Source: Escherichia phage vB_EcoM_DE17. From it: DNA of 64,000 nucleotides. The stretch lies in sequence record OP595146.1. One strand, given 5' to 3'. Made by a program: the position numbers and the translations under genes. Below are positions 1-64,000 of the stretch, piece by piece (the stretch's first letter is position 1; the number at the start of each line of letters is the position of its first letter). Below the pieces are notes generated by a model. The model did not search any database. It was given only the letters and a program-made list of their open reading frames with translations, and was not told the origin of the DNA.

Positions 1-987
1 TTCATAACGAGAGGAACGCATCTTCATATCGTTGTAATCAGTTGGAACAGATACAACATCTCGTGGATGGACACGAACCTTCAGGATGGTATCACCTGAG
101 AAGCAACGAACATAATCCCAAGCACCAACATGAAGACCTTGAGAGCAAGTTACGTTACGGTTGTTATCAACCATCCAACGTGGCATCTCTACAATGTTAC
201 CCAAATCATTAGGTACTTTGTAGGTGTGAGAGTCAACCAGCTTGCCTTCACGAGTAGAGACTTTCTTCCAACCAATGATGTAGCCTTCTTCATCAATTTC
301 AACATCAAGGTGAGATACAAATCCCCAAAGTTGTTCTACAGAATCTTTAGATGGGTTTTCCATCAGTTTTTCGAAGAACATTACAAGTCGTTCAAAACCT
401 TTATCACCAGTTTTCATCATGTGAAGAATACGGTCAACCAGAGTAGAACGCATCTCAACAGCACCGTAGAAGAGCTTGTCACCTTTGATTGTGATAGCGC
501 CCTGAGTGAAGTTTTCGATAGACTTACGAATGTTCATCAGTTCAAATGCTTTCTTGAACTCACCTTTCACAACATGAACTACAATCTCTTGATAGTTCGG
601 ATGAGTAGATTCAACAATTTCAGATTCTGAACCGTAAGTCATAATTACAGAGTCACCAGTAATCATGTACTCAATCTTGTCATCTTTCTGCATAGCTTCA
701 TGCAGTTTATTCACTGGAGCTTTCTGTACAGCGTCTTTAACGACCTTTTCAACTGGTTTGCCAGCTTTCTTCTTAAAGGTCTTAGCAACTTGCTTCAAAG
801 TCTTCGTAGCTGGTGTAGAAGCTGCCTTTTTCTTTCCTTTTAAGGTTGCTTCATGACGCTCTACAGCACGACCAACTGAACGGGTTGAAGTATTGAACTT
901 CTGTGCAATAGCTGTTTTAGTCAGCTTACCTTCTTTAACCAGTTCGTAAATTTCTGCGTCAATCTGTGCTTTAGTTTTAGTAGTCAT
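1..987 (-). CDS. rIIB: rIIB-like protein, 3' end cut by window edge
   Basis: Hand-translated minus ORF from ATG at 987 running off the window; C-terminal motifs LVDRIL and VHPRDVVSVPTDYNDMKMR resemble T4 rIIB as recalled; sits directly downstream of rIIA. Confidence 0.8.
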   Translation of the reverse strand, partial: MTTKTKAQIDAEIYELVKEGKLTKTAIAQKFNTSTRSVGRAVERHEATLKGKKKAASTPATKTLKQVAKTFKKKAGKPVEKVVKDAVQKAPVNKLHEAMQKDDKIEYMITGDSVIMTYGSESEIVESTHPNYQEIVVHVVKGEFKKAFELMNIRKSIENFTQGAITIKGDKLFYGAVEMRSTLVDRILHMMKTGDKGFERLVMFFEKLMENPSKDSVEQLWGFVSHLDVEIDEEGYIIGWKKVSTREGKLVDSHTYKVPNDLGNIVEMPRWMVDNNRNVTCSQGLHVGAWDYVRCFSGDTILKVRVHPRDVVSVPTDYNDMKMRSSRYE

Positions 988-1031
988 CTTATTACTCTCT
1001 CTTGTTAATTAATAAATCATTTTGTAAGGCT

Positions 1032-1062
1032 ATTCTAAGGGGCTTTGAAGCCCCTTGTCAAA
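1032..1062 (-). promoter_or_regulatory. sigma70-like promoter upstream of rIIB with palindrome in spacer
   Basis: Minus strand reads TTGACA-aggggcttcaaagcccctt-TAGAAT; spacer holds perfect hairpin GGGGCTTCAAAGCCCC (1039..1054). Confidence 0.5.
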
Positions 1063-1066
1063 CACT

Positions 1067-3433
1067 TTAATCGTAAATTGTAGTCCCTTCTGGAACACAC
1101 TTCACATCAAAGCCTAAGAACTTACTCACTTCGATGGGTGACACTTTATTCCAATCTAAATGAGAAAGCAAGAAGTTTTCTTGTTTTCTTTTTGAAAGGT
1201 AGTTTGTCACCTTGATGACCATACGGTCACCAGCTTTCTTAATTTTCTTGTACAGCTTTGTATCATTATCAAGACAGCTTTTTAAATCTTGCAACACACT
1301 AATAGTGTAAGTGTATGCAAAAGGTGCAGCAACGTATTGGATTTTACCAAACATTGCCTCTACAGCATCTTCATTACCTTCTAAGAAGATAGTTTTGTTT
1401 GTGTCTCGTGAATAGCAATAACCGCGAGAAATCTTCCTGTTATTGAACGTAAAGTTTCTGGCAATAATCCAACTGCTTGTAAGGTCTAGGACACCATTCA
1501 TATAGATACGTGTCATATACCTGTTATGATTAATCCAGTGAACATCAGTTAAGCTGTCGTTCAAGAGCTTCTCATCTACTTCAATCCAGTCTTCTGGTAT
1601 CTTTTTCCAATTTGCTTTTCGGAAAACATAGACTGTCTTTTCAATGACATTGGCAACTGACTTAGCTACATCTTCTGGAGATGAGCAAAAACATTCACCA
1701 TCAACTGTGTCGCCTACTGCCTTAATATAAAGCTGAGGCTCTTCAATCGTATCTAAGTCTTCTGACACCTCTTTGTATGAAGCTACGCCTTCTGCTGGAA
1801 CAGCTTTCCAAAGTTTTACAACACCTCTTACAGCTTCTTTACGCTGATAATGGTGTTCCTTATCAGACATCTTCACAATCTTTAACAAGCTTTTATCAAG
1901 TTTGTGAAGATTGATTAAATCATCTAGCTCTTCCTCATTAGAGAATACAAAGACGATACCATTGTATCTGTGAAACAGACTTGACTCACTGGCATAGTCT
2001 CGACATGCACCACGCAGAATCTGATTGCGTCCTACAGTCTTCTCAGTACCATTTTTATTGCGACGGTCATTTATAACAAACAAAAACTGTTCAATTTGAC
2101 TTTTACGCATTGCGCCAAAGATATTGAACATACTTGCCTCTTGAGTGTAGGAAAGCGCTGTTGCACGAATCTTACTTTCTAAAGAGTTGAACTTAACATA
2201 AGCAACTGGATTATAAAGATAATCTACTTTAGGGATATTGTTCCCGTTCCTATCAACCTTAATATTGCCTTTACCGTCACGTTCGTAAATGACTGAGCCG
2301 TCTTCTGCGTAGATAATTCCACGACGAATGTTTAGTAATTCTTCTTCCAGAGAATCAAGCTTAACACCACCCCACTCTAGCTTTGGACACACAGCATTAA
2401 ACATCTCTCGTGAGTTCAAGCGTAACTCAGCATAAGCCTGTGCAGCATCCATGAGTGTAGGTTGGCTATTAACTTTCTTGATAACATCCTTTGTAATTGC
2501 TTCAGTTATCTTTTTGGTAGCCTCAATGATAACATTTTTTGTCGTATCATTCATCTGCAATGCTTCACGAGAAGCTGCAATAGCAACTGAGCCAATAGGC
2601 ATGTAGATGTTTACAAGGTCTACGCTCCTGCGGAAAAATTCTGGCAATACTTTGAAGAAATCATCACCAAGTAATGCTTCCATATTAACAGGGTAGGCAA
2701 TGTTACCCATCACCACATTAAACTCTGTCCTGTTACCACTAGAACGCCAGCTTTGTTTGTGAATCATGGCATCATAAACACCTTCTTCACGGGCAATGAC
2801 ATTCATATCTGCTAATACATCGTCATACTCGATATTACTTTCTGGTTTTACAGCAAAGTATGAGTATACGTTACCAGCTTCTTCAAAGAACTTTGAGATG
2901 CGGTGGTCAGCAACTGCTACACGTACAGCTAAACCATTAGGCTCTTTTGTTGGGTTGGTGGTCAGTTTAGTTACTTGAGGAATGCCATTCTCAAGGTAAA
3001 CAGAGTACTTATTAACCACACCATCAACATAGCTAGACACTGTGAATGACTGAGCAATTGCAAATGGGGATTTTGAGCCGATACCCATTGCACCAATGTA
3101 GTCATTAGAGTCATTCTTCGTAGAAGCCCCGTAGTTTAGGTACAAACTCATAACTTTATCATGAGTCAATCCAGTTCCAAAATCACGGACTTCAAAGTAA
3201 GGCTCAAAACGAGTAGGTAAATGCACATGGAACGGGATATTCTCTTTTCCAGCTTCTTTCTGAGCATCTACTGCGTTACATGACAGTTCACGAATCACTG
3301 CCCTTTCTTTAAAGGTATATACACCAGAACTCAAAAGGCTGAACATTTCAGGTGTCATTGTAATCTGTGCTTGAGACGTCTCTAAAGAAGTTGAACTCTT
3401 AATCACTTCTGCGTGGTCATTTACCATGCGCAT
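1067..3433 (-). CDS. rIIA: rIIA-like protein with GHKL-type ATPase domain
   Basis: 788 aa; Bergerat-fold motifs NAVDA, DFGTGL, GAMGIGSKS; followed by rIIB as in T4. Confidence 0.8.
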   Translation of the reverse strand: MRMVNDHAEVIKSSTSLETSQAQITMTPEMFSLLSSGVYTFKERAVIRELSCNAVDAQKEAGKENIPFHVHLPTRFEPYFEVRDFGTGLTHDKVMSLYLNYGASTKNDSNDYIGAMGIGSKSPFAIAQSFTVSSYVDGVVNKYSVYLENGIPQVTKLTTNPTKEPNGLAVRVAVADHRISKFFEEAGNVYSYFAVKPESNIEYDDVLADMNVIAREEGVYDAMIHKQSWRSSGNRTEFNVVMGNIAYPVNMEALLGDDFFKVLPEFFRRSVDLVNIYMPIGSVAIAASREALQMNDTTKNVIIEATKKITEAITKDVIKKVNSQPTLMDAAQAYAELRLNSREMFNAVCPKLEWGGVKLDSLEEELLNIRRGIIYAEDGSVIYERDGKGNIKVDRNGNNIPKVDYLYNPVAYVKFNSLESKIRATALSYTQEASMFNIFGAMRKSQIEQFLFVINDRRNKNGTEKTVGRNQILRGACRDYASESSLFHRYNGIVFVFSNEEELDDLINLHKLDKSLLKIVKMSDKEHHYQRKEAVRGVVKLWKAVPAEGVASYKEVSEDLDTIEEPQLYIKAVGDTVDGECFCSSPEDVAKSVANVIEKTVYVFRKANWKKIPEDWIEVDEKLLNDSLTDVHWINHNRYMTRIYMNGVLDLTSSWIIARNFTFNNRKISRGYCYSRDTNKTIFLEGNEDAVEAMFGKIQYVAAPFAYTYTISVLQDLKSCLDNDTKLYKKIKKAGDRMVIKVTNYLSKRKQENFLLSHLDWNKVSPIEVSKFLGFDVKCVPEGTTIYD

Positions 3434-3461
3434 AATACTTTCCTCTTAGTTTACTGTTAAA

Positions 3462-3638
3462 TTACTTATTAAACATTTTACCAGAACCACCACACATAGG
3501 ACAGCAACCTGCTCTTGTATAGCCTTCTCCATTACAGTAGTCACATTTTTTGTGTTCTGCAAAGTACTTACAAAGAAGATAAACAAGGACTGCTACACCA
3601 CCAAGTGACAGTAAAATTTCTACCCAATATGCTTGCAT
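3462..3638 (-). CDS. small membrane-anchored protein with two CxxCxGxG zinc-finger repeats
   Basis: 58-aa ORF not in supplied track, hand-translated: N-terminal hydrophobic helix then CDYCNGEG and CPMCGGSG (DnaJ-type motif). Confidence 0.4.
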   Translation of the reverse strand: MQAYWVEILLSLGGVAVLVYLLCKYFAEHKKCDYCNGEGYTRAGCCPMCGGSGKMFNK

Positions 3639-3967
3639 GACTCACCTCTCATATTTTTGTAAAGGATAAAGCTTCTGTCATGGACGACACTTGTAGACAC
3701 TGCAAAGTTACTTTCAAGCATCTGTTTGTTTGGATTGTAGAAGCTCTCTTTAAACTCGTCAAGTGCAAATTGGTGATTGTCTGGAAGACCTTTTACACAC
3801 ACCTTTATTGTGATTGCTGCTGCAATCTTCCCAGTCAGTTCTTCTTTAGCTGCTACTAAGATTTTGTTGAGGAACTTATGACCATTTTCAGGCTTCTTGA
3901 TGTTCTCCCAACGCTCTTCTAAGACAATATTGATGTTCATCTCTTTGATTTTCATAATTTTCACCAA
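3620..3967 (-). CDS. hypothetical protein
   Basis: 115-aa ORF in tight co-directional gene array; no recognisable motif. Confidence 0.4.
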   Translation of the reverse strand: MVKIMKIKEMNINIVLEERWENIKKPENGHKFLNKILVAAKEELTGKIAAAITIKVCVKGLPDNHQFALDEFKESFYNPNKQMLESNFAVSTSVVHDRSFILYKNMRGESCKHIG

Positions 3968-4305
3968 GTCCAGTTAACGAGTATGCCATCGAAACCTTTT
4001 ACTAAAGGTACACCCTCATGTTCATAAAATTCAGGATTAACTTCGAATCCACGATTTTCAATATACTCTATCATGTATTTCATTACAAAGCTAATCTCTT
4101 CGTAGTCATCTGGGTCTCTGCCAAAGAACTGTTCTATGACAAACATACCCTCTTTTGTAGCAAATTGGCAGTGGTGATTGTAGATACCTTCACAAAACTT
4201 TTCAAACTTTTCTTTACCGAGAACTTCAAGGATGTCTGTATAGGCAACTTGTAAGTATTTCGGTTGTACAGGTTTCTTATTAAACCATATGGAAAGGTTG
4301 TCCAT
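3961..4305 (-). CDS. hypothetical protein
   Basis: 114-aa ORF, 4-nt overlap with downstream gene; no motif recognised. Confidence 0.45.
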   Translation of the reverse strand: MDNLSIWFNKKPVQPKYLQVAYTDILEVLGKEKFEKFCEGIYNHHCQFATKEGMFVIEQFFGRDPDDYEEISFVMKYMIEYIENRGFEVNPEFYEHEGVPLVKGFDGILVNWTW

Positions 4306-4325
4306 AGCATTCTCCAGAAATTAAA

Positions 4326-4343
4326 AAGGCTCCCGTAGGAGCC
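4326..4343 (-). terminator. intrinsic terminator after NAMPT-like gene
   Basis: Minus strand hairpin GGCTCC-TACG-GGAGCC followed by TTTTTAATTT. Confidence 0.6.
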
Positions 4344-4358
4344 TCTTATCATATACTT

Positions 4359-6140
4359 TTAAAGCTGCTTGTCAATATTATTTCGAATATCACCAAGAGT
4401 TGTGTAGCCGAACTGCTCAGAGTCGCTAAAGACTAAACGTAAAGCACAAGCTGGATGTTCAAGTGCATCTGCAAAGCTCTGGAATCCATAGCCATCTACA
4501 GCTTTCAGATTCTCACCATCCCACATAGGGGCTACACCACCAAAAGCAGACTTCTTAACACCACTATCTGTTTTAGGGTCTTTTGCAAGCATAATCTCTT
4601 TACCACCAATTCTTGCAAGAGTTGCTTTGACAGCAAATGCAAAGGTGTCACGAGTCATGTACTGGTAAGTGTAAGAACCTACACCAAACACTACGTTAGA
4701 GCTTGCAAAACCCATTTCATACAAACGCTTAAGGATTTCGTTTGCGCGTTCCAACGTGATAGAGTCACCATAAATAAGTCCGATATGCTCATCCAGTACT
4801 TTAAAACCTTTAGAGTTGATAGTTCCTCCAAAGATGTTATACAGTGTCTTGATAGCTCCATCAATCTCCGCTACAGGACGTGTTACAACGTTTGCAGAAC
4901 CAACCATATAAGCATTTTTCAACAGCACTGTATCAGCAACTTCAAAGTCTTCTCTGTCAACAACCATTTCGTAACCTTCTGACAGTAGCCATCCAGCAAT
5001 ACCATAATTGATGTTTTCAAGCTTCATGTTCAGAACAGCATTCAGCATTGTGTCGCTGGCTTCCAGCTTACTTAGGTGTTCGTAATAAGCCTTTTTAGCA
5101 CACTCTAAATGGATTGCTTTGTATCCTGTGACAATATGTACAGGGTCTCCAGAATCAGGACGAATTACCAGTTTGCCATCACGTTCCATAATCTCTTTAC
5201 GGAGTTCTGGCAATATGACTGATACAGTTCTCCAGAAGTTATAAGTATCTGAAACAACACTTGCAATACCAGTTGGGTAAGTTTTTGTTAAGAAACGACG
5301 GAAGGTTTGTAACTCACCTTTAAAGCGTCTTTCTTCTTCAATCAACTCGTTACCACCTTCCCAAGCAATGTTTGCACACATTACAGAATGTTCAGTGGCT
5401 GGTACAGAGCTACCAATATCAGAGATTGGGTAGGACTGTCCATAGATGCGTTTAGCTGTATACACAGCAGGGAAGCTATCAGTCCCTTTAAAGCTGGTTA
5501 AGTGACCTACAGCGTTAAATGCGTCATCAGTAAAGCCAGACATACCACGCATAGCAAAGTCATGGCACTGGTAAGGTAAATGTAAGTCGTTGTCACAAGT
5601 AAGGTCAGCCCACTTCTTACAGATACGTTTGTAGTGCAATGCAATAGTTGCAATGGTACAAGCCTTCCAAATCTCAGCAGAGAAAGCATCTTCCAGATAC
5701 CCCGCTACCCAATGGAAACCTGAAACAGTGTTCTGGAAAACAATCATTGGTACACGCATAGGGACAACTGTACCTTCTTCTACAGCGTAGACTTCAACTG
5801 GTAAATAACCTAAGTCGTGGAGTGCTTCCCAATGTTCTCGACCAATAGCATCTTTACCCAGAACACCATTCATGACTTCTAAGATTTCGTCAATTGCTTC
5901 TTTTTTGTCACGTTCAAAGAACGTAGCATTCCAATGGTCTATCAGGTAATCTTTAACAAAACGTTGAATACCAAAAGCAACTACACCATCAATTGCTAAG
6001 GGGCTGTTAAACCATTTGTCACTACGTGGTGTCAGGTTGAACATCAAGTACTCTGTTGCGCTAGGATACTGGTAGATGTGACCAGATTTGTAAGCATCTG
6101 CGTTTAAACCTGCTGGTACTGCATAAAGTGATTTAGTCAT
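4359..6140 (-). CDS. nadV: nicotinamide phosphoribosyltransferase family protein (NAMPT/NadV-like; possibly Namat-type)
   Basis: 593 aa; sequence pattern typical of the NAMPT family throughout; adjacent to a Prs-like gene. Confidence 0.8.
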   Translation of the reverse strand: MTKSLYAVPAGLNADAYKSGHIYQYPSATEYLMFNLTPRSDKWFNSPLAIDGVVAFGIQRFVKDYLIDHWNATFFERDKKEAIDEILEVMNGVLGKDAIGREHWEALHDLGYLPVEVYAVEEGTVVPMRVPMIVFQNTVSGFHWVAGYLEDAFSAEIWKACTIATIALHYKRICKKWADLTCDNDLHLPYQCHDFAMRGMSGFTDDAFNAVGHLTSFKGTDSFPAVYTAKRIYGQSYPISDIGSSVPATEHSVMCANIAWEGGNELIEEERRFKGELQTFRRFLTKTYPTGIASVVSDTYNFWRTVSVILPELRKEIMERDGKLVIRPDSGDPVHIVTGYKAIHLECAKKAYYEHLSKLEASDTMLNAVLNMKLENINYGIAGWLLSEGYEMVVDREDFEVADTVLLKNAYMVGSANVVTRPVAEIDGAIKTLYNIFGGTINSKGFKVLDEHIGLIYGDSITLERANEILKRLYEMGFASSNVVFGVGSYTYQYMTRDTFAFAVKATLARIGGKEIMLAKDPKTDSGVKKSAFGGVAPMWDGENLKAVDGYGFQSFADALEHPACALRLVFSDSEQFGYTTLGDIRNNIDKQL

Positions 6141-6160
6141 CTTTTAATCTCTCTCAAAAT

Positions 6161-6176
6161 GGGGCTTTTAAGCCCC
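6161..6176 (-). terminator. hairpin after Prs-like gene
   Basis: GGGGCTTAAAAGCCCC then ATTTTGAG on minus strand. Confidence 0.45.
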
Positions 6177-6185
6177 TATAAACTT

Positions 6186-7067
6186 TCAATCAAGGTTTGC
6201 TACAGTAACTTGACTATAATGTGTTAAGCCACGGTCTTTAGCTTCGCCTAAAGAGTTTGTAGTGTAAATATGGTCGATACCATTGTCAAGAAGGTTTTCA
6301 ACATCTTTAGAGAAGATACCATGTGTTACATAAAGTTCCACACGTTTTGCACCTGCTTCACGAAGATGTTTCGCTGCTTCTATGAAGGTTCGACCACCAT
6401 CACAGATATCATCCAGAATCATAACGGTTTTATCTGTCAAATCAACATCATCAAGGATTCGCATACCAGTAATTTCACCAGTCTTAAGGTTACGCACTTT
6501 AGACATTGTGATGTATGGTTTATCCACCTCTTTAGCAGTCTCTGCAATCTTCTTAGCAGCACCTGCATCTGGGGCTACTAAGTAATCAATCAGTGGGTCA
6601 TTTGCATAGTGGACTGCAATTTCCTTTTGAGGAATACTCTGGAAGCAGTTAAACAGGTTATCTGGTACATAGCTGTGAGGGTCAACTGCACAGACTGCAC
6701 CAAATCCCATTGCATTTACCTGTTTAGCAAAAACCTTTAAAGCTGCTGCGTCACCTTTAAACATGTGACGGTCATAGCGTGCATTTGGTAAGTAGTAAAA
6801 GATGACAGTCTTTAAAGCATAATCATGAGGAATTAAATCATCAATTGCTTCTTTAGCAAGTGCCACAGCAAACAATGTATCCTTATCATAACCTTTTACA
6901 ATCATAATCACATTGTTGATGGATGATGCTGCATAAGCAGTGAAATCAACAAACTCTGGCGAAAAGTGTCCACCAATCTCACCAGAAGGAAATTGGATGA
7001 TGTTAAACTCTTCTTCATGAGTTCCTTTAGTTGGTGAATGAACTGTAACACGGATAGATGTTTTCAT
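6186..7067 (-). CDS. ribose-phosphate pyrophosphokinase family protein (Prs-like; possibly ADPR-PP synthetase type)
   Basis: PRPP-synthetase-like motifs VDPHS and MILDDICDGGRTF; start moved to the ATG at 7067 with upstream GAGAGAGA; track start at 7082 appears non-ATG. Confidence 0.75.
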   Translation of the reverse strand: MKTSIRVTVHSPTKGTHEEEFNIIQFPSGEIGGHFSPEFVDFTAYAASSINNVIMIVKGYDKDTLFAVALAKEAIDDLIPHDYALKTVIFYYLPNARYDRHMFKGDAAALKVFAKQVNAMGFGAVCAVDPHSYVPDNLFNCFQSIPQKEIAVHYANDPLIDYLVAPDAGAAKKIAETAKEVDKPYITMSKVRNLKTGEITGMRILDDVDLTDKTVMILDDICDGGRTFIEAAKHLREAGAKRVELYVTHGIFSKDVENLLDNGIDHIYTTNSLGEAKDRGLTHYSQVTVANLD

Positions 7068-7078
7068 AGTTTTCTCTC

Positions 7079-7357
7079 TCAATCAAAAGTTACGTTTGTT
7101 ACTGCCATTGCAGATTTGCATTTTGCAGGGTCTACAACGTGATAAAGTACACTACAGTTACCTGTGCTGTCTGGTACAGGTTTAACCCATTGTTGCTTGA
7201 CAGTTGGTTCGCCTAAGTCTTTGTAAGAACCATCTGTAAAGTTGTTTACCATCTCAAGTGCAATTGGCTCTGGAACATGACCACGTATCATGTACATTTC
7301 ACAGCCATTACCACCTTCACTGACTAATGGTAAAATCTCCCACTTTTCTTTAGCCAT
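7079..7357 (-). CDS. hypothetical protein
   Basis: 92-aa ORF in operon context. Confidence 0.45.
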   Translation of the reverse strand: MAKEKWEILPLVSEGGNGCEMYMIRGHVPEPIALEMVNNFTDGSYKDLGEPTVKQQWVKPVPDSTGNCSVLYHVVDPAKCKSAMAVTNVTFD

Positions 7358-7865
7358 TGTAAGTTGCCCTATAAACTATCTCGAACTTCAACAGGAGAGA
7401 TATTGCCAAATCTGTATAGTTGTTGTCAAGCACATCTGGCATATTATTTTTGATATATCTCTCTTGCTCTTCATAGGTCATCTTAGGGGTACTTAAAAGA
7501 CTATCTCCTTGCTTCTGGTTATCAGCTTTAGTCTGAATAAACCAGTTTGCACAGTGATGTTCGCCACCTTTTGTAACAGGTTTGTGGTGGCCTAATGTGA
7601 AGGATTGACTGCCTGTGTATCTGCAAAGTTTATTGAGTACTGTAATGGTGTTCTTCACAACAAAGCATTCATATAGGTTGTCTATGGTGTAGTGTGGGTA
7701 ATATCGAAATAATGCTCTTTCACGAGTACTCTCACGATTCCAGAGAATCATGTGGTTGGAGTTGGAAGGGTCGTATTGGTGGGAGTCAATGAACTCTTGA
7801 CGTTCCTCAAAACTGAGTCTTAACACTGACATTGCAGCAGAACGTTTCAGATTTGACAGATACAT
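7350..7865 (-). CDS. putative HNH-type nuclease
   Basis: 171 aa; GHHKPVTKGGEHHCANW resembles the HNH core (HH..P...GG.....N); second half of motif not clear. Confidence 0.4.
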   Translation of the reverse strand: MYLSNLKRSAAMSVLRLSFEERQEFIDSHQYDPSNSNHMILWNRESTRERALFRYYPHYTIDNLYECFVVKNTITVLNKLCRYTGSQSFTLGHHKPVTKGGEHHCANWFIQTKADNQKQGDSLLSTPKMTYEEQERYIKNNMPDVLDNNYTDLAISLLLKFEIVYRATYNG

Positions 7866-7916
7866 ATTATCTCCAAAATAAAAAGGGAACCTTTACAGTT
7901 CCCTTATAGTATCTGC

Positions 7917-8237
7917 TTACTGAGCTACTTTCAAGATTCTTGTGAATGGAATTTCACTTTCTTCCATTAACTCTTTAGTTTCTTTGGTAACTTTCACAAA
8001 GTTATCTAGGCAGATAATCTTCTTATCTTTCTTACTATAGGTTAATTTAACCTTTTCAATATCTTTCTCAGAGCTTTTCTCTTCATTGAAGAGTTTTACA
8101 GCCTCTTTGAATGGGAGATATGAGCCATCATTATCACTAATGAATCCTGTACCACAATAGTAGGAGTTATGTTCTCTAGCCATAAACTGGCACAGTAAGA
8201 AAATCTGTAATTTACGAGTGTTATAAACTTTGCTCAT
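7917..8237 (-). CDS. hypothetical protein
   Basis: 106-aa ORF. Confidence 0.45.
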   Translation of the reverse strand: MSKVYNTRKLQIFLLCQFMAREHNSYYCGTGFISDNDGSYLPFKEAVKLFNEEKSSEKDIEKVKLTYSKKDKKIICLDNFVKVTKETKELMEESEIPFTRILKVAQ

Positions 8238-8239
8238 GA

Positions 8240-8524
8240 TTATTTAGCCTTCTTATTACGTTTACGGTTACGAGCTTTCTTAGCTGCTCGTTTAATAGCT
8301 GCTGCACCAGACGGACGGTGGGCTTGTTTCTTACCACCTTTGCCACGGCCTACATAGATGTAAGGTTGCTGTTCAATTTGGCTTGTAAGAACCTGTGCAA
8401 CCGCTGAAGCATCTACACCGACCTGCTTTCCAGTCATAGAAACAATGGCTGCTGCTTTTGCCAGTGCCTTCAAGAATCCAGCTTTCATATTACCTAAAAT
8501 TCCCATTTTTAGTCTCTCTCTCAT
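8240..8524 (-). CDS. hypothetical protein with Lys/Arg-rich C-terminal tail
   Basis: 94 aa; C-terminus AAIKRAAKKARNRKRNKKAK suggests nucleic-acid binding. Confidence 0.45.
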   Translation of the reverse strand: MRERLKMGILGNMKAGFLKALAKAAAIVSMTGKQVGVDASAVAQVLTSQIEQQPYIYVGRGKGGKKQAHRPSGAAAIKRAAKKARNRKRNKKAK

Positions 8525-8604
8525 TAAAGTTTAATACAGAACTTATGAAGTTCTTCTTCAGTGATACCAATTGGAGTTATACCTTAGTCCATTTGCCAGA
8601 ATAA

Positions 8605-9090
8605 TCACTCTGCTCTCCACTGACAATCACCTTGCCACCCATACTCTTTTCTCCAGAGGTTTTGATTATCAGAACCACGATACGGTTTAACTGTTGGTTT
8701 AGATGAATCATACTTACCATCAATCACCACGTCAACATATTTCATCACATCTAGGTGAATTTTTTCGTGTAACTGAAAACCTGTCCAGAGCCAGATAGAC
8801 TTCTCTGGATAAACAGTTTTAATACGTTTGCATATGTTGGTAACCTCTTGAATATTTCTATCATCCAGAGGTTCTCCACCAAGTATTGACAACCCACTGA
8901 TGGCCTCATCACCCATTAAATTAATAATGCCGTAAAGGTTTGCATAAGTAAACTCTTTACCAGCATTAAACTTCCAAGACTCCCTGTTAAAGCAGCCTTC
9001 ACAGTGATGTTTACAGCCAGCTACGAAGAGGCTTACCCGAACCCCTTCACCATTAGCTGTGTCAAATGGTCGAATCTCCATGTAATTCAT
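8605..9090 (-). CDS. nrdG: anaerobic ribonucleotide reductase activating protein (radical SAM)
   Basis: CKHHCEGC radical-SAM cysteine cluster near N-terminus; size and position next to nrdD. Confidence 0.8.
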   Translation of the reverse strand: MNYMEIRPFDTANGEGVRVSLFVAGCKHHCEGCFNRESWKFNAGKEFTYANLYGIINLMGDEAISGLSILGGEPLDDRNIQEVTNICKRIKTVYPEKSIWLWTGFQLHEKIHLDVMKYVDVVIDGKYDSSKPTVKPYRGSDNQNLWRKEYGWQGDCQWRAE

Positions 9091-9099
9091 CTAGTTACC

Positions 9100-9399
9100 T
9101 CACCAATACATATAAGTGTTCTTAGCGGCTTTCTTTGGAGACTTGCTATCAATATCAAAATCTTCATCTAAGAAGGATGTCTTAGAAAGCTGCCTTATTT
9201 GTGTTCTTGTAAGACGTTTAGTGGCCTTCTTAATCTCTCTACAAGGCTGACTTGTAAAGTCATAAGAGCCACCTTTTCTGGACATCATATCAGAATGGAA
9301 GTAGACATCTAAAGCATTTTCTCTGTTACGTACCTCATTTCTCCACTCATAAAGTCCATGAACGTTCTTTAAACCTTTTCTTCGAATTGTTTTACTCAT
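9100..9399 (-). CDS. hypothetical protein
   Basis: 99-aa basic ORF. Confidence 0.45.
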   Translation of the reverse strand: MSKTIRRKGLKNVHGLYEWRNEVRNRENALDVYFHSDMMSRKGGSYDFTSQPCREIKKATKRLTRTQIRQLSKTSFLDEDFDIDSKSPKKAAKNTYMYW

Positions 9400-9791
9400 T
9401 CAAACACCACCTGACAAGGAACCTGTTTAGTAATAAATTCTTCACAGTGCTCTTTAATGAAGTTTTGTAATGGTACACAATCTTGTGCGCAAGTCATTAG
9501 CATAATGTACTCTGGATTCATGATGTTTTCAAGACTGTAGAAGACAACATCATCAGATAGTTCGTGACCATCTTCTTCAGACCAAGTTCCAGTGACTACA
9601 GCTAATTTGTCAAGCAATTCATTAGGCAATGCTACACTATCTTCTACAGAATCACTTAGAACATTGTCGCCGATATACAATGTGAAGACCGTGTGGAATG
9701 TTGAGTATCTTACGTGATTCTTTTCACAAGAGCCACACTCTGAGGCATAATCTTTAATCCACTCTAACTGTTTTTGGCTCAACTTAATCAT
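9396..9791 (-). CDS. hypothetical protein
   Basis: 131-aa acidic, Cys-containing ORF; 4-nt overlaps on both sides. Confidence 0.45.
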   Translation of the reverse strand: MIKLSQKQLEWIKDYASECGSCEKNHVRYSTFHTVFTLYIGDNVLSDSVEDSVALPNELLDKLAVVTGTWSEEDGHELSDDVVFYSLENIMNPEYIMLMTCAQDCVPLQNFIKEHCEEFITKQVPCQVVFE

Positions 9792-9988
9792 AATTTCACC
9801 TTAGTCGGTAATGCACTGAATGCTATAGATAACCCTAAAAATGGTTTGAAGCATGACCATAAATCCATCTGACCATGATATGAGAAACCCCATTGTGGGT
9901 CTGAAAAACCCCATACCATAACACTAACCCCAAAGAAGAAGACTAGAATATGGAGTATGTATATCAACGCTTTTGATATCTTAAACAT
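9788..9988 (-). CDS. small hydrophobic protein
   Basis: 66 aa with a predicted transmembrane stretch (ILHILVFFFGVSVMVWGF). Confidence 0.35.
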   Translation of the reverse strand: MFKISKALIYILHILVFFFGVSVMVWGFSDPQWGFSYHGQMDLWSCFKPFLGLSIAFSALPTKVKL

Positions 9989-10141
9989 TTTAACTTACCT
10001 TTCAATTCACAATAAGAGAGTCCTAAAAAGAACCCTAGTAAGACAGAACCTATGAACAACCCAATAATACTCTCTGCCATATCTAACATCCAATAAAAAG
10101 GTGATGTAAGCCTACCAAGACCCACATCACCTTGTCAAGTT

Positions 10142-12286
10142 TTACATAGAGACTCTATCACGAATCTCAGCGATTTTTGCATCGTTCATTCGGGATTCAC
10201 CTTTAATCTTAGTCCATCCAAGATACCCACACACCCTGTTAATCACAGAGATATCATGTGAATGGCAAACCTCACATTCTTCAACATCAGCCTTTGGTCT
10301 GTTACCACAATGTTCACAGATTGCTAAGTCAAAGTTAAGCCCCTGATAGAAACCTTTCAACATCCCTCTGGTAATACAACTTTTAAGTGCTGTTAAGTTT
10401 TCTGGATTAGCTACCCTTACATACTGGATTCTGCCACCTCTACAGATATGGAAGAATGGCTCTTCTAAGTCCTGCTTCTCAAATGGTGAGATGTCTGCTG
10501 CAACATTCATATGAAAACTATTTGTGAAGTATTCCTTGTCAGAAACACCTTTAATAACGCCAAACATATCTCTGAACTGTTTTAACTGAGTTCCGCAAAG
10601 TGATTCTGCTGGAGTACCATAGACGGCATATAAGAAGCCATCTTCATTTTTAAACTCTTCAGTTTTCATGTTGATGTATGCCAGAACATCGTATGCAAAA
10701 CTACAGCTTCCAACTTCATGAAGTCGTTTACCTTCAGCAAGAACAGATAGCTCATCAAGCGCGGTAACCCCAAAAGAAGCTGTGAAGGACTTCACGATAT
10801 CCCAGCCAACCTTGTCAGTAGGTTTCTTATTCCCTTTGTACAGACCACCTTGTGTGAATGCAAGAGGGTTAGAACTTGCTGGCATATTAGCAATCATTTC
10901 GTAACGTTTCTTGTGGAAGCTGCGAATCATCTCTAGGTACTTATCAAGCTCTTTCCAGAAATCTAAGCCATTCTCTTTAGAATACTGGTAAATCATTGGT
11001 AAGTTCAAAGATACAGCACCAATGTTAGCACGACCAACATAGAACTCTTCCCCATTCTCATTAAAATATGGAGATAAGAAGGCTCTGCAACCCATCGGTG
11101 AAATTACCTTGCCAGAACGCTCAAAAGCTTCTGCTACAGCACCATGACCAGATACGCTTAAGAAATCTGGATACATCGCTTTAGAGCAACACTCAATAGC
11201 TTTACTGTACAGGTGTCCTTGACAGATATTTTCATCATGTCTCTTCTGGTCATAGATATAAACCAGCTTAGGAAATACAACAGGTTTTTTACTCTTACCT
11301 TGTCCATTCATACGAACATCTAGGAGAGTACTTGCAATCATGTATTGTAGTCGGTTGTCTTCATTAGACATGTCTGAGTCAAGCAAACCAAATGTTAAAG
11401 TTGTGAATGCAAAATCACCACGGCTGCAAGGTACAGTATTTAGTTTCATCTCTAGTGACTGGAAGCCTTGAGTTAATTCAATCTGTAGCTGCTCCATGAC
11501 ATAGTTATGGTAATGTTCTTTAGGAATACCGTAAGATGCTGCTTTCTCAGCATGATAGCGTAGAGACTTCTTAGCATACGGTACAAGTGCCTTATCAATC
11601 TCTGCTAAAGTAAATCCACCAAATTGCTGTGCAGTTGCTGAAAGAACTACATCACCGATAACTTGTAAGGCTGACAGTACAGACTTCGGTTCACAGTATT
11701 CGATGCCAGACATTTCAAAGCCACCTTTCAGTACTTTACCAATGTCGAACAGGCAACAGTTAATCCCACCAAAAATTAGGTCTCTTAAGTCATGGATGTA
11801 GATAAACCCTTTTTCAATGGCTTCGAGTTCCTCTGGTGTTAAATGGTACTGTTTAAAGATTTCTTTAGTCAGATAACCACGAATAATTGAACCTTTTGTA
11901 GAAATTAAACTACTGTCAAAGTTAGCATTTTCACGGTCACCTAAGAAGAGTGTGTCTCTGGTCTTTTGGTAAAGCTCATCCCAATTTTGAGCAACCTCTT
12001 TACGGTAATTTCTGTATGTTGAGTAAGACTCATAAATCTCGTGATTGACTTCTGCCAAAGCACCCTCAACAATGCTGTGGATATCATTTACCGAGATAAG
12101 CAAATTACCCTGCTTAGTGGACTTTACCAGAATCCTCATAAATGCTGACTCAAGAGCTTGGGTAACATCTGGTGGCAGTTCTTTATATCCAACCCTGTTA
12201 GCTGACTTTGTCACTGCCGCTAAAACTTTTTTGATATCAGGTTCTTCAAGTGAGCCATTCTTTTTAATAATCTGTACTTTGTTCAT
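10142..12286 (-). CDS. nrdD: anaerobic ribonucleoside-triphosphate reductase
   Basis: 714 aa; N-terminal ATP-cone; C-terminal Cys cluster and glycyl-radical motif RVCGYLG. Confidence 0.9.
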   Translation of the reverse strand: MNKVQIIKKNGSLEEPDIKKVLAAVTKSANRVGYKELPPDVTQALESAFMRILVKSTKQGNLLISVNDIHSIVEGALAEVNHEIYESYSTYRNYRKEVAQNWDELYQKTRDTLFLGDRENANFDSSLISTKGSIIRGYLTKEIFKQYHLTPEELEAIEKGFIYIHDLRDLIFGGINCCLFDIGKVLKGGFEMSGIEYCEPKSVLSALQVIGDVVLSATAQQFGGFTLAEIDKALVPYAKKSLRYHAEKAASYGIPKEHYHNYVMEQLQIELTQGFQSLEMKLNTVPCSRGDFAFTTLTFGLLDSDMSNEDNRLQYMIASTLLDVRMNGQGKSKKPVVFPKLVYIYDQKRHDENICQGHLYSKAIECCSKAMYPDFLSVSGHGAVAEAFERSGKVISPMGCRAFLSPYFNENGEEFYVGRANIGAVSLNLPMIYQYSKENGLDFWKELDKYLEMIRSFHKKRYEMIANMPASSNPLAFTQGGLYKGNKKPTDKVGWDIVKSFTASFGVTALDELSVLAEGKRLHEVGSCSFAYDVLAYINMKTEEFKNEDGFLYAVYGTPAESLCGTQLKQFRDMFGVIKGVSDKEYFTNSFHMNVAADISPFEKQDLEEPFFHICRGGRIQYVRVANPENLTALKSCITRGMLKGFYQGLNFDLAICEHCGNRPKADVEECEVCHSHDISVINRVCGYLGWTKIKGESRMNDAKIAEIRDRVSM

Positions 12287-12310
12287 TATTGCCCCTTTAC
12301 ATGCTAAAAA

Positions 12311-12326
12311 GGTCTCCGAAGAGACC
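12311..12326 (-). terminator. intrinsic terminator upstream of nrdD
   Basis: Minus strand GGTCTC-TTCG-GAGACC followed by TTTTTAG. Confidence 0.6.
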
Positions 12327-12334
12327 CTTTCATT

Positions 12335-12541
12335 TTAAATCTTTTTAGAAAACTTCGAAACGAGTTTTCTTAGTTTTTCAGTGATACCTAGCTGTATCTC
12401 TAATATTTCAAAGATAACCCATAGTAACATGGCTCCAAACAATGAACCTTGTTCAAAATCAGTAAATAGGTTAACAACAAGCATACCAATCACAATGGCT
12501 GGTGCATCAACAACCAAGCCTTCCCAAAGGCGTTTAAGCAT
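12335..12541 (-). CDS. small membrane protein
   Basis: 68 aa, two hydrophobic segments. Confidence 0.4.
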   Translation of the reverse strand: MLKRLWEGLVVDAPAIVIGMLVVNLFTDFEQGSLFGAMLLWVIFEILEIQLGITEKLRKLVSKFSKKI

Positions 12542-12776
12542 TATTCACCTCTGCCATAAAATTCTGTAGCGTTCCAACAGGTTTTAGGTTTTGTCCATCA
12601 GTTTTCATGATGAATGGCATCTGACGAACTGGCATCTGTGCAATATCCATCAGGTCTGACAGTTCATAATCCTGCCCTAACATTCTCACAACATGGTCAA
12701 TACCACGAGCTTTTGCAAAATTCTTTGCAGTCTCACACTGAGGGCATCCAGTTTTGGAGTAAATTACATAAGTCAT
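12534..12776 (-). CDS. glutaredoxin/NrdH-like redoxin
   Basis: 80 aa with CPQC active-site motif near N-terminus; lies between nrdB and nrdD. Confidence 0.65.
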   Translation of the reverse strand: MTYVIYSKTGCPQCETAKNFAKARGIDHVVRMLGQDYELSDLMDIAQMPVRQMPFIMKTDGQNLKPVGTLQNFMAEVNNA

Positions 12777-13849
12777 TAAGGAACCTCTAAAAATCCACTA
12801 TTCAAATCATCTACAACAGTATTCAACAGGTACGCACCATTCTGTTGCTCCTGATTAGCATTCTGCTCTTTATCAATTTCCATCTTCTTAATCATATACT
12901 TCAAAGGTGGTTCTTTAGGAGCTATAAAATCTCTGGGAATGCCAAACATATCATACAGTGGGGCAGCATTATAGTAAACCCACTCATGAAGAAGCTTTGT
13001 ATTTAAGCCAACTACAGCACGTCCTTCGGAGAAGATATAATACGACCATTTCTCTTCACTTTCAACTACTTCATCTAAGATTACTTTAATCTCTGGAAGG
13101 ATTTGTTGAAAAGCTTTCTGCCACTCATCATCTCTTAAAGTTTCTTTTAAAACTTCAATATCAATTTTAGTGTGAAGGATTTCGTCAAGCATAATTTTCT
13201 GGACAGCTTGAGCAATACCTTGAAATTTATCTTGGGCATCAAGTGCAAAAGTACATGCAAAAGATGCCATAAAAGAAATACCTTCAAGTGCAGTCACTGC
13301 AAATAGACCTTTTAGAATCACTTTATGGAAGTGTAAAGGGTCTTTGTCCAGAAGTGAGTCACGCACATAACTCAGACGATAGTTTATACCTTCATCCAGT
13401 AATTCTTCAAGGACACGATTCACAGTTTTTAATCGGTCTTGTACAGCAACATTCTGGTTAATCTCATCTAAGATTGTTTCAGGGTTTTTAATACATTGTC
13501 TTACAATCTCTGAGTAAGTAAGAGCGTGTAGGTTTTCAATCTCAGACTGCTTCATAATTGCAGTTGCATAGATGTCATCAGAGATGAAGGGTGCAAAGGC
13601 AAATGCCAAGCTCTTAGCAACTTGAGTGTCTGCCTCCCACTGCCACTTAAGAATCTCAAGCATTACACCTGACATTGATGCTGGGACACTCTCAAAATCA
13701 AGACGTGATTGTTCAAAAGGGAACTCATCTTCTGACCAGTCTTGTGCTTTTTGTTGTTTATAAAGTTCGAAGATTTTTGGGTAGTGCTTATTAAGTGAGT
13801 CAAAAGTTTTTCTCTCACCACCTAAAAAGATTGGGTGCTGGTTAATCAT
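12776..13849 (-). CDS. nrdB: ribonucleotide reductase class Ia small subunit
   Basis: Ferritin-like di-iron protein pattern; start set to ATG at 13849 (MINQHPIF) overlapping upstream stop as ATGA; next to nrdA. Confidence 0.85.
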   Translation of the reverse strand: MINQHPIFLGGERKTFDSLNKHYPKIFELYKQQKAQDWSEDEFPFEQSRLDFESVPASMSGVMLEILKWQWEADTQVAKSLAFAFAPFISDDIYATAIMKQSEIENLHALTYSEIVRQCIKNPETILDEINQNVAVQDRLKTVNRVLEELLDEGINYRLSYVRDSLLDKDPLHFHKVILKGLFAVTALEGISFMASFACTFALDAQDKFQGIAQAVQKIMLDEILHTKIDIEVLKETLRDDEWQKAFQQILPEIKVILDEVVESEEKWSYYIFSEGRAVVGLNTKLLHEWVYYNAAPLYDMFGIPRDFIAPKEPPLKYMIKKMEIDKEQNANQEQQNGAYLLNTVVDDLNSGFLEVP

Positions 13850-14103
13850 AGCGTGATTTCTCCTTTCTTTATCATTTCTAAGGCTTGTTTTCTGTCTAAA
13901 ACTTCCCAATTCTCTTTGTTAAACATCTCATAAGGTCTTGCGTAGATTTTACCATCTGCTGTAGAGATGTAAGAGGCTCCAGTGACCCATAAGTCATCAT
14001 TCTGCTTTATCATGATACCTGTGCTGCTCACATAGTACAATGTTTTGCGGGGTTTGTAGAGCAAGTATATTGGTCGCTCATGTTTTTCTATTAAATCTTT
14101 CAT
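13846..14103 (-). CDS. hypothetical protein
   Basis: About 85 aa from internal ATG at 14103; sits between nrdA and nrdB. Confidence 0.4.
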   Translation of the reverse strand: MKDLIEKHERPIYLLYKPRKTLYYVSSTGIMIKQNDDLWVTGASYISTADGKIYARPYEMFNKENWEVLDRKQALEMIKKGEITL

Positions 14104-14158
14104 GGTCTCTCCAAAGTTATTTTTAGAGGGTCTTTTACGACCCTCATAGTTATTAAAA

Positions 14159-16393
14159 CTAAACACCACAACCCTCGCAATAAGCATCTTGCAGTGCAGA
14201 TTTACCTACACCAATGCGACTGTTAAGGTAGTACATGGTTTTCATACCTACCGAGTTGGCATAAATCATGTACTTCAAAGCTTGAGCCAATGATACCTTC
14301 TTAGCTTTTGCGTAGTCAACATAGAAATCTGAAGAGATAGCTTGACCAGTGAACTTTTGAACAATTGCATAACAATCAATCAGGTCAAAGGTGTCAATAC
14401 CCCAAGCAATTTCATATACATACTTCAACTCTTCATAATCTGGAACAATAAACAGTACGTTACCAGTTGCAGACTTTTTGGTTAAAATAAAGTCACGAAT
14501 TGGGTACAAGCCGTTAGTTGTATTAGTCGCCAGAGAAGAACTCTCGTTAGGCATGTAAGCCTCTAATACAGAGTTACGGATTCCACCATTTTCTTTGATA
14601 CGCTGTGCTAAGTCATCCCAATCATATCGTAGTTTTGCATCATGCTTTTCATCAATCTTCTTGTTGGCTGTCTTTGGAGGAACCCAACCTTCAGGATACT
14701 TAGTGAACTTCATGTACTCTGGAACGCCACGCTCTTTAGCAAGTCTCAGAGAGGCTTCATGCAGATAGTAAGAGTGCATCTCTGCAAGTTCATGAAGCTT
14801 CGTCTTACCTGCTCTTGAAGAATAGTTCACGTAGTTTTTCGCAAGGTAATGAGCCACATTTGTAAGGCCAATCCCAACAGAGCGACGCTTCTGAACATGG
14901 TTGCGCATCGACGGATACGGATAATCCATAAGGTCAATAACGGAGTCAACCATTGCAAGAGCATAATAAGCAACGTCAGCGTATTCATCTTCTGAAATTC
15001 TCCCTGCAACCAAACTAGCTAGGAAGCAAAGAGCTACCTCACCATCCTCTTTCACAGCATCGTCTCTGTAAAGGTCTGTCTCTTTCTCAAAACCATACAC
15101 TGGCAATACAATTTCCATGCAAAGATTTGACATCTTCAATGGCTCTTTAAATGGTGTATGTGTGTTTGCATTATTTGTGAAGAATGGGTACACACGACCT
15201 GTTGCGTAACGCTGCTGGATAAACAGTTTAGCAATTTCACGAGCCTTTACTCGTCTGTGTTTAACACCAGAATGTACTGCGTGACCAACTGCCATAGCAA
15301 ACTCATCAGCGGATGCTGTGTAGAACATGTCATAGAGTTTTGGTGCATCTTTGTAAGAGAATAGCAACCAATCTGTATCATACTGGACACACTGCCAGAA
15401 ATAATCGTTTGTGCCGAATGAGTAGTCCATCTCATTAATACGTTTAGAAGGAACCGTTGTAGGGTGCTTCAAACGCAGTAAGTCTTCAATCTGTGGGTCT
15501 AGAGCGGTGTAGAAGTTGTTAGCTGAACCACCACGGCTCTTCTGTTTGTTTGCCTCTACAGATGAACGTACAAGTTTGTAATAAGGTAGCTTACCCATGT
15601 GCTCAATAGTATTTTGACGGATACCATCACCAATAGTGCGAGTCTCCATCAGCATACCGATACCAGCTTGCTTTGTAGTCATATCATAAGCAACCTTTGC
15701 AGCAATGCCAAGAGATTCAGCAGTATCGTTTGCCTTAATCAAACAGCATGACGCATAACCTGACTTAGTAGCACGTAAACCATTCAGATAAGGCGTAGGA
15801 GCGTTAATCTTCAGGTCAGATAGGTAAGTGTACAGCTTAATCACATCTTGCAGTCTACGGTGTTTTGGTTGCTTCTCAAAAGCTTTCATAGCCATACCCA
15901 TAAACATAAATTGTGGTGACTCAAAAAGTCTTCCAGTTTTAATATCACGGATACCATATTTGTCTCTGAACTGTTTCAACACTGCATAGCCGTAAGAGAT
16001 ATCTTTTGAGTGCACAATATACCCTTGCAGATATTCAAGCTCTTCCTGAGAATAGTCCATCTTCTCCCAAAGTCCTGCTCTCTCCATATTTTTAACGAAG
16101 GTAACCAGCGTAGGAACCTTAGTAAAGCCTCCAAAGGCTTCTTTGTAGATAATCCCCAGAAGTAGCCGTCCAGCCATATCTGAGTACTCTTGAGTTTGCT
16201 TATCAACACAAACATCAATCATGGCTTGGTGCATCTCTTTTGTAGTGCAACCCTCATAGACACGCTTCATGGCTTCCATAGTGACTTCTGACCAGATAAT
16301 TCCACGCTTATCTGCCCATGATGCCCACTTATTCAGTCTTTCTGGGTCAAAGCTGACTACTGTACCGTTTGATTTTTTAATTGTCTTAATCAT
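14159..16393 (-). CDS. nrdA: ribonucleotide reductase class Ia large subunit
   Basis: 744 aa; N-terminal ATP-cone; C-terminal CEGC pair. Confidence 0.9.
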   Translation of the reverse strand: MIKTIKKSNGTVVSFDPERLNKWASWADKRGIIWSEVTMEAMKRVYEGCTTKEMHQAMIDVCVDKQTQEYSDMAGRLLLGIIYKEAFGGFTKVPTLVTFVKNMERAGLWEKMDYSQEELEYLQGYIVHSKDISYGYAVLKQFRDKYGIRDIKTGRLFESPQFMFMGMAMKAFEKQPKHRRLQDVIKLYTYLSDLKINAPTPYLNGLRATKSGYASCCLIKANDTAESLGIAAKVAYDMTTKQAGIGMLMETRTIGDGIRQNTIEHMGKLPYYKLVRSSVEANKQKSRGGSANNFYTALDPQIEDLLRLKHPTTVPSKRINEMDYSFGTNDYFWQCVQYDTDWLLFSYKDAPKLYDMFYTASADEFAMAVGHAVHSGVKHRRVKAREIAKLFIQQRYATGRVYPFFTNNANTHTPFKEPLKMSNLCMEIVLPVYGFEKETDLYRDDAVKEDGEVALCFLASLVAGRISEDEYADVAYYALAMVDSVIDLMDYPYPSMRNHVQKRRSVGIGLTNVAHYLAKNYVNYSSRAGKTKLHELAEMHSYYLHEASLRLAKERGVPEYMKFTKYPEGWVPPKTANKKIDEKHDAKLRYDWDDLAQRIKENGGIRNSVLEAYMPNESSSLATNTTNGLYPIRDFILTKKSATGNVLFIVPDYEELKYVYEIAWGIDTFDLIDCYAIVQKFTGQAISSDFYVDYAKAKKVSLAQALKYMIYANSVGMKTMYYLNSRIGVGKSALQDAYCEGCGV

Positions 16394-16415
16394 TTTTGAA
16401 TCCTACAGATGAGAA

Positions 16416-16433
16416 GAGCCTCCGAAGAGGCTC
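16416..16433 (-). terminator. hairpin between hypothetical gene and nrdA
   Basis: GAGCCTC-TTCG-GAGGCTC UUCG-type tetraloop hairpin; weak U-tract. Confidence 0.45.
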
Positions 16434-16439
16434 CCTAGT

Positions 16440-16772
16440 TTAAATCTTGAAAATTTGCTCATTCTGCCACATATCGTAAAACTTATCACTTACCTTTGTG
16501 ACTGACGAAGTGTGCATACAATTGACGAACCATGATATATTACTATTCATAATTATTTCAAGCTGTTTTGTGACATCCACATTCATGTCTTCAACAACGT
16601 AATTACCTCGCATCTTGCAAACAACTCTTCCAAACAAGATTGCACTTCTGCCTCTTCGGTCGTCACAGTACATAACTGTGTCTCCGTGCTTAACATCTTG
16701 TCCGATACTATCAACACCTAATTTAGCACCTGAGATAATGTCATCATAAGATAACTTTTTTGCTTTAGACAC
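16440..16772 (-). CDS. hypothetical protein
   Basis: 110-aa ORF. Confidence 0.45.
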   Translation of the reverse strand: MSKAKKLSYDDIISGAKLGVDSIGQDVKHGDTVMYCDDRRGRSAILFGRVVCKMRGNYVVEDMNVDVTKQLEIIMNSNISWFVNCMHTSSVTKVSDKFYDMWQNEQIFKI

Positions 16773-17097
16773 GGTATTTCTCCAAGTTTCTTTTTAGATA
16801 TAACCAACCATAGTCAGTTCTTTCTACACCCATGAAGAGTGGAGCCATTACAACTTTACCAAAAGTATTCCTGTGTTGACAGATTTCAAAAGAATACTCT
16901 TTCTCAATATCAATCCCGTATTTGTACAGAACTGCTTTTAAAACTTGTTCATTATCCAGAAGTGTATCTGGAGTCTCACCATACTTCTCAAGTAACGGGT
17001 CATTCATAAACACCGTCATAGAGATATTGTAGTTTGAGAAGTGGCTCTTCTGAGCCACACCTTCTTTATTAATGTTCTGTGAATCCATTATAACCAA
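16765..17097 (-). CDS. hypothetical protein
   Basis: 110-aa ORF. Confidence 0.45.
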   Translation of the reverse strand: MVIMDSQNINKEGVAQKSHFSNYNISMTVFMNDPLLEKYGETPDTLLDNEQVLKAVLYKYGIDIEKEYSFEICQHRNTFGKVVMAPLFMGVERTDYGWLYLKRNLEKYRV

Positions 17098-17824
17098 CCC
17101 CTTTTAACCAGCACTTCAGGTTATTAGCATCATAATTCAGTTTCGGGTATGAGGTTACATGGAACTGCTCACCATCATAGTAGACAATATCTGCAATCCA
17201 TAGTCCATTCTCTTTACAGAAATCTTTATCTGCTTTAGAGGTAATTGGATTAACTTCTACAAAACCATCTACACCCAAATCCTTTAAGCTACATACAATA
17301 CCTTTGCAGATAACGCATGTGTCAGATACTACCACAAAAAGTTCTTGGCTTTCAAGTTCTACAATGTATTCACCAAGCTGAACTTTAGGGAGATTAGATT
17401 GCTTCATAATCTTCCCATCGGCTGCACGAACAATTGCATACCATTCTTTACCATCAACTACTGACATTCTGATGATACACTCTTGACCAGTACGCTTCTC
17501 AATATCTGCAAGACGCTTTAAAGCTTCTTCATAGTCGTCTGTGTACTTCAGGTCATTATTATGGCAAACAGCTTTCATAGCACCGTTATGGTCATGTTGT
17601 GATAGATAAATCAGACCGTCAAGAACATATTGCAAATCTGCCTGAGCATCCAGTGTCTCAATGGGGTCTTTCTCTTCAATTGCTTTTACAAGCTCTTTTG
17701 CTTCTTCAAGCATACATAGAGATTGAGATTTCAAAGACTCCCAATACTCATCACTGTAAGGTTGCTTTTGAGTGTTTCCACAACGAAGATTCCAGTTTTT
17801 TACTGATTCTCTTGAGTTAAACAT
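17069..17824 (-). CDS. hypothetical protein (possible MazG-like N-terminal helical domain)
   Basis: 251 aa; N-terminal helical region with acidic pattern loosely like MazG-type NTP pyrophosphatases; C-terminal CxxC. Confidence 0.45.
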   Translation of the reverse strand: MFNSRESVKNWNLRCGNTQKQPYSDEYWESLKSQSLCMLEEAKELVKAIEEKDPIETLDAQADLQYVLDGLIYLSQHDHNGAMKAVCHNNDLKYTDDYEEALKRLADIEKRTGQECIIRMSVVDGKEWYAIVRAADGKIMKQSNLPKVQLGEYIVELESQELFVVVSDTCVICKGIVCSLKDLGVDGFVEVNPITSKADKDFCKENGLWIADIVYYDGEQFHVTSYPKLNYDANNLKCWLKGVGYNGFTEH

Positions 17825-18063
17825 TTGGACTCCTTAAAATATCTGTTAACCTTTAGCTCTCGTGTTTCAATATATTCCAGATGCTCACGTAGCTCTTGAC
17901 GTTTAAGCATTAGGTGCTGCATTTGAGATTCAACAGCTTCAACCTCTTTAATTATTGACTCTCTGGCATTTGCAAGAATGCGCTCAAGTTCTTCAATCTT
18001 GCTGTCAACTTTTGCTACATGACTCACAGCTTTACTTTTGTTAAACATTTTATTCTCTCTCAA
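17800..18063 (-). CDS. hypothetical coiled-coil protein
   Basis: 87 aa, heptad-like charged pattern. Confidence 0.4.
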   Translation of the reverse strand: MRENKMFNKSKAVSHVAKVDSKIEELERILANARESIIKEVEAVESQMQHLMLKRQELREHLEYIETRELKVNRYFKESKCLTQENQ

Positions 18064-18069
18064 TAGTTA

Positions 18070-18567
18070 TCAAGCACAGTTTGCTTTCATTACCTTATGG
18101 ATTCTTTTTTCAGCATCTTCATAAGTTTCTTTAGTAATAAACTTAATTGCTGCAATATTGGCATTGTAGAAGAGTCTGAGCTTAGAGTCAATCCTTTTTG
18201 TCATTACATCGAATTTATGTTGAAGGTTTGCTTCACCATAAACTAGACCACCTTTTGTGTAGTAGGTTTGAATAATGTAAAAGTCAAAAAATTCTTTTCC
18301 AAAGCTCTCAATATCTTTTTTGATATACTCAGAAGAAGTCTCATAAGTCATCCAATCACTTTCCTTAGTGACTACCTTCTTCCGAGTCTTGCCAGCAACT
18401 TTTCTTTTGGTCACACTATTAAGCTGTTTCTTTCCGATATAGTATTGTCCGGTTTTCTTACAGTATACTAAATAGACAAAGCCAAAATGTTTAGTGGGGT
18501 CAACTTCCCCACACAAAGATACCCAATGACCGTAGGTAGGACAATTGCCAAATCCTTTAATCTTCAT
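18070..18567 (-). CDS. GIY-YIG domain protein (putative endonuclease)
   Basis: GFVYLVY...YYIGKK matches the GIY-(x10)-YIG spacing. Confidence 0.5.
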   Translation of the reverse strand: MKIKGFGNCPTYGHWVSLCGEVDPTKHFGFVYLVYCKKTGQYYIGKKQLNSVTKRKVAGKTRKKVVTKESDWMTYETSSEYIKKDIESFGKEFFDFYIIQTYYTKGGLVYGEANLQHKFDVMTKRIDSKLRLFYNANIAAIKFITKETYEDAEKRIHKVMKANCA

Positions 18568-19597
18568 TCATACACGGCTCCCAATTATATTTCTTAAAAG
18601 AGAAATTATCTTTTGGATTTCTCTCTTGATATGCTATCCAGAAATGTTGCTCCATTAACTCTAATGGTGTTTTGGTAACAGTCTGTCCATCCCATGACAC
18701 ATAGGTGTAAGACTCTTTTTTAGCATAGAGTTCATAGATAGCGTCAAGGCACTCTTTATAGGTCTCTTTACCATCTAAAGCATTCATCACAGCTACTTTG
18801 CCAGCACCTTTAAGGCCGAAGTAGTTGTCTGCATTATCTCCAGCAACAGCCTGATAACACAAAAATTTAAAACCTACACCAACTGTTTTTGCAGCTTTTG
18901 GTTTTGATTTGATAGGACAATCCCAGATATCACCAACATTATTGTCAGCAATAAAAATTAGTGGTGACTTTTCATAGGTCATATCAATACAATAAGTCCC
19001 TTCAGCTTGTCGAAGGTCTTTGTCAATACTCATAAGAGCAGCCTTCTTACCCATCTTTTCAGCTTTAGCAATTACGATTGAGTCTGCTTCGAAGCCACCC
19101 TTTAAGAGTTTAAACTCTGGTCTTGATAAAAGATATTCACGACAAGCAACTAAGTGTGTTGGTGTGACAGCTTCTTTACGGTTACCTTGATATTGGTGCT
19201 CAAGCCCTTTAATGTCTTTATGTTTATGTACACCCTTCTCTGTTAGATAACCTACCCAAGTTCTTTCTTTACCAACAACCTTAAGCCATTCCTGAAGAAC
19301 CTGCTGAGTAGCCATGATAGCTTCTTTTTCACTCTTAGCTTCTTTCCAAGTCTGTCTTTCCCATTCATCTTCATCAAATGTCAGACCAAGTTCTTCCACA
19401 AGGATTCTCTGGTCTGCTAACCATCTTGCAGCGTCTTTTGCATTATCAAATGGTTCAGATTCTTCTGCTGTGAGTTTATTGACATATTTATATTTTGCTT
19501 TCTCAACTACACAAGCACCTTTATAGGCAATACTATCAGAGTCAATAAAGACATGTGTAACTGAATCTGGAAGTTTTGTTAGCGTATACTGCTCCAT
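18557..19597 (-). CDS. 5'-3' exonuclease / flap endonuclease
   Basis: N-terminal VFIDSDSIAYK and H3TH-like AGDNADNYFGLKGAGKVAV match FEN-family motifs. Confidence 0.65.
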   Translation of the reverse strand: MEQYTLTKLPDSVTHVFIDSDSIAYKGACVVEKAKYKYVNKLTAEESEPFDNAKDAARWLADQRILVEELGLTFDEDEWERQTWKEAKSEKEAIMATQQVLQEWLKVVGKERTWVGYLTEKGVHKHKDIKGLEHQYQGNRKEAVTPTHLVACREYLLSRPEFKLLKGGFEADSIVIAKAEKMGKKAALMSIDKDLRQAEGTYCIDMTYEKSPLIFIADNNVGDIWDCPIKSKPKAAKTVGVGFKFLCYQAVAGDNADNYFGLKGAGKVAVMNALDGKETYKECLDAIYELYAKKESYTYVSWDGQTVTKTPLELMEQHFWIAYQERNPKDNFSFKKYNWEPCMNED

Positions 19598-19659
19598 TAT
19601 GAATCTCCATATGAAAAAGCCCCATACTAAGTACAGGGCTTTAAAGTAACTTTTAGAGA

Positions 19660-20517
19660 TTAGTCTTCTGTATCGAAGTCTTCATCTTCTTCGTCATCTG
19701 GGTCTGGCAAGTCTTCATCGTCACCATCATCAGAATCATTTGAAGGTTTGTGGTCTTTTGCGTCTTCTTCAGTGATTTCACCGTTATCTTCAACACCATC
19801 AAGACCAAGCATAGCCAGTTCGTCTTCATCCAGTTCAGGCTCACCGTTAGCACCGTTACCACCAGTGTAAGGTACAAGAGTATCAATGATAAACTGTTCC
19901 TGAATAGGTTTTGTCAGAACATTGTTCTCAAAAGTGTAGAAGTGAGTAGAAAGAATCACACTACCAAAAGAACCATTACCAACTGCAATATCTGGATGAA
20001 TTACATCATAGTTCTTGTCATCTTCATGTTTGTCAGATGCTTGAGCTTTGATTTTCTTCATCGGCTGTTTAACAGCTACACGCTTACCGTTTACTTCTTC
20101 AATCAGCATTACAGGGAATGACTGTTTAGCTGTCCACACAGCACCATCTTTATAAGCTGCTGCACGACTTACTTTCAAGATGTAGTAAGTGTCTGCTTCA
20201 AATGGTGGTTTGCAACCAAACTTCTCTTCGAAGTCATCTGCATCAACTGCTTCAGTAGTAACTTTATCCCAACCTTCTGGGTTTTTCTTAGACTTAGTAA
20301 ACTCTTTAAAGAGCTTGTTACCATCTTCTGCCAGAATTGAAACACTGTAGTTACAGTCTTTTCCTGGGAATTTCTTATCAATTGATTTACCTTTTCCCGG
20401 ACGTGGTGAAGTGTTCAGGTAATAAAACCAGACATCTTTCAGAAGGTAACGCAGAGTTTGACGTTCAGTACCATTGTACTTCTCTACCGGAGCTTTCATT
20501 TTAACAACTTTAGACAT
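19660..20517 (-). CDS. putative single-stranded DNA-binding protein with acidic C-terminal tail
   Basis: 285 aa; last ~60 residues strongly acidic ending DEDFDTED, as in T7 gp2.5 and T4 gp32. Confidence 0.5.
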   Translation of the reverse strand: MSKVVKMKAPVEKYNGTERQTLRYLLKDVWFYYLNTSPRPGKGKSIDKKFPGKDCNYSVSILAEDGNKLFKEFTKSKKNPEGWDKVTTEAVDADDFEEKFGCKPPFEADTYYILKVSRAAAYKDGAVWTAKQSFPVMLIEEVNGKRVAVKQPMKKIKAQASDKHEDDKNYDVIHPDIAVGNGSFGSVILSTHFYTFENNVLTKPIQEQFIIDTLVPYTGGNGANGEPELDEDELAMLGLDGVEDNGEITEEDAKDHKPSNDSDDGDDEDLPDPDDEEDEDFDTED

Positions 20518-20553
20518 TATTTAAACCTCTATCTCAATTTATGAAGAGTACCA

Positions 20554-20582
20554 ATTCTAATTTGTTGATACTCTATTGTCAA
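20554..20582 (-). promoter_or_regulatory. sigma70-like promoter upstream of SSB-like gene
   Basis: Minus strand TTGACA-N17-TAGAAT, about 30 nt upstream of the start at 20517. Confidence 0.5.
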
Positions 20583-20589
20583 ACATTAA

Positions 20590-20739
20590 TTACTGGAAGT
20601 TGTGCTTATCTTTAGAAGCTGCTTTACGTGCAGTTTTTCCAGTTCTTACACGCTTCTCTTCATAGTATTTTGCTGGTTTACCAGCAGTGGCTTTTAAGGA
20701 ATCCCCAAAAACTTTTTCAAATGCTTTAGAGTGTTTCAT
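20590..20739 (-). CDS. small basic protein
   Basis: 49-aa ORF not in supplied track (MKHSKAFEKVFGDSLKATAGKPAKYYEEKRVRTGKTARKAASKDKHNFQ); downstream of a promoter-like TTGACA-N18-TAGAAT. Confidence 0.35.
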   Translation of the reverse strand: MKHSKAFEKVFGDSLKATAGKPAKYYEEKRVRTGKTARKAASKDKHNFQ

Positions 20740-21029
20740 GATATTCTCCGATATACTTGATATTCAAACACATTTTCTTTTATTACAAACAGCCAACCAA
20801 TATTATGTTTAGGTATAGTAATAATGACTGTGATTATGCTGTGATGGAACTTTTCTTCTACCTCAACGCCTCCATCACATTTCATGGAGAGCATTCTATA
20901 GAACCTATCAACCTTTGTCAAACACTCTTCCTGAAATTCATTTAAACTTTTTTCTTCAAAGAAGGGTATAAACCCCTCTCTTTTATAACTATCACTCAGT
21001 TTCGAATGGGCAGTCATCTGCATCCTCAC
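20736..21029 (-). CDS. hypothetical protein (doubtful)
   Basis: 97-aa ORF overlapping the primase-helicase 3' end and containing a promoter-like motif; may be shorter or non-coding. Confidence 0.3.
   Translation of the reverse strand: MRMQMTAHSKLSDSYKREGFIPFFEEKSLNEFQEECLTKVDRFYRMLSMKCDGGVEVEEKFHHSIITVIITIPKHNIGWLFVIKENVFEYQVYRRIS
20893..20922 (-). promoter_or_regulatory. sigma70-like promoter (TTGACA-N18-TAGAAT)
   Basis: Same motif pair as 20554..20582; lies upstream of the small basic ORF and inside doubtful ORF 20736..21029. Confidence 0.45.
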
Positions 21030-22983
21030 TTAATACAGGTGGAATCGTTGAGCTTTGACGCTGTTCTTCAGTATAGACTTCACCAGTCTCACGGTCAAAC
21101 ACTTCATCCTCATAATGAGGTAAAGAGTCGTCATAATGGTCTTCAGCTTCACCAATACCAAACTGTTGACGAATATTTTCTGCTGCGCCATCAATGTCAA
21201 CACCACACCCAGAAGCTTTGATAAGACGTCCTGTGTCTGGATTGTACCAAGTATGACCAGCAATACCTGTTGACTTACCATGACGACGACACTTAGTTAA
21301 CTTGATTTTTGTCAAGTTTTTCTTAACAGGGTCTGGGTCAACCTTGTTACGCATTAACAGAATGTTGTTCATAGAAATCTGGAAATACGCACCAGAACCT
21401 TTAATGTCCTCTTCAGAGATATCTCCACCTTCAGAGTTAGCTTTCTGACCACCTGCACTCTTACGAACGTGACAGACGTTTACCTGTGCATACTGGTAGC
21501 GTTTGCAACGACGCAATAGCTCAGACAAAACTTCCTCTTCATCCGTATCTGAACGTGACAGAGCCAACGTAATAGGGTCAAGAATAATAATCTTACAGTC
21601 TAAACTGTTAACAAGATAGTCAACAAATTCCAGCAGGTTATCTTGGTCAATTGCCCCTTGATGGTCTACGATGTGGATGCGACGACCTTTAGATAGTTCT
21701 GCGTGTGCTTCCTTTAATTCATCCCAATCACGTTCGTCATAAGGAATCTCAGAAATCTGTTTGCTCAGGTGAATTGCACAGAGCATCTCCATCAACTCTT
21801 CATAGGTATCTTCTACCGGAATTACACCAATATTGTAATCGGTTTCCTTCCAAGCTGAATAAATCATCTCACGAGTGTAAGCTGATTTACCTACTGAAGA
21901 TGGTGCTGCCAGAGTTGTAATCTCTCCTAAACCATAACCACCGTAAGTTAGTCTGTTCAAATCCCCGAAAGATTCTGGGAAAGGAATCAATGGAATCTGA
22001 CCACGATTCTTCATTGCCTCAAAACCATCTGCAAAGTTCTTGATACCAGCAGGGCAATAACGAGGTGCATTGTAGATACGCTGCTTAAATCCTTCCAGAA
22101 CTGTGTCTTTCTCTTTATAGAACTTTGTCCACCATTCATTAAGGTCTTTTACACCTTCTGGATACTGGAATAAACGCACCTTCTCAATAGGTAGGATACC
22201 AGCAGCCTCTTTGGTGGCTTTAGCACCTGCTTCATCGTTATCAAAGCACAAGTAAATTTCATCAAATGATGTAATGTACTGATAGTTATCTTTGATAGAC
22301 TTGATGTTTGCACCTGACGGAACAGATACATGACAGTAATTCTTACGACGAGACTTATCCTTAATCGCCAAAGAAGTCATGTAGATTGCTGTGGCGCATT
22401 CCATCTCACCTTCCCAGATGAACAGACGATTCCCACCTTCTGGGGCAATCCATGAACCGAACATTGCCAGTTCACCTTTAATGTCTCCAACACCACCTGA
22501 AAAGTCTTTTAGCTTACCACGTAGGTGTTCTTTTGGATGGTCTTCTGGGTAACGGTGACGAACACGGTAGCCAACATGTTCTAGCTTACCATCTTCATTA
22601 CGTTTGTAAGTTGGATAGAAATGTGCATCAATTTCACCATCACTGTCAATGTCAACCTTGATACCTAAGCGTTCAAGAACTTTTGCAGGAATCTTCCTGT
22701 CTTTCAAGTCCATAGCTTCAAGGTTTTCTTTTACATCATCTAAATCCATTCCACGGAAAGTACGGTTTTTATTATCTGAACCAGTAGAATAAGTGCTCAC
22801 AATTTGTCCTTTATCAAAATCCCACTCTGGAAAACCTTTGTTACAGCTAAAGCAAGTCATTGAATAGGAATCATCGTCATGGTGGTAGATTGAACCAGCA
22901 TCTGATGAACCACAACGTGGACATGCACAATGACCAATAAACTGACCAGCCTCTTTCAATTTGCGACCTTTAGACATTAGCAC
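20992..22983 (-). CDS. DNA primase-helicase (T7 gp4-like)
   Basis: N-terminal Cys4 zinc ribbon, TOPRIM-like CFDNDEAG, Walker A GLGEITTLAAPSSVGKS. Confidence 0.85.
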   Translation of the reverse strand: MLMSKGRKLKEAGQFIGHCACPRCGSSDAGSIYHHDDDSYSMTCFSCNKGFPEWDFDKGQIVSTYSTGSDNKNRTFRGMDLDDVKENLEAMDLKDRKIPAKVLERLGIKVDIDSDGEIDAHFYPTYKRNEDGKLEHVGYRVRHRYPEDHPKEHLRGKLKDFSGGVGDIKGELAMFGSWIAPEGGNRLFIWEGEMECATAIYMTSLAIKDKSRRKNYCHVSVPSGANIKSIKDNYQYITSFDEIYLCFDNDEAGAKATKEAAGILPIEKVRLFQYPEGVKDLNEWWTKFYKEKDTVLEGFKQRIYNAPRYCPAGIKNFADGFEAMKNRGQIPLIPFPESFGDLNRLTYGGYGLGEITTLAAPSSVGKSAYTREMIYSAWKETDYNIGVIPVEDTYEELMEMLCAIHLSKQISEIPYDERDWDELKEAHAELSKGRRIHIVDHQGAIDQDNLLEFVDYLVNSLDCKIIILDPITLALSRSDTDEEEVLSELLRRCKRYQYAQVNVCHVRKSAGGQKANSEGGDISEEDIKGSGAYFQISMNNILLMRNKVDPDPVKKNLTKIKLTKCRRHGKSTGIAGHTWYNPDTGRLIKASGCGVDIDGAAENIRQQFGIGEAEDHYDDSLPHYEDEVFDRETGEVYTEEQRQSSTIPPVLSEDADDCPFETE

Positions 22984-23170
22984 CTCTTCGTTGTAGTTCT
23001 GCCTTCAATCCATTTTCAATCTTGTCAAGTTCATGAATCTCATCTGCAATCTCTTTCCTTCGTGATTCAACTCTCTTAAGACGTTCAATCATTACCTCAT
23101 TGGAAAGAGATGAGAGTTCCACTAAACGATGGTCAATAACCTTAAAATTATCTTTTACTCTCATCTTCAT
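22970..23170 (-). CDS. hypothetical coiled-coil protein
   Basis: 66-aa ORF. Confidence 0.4.
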   Translation of the reverse strand: MKMRVKDNFKVIDHRLVELSSLSNEVMIERLKRVESRRKEIADEIHELDKIENGLKAELQRRGANV

Positions 23171-23178
23171 TCTCTCTT

Positions 23179-23922
23179 TTAAATTTTCAGGATAGCTCTT
23201 AGCTTACTTTCAAGGTCTGCAAGAGTACCATTATTATGGATAATGTCACGCGCATATTTGGTAGAAATTCCATTTTCTGAAACATGTGATGAAACCTTGT
23301 CCACATTGTCTCTTTTTACTTCAATAATCTGGTGTGCAAATCTACTCAGCCACTCAGCTTCAGAGTCAAACCTTAAGTCACTGATTAAAACAACACCCTC
23401 TTGATTCATAAGTGAACAAGATTCAAAGAAGCGAGCCATTCGTTTTTCAAGGTCTTTAGCCCAGAATTTGTCACCCATAACTTTACGGATTACTTCAGTG
23501 CCCCAAATCTGTTGAATTTGTCTTGATGAGAATTTATACTTCTTGCTAAATCCCAGACGTGTCAATAGAGTTGGCTTAGCAACCTTCTTAAGTTCCATGA
23601 TTAATCGTCCGGTTAACTCCGACATAAGCTTAAAGTCCATATGATAACGTTCATCTCTGAAGGTGAACTCCATAGCTTCCGTAACTTTTAACATAAGTTC
23701 AGAGTATGATAAATCAAAAACCTGTGGAGTCTCTTTAGTTTCACCGTACAGGTCATTCCATGTCAAGTCAAATATCTTTGACGCAGATAGCTTAAGATTG
23801 TCTGCATAGGCCATTACTGCAACATTGTAGCCATACTCATCCTCTAAGATGTTCTTCACAATAGAACATGAGGTATCTTTTCCAGAACGTGCCTTTCCAG
23901 TAAATGCGATAATATTGCTCAT
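23179..23922 (-). CDS. deoxynucleoside monophosphate kinase-like P-loop protein
   Basis: N-terminal P-loop IIAFTGKARSGKDT, resembling T4 gp1. Confidence 0.6.
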   Translation of the reverse strand: MSNIIAFTGKARSGKDTSCSIVKNILEDEYGYNVAVMAYADNLKLSASKIFDLTWNDLYGETKETPQVFDLSYSELMLKVTEAMEFTFRDERYHMDFKLMSELTGRLIMELKKVAKPTLLTRLGFSKKYKFSSRQIQQIWGTEVIRKVMGDKFWAKDLEKRMARFFESCSLMNQEGVVLISDLRFDSEAEWLSRFAHQIIEVKRDNVDKVSSHVSENGISTKYARDIIHNNGTLADLESKLRAILKI

Positions 23923-23983
23923 TCTATCTCCCTTAATTACTAAAAAGCCCCCAGCTAAGGAGGCTTGTAAGTTTTATAAAGAC

Positions 23984-24796
23984 TTAGTGCAGTTGGGCAG
24001 TATTAATCTGTGAGTGTTCTTTTTCAGCCATAGCTGAGATTTGCTTAACAAAATCATCACCGAAGTTAATGCGAAGCTTCTCTTCAATGATTGAAGCACC
24101 GATGCTTACCAAAACATCATTGATTGCTTGCATACTCACACCGCCAGTCATTTCCTCAACGAACTCAATGGTTACTCCCAACATCTGAGAAAGTTGGATT
24201 AGTGCAACAATATTCATCATTGTAGAAATAGCTGGAATCATCAGAGCAACCTTCACCTGTAGTGGTTCTACATCAGCTACAGAATCATCTTTCACAGCTT
24301 CTTCTAAAGAATCTTTAGTTTGCTGGATAATCTCTTTGATTCGTGGATTTAACTCTTCTACACCCCAATCAAGTTTTTCATATCGTGACAGCTTCTCTTC
24401 CATGCGCTTCTCAAGAGCAGCCATAACAGCACTCGTTGACGAAATTAACAGGTCAACTAGCTCATTATTATCTAAGAGCAGTAGTAATTCTTTTTCTTCA
24501 GAGGTCATGGCAATATAGTCATTTTTCTGCATCTCATAAAAAATGAACTCTGCAAGAGCATCAACACCTACAACAATAGATGCTAAAGCAAGTGTTTTGT
24601 CACACAACATCATATTAACCTGTTCTGCAAAAGCACCGTTATCAGACTTGTCTTTAGGCAGGTTATAGCTTGCAGGTATAAACTGCTCTGTGTAGTTGTT
24701 TCCACGAAGAATCATAGCCATGCTTTCTACGGCATTGATTAAGAAAGCTTCGTCAATACCTTTTTCTTCAAGCATCTGGTCTACAGTAGTATTCAT
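23984..24796 (-). CDS. hypothetical protein
   Basis: 270-aa ORF. Confidence 0.5.
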   Translation of the reverse strand: MNTTVDQMLEEKGIDEAFLINAVESMAMILRGNNYTEQFIPASYNLPKDKSDNGAFAEQVNMMLCDKTLALASIVVGVDALAEFIFYEMQKNDYIAMTSEEKELLLLLDNNELVDLLISSTSAVMAALEKRMEEKLSRYEKLDWGVEELNPRIKEIIQQTKDSLEEAVKDDSVADVEPLQVKVALMIPAISTMMNIVALIQLSQMLGVTIEFVEEMTGGVSMQAINDVLVSIGASIIEEKLRINFGDDFVKQISAMAEKEHSQINTAQLH

Positions 24797-24797
24797 A

Positions 24798-25220
24798 TTA
24801 TTTCTCTCTCAGTTGGTTAAGTTTCTTTCTAGAACATTTTAAGTTTTCGGATGAAGAAAAGTCAAGTGTCTTTTCAGAACGTGGATAGTAATGTCTATCC
24901 CAAGAAGTTTCAACATCATTAATCAGTGACGCTAGATTACACAGGTCTGTACCACTTTGCAACCTCTTTTTAAGAGAATCTAGTAAAGCAACTGTGTCTT
25001 TAGCTTTACGTCTAGCTGTAGCAACATCTTTCATATGCTCAAATACAGAGCATTTTAAGTCATCTTCATAGTTTTCAGACAACTCTATTTCATGTTGTAT
25101 ATCAACCATTCTCCTGTGATGGTGAGCATATTCCCGTTGAGCAGCAATGTCAAGTTCTTCCAACTTCTGCAAAGCTCTAACAAAGTCAGCTATGTCTGGG
25201 TGAACAAACATTTTCTGCAT
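24798..25220 (-). CDS. hypothetical protein
   Basis: 140-aa ORF; first gene of the leftward unit next to the divergent AT-rich region. Confidence 0.5.
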   Translation of the reverse strand: MQKMFVHPDIADFVRALQKLEELDIAAQREYAHHHRRMVDIQHEIELSENYEDDLKCSVFEHMKDVATARRKAKDTVALLDSLKKRLQSGTDLCNLASLINDVETSWDRHYYPRSEKTLDFSSSENLKCSRKKLNQLREK

Positions 25221-25477
25221 GTAAGCCTCTTTTAAGTAACTATTAAGTTTTAATCTTTTATCTTAACGTATTCTATACGTTATACTTTAAAGCTTTTTAA
25301 AAGCTATTAAATAATCTTTTAAGAGTTTTAAAGTATCTGTATAGTTAAACTGTTAAGTAACCTTTTAAGTAAAAACCCACTTCGCAAAGATTAACACCTT
25401 GTCAAGTACATTGTCAACTTGCTTTTTATAATTTTTTGCAGTAATGTATGAGGTTAATGATTTTAGAGGGAGTAAAA
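25221..25477. promoter_or_regulatory. AT-rich divergent intergenic region between leftward early unit and rightward DNA polymerase unit
   Basis: About 255 bp non-coding; tandem cttgtcaa/attgtcaa boxes at 25399..25418; TATAAT at about 25424. Confidence 0.45.
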
Positions 25478-28177
25478 ATGGAAAACGTAGATTTTAAAAA
25501 CTTACATTTAGTTGGTGATACAGAAACTGATGGTTTACTCCTTGAGTTCACTAAAGTGCACGTAATGGCTTTCGCAGACTATAAATCTGACGATGAAGAG
25601 CCACCTGTATGGGTCTTTACAGATGAGCCTATCCTCGGTCACAAATACACCAAGTACATCAAGGGTGGTTTGCGTGAAGGTATTGAGTTTGCGTTAAAGG
25701 CAAAACGACTTTGCATCCATAATGGTCTGGGTTATGACTGGTGGGTATTCAATCACATTGCACCTGATTTGTGGAACTTTGATAATCCAAAGTGTAAACC
25801 GTGGAGTAATTTCTTTCAGGATTCTCTTATCCAATCTCGTGTTCAGTGGATGGATAGGCCAACTCCAAAAGGCTATAAAGGTGCTCATGGCTTGGCGGCA
25901 TGGGGTGCTCGTGTTGGTGTCCGTAAACCAGAGATTGAACATTGGGGTGTGTGGAATGCAGAAATCTTCACTCGTGTTGTAGAAGATATCCGTATTAACG
26001 CCAAAACTAAACGTGCACTGGATAATGAATACCTGAAGTTAAAGAAGTGTGGTATAGACACTTATGAAACCTATATGCGAGCTAAAGAAACATCTTTCTG
26101 GATGAGTCAACAAGCTATCAATGGTTGGAAAGCCGATAAAGAGCTTATGGAGTTCCATGTAAAGGAACTTGACAAGTTGACTAATGAGCTTGCTTCGGAA
26201 GTTGAACCACATCTTCCTCCAACTATTAAGACCAAAGGTAAAGTTACTGGGGAAGAGTTTGCAAAAGCTTGGAATGAGTATGTTGAAGCATTCGGTCATG
26301 CAGATGGACTGAAGAGAATTACCAAGTACCCTAAGACAAAGTATCGTCAACAGGTACGTAACGGTGAGATGCAGACATACGAAATCAAGCCATTTGGTAA
26401 GCCAACTACAAAGATTTTTAACATTGAAAAGAGAAATTGCTATACACCAACCAACTCTGTAACTGGTGAAGAGTACAAGGAAGGTTTTGTAGCAATGAAG
26501 GATGCTCGTGCAATTTGCAACGAGTTGAATGCAAAGATTGGTAAGAAATGCAAAGACTGGAAGCCAGTAAAAACAGTTAAAACTGTGAAGTACTATAACA
26601 GTCATGTTGTTAATCACTTTGAACTAGAGTCAAGTCGCTACACAGGATTGATTGATGCACCATATACACCAATTGAGTTTGAAGTTTCTCGTATGACTCA
26701 GGTAGCAGTTGTTAAAGACTACTTAAAATCAGTTGGTTGGATTCCAGATGACTGGAACTACAAGAAAGACTCAGATGGTCGCCCTGTCAAAGTTTGTCGT
26801 TTCAAAGACAACAAAAAGATGATTACAAAGCATCCTAAGTGGCAGGAGATGGTGGAACGGTGTGGGTTGAGCTATGTTGAACACGAAGGTGTCCAGTACA
26901 TTGAGCATAACTGGTCTGTGAAGAAATACACAGATTTACTTGAGCCTTGCTTAATCCGCACTTCACCAAAACTTACTGAATCTTCTTATGATACGATTGA
27001 AGGTGAGCTTGGACAGAAGATTGCTAAGTACTATACTTTGATGCACCGACGCAGAACCATTGAGAACTCAAAGGATGATGAAAAAGGTTGGCTAAACCAG
27101 ATTCGTCCTGATGGTCGCCTTAGTGCTGGTGCAATGGTATTTGGTACTTCAACTGGACGTATGACACAATATGGTATTGTAAACGTACCGTCTGGTGCTG
27201 CTGTCTATGGGGAACCAATGAGGGCAGTGTGGATTTGTGAAGAGGGTACTAACGTTGTCTCTGTAGACATGAACTCAGCCCAGCTAGTTCTCCTTTGTAA
27301 CTTTATGGGTGATAAAGACTTCACCAAAGCGGTAACGCAAGGTAAAGAAGAGATTGAGTTTATTCGTCAAGAAGATGGACGCTATTACTGCAAACACTTT
27401 GATGAGTACCTCAACCCAGAGATTGATAAGTACCTTCGCTATGACTCTGAGAATGACCTGTACGTTGTCTATTCAGGGACTGATGCACACACACTGAACA
27501 GTATTTACTTTAGCTTGAATGATGAGCAGGATATCTTGACTTGTCGAGCCACTCAGGATGAGAATCTTCTCCATGAGATTAGTAAGGGTCGTAAAAAAGC
27601 TAAGAATGGTATCTATGCACTACTGTTCGGTGCAGGTGATGAGAAGTTTGCTAAGACGATTAAAGCTGCAACTACTCAGGAAGGTGCACTGACTAAACAG
27701 ACTTACTTTATTCGTTTGCCTAAAATTAAGAAGCTGCTAGATGACTTGGAAGCTGACTACAAAGCGACTAAAAAGGCACTTGAAGAGGTGTTTGGTAAGA
27801 CTGCTGCAATCTCTAAAGGAGGATTTGTAAAGGTTGCTGGGGCTTGGTTGTGGTGTAAATCTCCACACAAACTGTTGAACTATCTTTTGATGGGTTCAGA
27901 GGCTCAGATTCAAAATGAGGCAATTAACCTTGCTTGTCGTCGTATGATTGACGAAGGTTTGATGAAGTTGAATGGTCGTCAACCAGCTATTGGTGCTCGT
28001 TTGCTCTGCGCATATCACGATGAAACAAGCTGGGAATGTCCAGAAAGTATGACGGCAGAAGTGAAAGCAGTTACTGACTGGTATTATGGACAAGCTTCTA
28101 AGAACTTAGGTCTTAAGAAAGAAACACTTGTAACAGGTACTGGTAAGGTTGGTAAAAGCTGGCTTGAAGTGCACTAA
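25478..28177 (+). CDS. family A DNA polymerase
   Basis: Exo motif VGDTETDGL, O-helix-like RKKAKNGIYALLFGAG, motif C YHDE; start set to ATG at 25478 after GAGGGAG. Confidence 0.85.
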   Translation: MENVDFKNLHLVGDTETDGLLLEFTKVHVMAFADYKSDDEEPPVWVFTDEPILGHKYTKYIKGGLREGIEFALKAKRLCIHNGLGYDWWVFNHIAPDLWNFDNPKCKPWSNFFQDSLIQSRVQWMDRPTPKGYKGAHGLAAWGARVGVRKPEIEHWGVWNAEIFTRVVEDIRINAKTKRALDNEYLKLKKCGIDTYETYMRAKETSFWMSQQAINGWKADKELMEFHVKELDKLTNELASEVEPHLPPTIKTKGKVTGEEFAKAWNEYVEAFGHADGLKRITKYPKTKYRQQVRNGEMQTYEIKPFGKPTTKIFNIEKRNCYTPTNSVTGEEYKEGFVAMKDARAICNELNAKIGKKCKDWKPVKTVKTVKYYNSHVVNHFELESSRYTGLIDAPYTPIEFEVSRMTQVAVVKDYLKSVGWIPDDWNYKKDSDGRPVKVCRFKDNKKMITKHPKWQEMVERCGLSYVEHEGVQYIEHNWSVKKYTDLLEPCLIRTSPKLTESSYDTIEGELGQKIAKYYTLMHRRRTIENSKDDEKGWLNQIRPDGRLSAGAMVFGTSTGRMTQYGIVNVPSGAAVYGEPMRAVWICEEGTNVVSVDMNSAQLVLLCNFMGDKDFTKAVTQGKEEIEFIRQEDGRYYCKHFDEYLNPEIDKYLRYDSENDLYVVYSGTDAHTLNSIYFSLNDEQDILTCRATQDENLLHEISKGRKKAKNGIYALLFGAGDEKFAKTIKAATTQEGALTKQTYFIRLPKIKKLLDDLEADYKATKKALEEVFGKTAAISKGGFVKVAGAWLWCKSPHKLLNYLLMGSEAQIQNEAINLACRRMIDEGLMKLNGRQPAIGARLLCAYHDETSWECPESMTAEVKAVTDWYYGQASKNLGLKKETLVTGTGKVGKSWLEVH

Positions 28178-28238
28178 TTAGTATTGACAAGGTGCTCACG
28201 GAAGAGTACCTTATACTGTATCTTGTATAGGAGGTCAT

Positions 28239-28457
28239 ATGACACTTTCAGAGATTGAAGTTCAGTTGCAATGTGCTGGTTACTCTCAAAAAGAGATTGA
28301 AGGGATGTTTATCGTTCTTTGCAGTAGCTGTAGGAATTTGAAGGTAAACCCTGAAGTTCTACGTAGAGTCGATATCTTTATTGCTGGAGGCAAAATCGCA
28401 AAAGACAAGACAGGCTACTTAAAAGGTGAGCGTGTAAACATTGAGAGCTTATTATGA
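28239..28457 (+). CDS. hypothetical protein (paralogue of 28660..28872)
   Basis: 72 aa; C-terminus IFIAGGKIAKDKTGYLKGERVNIESL is near-identical to the neighbouring paralogue. Confidence 0.5.
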   Translation: MTLSEIEVQLQCAGYSQKEIEGMFIVLCSSCRNLKVNPEVLRRVDIFIAGGKIAKDKTGYLKGERVNIESLL

Positions 28458-28663
28458 GCCACCGTGGAAGAACCCATGCAGCGATGATGAAAGGTGCTTC
28501 AAAGGAGACTATCAAGAATCGTAAGCAGAAGTTGTTTGAGAGAATGAACAGGTTAATTGACAATTCATCTCTTTCAGGTTCTGAGAAAGTTTTCTTGAAA
28601 GGTAATCTGAAAAGCATTGCACAAGAACTTATTGACATTGAATATTGGAGACACCAAAAATGA
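28454..28663 (+). CDS. hypothetical basic protein
   Basis: 69-aa ORF between the two paralogues. Confidence 0.45.
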   Translation: MSHRGRTHAAMMKGASKETIKNRKQKLFERMNRLIDNSSLSGSEKVFLKGNLKSIAQELIDIEYWRHQK

Positions 28664-28872
28664 CACTTGCAGATGTTATCCAGCAACTTCACGACAATTG
28701 CTATACTCCAGAGTTGATTCAGGAAATGCTTATTGTAGTGATGCCTAGCAAGTTCGTAAAAGGTTTTAATCGTGACTCCTTAATGTCTGCGCATATCATT
28801 ATCGTTGACGGTAAGATTGCAAGGGACCGTACAGGAGTCCTTAAGGGTGAACGTATTAGTATTGACCTCTGA
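28660..28872 (+). CDS. hypothetical protein (paralogue of 28239..28457)
   Basis: C-terminus IIIVDGKIARDRTGVLKGERISIDL; start at ATG 28660 after GGAGA. Confidence 0.5.
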   Translation: MTLADVIQQLHDNCYTPELIQEMLIVVMPSKFVKGFNRDSLMSAHIIIVDGKIARDRTGVLKGERISIDL

Positions 28873-28891
28873 GTATTGGGGGGACATCAAA

Positions 28892-29047
28892 ATGAAACGC
28901 AAAGTAAAATTATTTAGTTTATATGGAAGAGTCGGTAAAGGTTTTGATTGGCAACTGCTACGTTCAGATGTTAAAAGCAATGAATTAGCACAGCTTATTA
29001 TAAACTATCGACGAACGTACAGAGAGGTAGAACATCGTGAACAGTAG
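28892..29047 (+). CDS. hypothetical small protein
   Basis: 51 aa from ATG 28892 (MKRKVKLFSLYGRVGKGFDWQ) with G-rich RBS. Confidence 0.35.
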   Translation: MKRKVKLFSLYGRVGKGFDWQLLRSDVKSNELAQLIINYRRTYREVEHREQ

Positions 29048-29060
29048 TAGGAGAAGTATT

Positions 29061-29297
29061 ATGTGGAAAGCAGTAATTGTGTTTGGTGTTATCTTTCTGT
29101 CTGGCTGTAACCCATCTTACGAGGACAAAAACGCTTCTTATAGCCTCCCACCAGAGATGCAAGATTGCAAAGTCTATAAGTTAAATGGGGATGCAATAAG
29201 CACAGATATTGTTGTTGTCAGATGTCCAAACTCTCAAACGACAACATCTTATAGATATGGTAAAAATAGCCAATCACACACTACGGTTATTGAGTGA
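29061..29297 (+). CDS. small lipoprotein
   Basis: MWKAVIVFGVIFLSGC: hydrophobic signal plus lipobox LSGC; AGGAGA RBS upstream. Confidence 0.5.
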   Translation: MWKAVIVFGVIFLSGCNPSYEDKNASYSLPPEMQDCKVYKLNGDAISTDIVVVRCPNSQTTTSYRYGKNSQSHTTVIE

Positions 29298-29307
29298 GGT
29301 TTTTACG

Positions 29308-29514
29308 ATGCAGGTCTTAATAAACTATATCTACTGTTATGATGTTGTTCACTCCACTACAACGGTAGCTCAACGTAACCCAATCGTCCCACGAGAGGGT
29401 GAGTTGGTTAGAATCGAGGGTTGGACTTACACTGTGGAAAGCATCATTCATAAGTTTGATGTTGCTGGTGATGTTCAAGTTATTGACGTAGAGATTGGTG
29501 GTAAGAGAAAATGA
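29308..29514 (+). CDS. hypothetical protein
   Basis: 68 aa from ATG 29308. Confidence 0.4.
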   Translation: MQVLINYIYCYDVVHSTTTVAQRNPIVPREGELVRIEGWTYTVESIIHKFDVAGDVQVIDVEIGGKRK

Positions 29515-29714
29515 CTGTAGAAGATAAATTTAAGAACGCAGTTCTTACAGAAGATGGTGAGCTTGAAACATTCATTCTTCGTGTTGATGGTAAGCTATTC
29601 CGGTGTCGTTGTGGGTCAAACTGTTTTCACAAACCTGATAACACAAAGTTAGACATATACGAGTGTAATAACTGTGGGGTAAGGTTCTTAGGTAAGATTA
29701 AGGATATGCAATGA
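29511..29714 (+). CDS. zinc-ribbon protein (paralogue of 30039..30230)
   Basis: FRCRCGSNCFHKPD...YECNNCG Cys4 pattern shared with paralogue. Confidence 0.5.
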   Translation: MTVEDKFKNAVLTEDGELETFILRVDGKLFRCRCGSNCFHKPDNTKLDIYECNNCGVRFLGKIKDMQ

Positions 29715-29977
29715 AGATAACTCAAGAAATGAAGGGATTGTATGAGAAAAGTCTGGTAATCCCTCCAAAGACTAATACTAAGAAATTACTATTTGACTCT
29801 TGGTTAGATAGCTCTACATATGGGAAGTACTACCTAAAGGTTATTTCATTTGGTGAAAGACCAGAATCACCAGAATTTTATGAGAGCTACATAAATGAGC
29901 AAGATAAAAAATGTTTATGTTTCTACGAAAAACACATGGAATTAGTAAATTCAATTAATCACGAAAGAGAGCTTTGA
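29711..29977 (+). CDS. hypothetical protein
   Basis: 88-aa ORF. Confidence 0.45.
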   Translation: MKITQEMKGLYEKSLVIPPKTNTKKLLFDSWLDSSTYGKYYLKVISFGERPESPEFYESYINEQDKKCLCFYEKHMELVNSINHEREL

Positions 29978-30038
29978 TGGTTGTGCTTGGCACTACTTCT
30001 ACTCAAAAGGTTGCATAGCTTGTGAGGCAAGAGATAAA

Positions 30039-30230
30039 ATGAACAAAGAAGATAAACATAAAAATGCTGTACGAACTCCTGATGGAAAGGTTCAATCCTT
30101 CATCCTTACAGTTGGTGGAAAGCCATTTCGTTGCCACTGCGGAGCAAACTGTTTTCATAAACCAGATAAAAATGACTTAGAGCTTTACGCATGTAATGCT
30201 TGCAATACTTGGTATCACTCAGAGGAATAA
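30039..30230 (+). CDS. zinc-ribbon protein (paralogue of 29511..29714)
   Basis: FRCHCGANCFHKPD...YACNACN; same N-terminal KHKNAV pattern. Confidence 0.5.
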   Translation: MNKEDKHKNAVRTPDGKVQSFILTVGGKPFRCHCGANCFHKPDKNDLELYACNACNTWYHSEE

Positions 30231-30231
30231 A

Positions 30232-31335
30232 ATGACAATTCTGTACAAACAAAATAAAGATAACTCTTTTAACGTCTGGTCATGCGTTGCTGTAGGTGAC
30301 AAAGTTATTACAACCTACGGTAAAGAAAATGGCAAGATGATGTTTGAAGAGTATACAGCAGAACCTAAAAACATCGGTAAAAAGAACGAGCGTAACGCTG
30401 AACAGCAAGCTCTCTTTGAAGTCGCTGCTAAGTATAAAAAGCAAGTTGACCGCAAAGGTTATGCTTACACAAAAGAATCTGCACAGAATACTGAGAAGGT
30501 AGGTGTGCAGCTTGCTCATGATGCTGCAAAGGTTAGTCATGCAAAGTATCTGAAGTTCCCTGCTGATGCTCAACCGAAACTTGATGGTGTCCGTTGTAGG
30601 ATTTCAAGGCACTTAAGTATTGGCAGTGTATTCACAGCATACTCTCGTGAAAATACTGTTTACAAAATCCCTACTGAACTAATACCTGATATTATGGCAA
30701 TGTTAAGGCTCCACAAAGATGTTGATGAATTTGATGGAGAGATTTATGCTCATGGGTGGGACTTAGAAGATATTGTCTCTATGATTAAAAATGAAGACAA
30801 TCCTGACCGTCATCTACTTAAGTTTTACTGGTATGATATCTGTGACAGTACTAAGACGTGGCCTGAGCGTAGAGATATTATTGAGACTTCACCATTGAAT
30901 GACTTTAGAGACGGCTGTAAAGTTGTTCCTGTTAAGTCTCGTCGTGTAAATTCTTGGGAAGAGTTTGATGAAGCTCATGATAAGTGGGTTGAAGCTAAGT
31001 TTGAAGGTGCAATGTACCGTTCAATCTCTGAAGACTCCTTCTATGAGTGCTGTCACCGTTCATACTTCTTGATTAAGCACAAGAAGATGCACACTGAAGA
31101 GTTTAAAGTGACTGGTGTAAAGACTGATAAGCGTGGTCATGGCAAGTTCGTTGTAGAGACTCTTCCTAACGTCTTTGTAGATGTCTCATGGAAGACTACT
31201 CATGAGAAGAAACAGTATCTTGCTGAGCATCCTGAAGAGTTTATTGGGAAGCCTTTAACGGTTCAGTTCCAGAAGATGACTCGTAAGGGTTCTTTACAGT
31301 TCCCTGTTGGGCTAGTTATCAGGGATTACGAATAA
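30232..31335 (+). CDS. ATP-dependent DNA ligase
   Basis: Adenylation motif I KLDGVR; size typical of small phage ligases; start at ATG 30232. Confidence 0.75.
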   Translation: MTILYKQNKDNSFNVWSCVAVGDKVITTYGKENGKMMFEEYTAEPKNIGKKNERNAEQQALFEVAAKYKKQVDRKGYAYTKESAQNTEKVGVQLAHDAAKVSHAKYLKFPADAQPKLDGVRCRISRHLSIGSVFTAYSRENTVYKIPTELIPDIMAMLRLHKDVDEFDGEIYAHGWDLEDIVSMIKNEDNPDRHLLKFYWYDICDSTKTWPERRDIIETSPLNDFRDGCKVVPVKSRRVNSWEEFDEAHDKWVEAKFEGAMYRSISEDSFYECCHRSYFLIKHKKMHTEEFKVTGVKTDKRGHGKFVVETLPNVFVDVSWKTTHEKKQYLAEHPEEFIGKPLTVQFQKMTRKGSLQFPVGLVIRDYE

Positions 31336-31341
31336 AAGTTG

Positions 31342-31369
31342 TTGACATAGAAAATTTGGTGAGTATACT
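31342..31369 (+). promoter_or_regulatory. strong sigma70-like promoter
   Basis: TTGACA-N16-TATACT on plus strand right after ligase stop; -10 overlaps inverted repeat ggtgagta...tactcacc. Confidence 0.55.
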
Positions 31370-31543
31370 GAGCAGCATAAACTAACAGGTACTCACCAGC
31401 ATCACTTAAGAGTCTTTTAAGAGGGTTTTAAGTAATGTATTGCACGGCAAGGCGATGTGAAGTCTGGTTTTGCATGGTGTGGTCTGGTATGGAAGGATGG
31501 CAGTAGCCTTATAAAAAATCTGCCAAATAAGCTATAAAATCTG

Positions 31544-31572
31544 TTGACAAGTCAGGTGTTATAGCTTATTTT
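31544..31572 (+). promoter_or_regulatory. sigma70-like promoter upstream of secreted-protein gene
   Basis: TTGACA-N17-TATTTT about 45 nt upstream of ATG 31617. Confidence 0.45.
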
Positions 31573-31616
31573 TATGCTCAATGTAATACAAAATTTAATA
31601 TAACTTTGAGGTCATT

Positions 31617-32000
31617 ATGAAAAAGATTTTATTAGCTGCTGCAATGGTTATGTCAATGAATTTACCAGTCAATGCAACAGAACTCCCAAATGTGGACTTA
31701 TCAGGTGTTCCAGAAGACACTTGTCAGATTGTTAAAGGTGTTGCTTTGACTAATGGTGAGTTACTTAAACCAATCTCTGAAGAGTCTTTAACAGAGATGA
31801 CTGATAAGGTAACTGACTATCAGTATCGTGTTCTTGCAGAGTATTTCCTGCAATCTGCAAATATTAAAGAGAAGCACCCTGATGATATTGATGTACAGGC
31901 TATGCTCAATCATCGTATTCAGTTTAAAGAAGATTTGATGCAAAAAGCTATGTATGGTGTTGAGTATTTCTTAGAAAACAGAAGCTGCACAGGTATTTGA
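31617..32000 (+). CDS. secreted/periplasmic protein with cleavable signal peptide
   Basis: MKKILLAAAMVMSMNLPVNA then TE: classic Sec signal; two Cys in mature part; preceded by strong promoters. Confidence 0.55.
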   Translation: MKKILLAAAMVMSMNLPVNATELPNVDLSGVPEDTCQIVKGVALTNGELLKPISEESLTEMTDKVTDYQYRVLAEYFLQSANIKEKHPDDIDVQAMLNHRIQFKEDLMQKAMYGVEYFLENRSCTGI

Positions 32001-32001
32001 T

Positions 32002-32214
32002 ATGGCTCTTAAAAAGTTACATCCTAGAAGTGGTTATGGTAAGATAATTGATGATACAGACGGCTTTACAGTCTTTACAGTTATCTGTCAAGATGATTCA
32101 CAGATTGAAAAGGCTCTTGATGATTATCTTAACGATGAACGTGAAAAGGTTAGGGCTACAAACATAGATTCATTGATTGACACTTCACGCAAACGGAAGA
32201 AGAAAGATGAATGA
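32002..32214 (+). CDS. hypothetical protein
   Basis: 70 aa, basic C-terminus. Confidence 0.45.
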   Translation: MALKKLHPRSGYGKIIDDTDGFTVFTVICQDDSQIEKALDDYLNDEREKVRATNIDSLIDTSRKRKKKDE

Positions 32215-32506
32215 GACTTTTGACCCTTATGCTCCACAAGATGATTGGGAGGCTGACAGAGAGGTTGAAATGGAGAGTTATATTTGTCCAATGGATGTAG
32301 ACGAAATGAGAGATTTCGTTGCACATCGTTTTAAGAGAGAGATTAAATCCAGAGGTCTTTCTCAAGAGCAAGTTGCTAAAATTTGTGGTATCTCTCAGGC
32401 TCGCGTATCCAACATAATCCACCTCACTGGTAATGTCTCCCTTGAGTATATGTTGGAAGTATGCGAAAAATTTGGTGTTAATTTTAATTTAAGGCTGGCA
32501 GATTAA
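32207..32506 (+). CDS. helix-turn-helix DNA-binding protein (XRE-like)
   Basis: LSQEQVAKICGISQARVSNI is a classic HTH; start at ATG 32207 overlapping upstream gene. Confidence 0.55.
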   Translation: MNETFDPYAPQDDWEADREVEMESYICPMDVDEMRDFVAHRFKREIKSRGLSQEQVAKICGISQARVSNIIHLTGNVSLEYMLEVCEKFGVNFNLRLAD

Positions 32507-32507
32507 T

Positions 32508-32867
32508 ATGAAACGTGAAAATATTATCCACTCTGAAAACTTCGCATTAGGCTTTTATGGTGTACCTACTCACCTTGAAAAGTATTATGGTGTGAAGATT
32601 CTTTCCAATCTCATTATTGCTTATAAAGATGGTAAGATTAAGCATACTGAGAAGAAACGTGTCATGGGTTATATGGCTGTAGGTTCAGCAATCTCAAACA
32701 TTAAGCTGGAAACAACTAGTAGCCAGATTGTAAAAGACCACTTCATCAAAGAGCTTTACCACAATCTTGATGGTGTAGCTGTTCAGGCTGTTTGGCTGGA
32801 TGTTGATGGTCACAATTACACAAGCTTCGTTTTCAAAAATGATGACATTAAGTGTCTGTTCCCATAA
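32508..32867 (+). CDS. hypothetical protein
   Basis: 119-aa ORF. Confidence 0.5.
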   Translation: MKRENIIHSENFALGFYGVPTHLEKYYGVKILSNLIIAYKDGKIKHTEKKRVMGYMAVGSAISNIKLETTSSQIVKDHFIKELYHNLDGVAVQAVWLDVDGHNYTSFVFKNDDIKCLFP

Positions 32868-32880
32868 TAGGTGATTAACT

Positions 32881-33396
32881 ATGATTGATGTCTACTTACA
32901 AGATGCTCATGCAGATTTCCTTAAAGTGATGCTTAAAAAGTTTATGGCTTCACAGTGTGAGAATGAAGCATCTTTTAAAATAGTTACATGTGGCGATGAA
33001 GCTGGTTTTGTTGAGATTGAACATGAAGGTACTGGAAAGATTGTTTGTAAGTTACCTGATAGTATGTTCTCTAACACATTCTTAACAAAGACTAGTATAA
33101 ATGTTAAGCTTGTACCTCAGATTGAAACATACTCTGGTACAGATTACCCTAAAGGTTTTAAGTCACTGATGAAGTACTTCTTAGATGACTTTGTGAGTAA
33201 TCTTCTGAGAGAGGTAAAAGAAAGTCGTACAGTGTTGACTGTAGAGAACATGGGAGGAACTATCAGGGTTACTTCTGACTGTTTTGTTATGAGCCTCTTC
33301 GACTTCGTTCCTAAGAACTTTGATGGTATTCTGGATGAAGAAGATGACTGTGTAGATTTTATATTGGTTCTTGAACCAGTTTTTGAGGTTAAATAA
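32881..33396 (+). CDS. hypothetical protein
   Basis: 171-aa ORF. Confidence 0.5.
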   Translation: MIDVYLQDAHADFLKVMLKKFMASQCENEASFKIVTCGDEAGFVEIEHEGTGKIVCKLPDSMFSNTFLTKTSINVKLVPQIETYSGTDYPKGFKSLMKYFLDDFVSNLLREVKESRTVLTVENMGGTIRVTSDCFVMSLFDFVPKNFDGILDEEDDCVDFILVLEPVFEVK

Positions 33397-33657
33397 ATGA
33401 AAATTGAACACTGCTATGAGTCTGACGGAGCACCTATCCGTTGTCCACATTGTGGATGCACAGACTTACAAGGTGAGGTAAGTGAAATAGTCAACGGTCA
33501 TATTGCTGAAGAGAGTACAAGGTGTACAGGGTGTAGTGAAGTTATTGCTTTCTGGGCTTATGGTTCATACCAGCCTACGCCACACTTAATCTACCATAGC
33601 AATAAAGCTGTGAAGAATGTTATCAACTGGTTCATTAAGAAAGGGTTTACAAAATGA
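33397..33657 (+). CDS. zinc-ribbon protein
   Basis: CPHCGC ... CTGC Cys4 pattern. Confidence 0.5.
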   Translation: MKIEHCYESDGAPIRCPHCGCTDLQGEVSEIVNGHIAEESTRCTGCSEVIAFWAYGSYQPTPHLIYHSNKAVKNVINWFIKKGFTK

Positions 33658-34199
33658 TTAAATTAATCTTTGCAAGTGGTGAAAATGGTGAGTTTGGTAC
33701 TCCAACTGGTATGCCGTGGCCTCGACATAAACAGGACATGCAAGAGTTTAAGAGACTCACTAAAAACAACTTAGTAGTGATGGGTAATGAGACTTTCAAG
33801 ACTCTGGGGAGTAAACCTTTACCAGAACGTGCAAACCTAATCTTAACAAATTCTGTACCATACTTAGGCATAGACTTTGGCAAAGATGAGGTAATGTATG
33901 CTAAGGCCAGCAAAGAATCCTTTGGAGCATTTTTGAACTATCTTGATAGCTCTATTGATGAAGATGTCTTTGTAATTGGTGGTGCAGGTGTCCTTGTCAA
34001 TGCTTTACCATATGCTGGTGTAGTTTTCCATACAGTTTTCCATAAAGTTACTGAAGAGGCCACTGTGTATTTACCTTTTGAAAACTTTTTTGAGAAGTTG
34101 TATGATAACCGTGTATTTACAAAGGTACAGTCAAAACCATCAGAGGATGGTAAAGCAACCTTTGAAATTTATGTTCCACAAGTAAAAGGGCACTTTTGA
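33654..34199 (+). CDS. folA: dihydrofolate reductase
   Basis: N-terminal IFASGENGEFG...MPWP and overall DHFR pattern; immediately upstream of thymidylate synthase. Confidence 0.8.
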   Translation: MIKLIFASGENGEFGTPTGMPWPRHKQDMQEFKRLTKNNLVVMGNETFKTLGSKPLPERANLILTNSVPYLGIDFGKDEVMYAKASKESFGAFLNYLDSSIDEDVFVIGGAGVLVNALPYAGVVFHTVFHKVTEEATVYLPFENFFEKLYDNRVFTKVQSKPSEDGKATFEIYVPQVKGHF

Positions 34200-34200
34200 T

Positions 34201-35100
34201 ATGTCACAAGCAGATACAAGTTACAAAAATATCCTGAACCATGTTTTATCAGTTGGTGAACTGCGTACTACACGAACTGGAGATGTTATCTCTGCTTTTG
34301 CTCCACCTCAGTTTCGATTTGATATGCGAACTGGTTTCCCGCTCTTAACATCTAAACAGGTGTTTACACGGCAAGTTATCGGGGAAGCTTTATGGTTCCT
34401 GAATGGTGAGAATAAGCTGGGTGAACTCCGTTACCGCACTTGGGGTGAAAATGATGGGGAACGCTGGACTATCTGGTCAGATGATTTTAAACGCTGGTTA
34501 AGCTCTAATTATTCTTCTGAACAAGATTGGTTAGAGGATGCAGGTGGAAGAATCTATGGGGTGCAGTGGAGAAACTTTGAAGGTCATAACGGTTGTGTTG
34601 TAGACCAGTTAGAGACCTTAGTAACGAAGATGAAGGGTGATATCACAGACCGTTACATGCTTGTTAATGCTTGGAATGCAGCAGATATTGCAGCAAACTC
34701 AATGGCTTTAGCACCTTGTCATGTTCTGTTTCAGATTTATATCACTAATGAGGGTGAAGTTGACTTACAATGGTATCAGCGTTCAGTGGACACCTTCTTA
34801 GGACTTCCGTTTAATATTGCATCTTACGGTTTTATTCTGGAAGTTCTTTGTAAGATGACTGGATACACTCCACGGTACTTGATAGGTGTCTTTGGAGATA
34901 CTCAGATTTATCAGAACCATATGAAGCAGGTTTATGAACTGATGAACAATGAAGAGTTCCATGCACCAACTTTTGAGATTGGTATCCCACTTAACACTTT
35001 AAGTGACTTAAAACATCTTACAGCAAGTGATTTTATTGGTGGGATTAATAACTACCAACATGCAGGTAAGATTGAAGCACCTCTGTCAGTAGGCAAGTAA
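34201..35100 (+). CDS. thyA: thymidylate synthase
   Basis: ThyA signatures including catalytic-Cys region ALAPCHVLFQ; uninterrupted, no intron. Confidence 0.9.
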   Translation: MSQADTSYKNILNHVLSVGELRTTRTGDVISAFAPPQFRFDMRTGFPLLTSKQVFTRQVIGEALWFLNGENKLGELRYRTWGENDGERWTIWSDDFKRWLSSNYSSEQDWLEDAGGRIYGVQWRNFEGHNGCVVDQLETLVTKMKGDITDRYMLVNAWNAADIAANSMALAPCHVLFQIYITNEGEVDLQWYQRSVDTFLGLPFNIASYGFILEVLCKMTGYTPRYLIGVFGDTQIYQNHMKQVYELMNNEEFHAPTFEIGIPLNTLSDLKHLTASDFIGGINNYQHAGKIEAPLSVGK

Positions 35101-35109
35101 AACAAAAAA

Positions 35110-35129
35110 GGCTCCCGTAAAAAGGAGCC
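35110..35129. terminator. bidirectional intrinsic terminator at convergent gene junction
   Basis: GGCTCC-cgtaaaaa-GGAGCC flanked by an A-run on one side and a T-run on the other, so U-tracts on both strands; between thyA (+) and the membrane coiled-coil gene (-). Confidence 0.65.
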
Positions 35130-35136
35130 TTAAATT

Positions 35137-35508
35137 TTATTTTTCAGTATTCTTTGTGTTCTTTTCAGTAATAGCTTGCAAGGCTGATACTGATTGAGCC
35201 AGATTGTTCACACTGTCAGAGAATTTATCAAGAGTCTTAGTAAGTTTTGCATTCTCACCCTTAACATTCTCTAACTGAACTTTCTGGTTCTCCATCCCTA
35301 GCTGAATCAGTCTCATGTCAGACTGTAAATCACGAATAGCTGAGTAATTACTTTTGGAATAATTATCTAACTGCTGTAACTTTGTTGTGACAGAAACTTC
35401 TTGTTTACCACTTGAAACTTGCATGGTGGTATACATCCCAATAACACTAAAAATACCAACTACAATTGCACCAATATTATTTTTAAAAGCTTCCTCTAGC
35501 CACTTCAT
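35137..35508 (-). CDS. membrane-anchored coiled-coil protein (i-spanin-like architecture)
   Basis: N-terminal TM helix then about 90 aa of coiled-coil-like sequence. Confidence 0.5.
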   Translation of the reverse strand: MKWLEEAFKNNIGAIVVGIFSVIGMYTTMQVSSGKQEVSVTTKLQQLDNYSKSNYSAIRDLQSDMRLIQLGMENQKVQLENVKGENAKLTKTLDKFSDSVNNLAQSVSALQAITEKNTKNTEK

Positions 35509-35702
35509 TTATTCTCCCCCTTAAAAGCTTTTTCTAAGTTATCTACGAACTCATCATCAATAGGTGTGTCTGTTTTACTCGCAAGATATCTTGCAAGCTT
35601 AAAGAACACTTTCTCAATCATGTATTCACTTAGAAGGGATAAAATGAGTTTCCAGAAGAAGCTACCTAGATTTTTTAGAAGAATTGCTAGGATTGTAGGC
35701 AT
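35505..35702 (-). CDS. small membrane protein
   Basis: 65 aa with N-terminal hydrophobic helix. Confidence 0.45.
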   Translation of the reverse strand: MPTILAILLKNLGSFFWKLILSLLSEYMIEKVFFKLARYLASKTDTPIDDEFVDNLEKAFKGENK

Positions 35703-35781
35703 TTAATCACCTCATCAGCCAAGATGGTGAGAATACCCATAAAGAATATTAACACCATCTTAACAATCAGTCAACAAGTGA

Positions 35782-38139
35782 TTAAGCAGTTCTTACCCAA
35801 GCCATTAACTTGTAGAACTGGTTTGTAACACTAAATGCTGAACCAGAACCAGTACCACCTGTGTTACCGCTAACTGTGTGGCTGTGAGCACCAATACCAA
35901 CAGTGTGGCTGTGGTTACCTGTTGTATTCGTTACACCAGACCAAGTTCTTGACGCATTAAAGTTAGCAGGGATACCATAAGTGAAGTTAGAGCCAGTAAA
36001 ACCCTTAGAAGCAGTTGAGCTACCAAGTGTAAATGCACCACTTGCTGTGTAGAAGCTGCTAGAGTCACTTCTAAAGTAACCTACTGTACCAGTAATCTCC
36101 ATAGTACCTCTGTTATGGTTATGGTTACCAGTTGTGCTAGAAGTCTTAGTGCCATAATCAAATGATGAAGTGGTAGCAGAGAAGCTATGCGTGTGTGAAG
36201 GTAAGTTGCCAACAGATAACGTTACAGAGTCTGAACCACCAGTTGTAGCAACATCTGAGCCATTTGCTGCTGCAATTCGGATAGTTCTACCAACACCATT
36301 GTTCAGGTACGTCCAAGTTAGACCAGGAAGTGCTGTATTAGGGTTAACATTGCTGTTAAACCATGTCACAATACCCACTGGGTAGATTTTATTCAGGTCT
36401 GTAGAGTCACTTACTGCTTCTGCAATTCTCTGGTCAGTTTCAGCTTTAGTATATGCACCAATTTCTGAAGGGGTTGGTTTCTGAGCTTCAGTGTAAACCT
36501 TAGACCATTCAGCCTCAAAACCAGACCTATCTCTGGCTGTTCTATACCACATCCCACCATTTCTATAATCAAACCTTAATTGCGCAGTTGGTGTTGATGC
36601 TAACATATTAGCGAATAGGTGTAAGACTAAACGGCTTGAACCACCACCCTTGATAGTCTCTACATAAATTCCTGAAGGTTGGTTCCAAGCCACACCACCA
36701 TCAGACTCCTCCACCAAAGCTCTGGCTGATGACCATAAGTACTTTGCATCGGTTGCAGATTTAACGTAGTATCTAGCATCTAAGTTAGAGAAATCCGAAG
36801 GTTGAACTTGACCCGTGATTGCTAAAGTTGCATTCATTTCAAATACTGAACCAATGCTAAGCCCTTTACCTGTCTTGTAGTTAAACACATTTAAGATATC
36901 ACTGGCATCACCATTACCAATATACCACTTGCTGGTTCCATCAACAGCCTTTCCCCTAATGAATAAGGACGTTGCAGTTTTTGCTCGTAACGCGAGAGCT
37001 TCTCCATCAGAGTTGATAACCTGTTGTGCAGAGAATGTATTAGCAGCATTAGTTCTTGCAATCGTACTTAATGTTGCTGCCGGAATATATCTAGAGTCAA
37101 TATTAGCCCAATCTGAAGGTTGGACTTGTCCAGTGATTTGCACAGTCTTATTGATACCAATAGTAGTACCTAGTGAAATCTGTGAACCTGTAAGGTAGTT
37201 ATAAATGTTTAGACGTGTCTCGTCAGAATCTGTACCAACATACCATTTATTTGTTCCATCAGACTTCTTACCGAGAATGTAAAGTGCTGTACTTGCATCA
37301 GTATTCTGTAAAGTAATAGCATTAGCATTCTTCTTAGCAACAAGGTTAGTGAAAGTGTTAGCACCTGTAAAAGTATTATTGCCAGCTAACTGTGCAAATC
37401 TCTGATTAGCAACTGTCTGAGTAAAGTATCTGGCATCTAAGTTAGAGAAATCTGAAGGTTGAACTTGACCAGTGATTCTAAGTGACTTGTTAAATGCTGC
37501 TGTTGCATCAAGGGTTAACATTGCACCAGTAGCATGATTGTACAAATAAACATTAGTACTATTTGCATTTCCCTGTCCAACATACCAAGTTTGCTGGTTA
37601 TTAGCATCTCTACCTTGAATATATGAAGCACCTGCATTGGTTGCCTTCTTAAGAGTTAACTGCTCACCATCAGTTACAATTGCTTGCCTGATACTGAAGT
37701 TATTTGTAACAGCAATCCTTGCATATCTTGCATCATTCTCTTCATTAGTTCTCATACCAAGCTCATTAGGGCTTGGTTTATTCAAAGTATGATAAACAGT
37801 TGCCGACCTTGTGGCATCTGCAATAGTGAGTTTAAGCCCATTTGAGTTAATTTTAAAAGTCTTTAAAATATCCCCAATAGTAATCTCAGAAGAGCCTGTT
37901 GGGTCAAATACTGCCTTACCACCGTAAAGTAACTTGACAATACCTAAATCCCCAACCATAGTACTCCCAGCAATCTGAACAAACCTTTCTAGTTTGAAGG
38001 AAGCTAAGAAGTCTTGATAGGTCATTCTACGGTCTTCGTCACCCAACATTTCAGGTCTTTTCTTAACTCTGATGTGCAATAGGTCTTCTGAACGAATTGT
38101 GTCGATTGAGTTTAATTGACTCAATTTGTAATCTGCCAT
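35782..38139 (-). CDS. tail fibre protein with His-x-His-rich C-terminal tip
   Basis: 785 aa; three internal repeats each ending ITGQVQPSD(F/W)xN(L/I)D(A/S)RY; C-terminus with HTHS, NHNHN, GNHSHTVGIGAHSHTV. Confidence 0.8.
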   Translation of the reverse strand: MADYKLSQLNSIDTIRSEDLLHIRVKKRPEMLGDEDRRMTYQDFLASFKLERFVQIAGSTMVGDLGIVKLLYGGKAVFDPTGSSEITIGDILKTFKINSNGLKLTIADATRSATVYHTLNKPSPNELGMRTNEENDARYARIAVTNNFSIRQAIVTDGEQLTLKKATNAGASYIQGRDANNQQTWYVGQGNANSTNVYLYNHATGAMLTLDATAAFNKSLRITGQVQPSDFSNLDARYFTQTVANQRFAQLAGNNTFTGANTFTNLVAKKNANAITLQNTDASTALYILGKKSDGTNKWYVGTDSDETRLNIYNYLTGSQISLGTTIGINKTVQITGQVQPSDWANIDSRYIPAATLSTIARTNAANTFSAQQVINSDGEALALRAKTATSLFIRGKAVDGTSKWYIGNGDASDILNVFNYKTGKGLSIGSVFEMNATLAITGQVQPSDFSNLDARYYVKSATDAKYLWSSARALVEESDGGVAWNQPSGIYVETIKGGGSSRLVLHLFANMLASTPTAQLRFDYRNGGMWYRTARDRSGFEAEWSKVYTEAQKPTPSEIGAYTKAETDQRIAEAVSDSTDLNKIYPVGIVTWFNSNVNPNTALPGLTWTYLNNGVGRTIRIAAANGSDVATTGGSDSVTLSVGNLPSHTHSFSATTSSFDYGTKTSSTTGNHNHNRGTMEITGTVGYFRSDSSSFYTASGAFTLGSSTASKGFTGSNFTYGIPANFNASRTWSGVTNTTGNHSHTVGIGAHSHTVSGNTGGTGSGSAFSVTNQFYKLMAWVRTA
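36771..37490 (-). repeat. three tandem about-340-bp repeat units inside the long tail-fibre gene
   Basis: Near-identical DNA segments at about 36771, 37091 and 37431 (tct.gcatctaagttagagaaatc.gaaggttgaacttgacc.gtgatt), each encoding ITGQVQPSDxxNxDxRY. Confidence 0.6.
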
Positions 38140-38159
38140 TATAAATTTTCCTCTTAAAA

Positions 38160-38175
38160 GGGGCTACAAAGCCCC
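38160..38175 (-). terminator. hairpin between the two tail-fibre genes
   Basis: GGGGC-tttgta-GCCCC followed on minus strand by TTTTAAGAGG then the RBS of the downstream fibre gene. Confidence 0.45.
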
Positions 38176-38185
38176 TGTAAAGAAA

Positions 38186-39361
38186 TTAAGCTGTTCTCTG
38201 CCACACATATACTACAAAAGATGGCTGCTCAACACTGAAAGCTTGACCACCACCAACAGAACCAGATGTCCCTGAGTGTGTATGCTCAGAGCTAGAAACA
38301 GTAACAGTGCCCGTATGACTGTGTGAACCAATATTGACAGTGTGGCTGTGAGCACCAATTGCAACAGTATGACTATGAGCACCAGATGATGCAGTTGTAC
38401 CTGAGAAGCTATGGGTGTGAGCACCAGCTAAGTCAGTATATGAAGCATTACCAACCCCAGCATCAGCAGATGCGGTAATAGCATTTGACCCACTTCTATC
38501 ATTACCCCTCAGAGGTACTCTATGGTTGTGGTTACCAGCATTACTTGTCGTTCCACTAAATGTGTGGGTGTGAGCACCAGCACTGTTAGTTGCCTTCGTA
38601 CCGTAGTCAAAAGTTGATGTACTCTTTGAACCATAATCAAAACTAGAGATAGATACACTTGCAGAGTGTGTATGACCACCCCCTGTTAGATAGATAGAGT
38701 GAGTATGTGCTGGTAAATTGTTATTTGTCAATACTACAGTCTGAGAACCAAAAGTTGAACCAACAGGTCTAGAATCTGTATCATAACCAACCAGTGCTCT
38801 ACCTTTAGAAACTAACTCCCAAGTACCTCCACAAAGCAAGTAAGTGGATGGGTTGGCAGAGTTAACAGATAGGTGAATAGTCCCTACTGGATATGATGCT
38901 TGAATAGCTTTGTATAAATTATTCACTGCTCTCGCGGTAGCGTACTTATCAGCATCTTCATTGTACAGATTAGATGTTGTCCAGTTCTGAACATTACTTA
39001 AACCTACCTGTGCTTTCGTTGTATTGTGTGGGTTACTTTTGTCGTCAATATGTTGCTGAATTGAGTTATTCACTTCTTCTGACGACATAATTTGTAGATT
39101 TGCTCTTGCCTCAGCAACATTCACAATGTCTGACAAGTTATTGGCTGCAACTAATTGGAGAGAGTTAATAACATTATCAAGACCCACTTGTGATTTAGTT
39201 ACACCATGAGGATTATTCCTCAGAGATGCGTGAGGTGCTAACAACTGTTCAAGCGTACATCTTTTATCCTCAACACCTTGCTTAAGGTGGAAGATATCAC
39301 TTAAATCAACTGGTAAGGCCGCTTGTGGCAAGGCACTAATTTGAATTTCACCTACTGCCAT
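38186..39361 (-). CDS. tail fibre protein 2 with His-x-His-rich C-terminal tip
   Basis: 391 aa; repeated AHTHS/GAHSHTV/GSHSHTG motifs; C-terminal ~20 aa resemble those of 35782..38139. Confidence 0.8.
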   Translation of the reverse strand: MAVGEIQISALPQAALPVDLSDIFHLKQGVEDKRCTLEQLLAPHASLRNNPHGVTKSQVGLDNVINSLQLVAANNLSDIVNVAEARANLQIMSSEEVNNSIQQHIDDKSNPHNTTKAQVGLSNVQNWTTSNLYNEDADKYATARAVNNLYKAIQASYPVGTIHLSVNSANPSTYLLCGGTWELVSKGRALVGYDTDSRPVGSTFGSQTVVLTNNNLPAHTHSIYLTGGGHTHSASVSISSFDYGSKSTSTFDYGTKATNSAGAHTHTFSGTTSNAGNHNHRVPLRGNDRSGSNAITASADAGVGNASYTDLAGAHTHSFSGTTASSGAHSHTVAIGAHSHTVNIGSHSHTGTVTVSSSEHTHSGTSGSVGGGQAFSVEQPSFVVYVWQRTA

Positions 39362-39363
39362 TA

Positions 39364-39666
39364 TTAAGCTCCTACATATTCATATGTGTAAAGGTTTCCT
39401 GTACTTGTTGATGCAGTCCCTGTCTCAGATTTAATCAGATTCCAGCCATTAGCCACTAAATCTGGTTGCTCAGTTGCATATGAGCGAACTTCACCAACAG
39501 TGCCGTTTACTTTATTAAGCAGGTAGTTGATAATATAGTTGAACCACTGCCTACCCATAGGTTCACCCTTTAAAAGACCTGTCTCTTGAACTTCCGGTGG
39601 TGGTAAAACTTTTAACTGGTTACCATCAGTATCTACTTCATTTGTAGACCAATTTAAAACTGCCAT
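39364..39666 (-). CDS. hypothetical tail-associated protein
   Basis: 100 aa between baseplate and fibre genes. Confidence 0.45.
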
Positions 39667-40520
39667 TAAGAATTTCCTTCTTGTTGTGATTTATCTTTTC
39701 TGCCTTTGACAATTTGTGCAACCTCAGCCATGATTCCATATGCACCACCTGCAATAGCTTCTTTACCAACGATGAAATAGCCACTATTATTGGACCTATC
39801 TACAGTCATATAATCATCACTCTGTGAGTTTGCTGTTCTGTCAACCCTAAAGTAACCATCAATAACACCAGCATCTGCAAGACTACCTACTAAGTTGGAT
39901 TCCAGAGAGCCACCAGTGTTATTTGTGACAAGACCTCTGTTAGCATCAGTTACAAACCAGTTCTCTTTATCATCAACAATAGCAAGTGATGAATCAGCAA
40001 CCTCTACAGGAGTCCAAGCAGTTCCATTTAAAGTAACATCTCTTAAGATGACAGCGGAGCCAGTAGTTGTTGCAGAAATCTTTGACAATGTATATGCAGC
40101 ATCTAGAACGCTTTTTCTAGTGTTGATACGGATAACGATACCACCAGTCTTAGGAGTAATATGCTCAAAAATCTGAGAGAAAGTTGCACCATATAGCGTC
40201 ATAATTGCTTTTTGCAAGAATGTTGGGGTGGTGTCAGAGCGTCTTAGGAAGATTTGGATATAAAGCATAGCCCTATATGTTTCATCATCTGCACCTAAAG
40301 GTCTAGGAACTTTAATCAGTGAGCCAATGTTATCAAGTTGTTGGCCTACTGACGTCCTGATATTTCTCTCTGTGTGCATCTGCCAGCAAACATCCTCTAG
40401 AGTTTGTAATTCATCAGTGATTGCTTTCAAGATACTTGTATAGATAAATTTATCTTTAAACTGTGTTACAGTCCTTTCATCAAGTGTTTTGTAATAAACA
40501 CTATCAATCTTTTCAAACAT
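39666..40520 (-). CDS. putative baseplate/tail-fibre attachment protein
   Basis: Position between J-like baseplate gene and fibres; no motif confirmed. Confidence 0.45.
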
Positions 40521-40522
40521 TA

Positions 40523-41991
40523 TTACTCCTTAGTGATGGTATACTGGCTGCTTTCCCAAACAGTATATTGGTCACCGTCAACAGTAATTCTTGCTGTAGT
40601 ATACTGCCCGTCACTAGGTGGGACTGATTGACTGTTTGATAAGGCTACTTTAACCTCATTAATCTCAATACCTTTAATTACGTCATAGATATATCCATAG
40701 ATTCTGTTAGGGATAACATCATTACCAACCTTAAGAGTTCTCCCATAAGCATTAATACCTTGTACAATGCTGTCTCTGATATCCTCTTCAGGGATTGTCA
40801 AGCTTTCTTCATCATATAAAGAGTAAGAGACTTTAACAAATGCGTATTTTGGTGTTGGTCTGCTAAAATAAATATTATGTGCCAAACCACCTAAATCATG
40901 GGCTGTACCAAAAATTGAGCCATAAGCCCTAATACCAGCAGGTTTTGTATCCCAGATTGCTTGAGCAACATTATCATTTTGACCACCAACTACAACAATC
41001 TTAAAAGATTTTGGTGGAAGACCTTCTGAGCTTGTCTCTTCAGTATCATTCTCAACACCTGAAGCATCTGAGACACCTTGAACTCTTTTAACAGCAGCTA
41101 CAATTGCATCCAAAGTCCCTACACCAGTAACTGCTAAAGATTCTAAATATCTCTGTCTAAGTTCTGTGTCAGTTTCTTCGTTTCTACCAGTTGTTAAGTC
41201 ATACCTGTTATAAATACTGTCAAGACCATCAACAGTTGTCTCAATCTCAATAAGCGTACCAGCCAAAGCAGGGGTAGCACCAACCTCTTCAGCTACTACA
41301 TCTGAAATAGTTGTAATTTTTGTAAAGGTCAGAAATGTTGTTGCAGTGACAACCATAGGGTTTGTTCTTGCAATGATATCACCCTCTTCTTTATAGACTC
41401 TTAGTGAGGCTCCATCATTAATGACTTCTGCTTTTGCTACAATACCACCATTAATAGCTTCTGCTAATTTTGTTAGAAGCGTGGTGATTGTGTCTGATGA
41501 GGTTGGTTTATATGAGAAAATGACGTTATCAATAATAATAACATAATCTGCATCAGTTCGTAAAGAGTTAACTTCAAGGATAGCTTCAACACAATATGAT
41601 GGAGTAAGGGTAATATTATTAACTGGATAAAAGATGTTTCCGGCAGTACTTCTTAATCTTGTTGTTGAAGGAATGGTAGCACCAGTCGTTCCAGTAAACT
41701 CAACTTGACCTCTTGTTGCCTGAGCAACATATCTGTATACCGCATTTAAAGCTGTAATATCATCAAGGTTAAAGCCTTCAGCCTTATCAATTGTACCCCC
41801 ATCGTAGATTTCTGATAGAATCTCATGAGTATCTGCTAAAGACCTTGCAATTGAAGCTAGGAAGAGTCCTAATTGGCTATCTTCAGAAACGTCAAGGTTG
41901 GGTGAAATATCTCTAAGAAGTCTTGATTTGATATTATCAAAAATCTCCTGATATCTTAGAGTTTGTAATCCTGTTGTAGTTAATCCTGCCA

Positions 41992-41992
<1 letters not shown>
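40523..41992 (-). CDS. putative baseplate J-like protein
   Basis: 489 aa; size and position in baseplate block; assignment by synteny. Confidence 0.5.
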
Positions 41993-47376
<5,384 letters not shown>

Positions 47377-47377
<1 letters not shown>

Positions 47378-47616
47378 TACATTTTTCCTGCTCTTCTAAG
47401 TTCGTTGTAAGCAATTTCCTCTTTATACGACCTCTGAATCTCAAGAAATTGTCTCAATGATAATAAATCAGAGAATGTCATAGCAAAGAGTTGGTCAAGT
47501 GTTTCTTTACACCCTTCCATACCATAAATAGCAAGCACAAATTTCATCTCGTCTGCTTCTTCATAGGTTGCCTCTACAGCAGCATCAGTCAGTGGTGTCT
47601 GTAGAGTGTTACCCAT
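47377..47616 (-). CDS. putative tail assembly chaperone
   Basis: 79-aa acidic protein just upstream of tape measure. Confidence 0.4.
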
Positions 47617-47618
47617 GT

Positions 47619-48017
47619 TTACTGAGAAGTTAGGCTTTTGAAAATGCTTGCTTCGAAAAAACTTCCGAAGTTTGCCTCCAGCGCAAATGCTAAGTAATCA
47701 ATAAATTCACCATAGTTTGCTTGGAAGTATGTATCAATATTAAGTGGGAAGTCATCAACAGTTGCCCCTTGAAATAACAGGGTAGCCATTTCTTCAAGGT
47801 TAATTTCTTCAATTCTGTCAAAACAAGCTTCAACAAGTTCTTTAAATGGAACCATTGGAGCTTCTTTCTTATCTTTATCAGTCAGGCTTGACAGCATCTG
47901 TGCAAATGTTGGAACAACAATTTTACCCAACTTCATAGACATCTTAATACCATCTCTTGCCCCAAGCAGAACGATATTTACTTTCTTACCATTAATTACT
48001 CTAGATTCTGTTTTCAT
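47619..48017 (-). CDS. putative tail assembly chaperone
   Basis: 132 aa between tube and tape measure. Confidence 0.45.
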   Translation of the reverse strand: MKTESRVINGKKVNIVLLGARDGIKMSMKLGKIVVPTFAQMLSSLTDKDKKEAPMVPFKELVEACFDRIEEINLEEMATLLFQGATVDDFPLNIDTYFQANYGEFIDYLAFALEANFGSFFEASIFKSLTSQ

Positions 48018-48052
48018 TGTGATTCCTTAATACTTTTAAAAGAAACAAAAAA

Positions 48053-48077
48053 GGGGAAGACCTTTTAAAGTCTCCCC
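48053..48077 (-). terminator. strong intrinsic terminator after tail tube gene
   Basis: Minus strand GGGGAGAC-TTTAAAAG-GTCTTCCCC followed by TTTTTTGTTTCTTTT. Confidence 0.65.
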
Positions 48078-48090
48078 CTTATAGGATTTA

Positions 48091-48537
48091 TTAAACACTT
48101 GACGCTGGAATTGTAGAAGTGTAGTCTAGCTTCTCACAACCAAAAATCCAAGTTTTAGAGTTCTGGTCACGACCAAGTTCAATCTGTGGTAATTCCTGCA
48201 ACCAAGCATTAATACCAGTTGCCAGAACAGAGCCTGATGGGTCGTAGATTACGAAGTTAGAAGAGATATCTTCTTCAAGTTCCATATTGTCTTGTTTAGC
48301 TTGAATTGCAGAAAGCATCTGATTAGAGAGAGAAGTCTGCATTAGCTCAATCTCAATAGTACCTGTCTTGTCTGCATTTCTTGTCAGAGCAACCTGACCA
48401 CCTGCACCTACAACTGGTGTCACAAGTGGTGATGTTCTCTGTAGACGTAAGAATGAGTCTGGGGCAAAGCCTTCAATGGCAATACCATTCCAGCTACACA
48501 CAACGTCTTTAGGGGAATATTGCTGATACATAGCCAT
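48091..48537 (-). CDS. tail tube protein
   Basis: 148 aa directly downstream of sheath; followed by a strong terminator. Confidence 0.6.
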   Translation of the reverse strand: MAMYQQYSPKDVVCSWNGIAIEGFAPDSFLRLQRTSPLVTPVVGAGGQVALTRNADKTGTIEIELMQTSLSNQMLSAIQAKQDNMELEEDISSNFVIYDPSGSVLATGINAWLQELPQIELGRDQNSKTWIFGCEKLDYTSTIPASSV

Positions 48538-48552
48538 TCCAATTTACCTCTA

Positions 48553-49905
48553 TTATTCGTAAGCCACTGTACCTTTCAAGTCAACATCCAAGATAGCCCC
48601 TGCCAAGATACCTGCGAAGGTAACATCTTTCAGGATACGAGCTTTCTTGTCTGCCAAAGCAACTTGAGAGGCTTTAGGAACATTAACTGTGTAAGATGAC
48701 AGGAAGTTTCTGTTGACTGCTCTTTGCAGAGAGGTTTCAATGACTTGACGAATACGGGTAATACCAGTATCATCATAAGTAATCTTACCACCCTTCTGGT
48801 TAATTAGCAAGTCTCTCAGAGAAGTTTTCAGGTCTGATTCTAACCAGTCAACACCACGGATGATATCAATCCATTCCCCACCAGAAGTAATCCCTCTACG
48901 AACCACTGGAACACCACCATCAAGGTCAATAAAGTTACAGTGACGTGCATCTAAAGCTGACTTCTGAATACTTGTCAGAGGTCTCTGATTAGATGGCTGT
49001 AGAGAAGCAGCTACACCAGTTAACTGTGCGTTACCCCAAGCAATTGAACCTGCATCATACGGAGCACCATAAGCAATATAAGCCATTTCTGGATAGTCTT
49101 CTGCTGCTGTGTGATGCCACAAGCAAACTGTACGAGTGTACTGATTCTTAGCAAGCTGTGCTGGAACATCATTTGCACTCGCTAATTCTGTACCTTGCAG
49201 TGCTGCTACATCGGAGTTAGCTGTAAAGAAAATCTTCTTACGAGCTTGAATCTCAGAAGCCATTGCTAAGACAAACTGTTGAGTTCTGTCTTCTGCTGCA
49301 ATGAAATACCAGTCAGTTGAATACGCTTCAATAGCTGCCAGAGCAGTCGATGCTGTGTCAGCAGTTGTGCTTGCAATTGACACTGTTTGTGCTGTAGTAG
49401 TAACCTTCACGAAGTCGTTGACACCAGCTTTGGTGATTACCATTGTTGCTGAACCGCCAGCACCAGTTACATTGACAGTAACAAGGTCTTTTACAGAAGG
49501 TTCTGCTTCAATCTGAGTTTTAAGCTGCTGTAGCACCTTCTCAGCAGTATCTTCTGACTGTGAAGTGTACTGGAATGGCTGAGAAACTCCACCGCTCACA
49601 GCTACAGTTAAAGAATAGTCGGTGCTCTCAGTAACCTCATCAGGAATTGATACAGTGTACTGCATAGCACGTCTACCAATATAAAGCTGAGTTACTTTAG
49701 GAGTCTGACTCCAAAGTTGTTTAGCAGCCTTATATGCAGCAGAATTTTCATCGAAATCTTCAGCAACTTCAGTTAAGGAAGTGTAACCACGGACTCTTTC
49801 TTCAAAGTTATCTGTTGAAGCTAAAAATAGTGGCAGCCCAAAACCTTCTCTTGTAGTTCCTGCGGTGTTCAATGTAATATCTACATTAACAATTGGATTC
49901 CACAT
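48553..49905 (-). CDS. tail sheath protein
   Basis: 450 aa; position upstream of tube. Confidence 0.7.
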   Translation of the reverse strand: MWNPIVNVDITLNTAGTTREGFGLPLFLASTDNFEERVRGYTSLTEVAEDFDENSAAYKAAKQLWSQTPKVTQLYIGRRAMQYTVSIPDEVTESTDYSLTVAVSGGVSQPFQYTSQSEDTAEKVLQQLKTQIEAEPSVKDLVTVNVTGAGGSATMVITKAGVNDFVKVTTTAQTVSIASTTADTASTALAAIEAYSTDWYFIAAEDRTQQFVLAMASEIQARKKIFFTANSDVAALQGTELASANDVPAQLAKNQYTRTVCLWHHTAAEDYPEMAYIAYGAPYDAGSIAWGNAQLTGVAASLQPSNQRPLTSIQKSALDARHCNFIDLDGGVPVVRRGITSGGEWIDIIRGVDWLESDLKTSLRDLLINQKGGKITYDDTGITRIRQVIETSLQRAVNRNFLSSYTVNVPKASQVALADKKARILKDVTFAGILAGAILDVDLKGTVAYE

Positions 49906-50505
49906 TTATTTTACCCCTTTGGAGTCTACATCTAGATGGATAGTATATTCTGGTGGCTCTTGTCCTTCTTCGTAAACTAATTCACCATCAACAATGACAC
50001 GCTCAATAATACTTCCACGTTCATCTTTCAGGACTGAATTTTTTACAAGAGTTACAACAAGAGGTGCAGAATTTTCGAAATCTGTATTAAGATAAGTGTA
50101 GTCATTTGGGATAGCTCCAGTGTCTAAAACTGTAGCTCCTGTCTCTTCAAGAATTAAATCTCTGACTGAACTCATCTCTAATCGTTGTTTAAGCTCAAGC
50201 ATAATACTGTGAGCACCTTTACCATTTACCGTAATTAATACTGGAATCTGAAAAGCAATTCTGTAGCAAACTACATCATCCTCAACAAACTTATCAAGAA
50301 CCCAACCATAAGGTGTTGCAGCATCTTGACAATATACGGTAATAAATGGCTGGTCAGGTTTTAAACCTTTGTCATTTGAGTTATCAGAAGGGTAAGCTCT
50401 AATTACATTTGGTCTATTATTTTTATCACGAGCTAGTCTGTGACCAATAACATCCACTAAGGTTCTAACTAGACCTTTTTCAAGTTCTGCTGTTTCTAAC
50501 TGCAT
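49906..50505 (-). CDS. hypothetical head-tail joining / tail completion protein
   Basis: 199 aa between capsid module and sheath. Confidence 0.4.
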   Translation of the reverse strand: MQLETAELEKGLVRTLVDVIGHRLARDKNNRPNVIRAYPSDNSNDKGLKPDQPFITVYCQDAATPYGWVLDKFVEDDVVCYRIAFQIPVLITVNGKGAHSIMLELKQRLEMSSVRDLILEETGATVLDTGAIPNDYTYLNTDFENSAPLVVTLVKNSVLKDERGSIIERVIVDGELVYEEGQEPPEYTIHLDVDSKGVK

Positions 50506-50881
50506 TCATTTTATCCCTTCTAATAATGATATATTCATAATGGGATGTATGGGCTAATTGCTGTGACCAATCCATAGTCATAAATACTTCATACTCATGA
50601 CCATCAATCATAACAATGTCAGACTCATTCCACTCTACATCATCTGAAGTTCTAAGTTTATATGTGGTATACAGGATTCTTGTATCGGTAAGTCTGATAC
50701 CTTCCGGTAAAGCAATCTGTGTACCATTCTTTACAGAACCTTTGATATATGGCTGGATATTACCTTTACAGTTAACCTCTACAATATCTTGTGAAGCTAC
50801 CCAATCACCATCATCATTGTAATAACCATCTTCAGAGGCTTTGCGCTTTACTACAAAGCTGTGTCTGTTTAAGAGTCTCAT
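50480..50881 (-). CDS. hypothetical neck protein
   Basis: 133 aa. Confidence 0.4.
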   Translation of the reverse strand: MRLLNRHSFVVKRKASEDGYYNDDGDWVASQDIVEVNCKGNIQPYIKGSVKNGTQIALPEGIRLTDTRILYTTYKLRTSDDVEWNESDIVMIDGHEYEVFMTMDWSQQLAHTSHYEYIIIRRDKMNAVRNSRT

Positions 50882-51360
50882 TTTTTAATACCCTTCTTAG
50901 TAGAAATTTTATAAGCAAGGTTATCCCTTAAGTCACCTGTCTCAACAAGAGGTGCATTAAAGCCTTTTTTCTTGACTGTGGAAGGTGCGTTAGGAGGGAG
51001 GATAGCAGAATTACCAAAACCTCTTTTAATTGCCTTTTGAGCATTCTTTGCAAATGCTTCTAAGGTATTTGAAGGGTCTGTGTTGAGACTGCTAAGTTGC
51101 TTATATAGATTCTTCTTAGTCTGCTCTAACAAGGTCTGTTTGTTTAGCATCATAGTGATTTCAAACAACCTACGATATACTTTACCAGAAGCTGAGGGAA
51201 CCCCAATAACTTCTTGCAAATACATTAAAGCAGGATAAGAAAAACCAGAGCTATGTTGACCTTGTTCTTGAAAATACCCAACTTGAGCATTAGCCGTTTG
51301 CAAGTTCTTCATAGCCCCGACTAATTTTGCTCTAGCGGGGTGAATAACCCTTTTAACCAT
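50878..51360 (-). CDS. hypothetical neck/head completion protein
   Basis: 160 aa. Confidence 0.4.
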   Translation of the reverse strand: MVKRVIHPARAKLVGAMKNLQTANAQVGYFQEQGQHSSGFSYPALMYLQEVIGVPSASGKVYRRLFEITMMLNKQTLLEQTKKNLYKQLSSLNTDPSNTLEAFAKNAQKAIKRGFGNSAILPPNAPSTVKKKGFNAPLVETGDLRDNLAYKISTKKGIKK

Positions 51361-51809
51361 TATTCATCTCGCTCGATAATAAATACGCCATTAACACGGT
51401 TGCAGTAATCTCTGCCTTCGTATCTGGCAGCATCACCATATTCTGTGTATTTCTTGACAGAGCAAGGATTCTGACGACGCATATCAATATCGCACTGGTT
51501 AATACCACCTGCATAGGGTAGTCCTGAAACAGAGCTTTTAACAAGGTCATCATAAACAGCTTTCAGAGATTTGAATCTGGAAGAGTTACGTAAATAAACA
51601 CCACCAACCTTCTCATCTCCCATCTTGGCTACTTGAAAGAGTAAATATTTAAGAGCTTTGATGGCTGCTTTCTTTTCATCCTTTCCAGATTCTAGATAGA
51701 ACCACTCTAGCACAGACTGTTCAATAAGAATTTCATCATTATTGGTGTCTGTGCAGAGGATTCTTACTCTATCAAGAGGGTTATTGGCTGGGTCGCCTGT
51801 ATAACACAT
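51360..51809 (-). CDS. hypothetical head-tail connector protein
   Basis: 149 aa directly downstream of capsid gene. Confidence 0.4.
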   Translation of the reverse strand: MCYTGDPANNPLDRVRILCTDTNNDEILIEQSVLEWFYLESGKDEKKAAIKALKYLLFQVAKMGDEKVGGVYLRNSSRFKSLKAVYDDLVKSSVSGLPYAGGINQCDIDMRRQNPCSVKKYTEYGDAARYEGRDYCNRVNGVFIIERDE

Positions 51810-51830
51810 TCATAACCCTCCTTAAGAATA

Positions 51831-52937
51831 TTATTCGTCTTTAGCGTCAGAACGAACGTCTACCAGCAACTGAGGACGAGTACAGTATGGCAGCATGTAA
51901 GAGTGAGCTTCAAAGTCAATACCTTCGTCACGGTCTTTTTCGTATTCGAATACGTACAGTTCCTGACCAAGTGTATTTGCGTAACCCATCTTAGGACATG
52001 GGCCATAAGCCACTTCGAAGATGTTGTTTGCTTCACCAAGCATAGAAACGTTAGGGAAAGCGTGTCCTACACCAACCTCTGCACCAGCACCATCAATGCT
52101 CACCAGAGTATGAACCTTACCACGCTTGTCTTTGAACTTACCGTTGTACTGGACAAACTTAACACCACCGTAGTAGAAGGTGTTCATGTGAGCCTGAACG
52201 CCGTCAGTACCACCAGTTCTCAGAGAACCAGTAATCTGTTGCCAAGCCAGTGGGGTCTGCTGTGCAAGATAGGCATCACGAATCTTAGGGTGTTTAGTCA
52301 GCTTGCTGAAGAATACACGGTCAACAACTACGTGAATTTCTTCACCGTTGATTACAGTGCCAGTCTTAGCTTCGTCTTCCATGTGCATACGCAGTTCTTC
52401 AATAGAAGCGTCGATGTCAGCATTAGGGTTGTCAAGGTCGAAATAAACAGTCTTCTTCTCAACGTCGAACTGCTTGTACAGGTCAGCATACAGAGTACCA
52501 CGAGCATCAACAACTTTACCCTTCAGAGCTTGCATAAACAGGAACTCACGAGTAATATCGAACTTGGTACGAATCTTCATCAGCTTCTTAGCACGTACTA
52601 CAGCTTCAGTAGTCAGTTCGTTTGCAGTGCCTGGCTGACGTACACCCTGAATTTCATCAGGAGTAATGCTTTCAACTTCTTTGAAGTACATCATTGGGAA
52701 GCTGATTTGACGAACACGCTCAGGTGCGCTAGTCTCTGCTTTACGGCTATCACGGTCTACCGCATCAAGCAAGCTAACATCCCAATCAGTCAAGTCCATA
52801 AGGAAAGTAGTTTGGGTGATTGGTGCTGAACGGAACAGACCTAAGTTGGAAATATACCCATAAGTATTTGGGATAGACTGGACTTCACCAGTCAGGTCAG
52901 CAAGGAAAAATCTGCTTTTTTCAGAATTAGTCAACAT
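51831..52937 (-). CDS. major capsid protein
   Basis: 368 aa; position after protease-scaffold and decoration genes; HK97-like size. Confidence 0.8.
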   Translation of the reverse strand: MLTNSEKSRFFLADLTGEVQSIPNTYGYISNLGLFRSAPITQTTFLMDLTDWDVSLLDAVDRDSRKAETSAPERVRQISFPMMYFKEVESITPDEIQGVRQPGTANELTTEAVVRAKKLMKIRTKFDITREFLFMQALKGKVVDARGTLYADLYKQFDVEKKTVYFDLDNPNADIDASIEELRMHMEDEAKTGTVINGEEIHVVVDRVFFSKLTKHPKIRDAYLAQQTPLAWQQITGSLRTGGTDGVQAHMNTFYYGGVKFVQYNGKFKDKRGKVHTLVSIDGAGAEVGVGHAFPNVSMLGEANNIFEVAYGPCPKMGYANTLGQELYVFEYEKDRDEGIDFEAHSYMLPYCTRPQLLVDVRSDAKDE

Positions 52938-52970
52938 TGTAAAATTCTCCAGAATGTCTTATTATTGTTA

Positions 52971-53348
52971 TTACAGGCCAGTTGGTACGAAATCGATACC
53001 TTTAGCAGCCAGAGCTGTCTTGACGCTCTCGGCATTAACACCAGACTCAAGAGTCAGCATGTCTTTCAGTTCTGCGTCACGGTAAATACCAACAACTTTC
53101 AACTGACCGTGGTAAGACAGTTGCAGGTCTGCATAAAAGTTAACGATACATACAGAATCAGCCTGAGCTTCTTCCCCTGCTGCAACTTTAGTACCATCTG
53201 CTTTCAGAACTTCACCTACACGATATTCTGTAGATGCCTGTGGGGTGTACTCTTTACGAGAGTGGCCTGTTGGGGTAACCTGTTCCCAAAGAATGATATC
53301 ATTCAGAGGTTCTCTTTTACCTAACTTAGTAAAACCTTGATATGCCAT
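52971..53348 (-). CDS. putative head decoration protein
   Basis: 125 aa between protease-scaffold and capsid, as lambda gpD sits. Confidence 0.5.
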   Translation of the reverse strand: MAYQGFTKLGKREPLNDIILWEQVTPTGHSRKEYTPQASTEYRVGEVLKADGTKVAAGEEAQADSVCIVNFYADLQLSYHGQLKVVGIYRDAELKDMLTLESGVNAESVKTALAAKGIDFVPTGL

Positions 53349-53359
53349 TATTGTGTTCC

Positions 53360-54706
53360 TTATTTGATAAGAGATTTTAGAGCATTCTGGAGAGCCAGTT
53401 TGCGTTGTTCAGCGGTGTCTTCGGAAGCATTCTTAGCTGGTTCTTTTTCTTCTTCAACTAAATCAGCTTCGCCGTCATTACCCACTTCTTCCATAGCGTT
53501 GGAATGTTCAAGAACAGCACCAGCAGTTTCTTTCAGCTTGGTAATTTCTGATTCTTTTTCTTCCATTGCAGAAGCATGGGACGCGATAGTTTCATTAAGT
53601 TTCTGGTTAGCACCTTCCATAGCATTCATAAACAGAACACTCAGAGGGTTATCAAGACCAGCACCTAAAATAGTCGTTGCAGCTTCTTTTGCATCAAATC
53701 CAAAAGCTTCAGCAGAAGCAGAAATCTTATTAGTCAAATCTGACAAAGCAGCTTCCTGTTCTTTAGCTTTCATTTGAGCAACCTGAAGACGCAAAGCTTC
53801 TAGTTCTTGCTTTTCTTGTTCAGTCATTTCTTCACCTGAATTGTTAACGTTTAAACTTACAGGAGCCTCTTCAGAACCTTGTAAGTAATTTAAGAAATCA
53901 TCTTGAGACATGATTGAGTTAATTAAACCAAGTTCAAGAGCTTCCTGAGCAGAATAAACATTCGCCTCAGTATTCTTTACAGCTTCTTCAGAGATATTAC
54001 GTGATTCAGCTACAAAACCTGTGAAGGTTGCGTAGGTATCATTAATTCTCTTTTGAAGTCTTTCTTTGCTTTCTTCTGAAAGTGCTTGGAATGGTGAACC
54101 CATACCTTTAAACTCACCAGCTTTGATGACGTTAATTGTTACGCCATTCTTTTCAAATGCCTTAGTTAATTCCTGATGAACCATGATTACACCGATAGAA
54201 CCAACATCTGCATCTGGTGATGCAATAATTTCTTCAGCAGAAGATGCAAGAGCATATGCAGCGGAACAAGCGAACTCATCTACATAAGCAATAATTTTCT
54301 TTTGGCCTCTTGAAGCCATAATGTGACGTGCTAATTCAAAGCAACCTGAAGCTTCACCACCACCAGAATCAATGTGCAGAACAATAGTCTTAATTGACTC
54401 ATCTGCTAAAGCTTCGTCAAAGCCTCTGCGTAAACCTTCATAAGAACTTAAACCACCTGTGCACATTGCATCAATGAATGTCATACGATGGGTTAAGCCA
54501 CCCATAATAGGGATAATAGCAATATCATCTTTTACTTTTAAAAGACTTCTTGCATCACCTTTTGGGTTATCAAAGTTTACTGCTGCTTGGACATCACCCA
54601 GCAATCTGTTATTCACATAAGTTGCTGCTGAGTGAGCTAATGATTCAGTGGCTAGTAAAGGTTGGTTGAATAATCTATCAGCAAGTCTGAAGATATTCGA
54701 ACTCAT
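53360..54706 (-). CDS. prohead protease (S49/ClpP-like) fused to scaffold-like C-terminal domain
   Basis: N-terminal half has ClpP/SppA-like pattern (HIDSGGGEASG, serine region); C-terminal ~200 aa Ala/Glu/Lys-rich coiled coil. Confidence 0.75.
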   Translation of the reverse strand: MSSNIFRLADRLFNQPLLATESLAHSAATYVNNRLLGDVQAAVNFDNPKGDARSLLKVKDDIAIIPIMGGLTHRMTFIDAMCTGGLSSYEGLRRGFDEALADESIKTIVLHIDSGGGEASGCFELARHIMASRGQKKIIAYVDEFACSAAYALASSAEEIIASPDADVGSIGVIMVHQELTKAFEKNGVTINVIKAGEFKGMGSPFQALSEESKERLQKRINDTYATFTGFVAESRNISEEAVKNTEANVYSAQEALELGLINSIMSQDDFLNYLQGSEEAPVSLNVNNSGEEMTEQEKQELEALRLQVAQMKAKEQEAALSDLTNKISASAEAFGFDAKEAATTILGAGLDNPLSVLFMNAMEGANQKLNETIASHASAMEEKESEITKLKETAGAVLEHSNAMEEVGNDGEADLVEEEKEPAKNASEDTAEQRKLALQNALKSLIK

Positions 54707-54717
54707 TTTTACTCACC

Positions 54718-55050
54718 CTATTTGTTTAAATCTACAGAGACTGAAGAGATAACATAGATACCTTCTTCAGCAAAGAATTGAGGTTTGCTAAGAGCACCAG
54801 TTGCCACGCATTTATCGTTAGCATCCCACAAGCTATAGTGTGAGACCGTTGCAGAAGCTGGAACAGTAATATTAACTGTGTCTTCTGAGGCAATTAAGCC
54901 ATTATCCGGTTCAGAAAAATAAATAGCCACTGGCTGAGTAACCTTATTTGCTGTAGGGTCTGCCGTTGGGTCTACATTGTGTAAAATAATAGTCGTTGGG
55001 GTTAGCGTGGCGAGGATTTTATTCTTACCATCAATAGTTAATGTTCCCAT
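54718..55050 (-). CDS. hypothetical head protein
   Basis: 110 aa. Confidence 0.4.
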   Translation of the reverse strand: MGTLTIDGKNKILATLTPTTIILHNVDPTADPTANKVTQPVAIYFSEPDNGLIASEDTVNITVPASATVSHYSLWDANDKCVATGALSKPQFFAEEGIYVISSVSVDLNK

Positions 55051-55550
55051 TAATTAAACCTTACTTTTTGTTTAAGGACTGTTGAATGGTTACCAGATTC
55101 ATCTACCACATTTACAATCATATCATATACTTTACCTTTGACAAGTACTTTGTAATCATTTTGTGAAAAAATGTATTCAAGTCTGTTTGTTTCTTTGTTA
55201 ACTGTCATTGGGGATTGAAATGCAGTATCGAGGGTAATGAAAGCGGCTTCAATGCTATTAACATTGATACGTTTATTCTCGCAGTTATATAACTTTACAC
55301 CCAAAAGGCATGAACTGTCAAATGGAATTTTAACAATTTCACTACAATTTCCTGAAATAAACGGTTTACCACTCATTGGTGCATCAAGTAACCTGCAAAT
55401 AGTGAAAACGTCAGAGACTCCACCATCACTAACATAACCTGAAAGGCTGACCCTTGAGCCAGCCTCTACAGATAGCTTATCAGTAATGATAAGGACACCC
55501 CTATACGAATGCACTCGTGTAGCATTTGAAATAGAGATAACTTCAGCCAT
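55050..55550 (-). CDS. hypothetical head protein
   Basis: 166 aa. Confidence 0.4.
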   Translation of the reverse strand: MAEVISISNATRVHSYRGVLIITDKLSVEAGSRVSLSGYVSDGGVSDVFTICRLLDAPMSGKPFISGNCSEIVKIPFDSSCLLGVKLYNCENKRINVNSIEAAFITLDTAFQSPMTVNKETNRLEYIFSQNDYKVLVKGKVYDMIVNVVDESGNHSTVLKQKVRFN

Positions 55551-57025
55551 TATTTATTTGCCTTATTTGCTGTGCTTGGGTCTTTCGCTGAAGGTGTCTT
55601 TGCAGTACCTTCTCCAGCGGTCTTATAACCATCTCCTGAACGGCTTTGGCTATTTGGAGAAAGTTTTTCAGATACTGGCTGAGACTCATCAGCAGGAGGA
55701 AGACCAATATGCTCTCTAAGTTTGTTAGATAGCTCTTTGTCAACTTCCAAAGCACCTACTGCAACAGTCTTCTGAATATAAGAACCAATTACTTCAAGGT
55801 CTGGAGTTTCGATATCATCATATGTGATTTGTACATGTTCTTCATCATCCCACATATTAAGAGCATAAGTTTGTGCAACTAAATCACGGTTAATTACGTT
55901 CTTAATTTGCTTCAGCAGAATATCTACTGACATTGCTAATAGGCTTGTCTTAGAATCTGCAAGAGAGAATGAACCATATTTTGACTGACCCATAGCAAGA
56001 ACATCTGACATAAATGCCATCATAATTTGCTTGGAATATCTGTCAATGATAGAACCTGTATCGTATGCTTTAGCACCCTGTCTAGAAACTAATGAGAACT
56101 CGAAGATATCCTCTTTAGTATCTGGGTCGATATATCTAGGCCAGATTAAACCTGCTCTGTCATTAGCAATCATATCGTTAACAACAGTTTTGCAGTATTG
56201 TACGAAAGCTTTCTTTTCAGGCTCTGCATTTTCATCCAGATAGTCTGGTGGTAAACCAATCTTTGGCATACCTACTAAGTCTCTTGAAACACCAACAGCT
56301 TCATACTCTTCAATCTGTACTTTATATTTCCACGGTACATAAGCATTAAGTAATGGTGAACGACCTTCTGGGTTACCATACTCATCATCATACTTAAACA
56401 GCATGAATTTAGCTCGTGGGAGTTTTCTTGTTAGTGGTCTTTCTCCAAGATTAATTGCTCCAGCAATATGTGAAACATTTCTCAGATTCTGTCTAACACC
56501 AGTAACTTTTCTAAAGTCTTCGTCAAAATACCACTTATCAAGTGTTGACTGGTTTCTGATTGGTAATTTAGCCCATCCAATTAGACCATCATCAAATTTT
56601 GACTGGTACTTTCCTTTTTTACCCTGACGTTTCTTATAAACCTTTTCGTTAACACAGAACCCATAAGTGCAGAATGACATTACAGAGTTAATAAAATCTG
56701 CCCAATCATGCTCCATGTCATCCATTAAAGAATTAAAGAAGTCTGCTCTTTCAAGCATTTTAGGGTCTTGCTCTTTCCCCTTTGGAGGTACGAATCTCCA
56801 GTTGACTTTTCTGACAAACATCTTAATAATATTTACAGATGCTGCTACAGCAGGGTCACGCATCATTAATTGGAAAGTTTTAATACTTTCAGGGAACCTT
56901 AGTGCCTGACGAGGTTCTTCATAGATTCTTCCATTCTTAACCTTCAGACCCAAAGAACCTACTTCACCCATTCTAAATGGTGGTAAGCTTTCTTGTGTTT
57001 CTGTAATATCTGCCATTCTTCTCAC
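55550..57025 (-). CDS. portal protein
   Basis: 491 aa directly downstream of large terminase and upstream of protease. Confidence 0.75.
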   Translation of the reverse strand: MRRMADITETQESLPPFRMGEVGSLGLKVKNGRIYEEPRQALRFPESIKTFQLMMRDPAVAASVNIIKMFVRKVNWRFVPPKGKEQDPKMLERADFFNSLMDDMEHDWADFINSVMSFCTYGFCVNEKVYKKRQGKKGKYQSKFDDGLIGWAKLPIRNQSTLDKWYFDEDFRKVTGVRQNLRNVSHIAGAINLGERPLTRKLPRAKFMLFKYDDEYGNPEGRSPLLNAYVPWKYKVQIEEYEAVGVSRDLVGMPKIGLPPDYLDENAEPEKKAFVQYCKTVVNDMIANDRAGLIWPRYIDPDTKEDIFEFSLVSRQGAKAYDTGSIIDRYSKQIMMAFMSDVLAMGQSKYGSFSLADSKTSLLAMSVDILLKQIKNVINRDLVAQTYALNMWDDEEHVQITYDDIETPDLEVIGSYIQKTVAVGALEVDKELSNKLREHIGLPPADESQPVSEKLSPNSQSRSGDGYKTAGEGTAKTPSAKDPSTANKANK

Positions 57026-57032
57026 CTAGCTA

Positions 57033-58649
57033 TCAACGTCTAAGCCCCTCATATGGGTTTCCTCTCACTAAGTCTGTGTGAGCACCCATTGATGGTGGCT
57101 TGAATAATTTAACTTCGTTAAGACTGTTGAAAGCATCACTGGTAGCATCCACTTGGTCATCTTTAGTTTTACCATCACCACAAAAACCTTCAAGTTCTTG
57201 GAAGTAAGCTTCGTTCCAACTACCTCTCAAGACTTTTACAAGTCCAGCTTCAGAAGCAGCAGAAAACCCCGCAAATCGGGTAACTTTGTCTTTATTTGTT
57301 GGTTTAGCTCTTGCTCGATAACCTTTCTCGGCAAGTTTCCTGATGAGGGATGTTGCGTAGGATTTACCAGCAGCGCCTGGGTCTTGAGGGATAAAAATAC
57401 CAGTTCGCTTACCGTCACTTTCAGCAGTCAAATTAATTTGTGTTTCGACTCCAGAGGGTCTATCTCTAAATCTTACTACATCAATGATATAATAGCAACC
57501 GTCTTTTTTAGATTTACCCATCTTAACACCTGCTGTCCAGTCTGGATTAGGGTTAATCTCAGATGGTAAAGTTGCTGCTAAGTCCCATGCTCTGACATCG
57601 AATACATCTTCTGGGAGTGAATCAACAATTTCACACCATTGTCTTTGCCAATAGTTTGAACCTTCTGCACGAGCCTTCCAGTTACCGAAACGAAGCCTTG
57701 CAACGTTTACAGGGGTGTTGTTTTCCAACTTACCACGATATTTAGGTTCTAAGAAGTCAAGAATTGGGTTATCATCAATCGTACCAGAGATGAATGTATA
57801 TGTTTGAGGAATCTCAAGAGGAAACATTTCAAGAATCTTGTCTCTCTCCCAATCAGAAACCATAACACCATCATTCATTACATACCAACGAATACGACCA
57901 CACTTTTCAGGGTCTGGGTAACCTTCTTCATCTAAGAATGGTTCTACCCAATCGTAAATAAAGTGGTCTCTGTCTGGGTTCATAGAAATCTTCATGTATG
58001 AATCACCTTCAGCCCCAGAACGTAGACGAGTCTGTAGGTATGAAATCTGTGAAGCAGAGAAGTGTGTACCTTCGTCAAAGTAAATAGCTGAATACTCAAT
58101 ACCCTGATGACCTTCAGCGTGCTTTTCAAGTTCTAGATAGGTAAACTTGATAGTTGCCCCAGAAGGGAATGTGATAGTCATCTTCTGCTCGTGAGGAACC
58201 CCACCAAACTTACCAAATAGTTTCTTTGCAGCAGGCCACAAACCACCTTGTAACTGTGTTGTGTTTCGACGGAAATATACAGCATTATAATTAGGGTCTT
58301 CAATAAATCTTAAAGAGTCCATTAACAATGCAGCAGTCTTACCAGCACCCGCAGCACCACCATAGAGAACCAAGTCAGCATTAGTATTTAAAAAGACCTC
58401 TTGAGAACCCGGCTGAGGGGCTACATAGTTCTTATCCGTCATCAATTTGAAGATAAGTCTAACTTGGTCTGGTGTGTATCTTAATAAAGTCAGAATTTGA
58501 GTTGGAAGGAATTTAGAGGGGTCTTTACCGAATGATTTGATAATTTCTTTTACTTCATCAGAAAGCCCCAACTCTCCAGCTAGGACTTTCCTAACATCTT
58601 CCACTCGCTTCTGCTTAACAGCATTTAAGTCCATTAAGCACCTCCGCAA
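57033..58649 (-). CDS. terminase large subunit
   Basis: Walker A VLYGGAAGAGKT; C-terminal nuclease-like acidic residues; 538 aa. Confidence 0.9.
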   Translation of the reverse strand: MRRCLMDLNAVKQKRVEDVRKVLAGELGLSDEVKEIIKSFGKDPSKFLPTQILTLLRYTPDQVRLIFKLMTDKNYVAPQPGSQEVFLNTNADLVLYGGAAGAGKTAALLMDSLRFIEDPNYNAVYFRRNTTQLQGGLWPAAKKLFGKFGGVPHEQKMTITFPSGATIKFTYLELEKHAEGHQGIEYSAIYFDEGTHFSASQISYLQTRLRSGAEGDSYMKISMNPDRDHFIYDWVEPFLDEEGYPDPEKCGRIRWYVMNDGVMVSDWERDKILEMFPLEIPQTYTFISGTIDDNPILDFLEPKYRGKLENNTPVNVARLRFGNWKARAEGSNYWQRQWCEIVDSLPEDVFDVRAWDLAATLPSEINPNPDWTAGVKMGKSKKDGCYYIIDVVRFRDRPSGVETQINLTAESDGKRTGIFIPQDPGAAGKSYATSLIRKLAEKGYRARAKPTNKDKVTRFAGFSAASEAGLVKVLRGSWNEAYFQELEGFCGDGKTKDDQVDATSDAFNSLNEVKLFKPPSMGAHTDLVRGNPYEGLRR

Positions 58650-58655
58650 ATAGAA

Positions 58656-58856
58656 TTATTCAGAGTCTGTAGCAGTCTCTTCTTTCTTAACTTCGAACTT
58701 TGCATCAACAGCATCAAGAAGTGCATCCATAGATGCTTCTTTAATATCAATACCTGTTGCTACAGATAATCTGTCTGCAATTGCCATGATAGTATTCTGC
58801 ATAAATTCTAGCTTCTTATTAGCTTCATAAAGTTCTTTATAAACGGTCTCGCTCAT
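58656..58856 (-). CDS. hypothetical small protein upstream of terminase
   Basis: 66 aa, acidic; too small to call small terminase confidently. Confidence 0.4.
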   Translation of the reverse strand: MSETVYKELYEANKKLEFMQNTIMAIADRLSVATGIDIKEASMDALLDAVDAKFEVKKEETATDSE

Positions 58857-58898
58857 TATGTTTTCTCCAAATAGTTAATCATGTTTCCCCTTAAAAAA

Positions 58899-58916
58899 GA
58901 CGGTACAGAGACCGTC
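58899..58916 (-). terminator. intrinsic terminator at downstream end of tRNA cluster
   Basis: Minus strand GACGGT-CTCTGT-ACCGTC followed by TTTTTTAAGG, between tRNA-Cys and the gene at 58656..58856. Confidence 0.6.
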
Positions 58917-59078
58917 AAGGAGAAACCACAATGTACGTCAGAGACATACTGTATAAGGCTTCTTATAAAGTATAACTCTGTAAAAAAGCCCTGTCTAAAA
59001 ATACTCTTCGGTAGCGAAAGGAAGAATACTTATAGCAGGGCATTATTATTATTTTAATTGAGAGAGAGTAAAATAACT

Positions 59079-59153
59079 TGGAGAATCCGAAGGGACTCGA
59101 ACCCTTATAAACCTGTTTTGCAGACAGGCACATATCCATTTCTGTCACGGATT
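59079..59153 (-). tRNA. tRNA-Cys (anticodon GCA)
   Basis: Hand-folded: acceptor gaatccg/cggattc, T-arm AAGGG-TTCGAGT-CCCTT, loop CTGCAAA, CCA encoded. Confidence 0.7.
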
Positions 59154-59157
59154 CAAA

Positions 59158-59250
59158 TTGGAGGAAGATACCAGACTTGAACTGGTACACCGATTTCTCA
59201 GCTACTGGCAGTTTAGCAAACTGCTCCCTTACCTTTTAGGGTTAATCTTC
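59158..59250 (-). tRNA. tRNA-Ser (anticodon GCT), class II
   Basis: 93 nt; anticodon stem GCAGT/ACTGC, loop TTGCTAA, long variable arm, T-arm ACCAG-TTCAAGT-CTGGT. Confidence 0.65.
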
Positions 59251-59252
59251 CA

Positions 59253-59987
59253 TTATTTCTGTAATGCGTTCTTCATTTCTGGTGTTGCAATAGTGTCAAT
59301 TACACCAGTTTTACAAGCATCATCAAACCAGTCTGGTAAGATACCTGCTAAGAACCCATTGATATTCGTTTTAAGGTACTCTGCAATAAGGGCAGCTTCT
59401 TCTTCAATCATCTGCACAACTTCATCTGCATAAGCTGTAATCTTTGAGATACCTTCATTAATCTTACTAACAGCTTGGTTAGCTAAATCAGAAATAGTAT
59501 CAAGACCTTTATCAATAGCATCCTGTAAGTCACTTAATACATCATTAACACCGTCTAGTGCACTGTTAATCGTATCCATAGCTTTTTGACCATACTCTGT
59601 AGCAACACCCATAATACCACTAAATGGTGTACAGCCAACTTGTTCACCTGCTGCACCCATAACATTAGAATAGCCTTTTGCTACCTGCATACGTGAGGAA
59701 AACTCATCAATGGACTTTTGACCATAATCTGTCAGTGTCTTAGTAGTTGATGTAGTGCTTGTCAGACTCGTTGTAAAGCTGTTAAGCAGAACTGTTGTAA
59801 GTCCAGCAGCAACAAGTTTATCTTTTATTGTAGGGTCTGTTACAGAGCTAATAGAGCTTACAAGTGATGTAGAGGCAGCTACGGTTCCACCGAGAACTGC
59901 TGCACCAGTAATAAGGGGATTAGAAAACCCTCTACCGGTTTTTAAGAGATTAAAAATCTCCTTACCTTGTTCTGTCATCTCTTTCAT
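59253..59987 (-). CDS. hypothetical Ser/Thr-rich protein embedded in tRNA cluster
   Basis: About 244 aa; start set to ATG at 59987 (MKEMTEQ) so it does not overlap the tRNA at 60004..60080; ends 3 nt before tRNA-Ser. Confidence 0.45.
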   Translation of the reverse strand: MKEMTEQGKEIFNLLKTGRGFSNPLITGAAVLGGTVAASTSLVSSISSVTDPTIKDKLVAAGLTTVLLNSFTTSLTSTTSTTKTLTDYGQKSIDEFSSRMQVAKGYSNVMGAAGEQVGCTPFSGIMGVATEYGQKAMDTINSALDGVNDVLSDLQDAIDKGLDTISDLANQAVSKINEGISKITAYADEVVQMIEEEAALIAEYLKTNINGFLAGILPDWFDDACKTGVIDTIATPEMKNALQK

Positions 59988-60003
59988 TAAGCACCTTTGG
60001 AAT

Positions 60004-60080
60004 TGGTAGTCCAGTGGGATTTGAACCCTCTTCTCATGTTTTTCAGACACGCGCTTTAACCATATAAGCTACTTGGACTA
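60004..60080 (-). tRNA. tRNA-Phe (anticodon GAA)
   Basis: T-loop TTCAAAT, anticodon loop CTGAAAA; one T-stem mismatch in hand fold. Confidence 0.6.
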
Positions 60081-60085
60081 TAAAT

Positions 60086-60161
60086 TGGGGTGACCTACGG
60101 GATTTGAACCCGTATAGACCATGTTCACAGCATGGGTCATTACCATTTATGATAAGGCCAC
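60086..60161 (-). tRNA. tRNA-His (anticodon GTG)
   Basis: Anticodon stem CCATG/CATGG, loop CTGTGAA; T-arm ACGGG-TTCAAAT-CCCGT. Confidence 0.65.
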
Positions 60162-60192
60162 ATTTAAGGACTCTCGTAAGAACCCTTAGAAG

Positions 60193-60268
60193 TGGCAGCG
60201 GCATAAGGATTTGAACCTTAATAAGACAGCTTCAGAGACTGCTGCATTGCCAGTTATGCTATACCGCT
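60193..60268 (-). tRNA. tRNA, probably Gln (anticodon CTG)
   Basis: T-arm TAAGG-TTCAAAT-CCTTA; anticodon loop CTCTGAA on a stem with two G-U pairs. Confidence 0.5.
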
Positions 60269-60273
60269 AAATT

Positions 60274-60352
60274 TGGTACTCCATATCGGATTCGAACCGA
60301 TACATAACACAGATTTTAAGTCTGGCCTCTCTGCCAATTGGAGTAATGGAGC
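60274..60352 (-). tRNA. tRNA, isotype uncertain (loop suggests anticodon TAA)
   Basis: T-arm ATCGG-TTCGAAT-CCGAT, CCA encoded; loop CTTAAAA; short variable arm is atypical for Leu. Confidence 0.5.
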
Positions 60353-60354
60353 AT

Positions 60355-60429
60355 TGGCGGGGGATGTTGGAATTGAACCAACTTCTTCGATTTCAAAGAC
60401 CGAGGTTTTAACCTTGTAAACTAATCCCC
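60355..60429 (-). tRNA. tRNA-Gln (anticodon TTG)
   Basis: T-arm GTTGG-TTCAATT-CCAAC, loop CTTTGAA; 1-72 mismatch in hand fold. Confidence 0.55.
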
Positions 60430-60438
60430 TTTAAATCT

Positions 60439-60996
60439 TTACTTTCTCAGTGGATGAATAAAGAATGCCAACATAACTCTTTCCCTTGAGAATGCTCTTT
60501 CTTCTGGGACAACACTTTTTAGCTTCCATCCAACATAAATTCTCCAGTAGAATTGTTTACCAAAGACTTTAATTGATGGGATAAAAGCGAATAATCCCCA
60601 AGCATTACTGTTCCACATTAGGAGATAACCTGTCTGATTATCTTCAGGGTTAGAACTTACGTTGATATTACCTTTCCACTTAGTAACATCTTTTACATCT
60701 CTTCCTAATACATGGTAAGAGAAGTTATAAGCTTTGTTTCTCCAGAGCCAACCAACTCTCTGCATATAGACACCAAGCTTGCCAATCTTTCTAATCTTAG
60801 CCCATCGTTCGACATGCCCTTTATCACCATCAATTGGGTTGTCATATGTCTCCATCCATCTGAAGCCGAAAGGTAAGTGTCCTTTCTTCTCACTGTAAAA
60901 TGGAACTACAAAAGGTGCTAAGATAACTGCTAAGATTGCTGCAAATGGTTCTAACAAAGCTAAGAAAATCCATGAAGCATACTTCAAATATCTCAT
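60439..60996 (-). CDS. membrane protein embedded in tRNA cluster
   Basis: 185 aa; N-terminal hydrophobic helix ASWIFLALLEPFAAILAVILAPFVV; flanked by tRNAs. Confidence 0.5.
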   Translation of the reverse strand: MRYLKYASWIFLALLEPFAAILAVILAPFVVPFYSEKKGHLPFGFRWMETYDNPIDGDKGHVERWAKIRKIGKLGVYMQRVGWLWRNKAYNFSYHVLGRDVKDVTKWKGNINVSSNPEDNQTGYLLMWNSNAWGLFAFIPSIKVFGKQFYWRIYVGWKLKSVVPEERAFSRERVMLAFFIHPLRK

Positions 60997-61015
60997 CTAA
61001 ATAGCCTCTTTAAAT

Positions 61016-61091
61016 TGGCGCAGGATAAGGGATTCGAACCCCTATTAACAGCTTCGTAGACTGTTGCTCTATCCATTTGAACTAATCCTGC
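61016..61091 (-). tRNA. tRNA-Arg (anticodon ACG)
   Basis: Acceptor gcaggat/atcctgc, T-arm GGGG-TTCGAAT-CCCTT, loop CTACGAA. Confidence 0.7.
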
Positions 61092-61204
61092 TTACCTACA
61101 AGAACACCATACAGTTTTTCACAAGAGTTGTTTTTACGCCTGTTTTTGAATGACGCTATAAACTTTTTTGCAATTGACTTATTACTCATAGTGTTCTCCT
61201 AAAA

Positions 61205-61283
61205 TTGGTGTTCCAAGACGGATTCGAACCGTCACTAGTACAAGGTTTGAGCTTGCATCCTCTGCCAATTGGGATACTGGAAC
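61205..61283 (-). tRNA. tRNA, isotype uncertain (loop suggests anticodon CAA)
   Basis: T-arm GACGG-TTCGAAT-CCGTC; D-stem ATCC/GGAT; loop CTCAAAC; short variable arm. Confidence 0.5.
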
Positions 61284-61284
61284 A

Positions 61285-61359
61285 TGGTACTCACTAAAGG
61301 ACTTGAACCTTTTTCTTCATCTTGTAAGGGTGATGTTTTACCATATAAACTAAGCGAGT
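61285..61359 (-). tRNA. tRNA, possibly Val (anticodon TAC)
   Basis: T-arm AAAGG-TTCAAGT-CCTTT; loop CTTACAA with one stem mismatch. Confidence 0.5.
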
Positions 61360-61455
61360 ATGAAAGAGGTCTGAAGTTGTGCCGCTAACTCAACTCCGTG
61401 GGATTTGTTACGGTCTTCAGTTGACTCAAAGCGGTCTTTCACTTGACCTCTAAAT

Positions 61456-61531
61456 TGGTGCTCCCACAAGGATTCGAACCCTGATAAGTTGCTTACAAGG
61501 CAACCGTAATAGCCAATTATACGATAGGAGC
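61456..61531 (-). tRNA. tRNA-Thr (anticodon TGT)
   Basis: Perfect anticodon stem GTTGC/GCAAC, loop CTTGTAA. Confidence 0.7.
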
Positions 61532-61538
61532 ATTAATT

Positions 61539-61613
61539 TGGAGCATCCAGAGGGAATCGAACCCTCAACATCAGTTTGGAAGACTGTAATTTTCCCGTTT
61601 AAACTATGGATGC
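61539..61613 (-). tRNA. tRNA-Gly (anticodon TCC)
   Basis: T-arm GAGGG-TTCGATT-CCCTC, loop CTTCCAA. Confidence 0.65.
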
Positions 61614-61619
61614 ACTAAT

Positions 61620-61695
61620 TGGTGGAGTCACTGAGAATTGAACTCAGTTCCCAAGTTTGCAAAACTCGAATTTTAACCATATAAACTATGACCCC
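61620..61695 (-). tRNA. tRNA-Ala (anticodon TGC)
   Basis: Acceptor GGGGTCA with G3-U70 pair typical of tRNA-Ala; loop TTTGCAA. Confidence 0.7.
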
Positions 61696-61701
61696 ATTGT
61701 T

Positions 61702-61777
61702 TGGTACAGGTGGAGGGAATTGAACCCATCGTCTTACTGATTAAGAGTCAGCCGCATAACCATTTTGCTACACCTGC
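61702..61777 (-). tRNA. tRNA-Lys (anticodon CTT)
   Basis: Loop CTCTTAA on stem GCTGA/TCAGT; T-loop TTCAATT. Confidence 0.6.
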
Positions 61778-61784
61778 ATTAATT

Positions 61785-61862
61785 TGGTAGGAGACAAGGG
61801 ATTCGAACCCTCAAACACCAACTTCTAAGGATGGTAGGTTTACCAATTACCGTCAATCTCCC
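61785..61862 (-). tRNA. tRNA, isotype uncertain (loop suggests anticodon TAG)
   Basis: T-arm GAGGG-TTCGAAT-CCCTT, CCA encoded; loop CTTAGAA; D-arm fold ambiguous. Confidence 0.5.
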
Positions 61863-62116
61863 ATTAAATCTTTTTAGAGAACTTCTAAGAACCTAAGCAA
61901 CAAGGTTCCACAACAAGCTGTAATAACCTTAGAAGCCCTCTAAAAAGACCTAAATTGGTCTTTGCATAGTCTTGTTTAATCCGGTGACTAGAACCTTTGG
62001 AGAGCTTGATATTATCTCTTCTCCGTGACACCTACTAGGTGCTTTATCAGTGTGTACGACAATACACGAGGGATACCAAAGCAACATCCGAATGAAGCTT
62101 GGCTTTAAATCTTATT

Positions 62117-62207
62117 AGGCGGTAAGTAAAGGAGTCGAACCCTCACCGTATCTCTACAGTGGCAACTGTTTTCAAGACAGTTTGGCTACCATTAGCCGCT
62201 ACCTACC
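62117..62207 (-). tRNA. tRNA-Ser (anticodon TGA), class II
   Basis: 91 nt; perfect anticodon stem ACTGT/ACAGT, loop CTTGAAA, long variable arm; 3' CCA not encoded. Confidence 0.7.
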
Positions 62208-62220
62208 CCTAATAAGACTT

Positions 62221-62303
62221 TGGCATGGGACGGAGGAGTTGAACCCCTTTGAAACGGTTTTGGAGGCCGTTGCTCATGCCTTAGAGTCTTAACATCGTCC
62301 CAC
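62221..62303 (-). tRNA. tRNA-like gene, isotype uncertain (possibly Trp, anticodon CCA)
   Basis: T-loop TTCAACT and paired acceptor ends; 83 nt; internal fold ambiguous; candidate loop CTCCAAA. Confidence 0.45.
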
Positions 62304-62445
62304 ACTATAATTCGAAGCTTACCGTATTTTCGCAACACTGTAAAGCCCCTTCTCAGATTATTTACATGTTCTGGAAAACATGAGATACAGACCACCTCCT
62401 TACACGGAGACCCGATAAGGTCGTCTAAGCAATCTGCTAACTATT

Positions 62446-62522
62446 TGGCACACCCTACAGGATTCGAACCTGTAACTAACGATTTAGAAGACCGTTGCTC
62501 TATCCAATTGAACTAAGGGTGC
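62446..62522 (-). tRNA. tRNA-Arg (anticodon TCT)
   Basis: T-arm ACAGG-TTCGAAT-CCTGT, loop CTTCTAA; D-arm near-identical to tRNA-Arg(ACG). Confidence 0.7.
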
Positions 62523-62814
62523 ATTAATCTTTAAAGACTCTCTTAGAAAGCCCTTAAAGATGCCCACCTTATTAATCATACCGTGGGCGAGTACGCCAAA
62601 TTCTTTGATGAGGGATTGGAAGACCTCACTGGTGTTTAGCCTATCAAGCTACTGCCAGAAAAACATTGTCGTTTGCATTTATTTTAAGTTTGCAAAATAG
62701 ACGCTACGCAACGAAAACTATTCAGAATATGTACAACAAATTTCCCCACATTGTGTTACGTCTAACACTCATGTATTGGTGTTTGAATTATACATATTAT
62801 GAAGTATTTTAGTT

Positions 62815-62843
62815 ACTATAAAGTGGTCACACCTCAATGTCAA
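62815..62843 (-). promoter_or_regulatory. sigma70-like promoter inside tRNA cluster
   Basis: Minus strand TTGACA-N17-TATAGT in an AT-rich spacer between tRNA-Ile and the tRNA-free region 62523..62810. Confidence 0.45.
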
Positions 62844-62858
62844 CAACTTTATTGAAAT

Positions 62859-62934
62859 TGGTACTGGTAGGTGGAATCGAACCACCGATGTTCCCTTATC
62901 AGGGGAGTGTTATAACCTTCTTAACTATACCAGC
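62859..62934 (-). tRNA. tRNA-Ile (anticodon GAT)
   Basis: T-arm GGTGG-TTCGATT-CCACC, loop CTGATAA. Confidence 0.65.
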
Positions 62935-62935
62935 T

Positions 62936-63012
62936 TGGAGGTTCAGATGGGAATCGAACCCACATTCATAGGGCTTATGAAACCCCTGCATTACCTTATC
63001 TGCGACTGAACC
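62936..63012 (-). tRNA. tRNA-Met (anticodon CAT)
   Basis: Loop TTCATAA on stem GGGGT/GCCCT; T-arm GTGGG-TTCGATT-CCCAT. Confidence 0.65.
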
Positions 63013-63016
63013 ATAT

Positions 63017-63092
63017 TGGTAGAAGTGGAGGGATTCGAACCCATCGCCTGTCAGATTAAAAGTCTGCCGCATCACCATTCTGCTACACTTCC
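63017..63092 (-). tRNA. tRNA-Lys (anticodon TTT)
   Basis: Loop CTTTTAA; acceptor and T-arm similar to the tRNA-Lys(CTT) copy. Confidence 0.65.
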
Positions 63093-63236
63093 ATTAAATC
63101 ATCTTTGTAGATAAGCTACCCAGACTTGCTTAAGGTCTGTAGCGATGTGCATTGTTGGGTTTAAATCTAGAATTTACCCTTTCACCCTTTGTGGTCGCAT
63201 ACTCACAGGTAAGCTTAATAGCTCACCTACAAAGAT

Positions 63237-63380
63237 AATTACCAGACCGTTGTTTATCATCTTAAGTGCTACCATTACACCAACTCGACATCTGCCGAGT
63301 GAAGGAATCGAACCTTCGCCTTTTCTTTACCGGAGAAATAGATTGTTTAAGTTTTGCTGTAAACGGTCTTCTGTAAATTT
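63237..63380. repeat. repeat copy 1 (attaccagaccgt ... ttttgctgtaaacggtcttctgtaaattt) carrying a tRNA-like T-arm insert
   Basis: Terminal motifs shared with copy 2; the two ends can pair (agaccgt / acggtct); about 95 nt between them includes gccgagt-GAAGG-aatcgaa-CCTTC with no matching 5' acceptor. Confidence 0.5.
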
Positions 63381-63546
63381 GTTGAGCCAGACCAAGTTTA
63401 AATTTTTCAAAATTAAATTGGCTTGAAATTTTAAGTAACTTGCTGAATTTGGTCTTCTGCTCCTTTAAAGAATACTCGTAAGAACTCTTTAAGGGAGGGG
63501 CTAAATAGCCCTCTCAAAACATCATCTTGAAATACTTATTATAATT

Positions 63547-63624
63547 TGGCGGTTACGAAGGGATTTGAACCCTCATCATCTCCCGTGACAGGGGAGTATT
63601 TTAACCAGATTAAACTACATAACC
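63547..63624 (-). tRNA. tRNA-Asp (anticodon GTC)
   Basis: Perfect anticodon stem CTCCC/GGGAG, loop CTGTCAC; T-arm GAGGG-TTCAAAT-CCCTT. Confidence 0.75.
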
Positions 63625-63630
63625 TTTATT

Positions 63631-63718
63631 TGGTGTGCCGTGTAGGAGTCGAACCTACCGAGTCTCAATGACAAGGGATTTACAGTCCCCACCGCTACCA
63701 TCTACGGGATAACGACAC
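63631..63718 (-). tRNA. tRNA-Tyr (anticodon GTA), class II
   Basis: 88 nt; loop CTGTAAA; long variable arm; T-arm GTAGG-TTCGACT-CCTAC. Confidence 0.7.
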
Positions 63719-63788
63719 ATTTATTATTCTATTCAGGCTAAGGACTTGCACCTTACAAATCGGTGAGCAATCGCTTCTCTCCTAAATT

Positions 63789-63865
63789 TGGCGGTTAGTC
63801 AGGGATTCGAACCCTGTGCCATTCGCTTAACAGGCGACCGCACATACCTTATGTGCTTCCTAACC
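63789..63865 (-). tRNA. tRNA-Asn (anticodon GTT)
   Basis: D-stem GCAC/GTGC, loop CTGTTAA, T-arm CAGGG-TTCGAAT-CCCTG. Confidence 0.65.
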
Positions 63866-63872
63866 ATGTTTA

Positions 63873-63951
63873 GTATTACCAGACCGTATCTTTTCAATTT
63901 TTCCGCTAAAAATTTCATTAAATTTTGCTGTAAACGGTCTTCTGTAAATTT
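63873..63951. repeat. repeat copy 2 (attaccagaccgt ... ttttgctgtaaacggtcttctgtaaattt)
   Basis: Same terminal motifs as copy 1 but only about 36 nt between them; abuts the 3' end of the partial tRNA-Met. Confidence 0.5.
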
Positions 63952-64000
63952 GGAGGCGGGTGCAGGAGTCGAACCTGCCGATACCATGCTAATGAGACAT
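63951..64000 (-). tRNA. tRNA-Met/fMet (anticodon CAT), 5' part beyond window
   Basis: 3' half only: CCA, acceptor ACCCGCC, T-arm GCAGG-TTCGACT-CCTGC, loop CTCATTA. Confidence 0.5.

Follow-up and report, generated by a model that had tools for sequence, protein, structure and literature searches.

Three small RNAs with a common handle, one of them with a circularly permuted tRNA fold, in the tRNA cluster of Escherichia phage vB_EcoM_DE17 and their probable association with a Ro60-like phage protein

Ro60/Y RNA particles are conserved from bacteria to humans, and one of their RNAs, the Y RNA YrlA, has a tRNA-like domain. In its published order, YrlA (RF02553; Chen et al. 2014, PMC4201824) carries a T arm, a capped acceptor stem and a D arm, plus a V region, and the Mycobacterium smegmatis RNA is cleaved by RNase P and receives a CCA end. 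The known bacterial and phage Y RNAs carry the motif GNCGAAN0-1G or CGAA. A phage protein with the Ro60 fold has been described in the Thermus phage phiLo (PMC12135203; PDB 9KOP, 9L5Y), with at least two small RNAs beside its gene, for which protein binding and a complex with the host PNPase have been demonstrated experimentally. Small stable RNAs are also found among the tRNAs of phage T5 (RNA1, RNA2, RNA3, RNAI and others, NC_005859), some of which are called tRNA-like. Here, we analyse a 64,000-nucleotide stretch (the window) of Escherichia phage vB_EcoM_DE17 (OP595146.1), a Felixounavirus, in which repeated elements sit in a Felix O1-like tRNA cluster.

A preliminary description of this region noted two copies of an element about 640 bp apart, with ends that can base-pair. 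The duplication is real: ATTACCAGACCGT is repeated exactly at 63238-63250 and 63875-63887 (offset 637) and TTTTGCTGTAAACGGTCTTCTGTAAATTT at 63352-63380 and 63923-63951 (offset 571), each with two occurrences in the window, and chance falls far short of accounting for a 29-nt exact duplicate. The number of copies has to be raised to three, designated A, B and C. In both copies noticed earlier, the ends pair through 7 bp (AGACCGU/ACGGUCU) and then 4 bp (UUAC/GUAA) across a 3-nt/1-nt internal loop; the spacing between the arms, estimated before at about 36 and 95 nt, measures 35 and 101 nt in the right and left copies, respectively. The correct reading strand is the minus strand, as for the tRNAs (Table 1). 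On the plus strand the fold is no better and tRNA features are lacking, so this reading was rejected; counting G-U pairs against A-C mismatches gives 6 versus 2, numbers too small to be decisive on the strand and only weakly informative.

Table 1. Positions of the handle-bearing elements and of their structural parts in the window
Feature	Position	Strand	Remarks
Copy C (E4), long handle RNA of ~140 nt with circularly permuted tRNA-like cloverleaf	63237..63380	-	Left copy of the preliminary description; MFE fold with handle and four hairpins
E4 inner handle helix, 5' strand AGACCGU	63363..63369	-	Partner at 63244-63250
E4 inner handle helix, 3' strand ACGGUCU	63244..63250	-	Followed by conserved unpaired G at 63243
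E4 single-stranded motif UUACAGCAA	63354..63362	-	Family consensus N-U-W-CAGCAA
E4 outer helix, 5' strand UUAC	63373..63376	-	Partner GUAA at 63239-63242; internal loop AGA (63370-63372) versus G (63243)
E4 anticodon-like (or V) arm UUUCU-CCGGUAA-AGAAA, then AGGC	63322..63338	-	
E4 T arm GAAGG-UUCGAUU-CCUUC	63301..63317	-	T loop canonical
E4 capped acceptor-like stem-loop (AS) ACUCGGC-AGAU-GUCGAGU	63283..63300	-	7 bp including one U-G pair
E4 D arm GUGU-AAUGGUA-GCAC	63266..63280	-	Preceded by U8 and G9 (63281-63282)
Copy B (E3), short handle RNA	63384..63462	-	Helix AGACCAA/UUGGUCU, outer helix GAGC/GCUC, motif AUUCAGCAA
Copy A (E2), short handle RNA	63875..63951	-	Right copy of the preliminary description; spacer between tRNA-Met (ends 63948) and tRNA-Asn (starts 63865)

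The repeat is a common "handle" shared by three small structured RNAs, one of which has a circularly permuted tRNA fold. In all three copies, the module consists of a 7-bp helix, AGACC(GU/AA)/(AC/UU)GGUCU, a 4-bp outer helix and the unpaired motif NUWCAGCAA. The inner helix of copy B is doubly compensated relative to copies A and C, with AA/UU replacing GU/AC, and the cargo of this copy is a UUUCAA...UUUGAAA hairpin (fold z = -2.1). A fourth copy is present in relatives, just past the position that matches the window end. The outer helix shows covariation both between paralogues and between genera (UGAC/GUCA, UUAC/GUAA, UUGC/GCAA, GAGC/GCUC and GGGGC/GUCCU) but is confined to the Ounavirinae, where its asymmetric internal loop is conserved; as a family-wide feature it was rejected, being no better than shuffled controls outside this group. 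All three window copies fit the handle RNA family (DUF2828-associated) that we define in the present analysis by a 7-bp helix starting with (A/U)-G-R, the motif N-U-W-CAGCAA on the 5' side and a G after the 3' strand; throughout the family the helix is positioned 3 nt upstream of CAGCAA.

In the left copy, the handle surrounds a complete tRNA cloverleaf whose parts are circularly permuted. On the RNA, an anticodon-like arm is followed by the T arm, the 3' acceptor strand, a 4-nt loop, the 5' acceptor strand and the D arm, and the MFE fold of E4 contains these four tRNA arms closed by the handle. A perfect T-arm and 3'-acceptor string, GCCGAGT-GAAGG-AATCGAA-CCTTC, had been recognised before and is located at 63294-63317. 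Its 5' acceptor partner, which had been reported as missing, is GUCGAGU on the minus strand (63283-63289). On the RNA it follows the 3' strand after 4 nt, a position in which the circular permutation of the tRNA caused it to be overlooked. In its native order, E4 yields no tRNA with ARAGORN, and the Rfam tRNA model RF00005 gives a partial match (63300-63350) of 22 bits, under the gathering score of 29. These scans predict no conventional tRNA here, in line with the preliminary description: there is no linear cloverleaf call, no U33 and no free or encoded CCA end. Once de-permuted, the sequence is called by ARAGORN as a 74-nt tRNA-Thr(GGU). The nucleotides of the tRNA tertiary interactions are kept, with U8, A14, G18, G19 and A21 all read from the sequence of the D-arm region, together with U54, U55, C56 and A58, and the four arms are intact.

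Comparison with related phages, which the preliminary description had proposed, shows E4 conserved in 239 of 252 records; the E4-type long copy is missing in one related lineage. Three pairs of the capped stem are changed on both sides across genera (ACUCGGC/GUCGAGU, ACACG/CGUGU, ACCCUUC/GAAGGGU). These compensatory changes span Felixounavirus, Suspvirus and Mooglevirus, with 96.5% of structure cells paired, and the T arm is invariant in the alignment except for one G-U change. A T arm, a capped acceptor stem and a D arm follow each other in this order in 11 of 15 long elements examined (10 from viral contigs, eight of them with the order, plus this window, two relatives and Yersinia phage P778), and the stem sequence is different in each. 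The left copy is neither a pseudogene nor the scar of a rearrangement, as its capped stem covaries among three phage genera. The initial view of a repeated structured unit with tRNA-derived sequence in its left copy is thus borne out, while the idea of an inserted tRNA fragment has to give way to a complete permuted cloverleaf, and that of a rearrangement footprint is not supported. HNH endonuclease genes do interrupt the cluster in relatives, and degenerate tRNA-like pieces are also present near E4, as one would expect of a decaying tRNA or a recombination scar in a repeated spacer, for instance a by-product of a homing endonuclease. Such an origin is nevertheless disfavoured and highly improbable given the intact arms, the retained tertiary-interaction nucleotides, the changes that preserve structure across genera and the sharing of the permuted arrangement by unrelated phages.

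Permuted tRNA genes are known from the red alga Cyanidioschyzon merolae, where the 3' half lies upstream of the 5' half and a short linker joins the acceptor ends. These algal tRNAs mature through a bulge-helix-bulge (BHB) cut, circularisation and the action of RNase P and RNase Z, which yield normal tRNAs. E4 resembles them in that its cloverleaf is restored by circular permutation, and some phage linkers follow an encoded CCA: the capping loop of Mooglevirus and of several distant phages consists of the discriminator, CCA and 2-4 nt, as for joined 3' and 5' ends. [quoted passage not shown] We consider this very unlikely. The junction in E4 is a conserved protein-type handle, with a 4-bp helix, a 3-nt/1-nt internal loop and a 7-bp helix, and not the 3-4-3 BHB splice motif of the algal genes. 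The anticodon-like loop CCGGUAA is not conserved: it has C in place of U33 here, counts only 6 nt in Felix O1 and takes yet another form in Mooglevirus, and therefore is not a decoding anticodon loop. Moreover, the capped stem has only 5-6 bp in Suspvirus and Sf13, the AGAU cap in the window comes with no encoded CCA, the annotation of Felix O1 between 26 and 76 kb lists no RNA ligase, RtcB or polynucleotide kinase, and the ribosome would probably leave no room for a handle of ~60 nt protruding at the position 26/27 junction.

In all relatives checked, a gene with the Pfam domains DUF2828 and DUF7788 is found directly upstream of the elements on the same strand, its end lying ~0.34-1.1 kb upstream of the four elements; by synteny, the gene of the window phage is placed ~0.45 kb beyond the window end (>64000). 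The AF2 model of the encoded protein displays high confidence (pLDDT 88, pTM 0.88). When it was compared with the PDB using Foldseek, the top nine matches were all full-length Ro60, Rsr or phage Ro60 structures, with E values of 2.5e-8 to 1e-6 and TM-scores up to 0.66, and the phiLo Ro60 is among the top structural matches of the Felix O1-type protein. The model has the Ro60 architecture of a helical-repeat ring and a von Willebrand A domain with a MIDAS, whose DxSxS motif is invariant (D279, S281, S283). The identity to Ro60 is 11-16%, and the likeness is structural only, not at the sequence level. DUF2828 and DUF7788 are the only Pfam matches at E <= 1, with no match to the TROVE model, and phmmer against the PDB sequences returned no Ro60; sequence-level homology went undetected in Pfam, NCBIfam and the PDB sequences, and only the fold comparison revealed the relationship. 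The counterpart of this protein in the Felix O1-type phage Bas63 is gp130, which a PhageMaP preprint (genome-wide knockout) describes as Ro60-like and as countering the ppl defence (PMC11482910). On partner RNAs, the same preprint goes no further than a guess that Y RNAs may be among the annotated tRNAs.

The association between handle and gene extends well beyond the Felix O1-like phages. Of 80 diverse viral contigs, at least 51 have handles with other helix sequences and varied cargo next to DUF2828 genes, counted as a same-strand handle within 1.5 kb of the gene (opposite strand: 8 of 80). The strict handle pattern matches 144 times on the gene strand; the opposite strand gives 29 matches and shuffled sequence 19. 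In the distant loci, the NUWCAGCAA motif occurs 83 times on the strand of the protein gene versus four on the opposite strand, and at sites picked by the sequence motif alone, a perfect 7-nt complement lies downstream in 62 of 83 cases (controls: 2 for upstream, 7 for a shuffled 7-mer). A G follows the 3' strand of the helix in 61 of 81 distinct helices, although it was not a selection criterion. Several distinct conserved cargo classes are found among the handles, and distant phages also have T arm, capped stem and D arm arranged in this way within handles of this type, although the sequences are unrelated. A covariance model built from distant (non-Ounavirinae) copies only, R1, matches copy A at 63878-63943 (E = 6.5e-8) and copy B at 63386-63458 (E = 2.1e-6). 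It does not recover the long copy E4 correctly because of the 100-nt cargo, and its scans of the T5 tRNA region and of 50 kb from elsewhere in Felix O1 gave no significant hit. About a third of the DUF2828 loci show no handle within 5 kb; relaxed pattern and covariance model searches in 27-29 loci without a strict handle brought up few variants, such as CCGCAA in two loci, so that about 30% of the loci are still without a detected handle.

These counts bear on the possibility that the repeats act at the level of DNA, as miniature inverted-repeat mobile elements or recombination sites, or that the region encodes a protein through the 93-aa ORF at 63145-63426 (plus strand). The handle strands do form short inverted repeats around variable cargo, bas63_0137 and bas63_0138 are annotated here in Bas63, and some records list small hypothetical proteins. 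The inverted-repeat sequence, however, differs in almost every copy while the asymmetric CAGCAA is constant and strand-specific, and the helices contain G-U pairs on the RNA strand. As a coding gene, the ORF overlapping E4 was rejected: it is not conserved, its frame, start and length shifting among close relatives (93, 76, 50, 49, 48 and 44 aa). We rate this as the least probable of all readings.

The hairpins could alternatively be cis-acting signals, namely processing sites of the RNase III or RNase E type, stabilisers punctuating the tRNA transcript, or autoregulatory UTR sites of the Ro60-like mRNA. Such a role would agree with the location of the window copies in tRNA-tRNA spacers, where copy A fills the spacer between tRNA-Met and tRNA-Asn exactly; the outer helix of the Ounavirinae with its conserved asymmetric internal loop could be a nuclease site, and in other phages the start or stop of the DUF2828 gene is, for most copies, no more than a few hundred nt away. 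A full cloverleaf whose T and D loops are conserved and whose capped stem covaries is, however, more than a processing signal needs, and so are several distinct conserved classes of cargo. Several handle-bearing contigs have no nearby tRNA gene, the handle is not found in the T5 tRNA cluster or the remaining Felix O1 cluster, and the presence of two to five paralogues at a locus is what one typically sees in Y RNA sets. We see cis-acting signals as unlikely, though the location in tRNA spacers leaves a purely processing-related role in this phage some probability. The name "processing or regulatory element" given earlier to the repeat has proved too narrow, as the handle tracks the Ro60-like gene, including on contigs without tRNAs close by.

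Compared with YrlA, the elements share a location near a Ro60-type gene on the same strand; published YrlA genes lie within ~4 kb of a Ro60 orthologue on that strand, and in the relatives a structural homologue lies within this distance. The 5' and 3' ends pair into a stem, which in YrlA binds the protein, and a conserved motif lies on the 5' strand of the adjacent loop. The order of V region, T arm, capped acceptor-like stem-loop and D arm is that of the YrlA effector domain, whose hallmarks are present in E4 with the T loop UUCGAUU, the D loop AAUGGUA containing G18 and G19, and U8; the acceptor stem of M. smegmatis YrlA also has 7 bp and a cap, and shorter paralogues stand alongside in both systems (YrlB). 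One difference lies in the motif: the window handle carries NUWCAGCAA, whereas YrlA has GNCGAAN0-1G on the 5' strand of its Ro60-binding module, and GNCGAA was not found in any of the three window copies. The handle thus differs from the known bacterial and phage Y RNAs in lacking either of their motifs. RF02553, with a gathering score of 69 bits, has no match on the elements even at E <= 10 (391-nt search), nor at its gathering threshold in 13 distant loci. In addition, the partner here belongs to Pfam DUF2828/DUF7788 and not to TROVE, the RNA is embedded in a phage tRNA cluster, and the "V" hairpin has the exact geometry of an anticodon arm (5-bp stem, 7-nt loop, 4-nt variable loop).

With phiLo, the shared features are a phage protein of the Ro60 fold with several small RNAs beside its gene and, in Yrl1 and Yrl2, a layout of stem, bulge and stem with a conserved motif beside the terminal stem. 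The phiLo RNAs differ in carrying CGAA, no tRNA-like domain is reported for them (PMC12135203), and binding to the protein is experimental for them and predicted for the window RNAs. The likeness to T5 lies in the presence of small RNAs among phage tRNAs; there, by contrast, the handle model has no significant match in the tRNA region, and the 35 kb of T5 examined contain no annotated Ro60-like gene.

Taken together, these comparisons favour the view that the elements are minus-strand sRNA genes encoding analogues of Y RNAs, whose handle docks the Ro60-like protein, a reading to which, as a whole, we assign a probability of roughly 0.6. Because the same handle recurs beside genes of Ro60-like proteins in many unrelated phages, the RNAs are probably partners of a known phage anti-defence protein. 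The three RNAs would be co-transcribed with the phage tRNA cluster and probably released by the enzymes that process the adjacent tRNAs. The handle, with its terminal 7-bp helix, the adjacent unpaired NUWCAGCAA and the 3' G, is the proposed docking site for the DUF2828/DUF7788 product (gp130 in Bas63), and the RNAs would serve as functional counterparts of Y RNAs. Of the copies, the two short ones may correspond to YrlB or Yrl-type partners and the long one to YrlA, with a tRNA mimic as cargo whose acceptor stem is capped by a loop and whose chain ends would exit at the junction of the D and anticodon stems into the handle. This cargo could present a tRNA-shaped surface that tethers a tRNA-recognising factor to the Ro60-like ring or acts as a decoy for it, and the particle as a whole may contribute to the anti-defence role.

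A further version, which we hold to be distinctly unlikely, would make the handle a universal docking module through which a single Ro60-like phage protein carries interchangeable cargoes, genuine permuted tRNAs among them, in an anti-defence particle. RNase P would open the capping loop, made of the discriminator, CCA and a short linker, to leave two-piece, CCA-ended and possibly chargeable tRNA mimics on the ring, and the particle might work against host defences aimed at tRNAs or nucleic acids, whether as a decoy, as a sensor or as a platform for repair. If true, this version would explain how Bas63 gp130 counters ppl.

Searches of Rfam with the element returned no family except the sub-threshold tRNA match, and no earlier description was found in the literature on DUF2828, Ro60-like phage proteins, permuted phage tRNAs or Felixounavirus non-coding RNAs. 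Our best reading is that the handle elements form a new, unannotated class of phage Y-RNA-like RNAs. They provide concrete candidates for the partner RNAs of gp130, for which the knockout study could offer only a guess (PMC11482910), and make the partner hypothesis directly testable. The handle motif, which is not in Rfam, extends to many uncultured phages with varied cargo, permuted tRNAs included, and offers a way to search for what may be a large class of phage ribonucleoproteins. In databases, the candidate RNAs are sometimes mis-annotated as tiny ORFs.

The window comes from a Felix O1-like phage (Felixounavirus) and ends in its tRNA cluster, where ARAGORN called 23 tRNAs; all of them are on the minus strand, which is therefore the strand on which to read the repeated element. 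Positions 62500-64000 are 94-98% identical to many Felixounavirus genomes. The two exact copies of the boundary strings reported in the preliminary description are confirmed, since ATTACCAGACCGT (at 63238 and 63875) and the 29-mer TTTTGCTGTAAACGGTCTTCTGTAAATTT (at 63352 and 63923) each occur exactly twice in 64 kb. The RNA strand of both copies, A and C, reads 5'-UUAC-AGA-AGACCGU-UUACAGCAA ... ACGGUCU-G-GUAA-3', giving a 7-bp inner and a 4-bp outer helix separated by a 3-nt/1-nt internal loop. A third copy, B, has doubly compensated changes in its inner and outer helices compared with A and C, and relatives carry a fourth copy in the tRNA-Glu/tRNA-Met interval, just past the window end. Copy A is exactly the Met-Asn tRNA spacer. 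The outer helix is lineage-specific, and we call "handle" what all three copies share, namely the terminal 7-bp helix, the adjacent unpaired NUWCAGCAA and a 3' G; the enclosed RNA is the cargo.

The long left copy, C, is a circularly permuted tRNA. Its minimum free energy fold recovers all four hairpins within the handle, the first having the geometry of an anticodon arm. The 5' acceptor strand, which had not been found earlier, is present and follows the 3' acceptor strand and AGAU in permuted order. ARAGORN makes no tRNA call on the native order, and it calls a 74-nt tRNA-Thr(GGU) when the 5' half is placed before the anticodon-like arm and CCA is appended. The chain break lies at positions 26/27.

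Handle elements, parts of the copy C cargo (in order) and other features. Positions are those of the window unless preceded by the label (L) of another phage or viral contig.
Feature	Position	Strand	Detail
tRNA genes	59079-63865	-	
Copy A	63875-63951	-	right copy
Copy B	63384-63462	-	inner helix AGACCAA/UUGGUCU, outer helix GAGC/GCUC
Copy C	63237-63380	-	left copy
Copy C, anticodon-arm-like hairpin		-	UUUCU-CCGGUAA-AGAAA
Copy C, linker		-	AGGC
Copy C, T arm		-	GAAGG-UUCGAUU-CCUUC
Copy C, 3' acceptor strand		-	ACUCGGC
Copy C, joint of acceptor strands		-	AGAU
Copy C, 5' acceptor strand		-	GUCGAGU
Copy C, between 5' acceptor strand and D arm		-	UG
Copy C, D arm		-	GUGU-AAUGGUA-GCAC
93-aa ORF	63145-63426	opposite	
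Permuted cargoes with CCA-type capping loops	L001 1604-1721; L042 6422-6544; L048 6528-6635; L077 6795-6917, 9484-9606		
tRNA-Thr(UGU)-like cargo in handle	L042 4734-4833		Rfam tRNA 52.9 bits at 4753-4824
~100-nt cargo class	L016 3133-3232; L020 149-280; L022 1265-1373; L031 4734-4828		GAACCUUUCUGGAGGGGAAAGCAAAAACUCGCC
~165-245-nt cargo class	L049 4652-4897; L069 4435-4673; L072 4714-4877; L086 4289-4532		CAAGCAGA
Weak handle-model match	32671-32728	+	UGGCU...UUCAGCAA...AGCCA-G
Phage-encoded tmRNA	L027 8605-9054		Rfam 75 bits
148-nt element	63093-63240	-	counterpart L009 4870-5010
tRNA-like gene	62227-62301	-	T arm GGGG-UUCAACU-CCUC; end ...U-GCCA
T-arm-like hairpin	63719-63788 (spacer)	-	UAAGG-UGCAAGU-CCUUA
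Inverted repeats I3 (at tRNA-Ser(UGA)) and I1	62107-62220 and 61864-61953		13 nt (I3); 26-nt arms (I1)

Of 252 records of related phages, 239 contain copy C at a coverage of at least 80%; one related lineage lacks it. When the copies from Felixounavirus, Suspvirus and Mooglevirus are aligned, 96.5% of structure cells are paired. The T and D arms hardly vary, and three base pairs of the capped acceptor stem are altered on both sides (ACUCGGC/GUCGAGU, ACACG/CGUGU, ACCCUUC/GAAGGGU). A pseudogene is therefore a poor explanation: the tRNA-derived content of the repeated element stands, while its reading as a pseudogene or rearrangement scar is contradicted by covariation that preserves pairing and the permuted fold across three genera. 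A functional decoding tRNA is a poor explanation too, as the anticodon-like loop has C33 in the window, is just 6 nt long in Felix O1 itself and differs in Mooglevirus, and the capped stem shrinks to 5-6 bp in Suspvirus and Sf13. Nor does a protein-coding gene fit, because the frame, start and length of the opposite-strand 93-aa ORF vary among close relatives, Bas63 having two small hypothetical ORFs annotated at its position. The pattern of conservation thus points to selection on copy C for structure and not for decoding.

The handle motif is widespread among phages and associated with the DUF2828 protein family. We surveyed 80 viral contigs with DUF2828 proteins, mostly 38-47% identical, and two Ounavirinae-like contigs. 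A strict pattern (7-bp helix, 3 nt, CAGCAA, complement at most 260 nt away) matched 144 times on the gene strand; the other strand gave 29 matches and shuffled sequence 19. Within 1.5 kb of the DUF2828 gene, a handle lies on the same strand at 51/80 loci and on the opposite strand at 8/80, often directly past the stop codon or ahead of the start codon; about 30% of loci have no detectable handle within 5 kb. Features outside the selection pattern also recur: A at helix position 1 (80%), G at position 2 (90%), U two nucleotides ahead of CAGCAA (90%) and G after the 3' strand (61/81). In a non-circular test, where sites were picked on the 5' sequence motif alone, the gene strand had 83 distinct sites and the other strand 4, and 62 of the 83 have a perfect 7-nt downstream complement, compared with 2 (upstream) and 7 (shuffled 7-mer) in the controls. 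The helix sequences vary almost everywhere (e.g. AGGUUCC, AGGAUAG, AGAAUGC, UGGAUCA).

A covariance model of 22 short elements, all from non-Ounavirinae phages, matches the two short copies of the window (E = 6.5e-8 and 2.1e-6); it has no significant match in the tRNA region of phage T5 or in 50 kb elsewhere in Felix O1, the remaining tRNA cluster included. Nearby tRNA genes are absent from several of the contigs with handles, and no Rfam family covers the elements. One weak match (18 bits, E = 0.06), on the opposite strand and distant from the tRNA cluster, is probably due to chance. In T5 (L092, 28-41.6 kb), eight stable RNAs annotated as of unknown function lie among tRNA genes, three described as tRNA-like, and none of the eight matches the handle model.

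Of the 15 long elements examined, 11 have a permuted cargo of T arm, capped stem and D arm (8/10 from viral contigs, the rest being this window, two relatives and Yersinia phage P778); their capped stems, of 5-8 bp, are all different. The capping loop is AGAU in copy C, whereas in several distant phages it is discriminator + CCA + 2-4 nt. There, an encoded 3' CCA end is joined to the 5' end, suggesting possible opening by RNase P, as in M. smegmatis YrlA. Other cargoes in distant phages include short hairpins resembling copy B, a normal-order tRNA-Thr(UGU)-like sequence whose acceptor stem is weakened, and two classes sharing GAACCUUUCUGGAGGGGAAAGCAAAAACUCGCC or CAAGCAGA, the latter followed by an A-rich stretch with AAUAAA; neither class has an Rfam match.

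In bacterial YrlA, the Ro60-binding stem is made of the RNA's own 5' and 3' ends, and the domain order is T arm, capped acceptor-like stem-loop and D arm, plus a V region; YrlA genes lie on the same strand as the Ro60 gene, within ~4 kb, and are accompanied by shorter paralogues (Chen et al., PMC4201824). Copy C has the same topology. It is nonetheless not a member of the Rfam YrlA family: model RF02553 gives no match to the elements at E <= 10, and the GNCGAA motif is absent from them. As in Y RNAs, the phage elements combine one common handle with variable effector domains, and a conserved motif adjoins the terminal stem.

All relatives examined carry a 471-aa gene, annotated "RNA-binding protein" or DUF2828, immediately upstream of the tRNA cluster and on its strand; by synteny, this gene ends ~0.45 kb past the window end. 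The protein has only DUF2828 and DUF7788 in Pfam, with no sequence-level match to solved structures. Its AlphaFold model (36 homologues; pLDDT 88, pTM 0.88) predicts a Ro60 fold: the nine top-ranking PDB structures are without exception Ro60 proteins (Xenopus and human Ro60, D. radiodurans Rsr, Thermus phage phiLo Ro60), aligned over the full length with E of 2.5e-8 to 1e-6 and TM up to 0.66. The protein has an invariant DxSxS MIDAS motif. The Bas63 counterpart is bas63_0130; the PhageMaP preprint describes gp130 as Ro60-like and countering ppl defence, and offers only the speculation "some tRNA genes ... are possibly Y RNAs" (PMC11482910). Another contig (L027) encodes a tmRNA ~2.8 kb downstream of its Ro60-like gene and on the strand of that gene; a tRNA cluster comes after the tmRNA.

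The best explanation of the window elements is that they represent a new class of Y-RNA-like phage RNAs that has so far gone unannotated, the long member being a YrlA-like permuted tRNA mimic; we found no prior description in the searchable literature. They would be transcribed together with the tRNA cluster and could be freed by the enzymes maturing the flanking tRNAs, copy A occupying the whole spacer. Co-occurrence, shared strand and the analogy with known Y RNAs, with their terminal stem next to a conserved motif, suggest that the handle is a docking site for the Ro60-like protein. The tRNA-shaped cargo may recruit or decoy a tRNA-recognising factor.

The cluster contains other structured elements. 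Copy C is separated from tRNA-Lys by a 148-nt element with a 24-bp closing stem enclosing a multi-branch core (z = -6.2; 0/200 shuffles as stable) and no Rfam match; it is kept in a diverged relative with apparently compensated stem changes, and Bas63 has a small hypothetical ORF annotated across its counterpart. A tRNA-like gene without an ARAGORN call (sole Rfam match tRNA-Sec, 23 bits) has an acceptor-like 7-8 bp stem, a long, odd D region and an anticodon-arm loop including CUCCAAA, of tRNA-Trp type; the window's cluster has no tRNA-Trp call elsewhere. The tRNA-Asn/tRNA-Tyr spacer has a fold of modest stability (z = -2.5) that includes a degenerate T-arm-like hairpin and may be a decayed tRNA remnant. 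Finally, inverted repeats on both sides of tRNA-Ser(UGA) would lengthen its acceptor stem, and a separate inverted repeat with 26-nt arms (I1) lies in the tRNA-Leu/tRNA-Ser interval.
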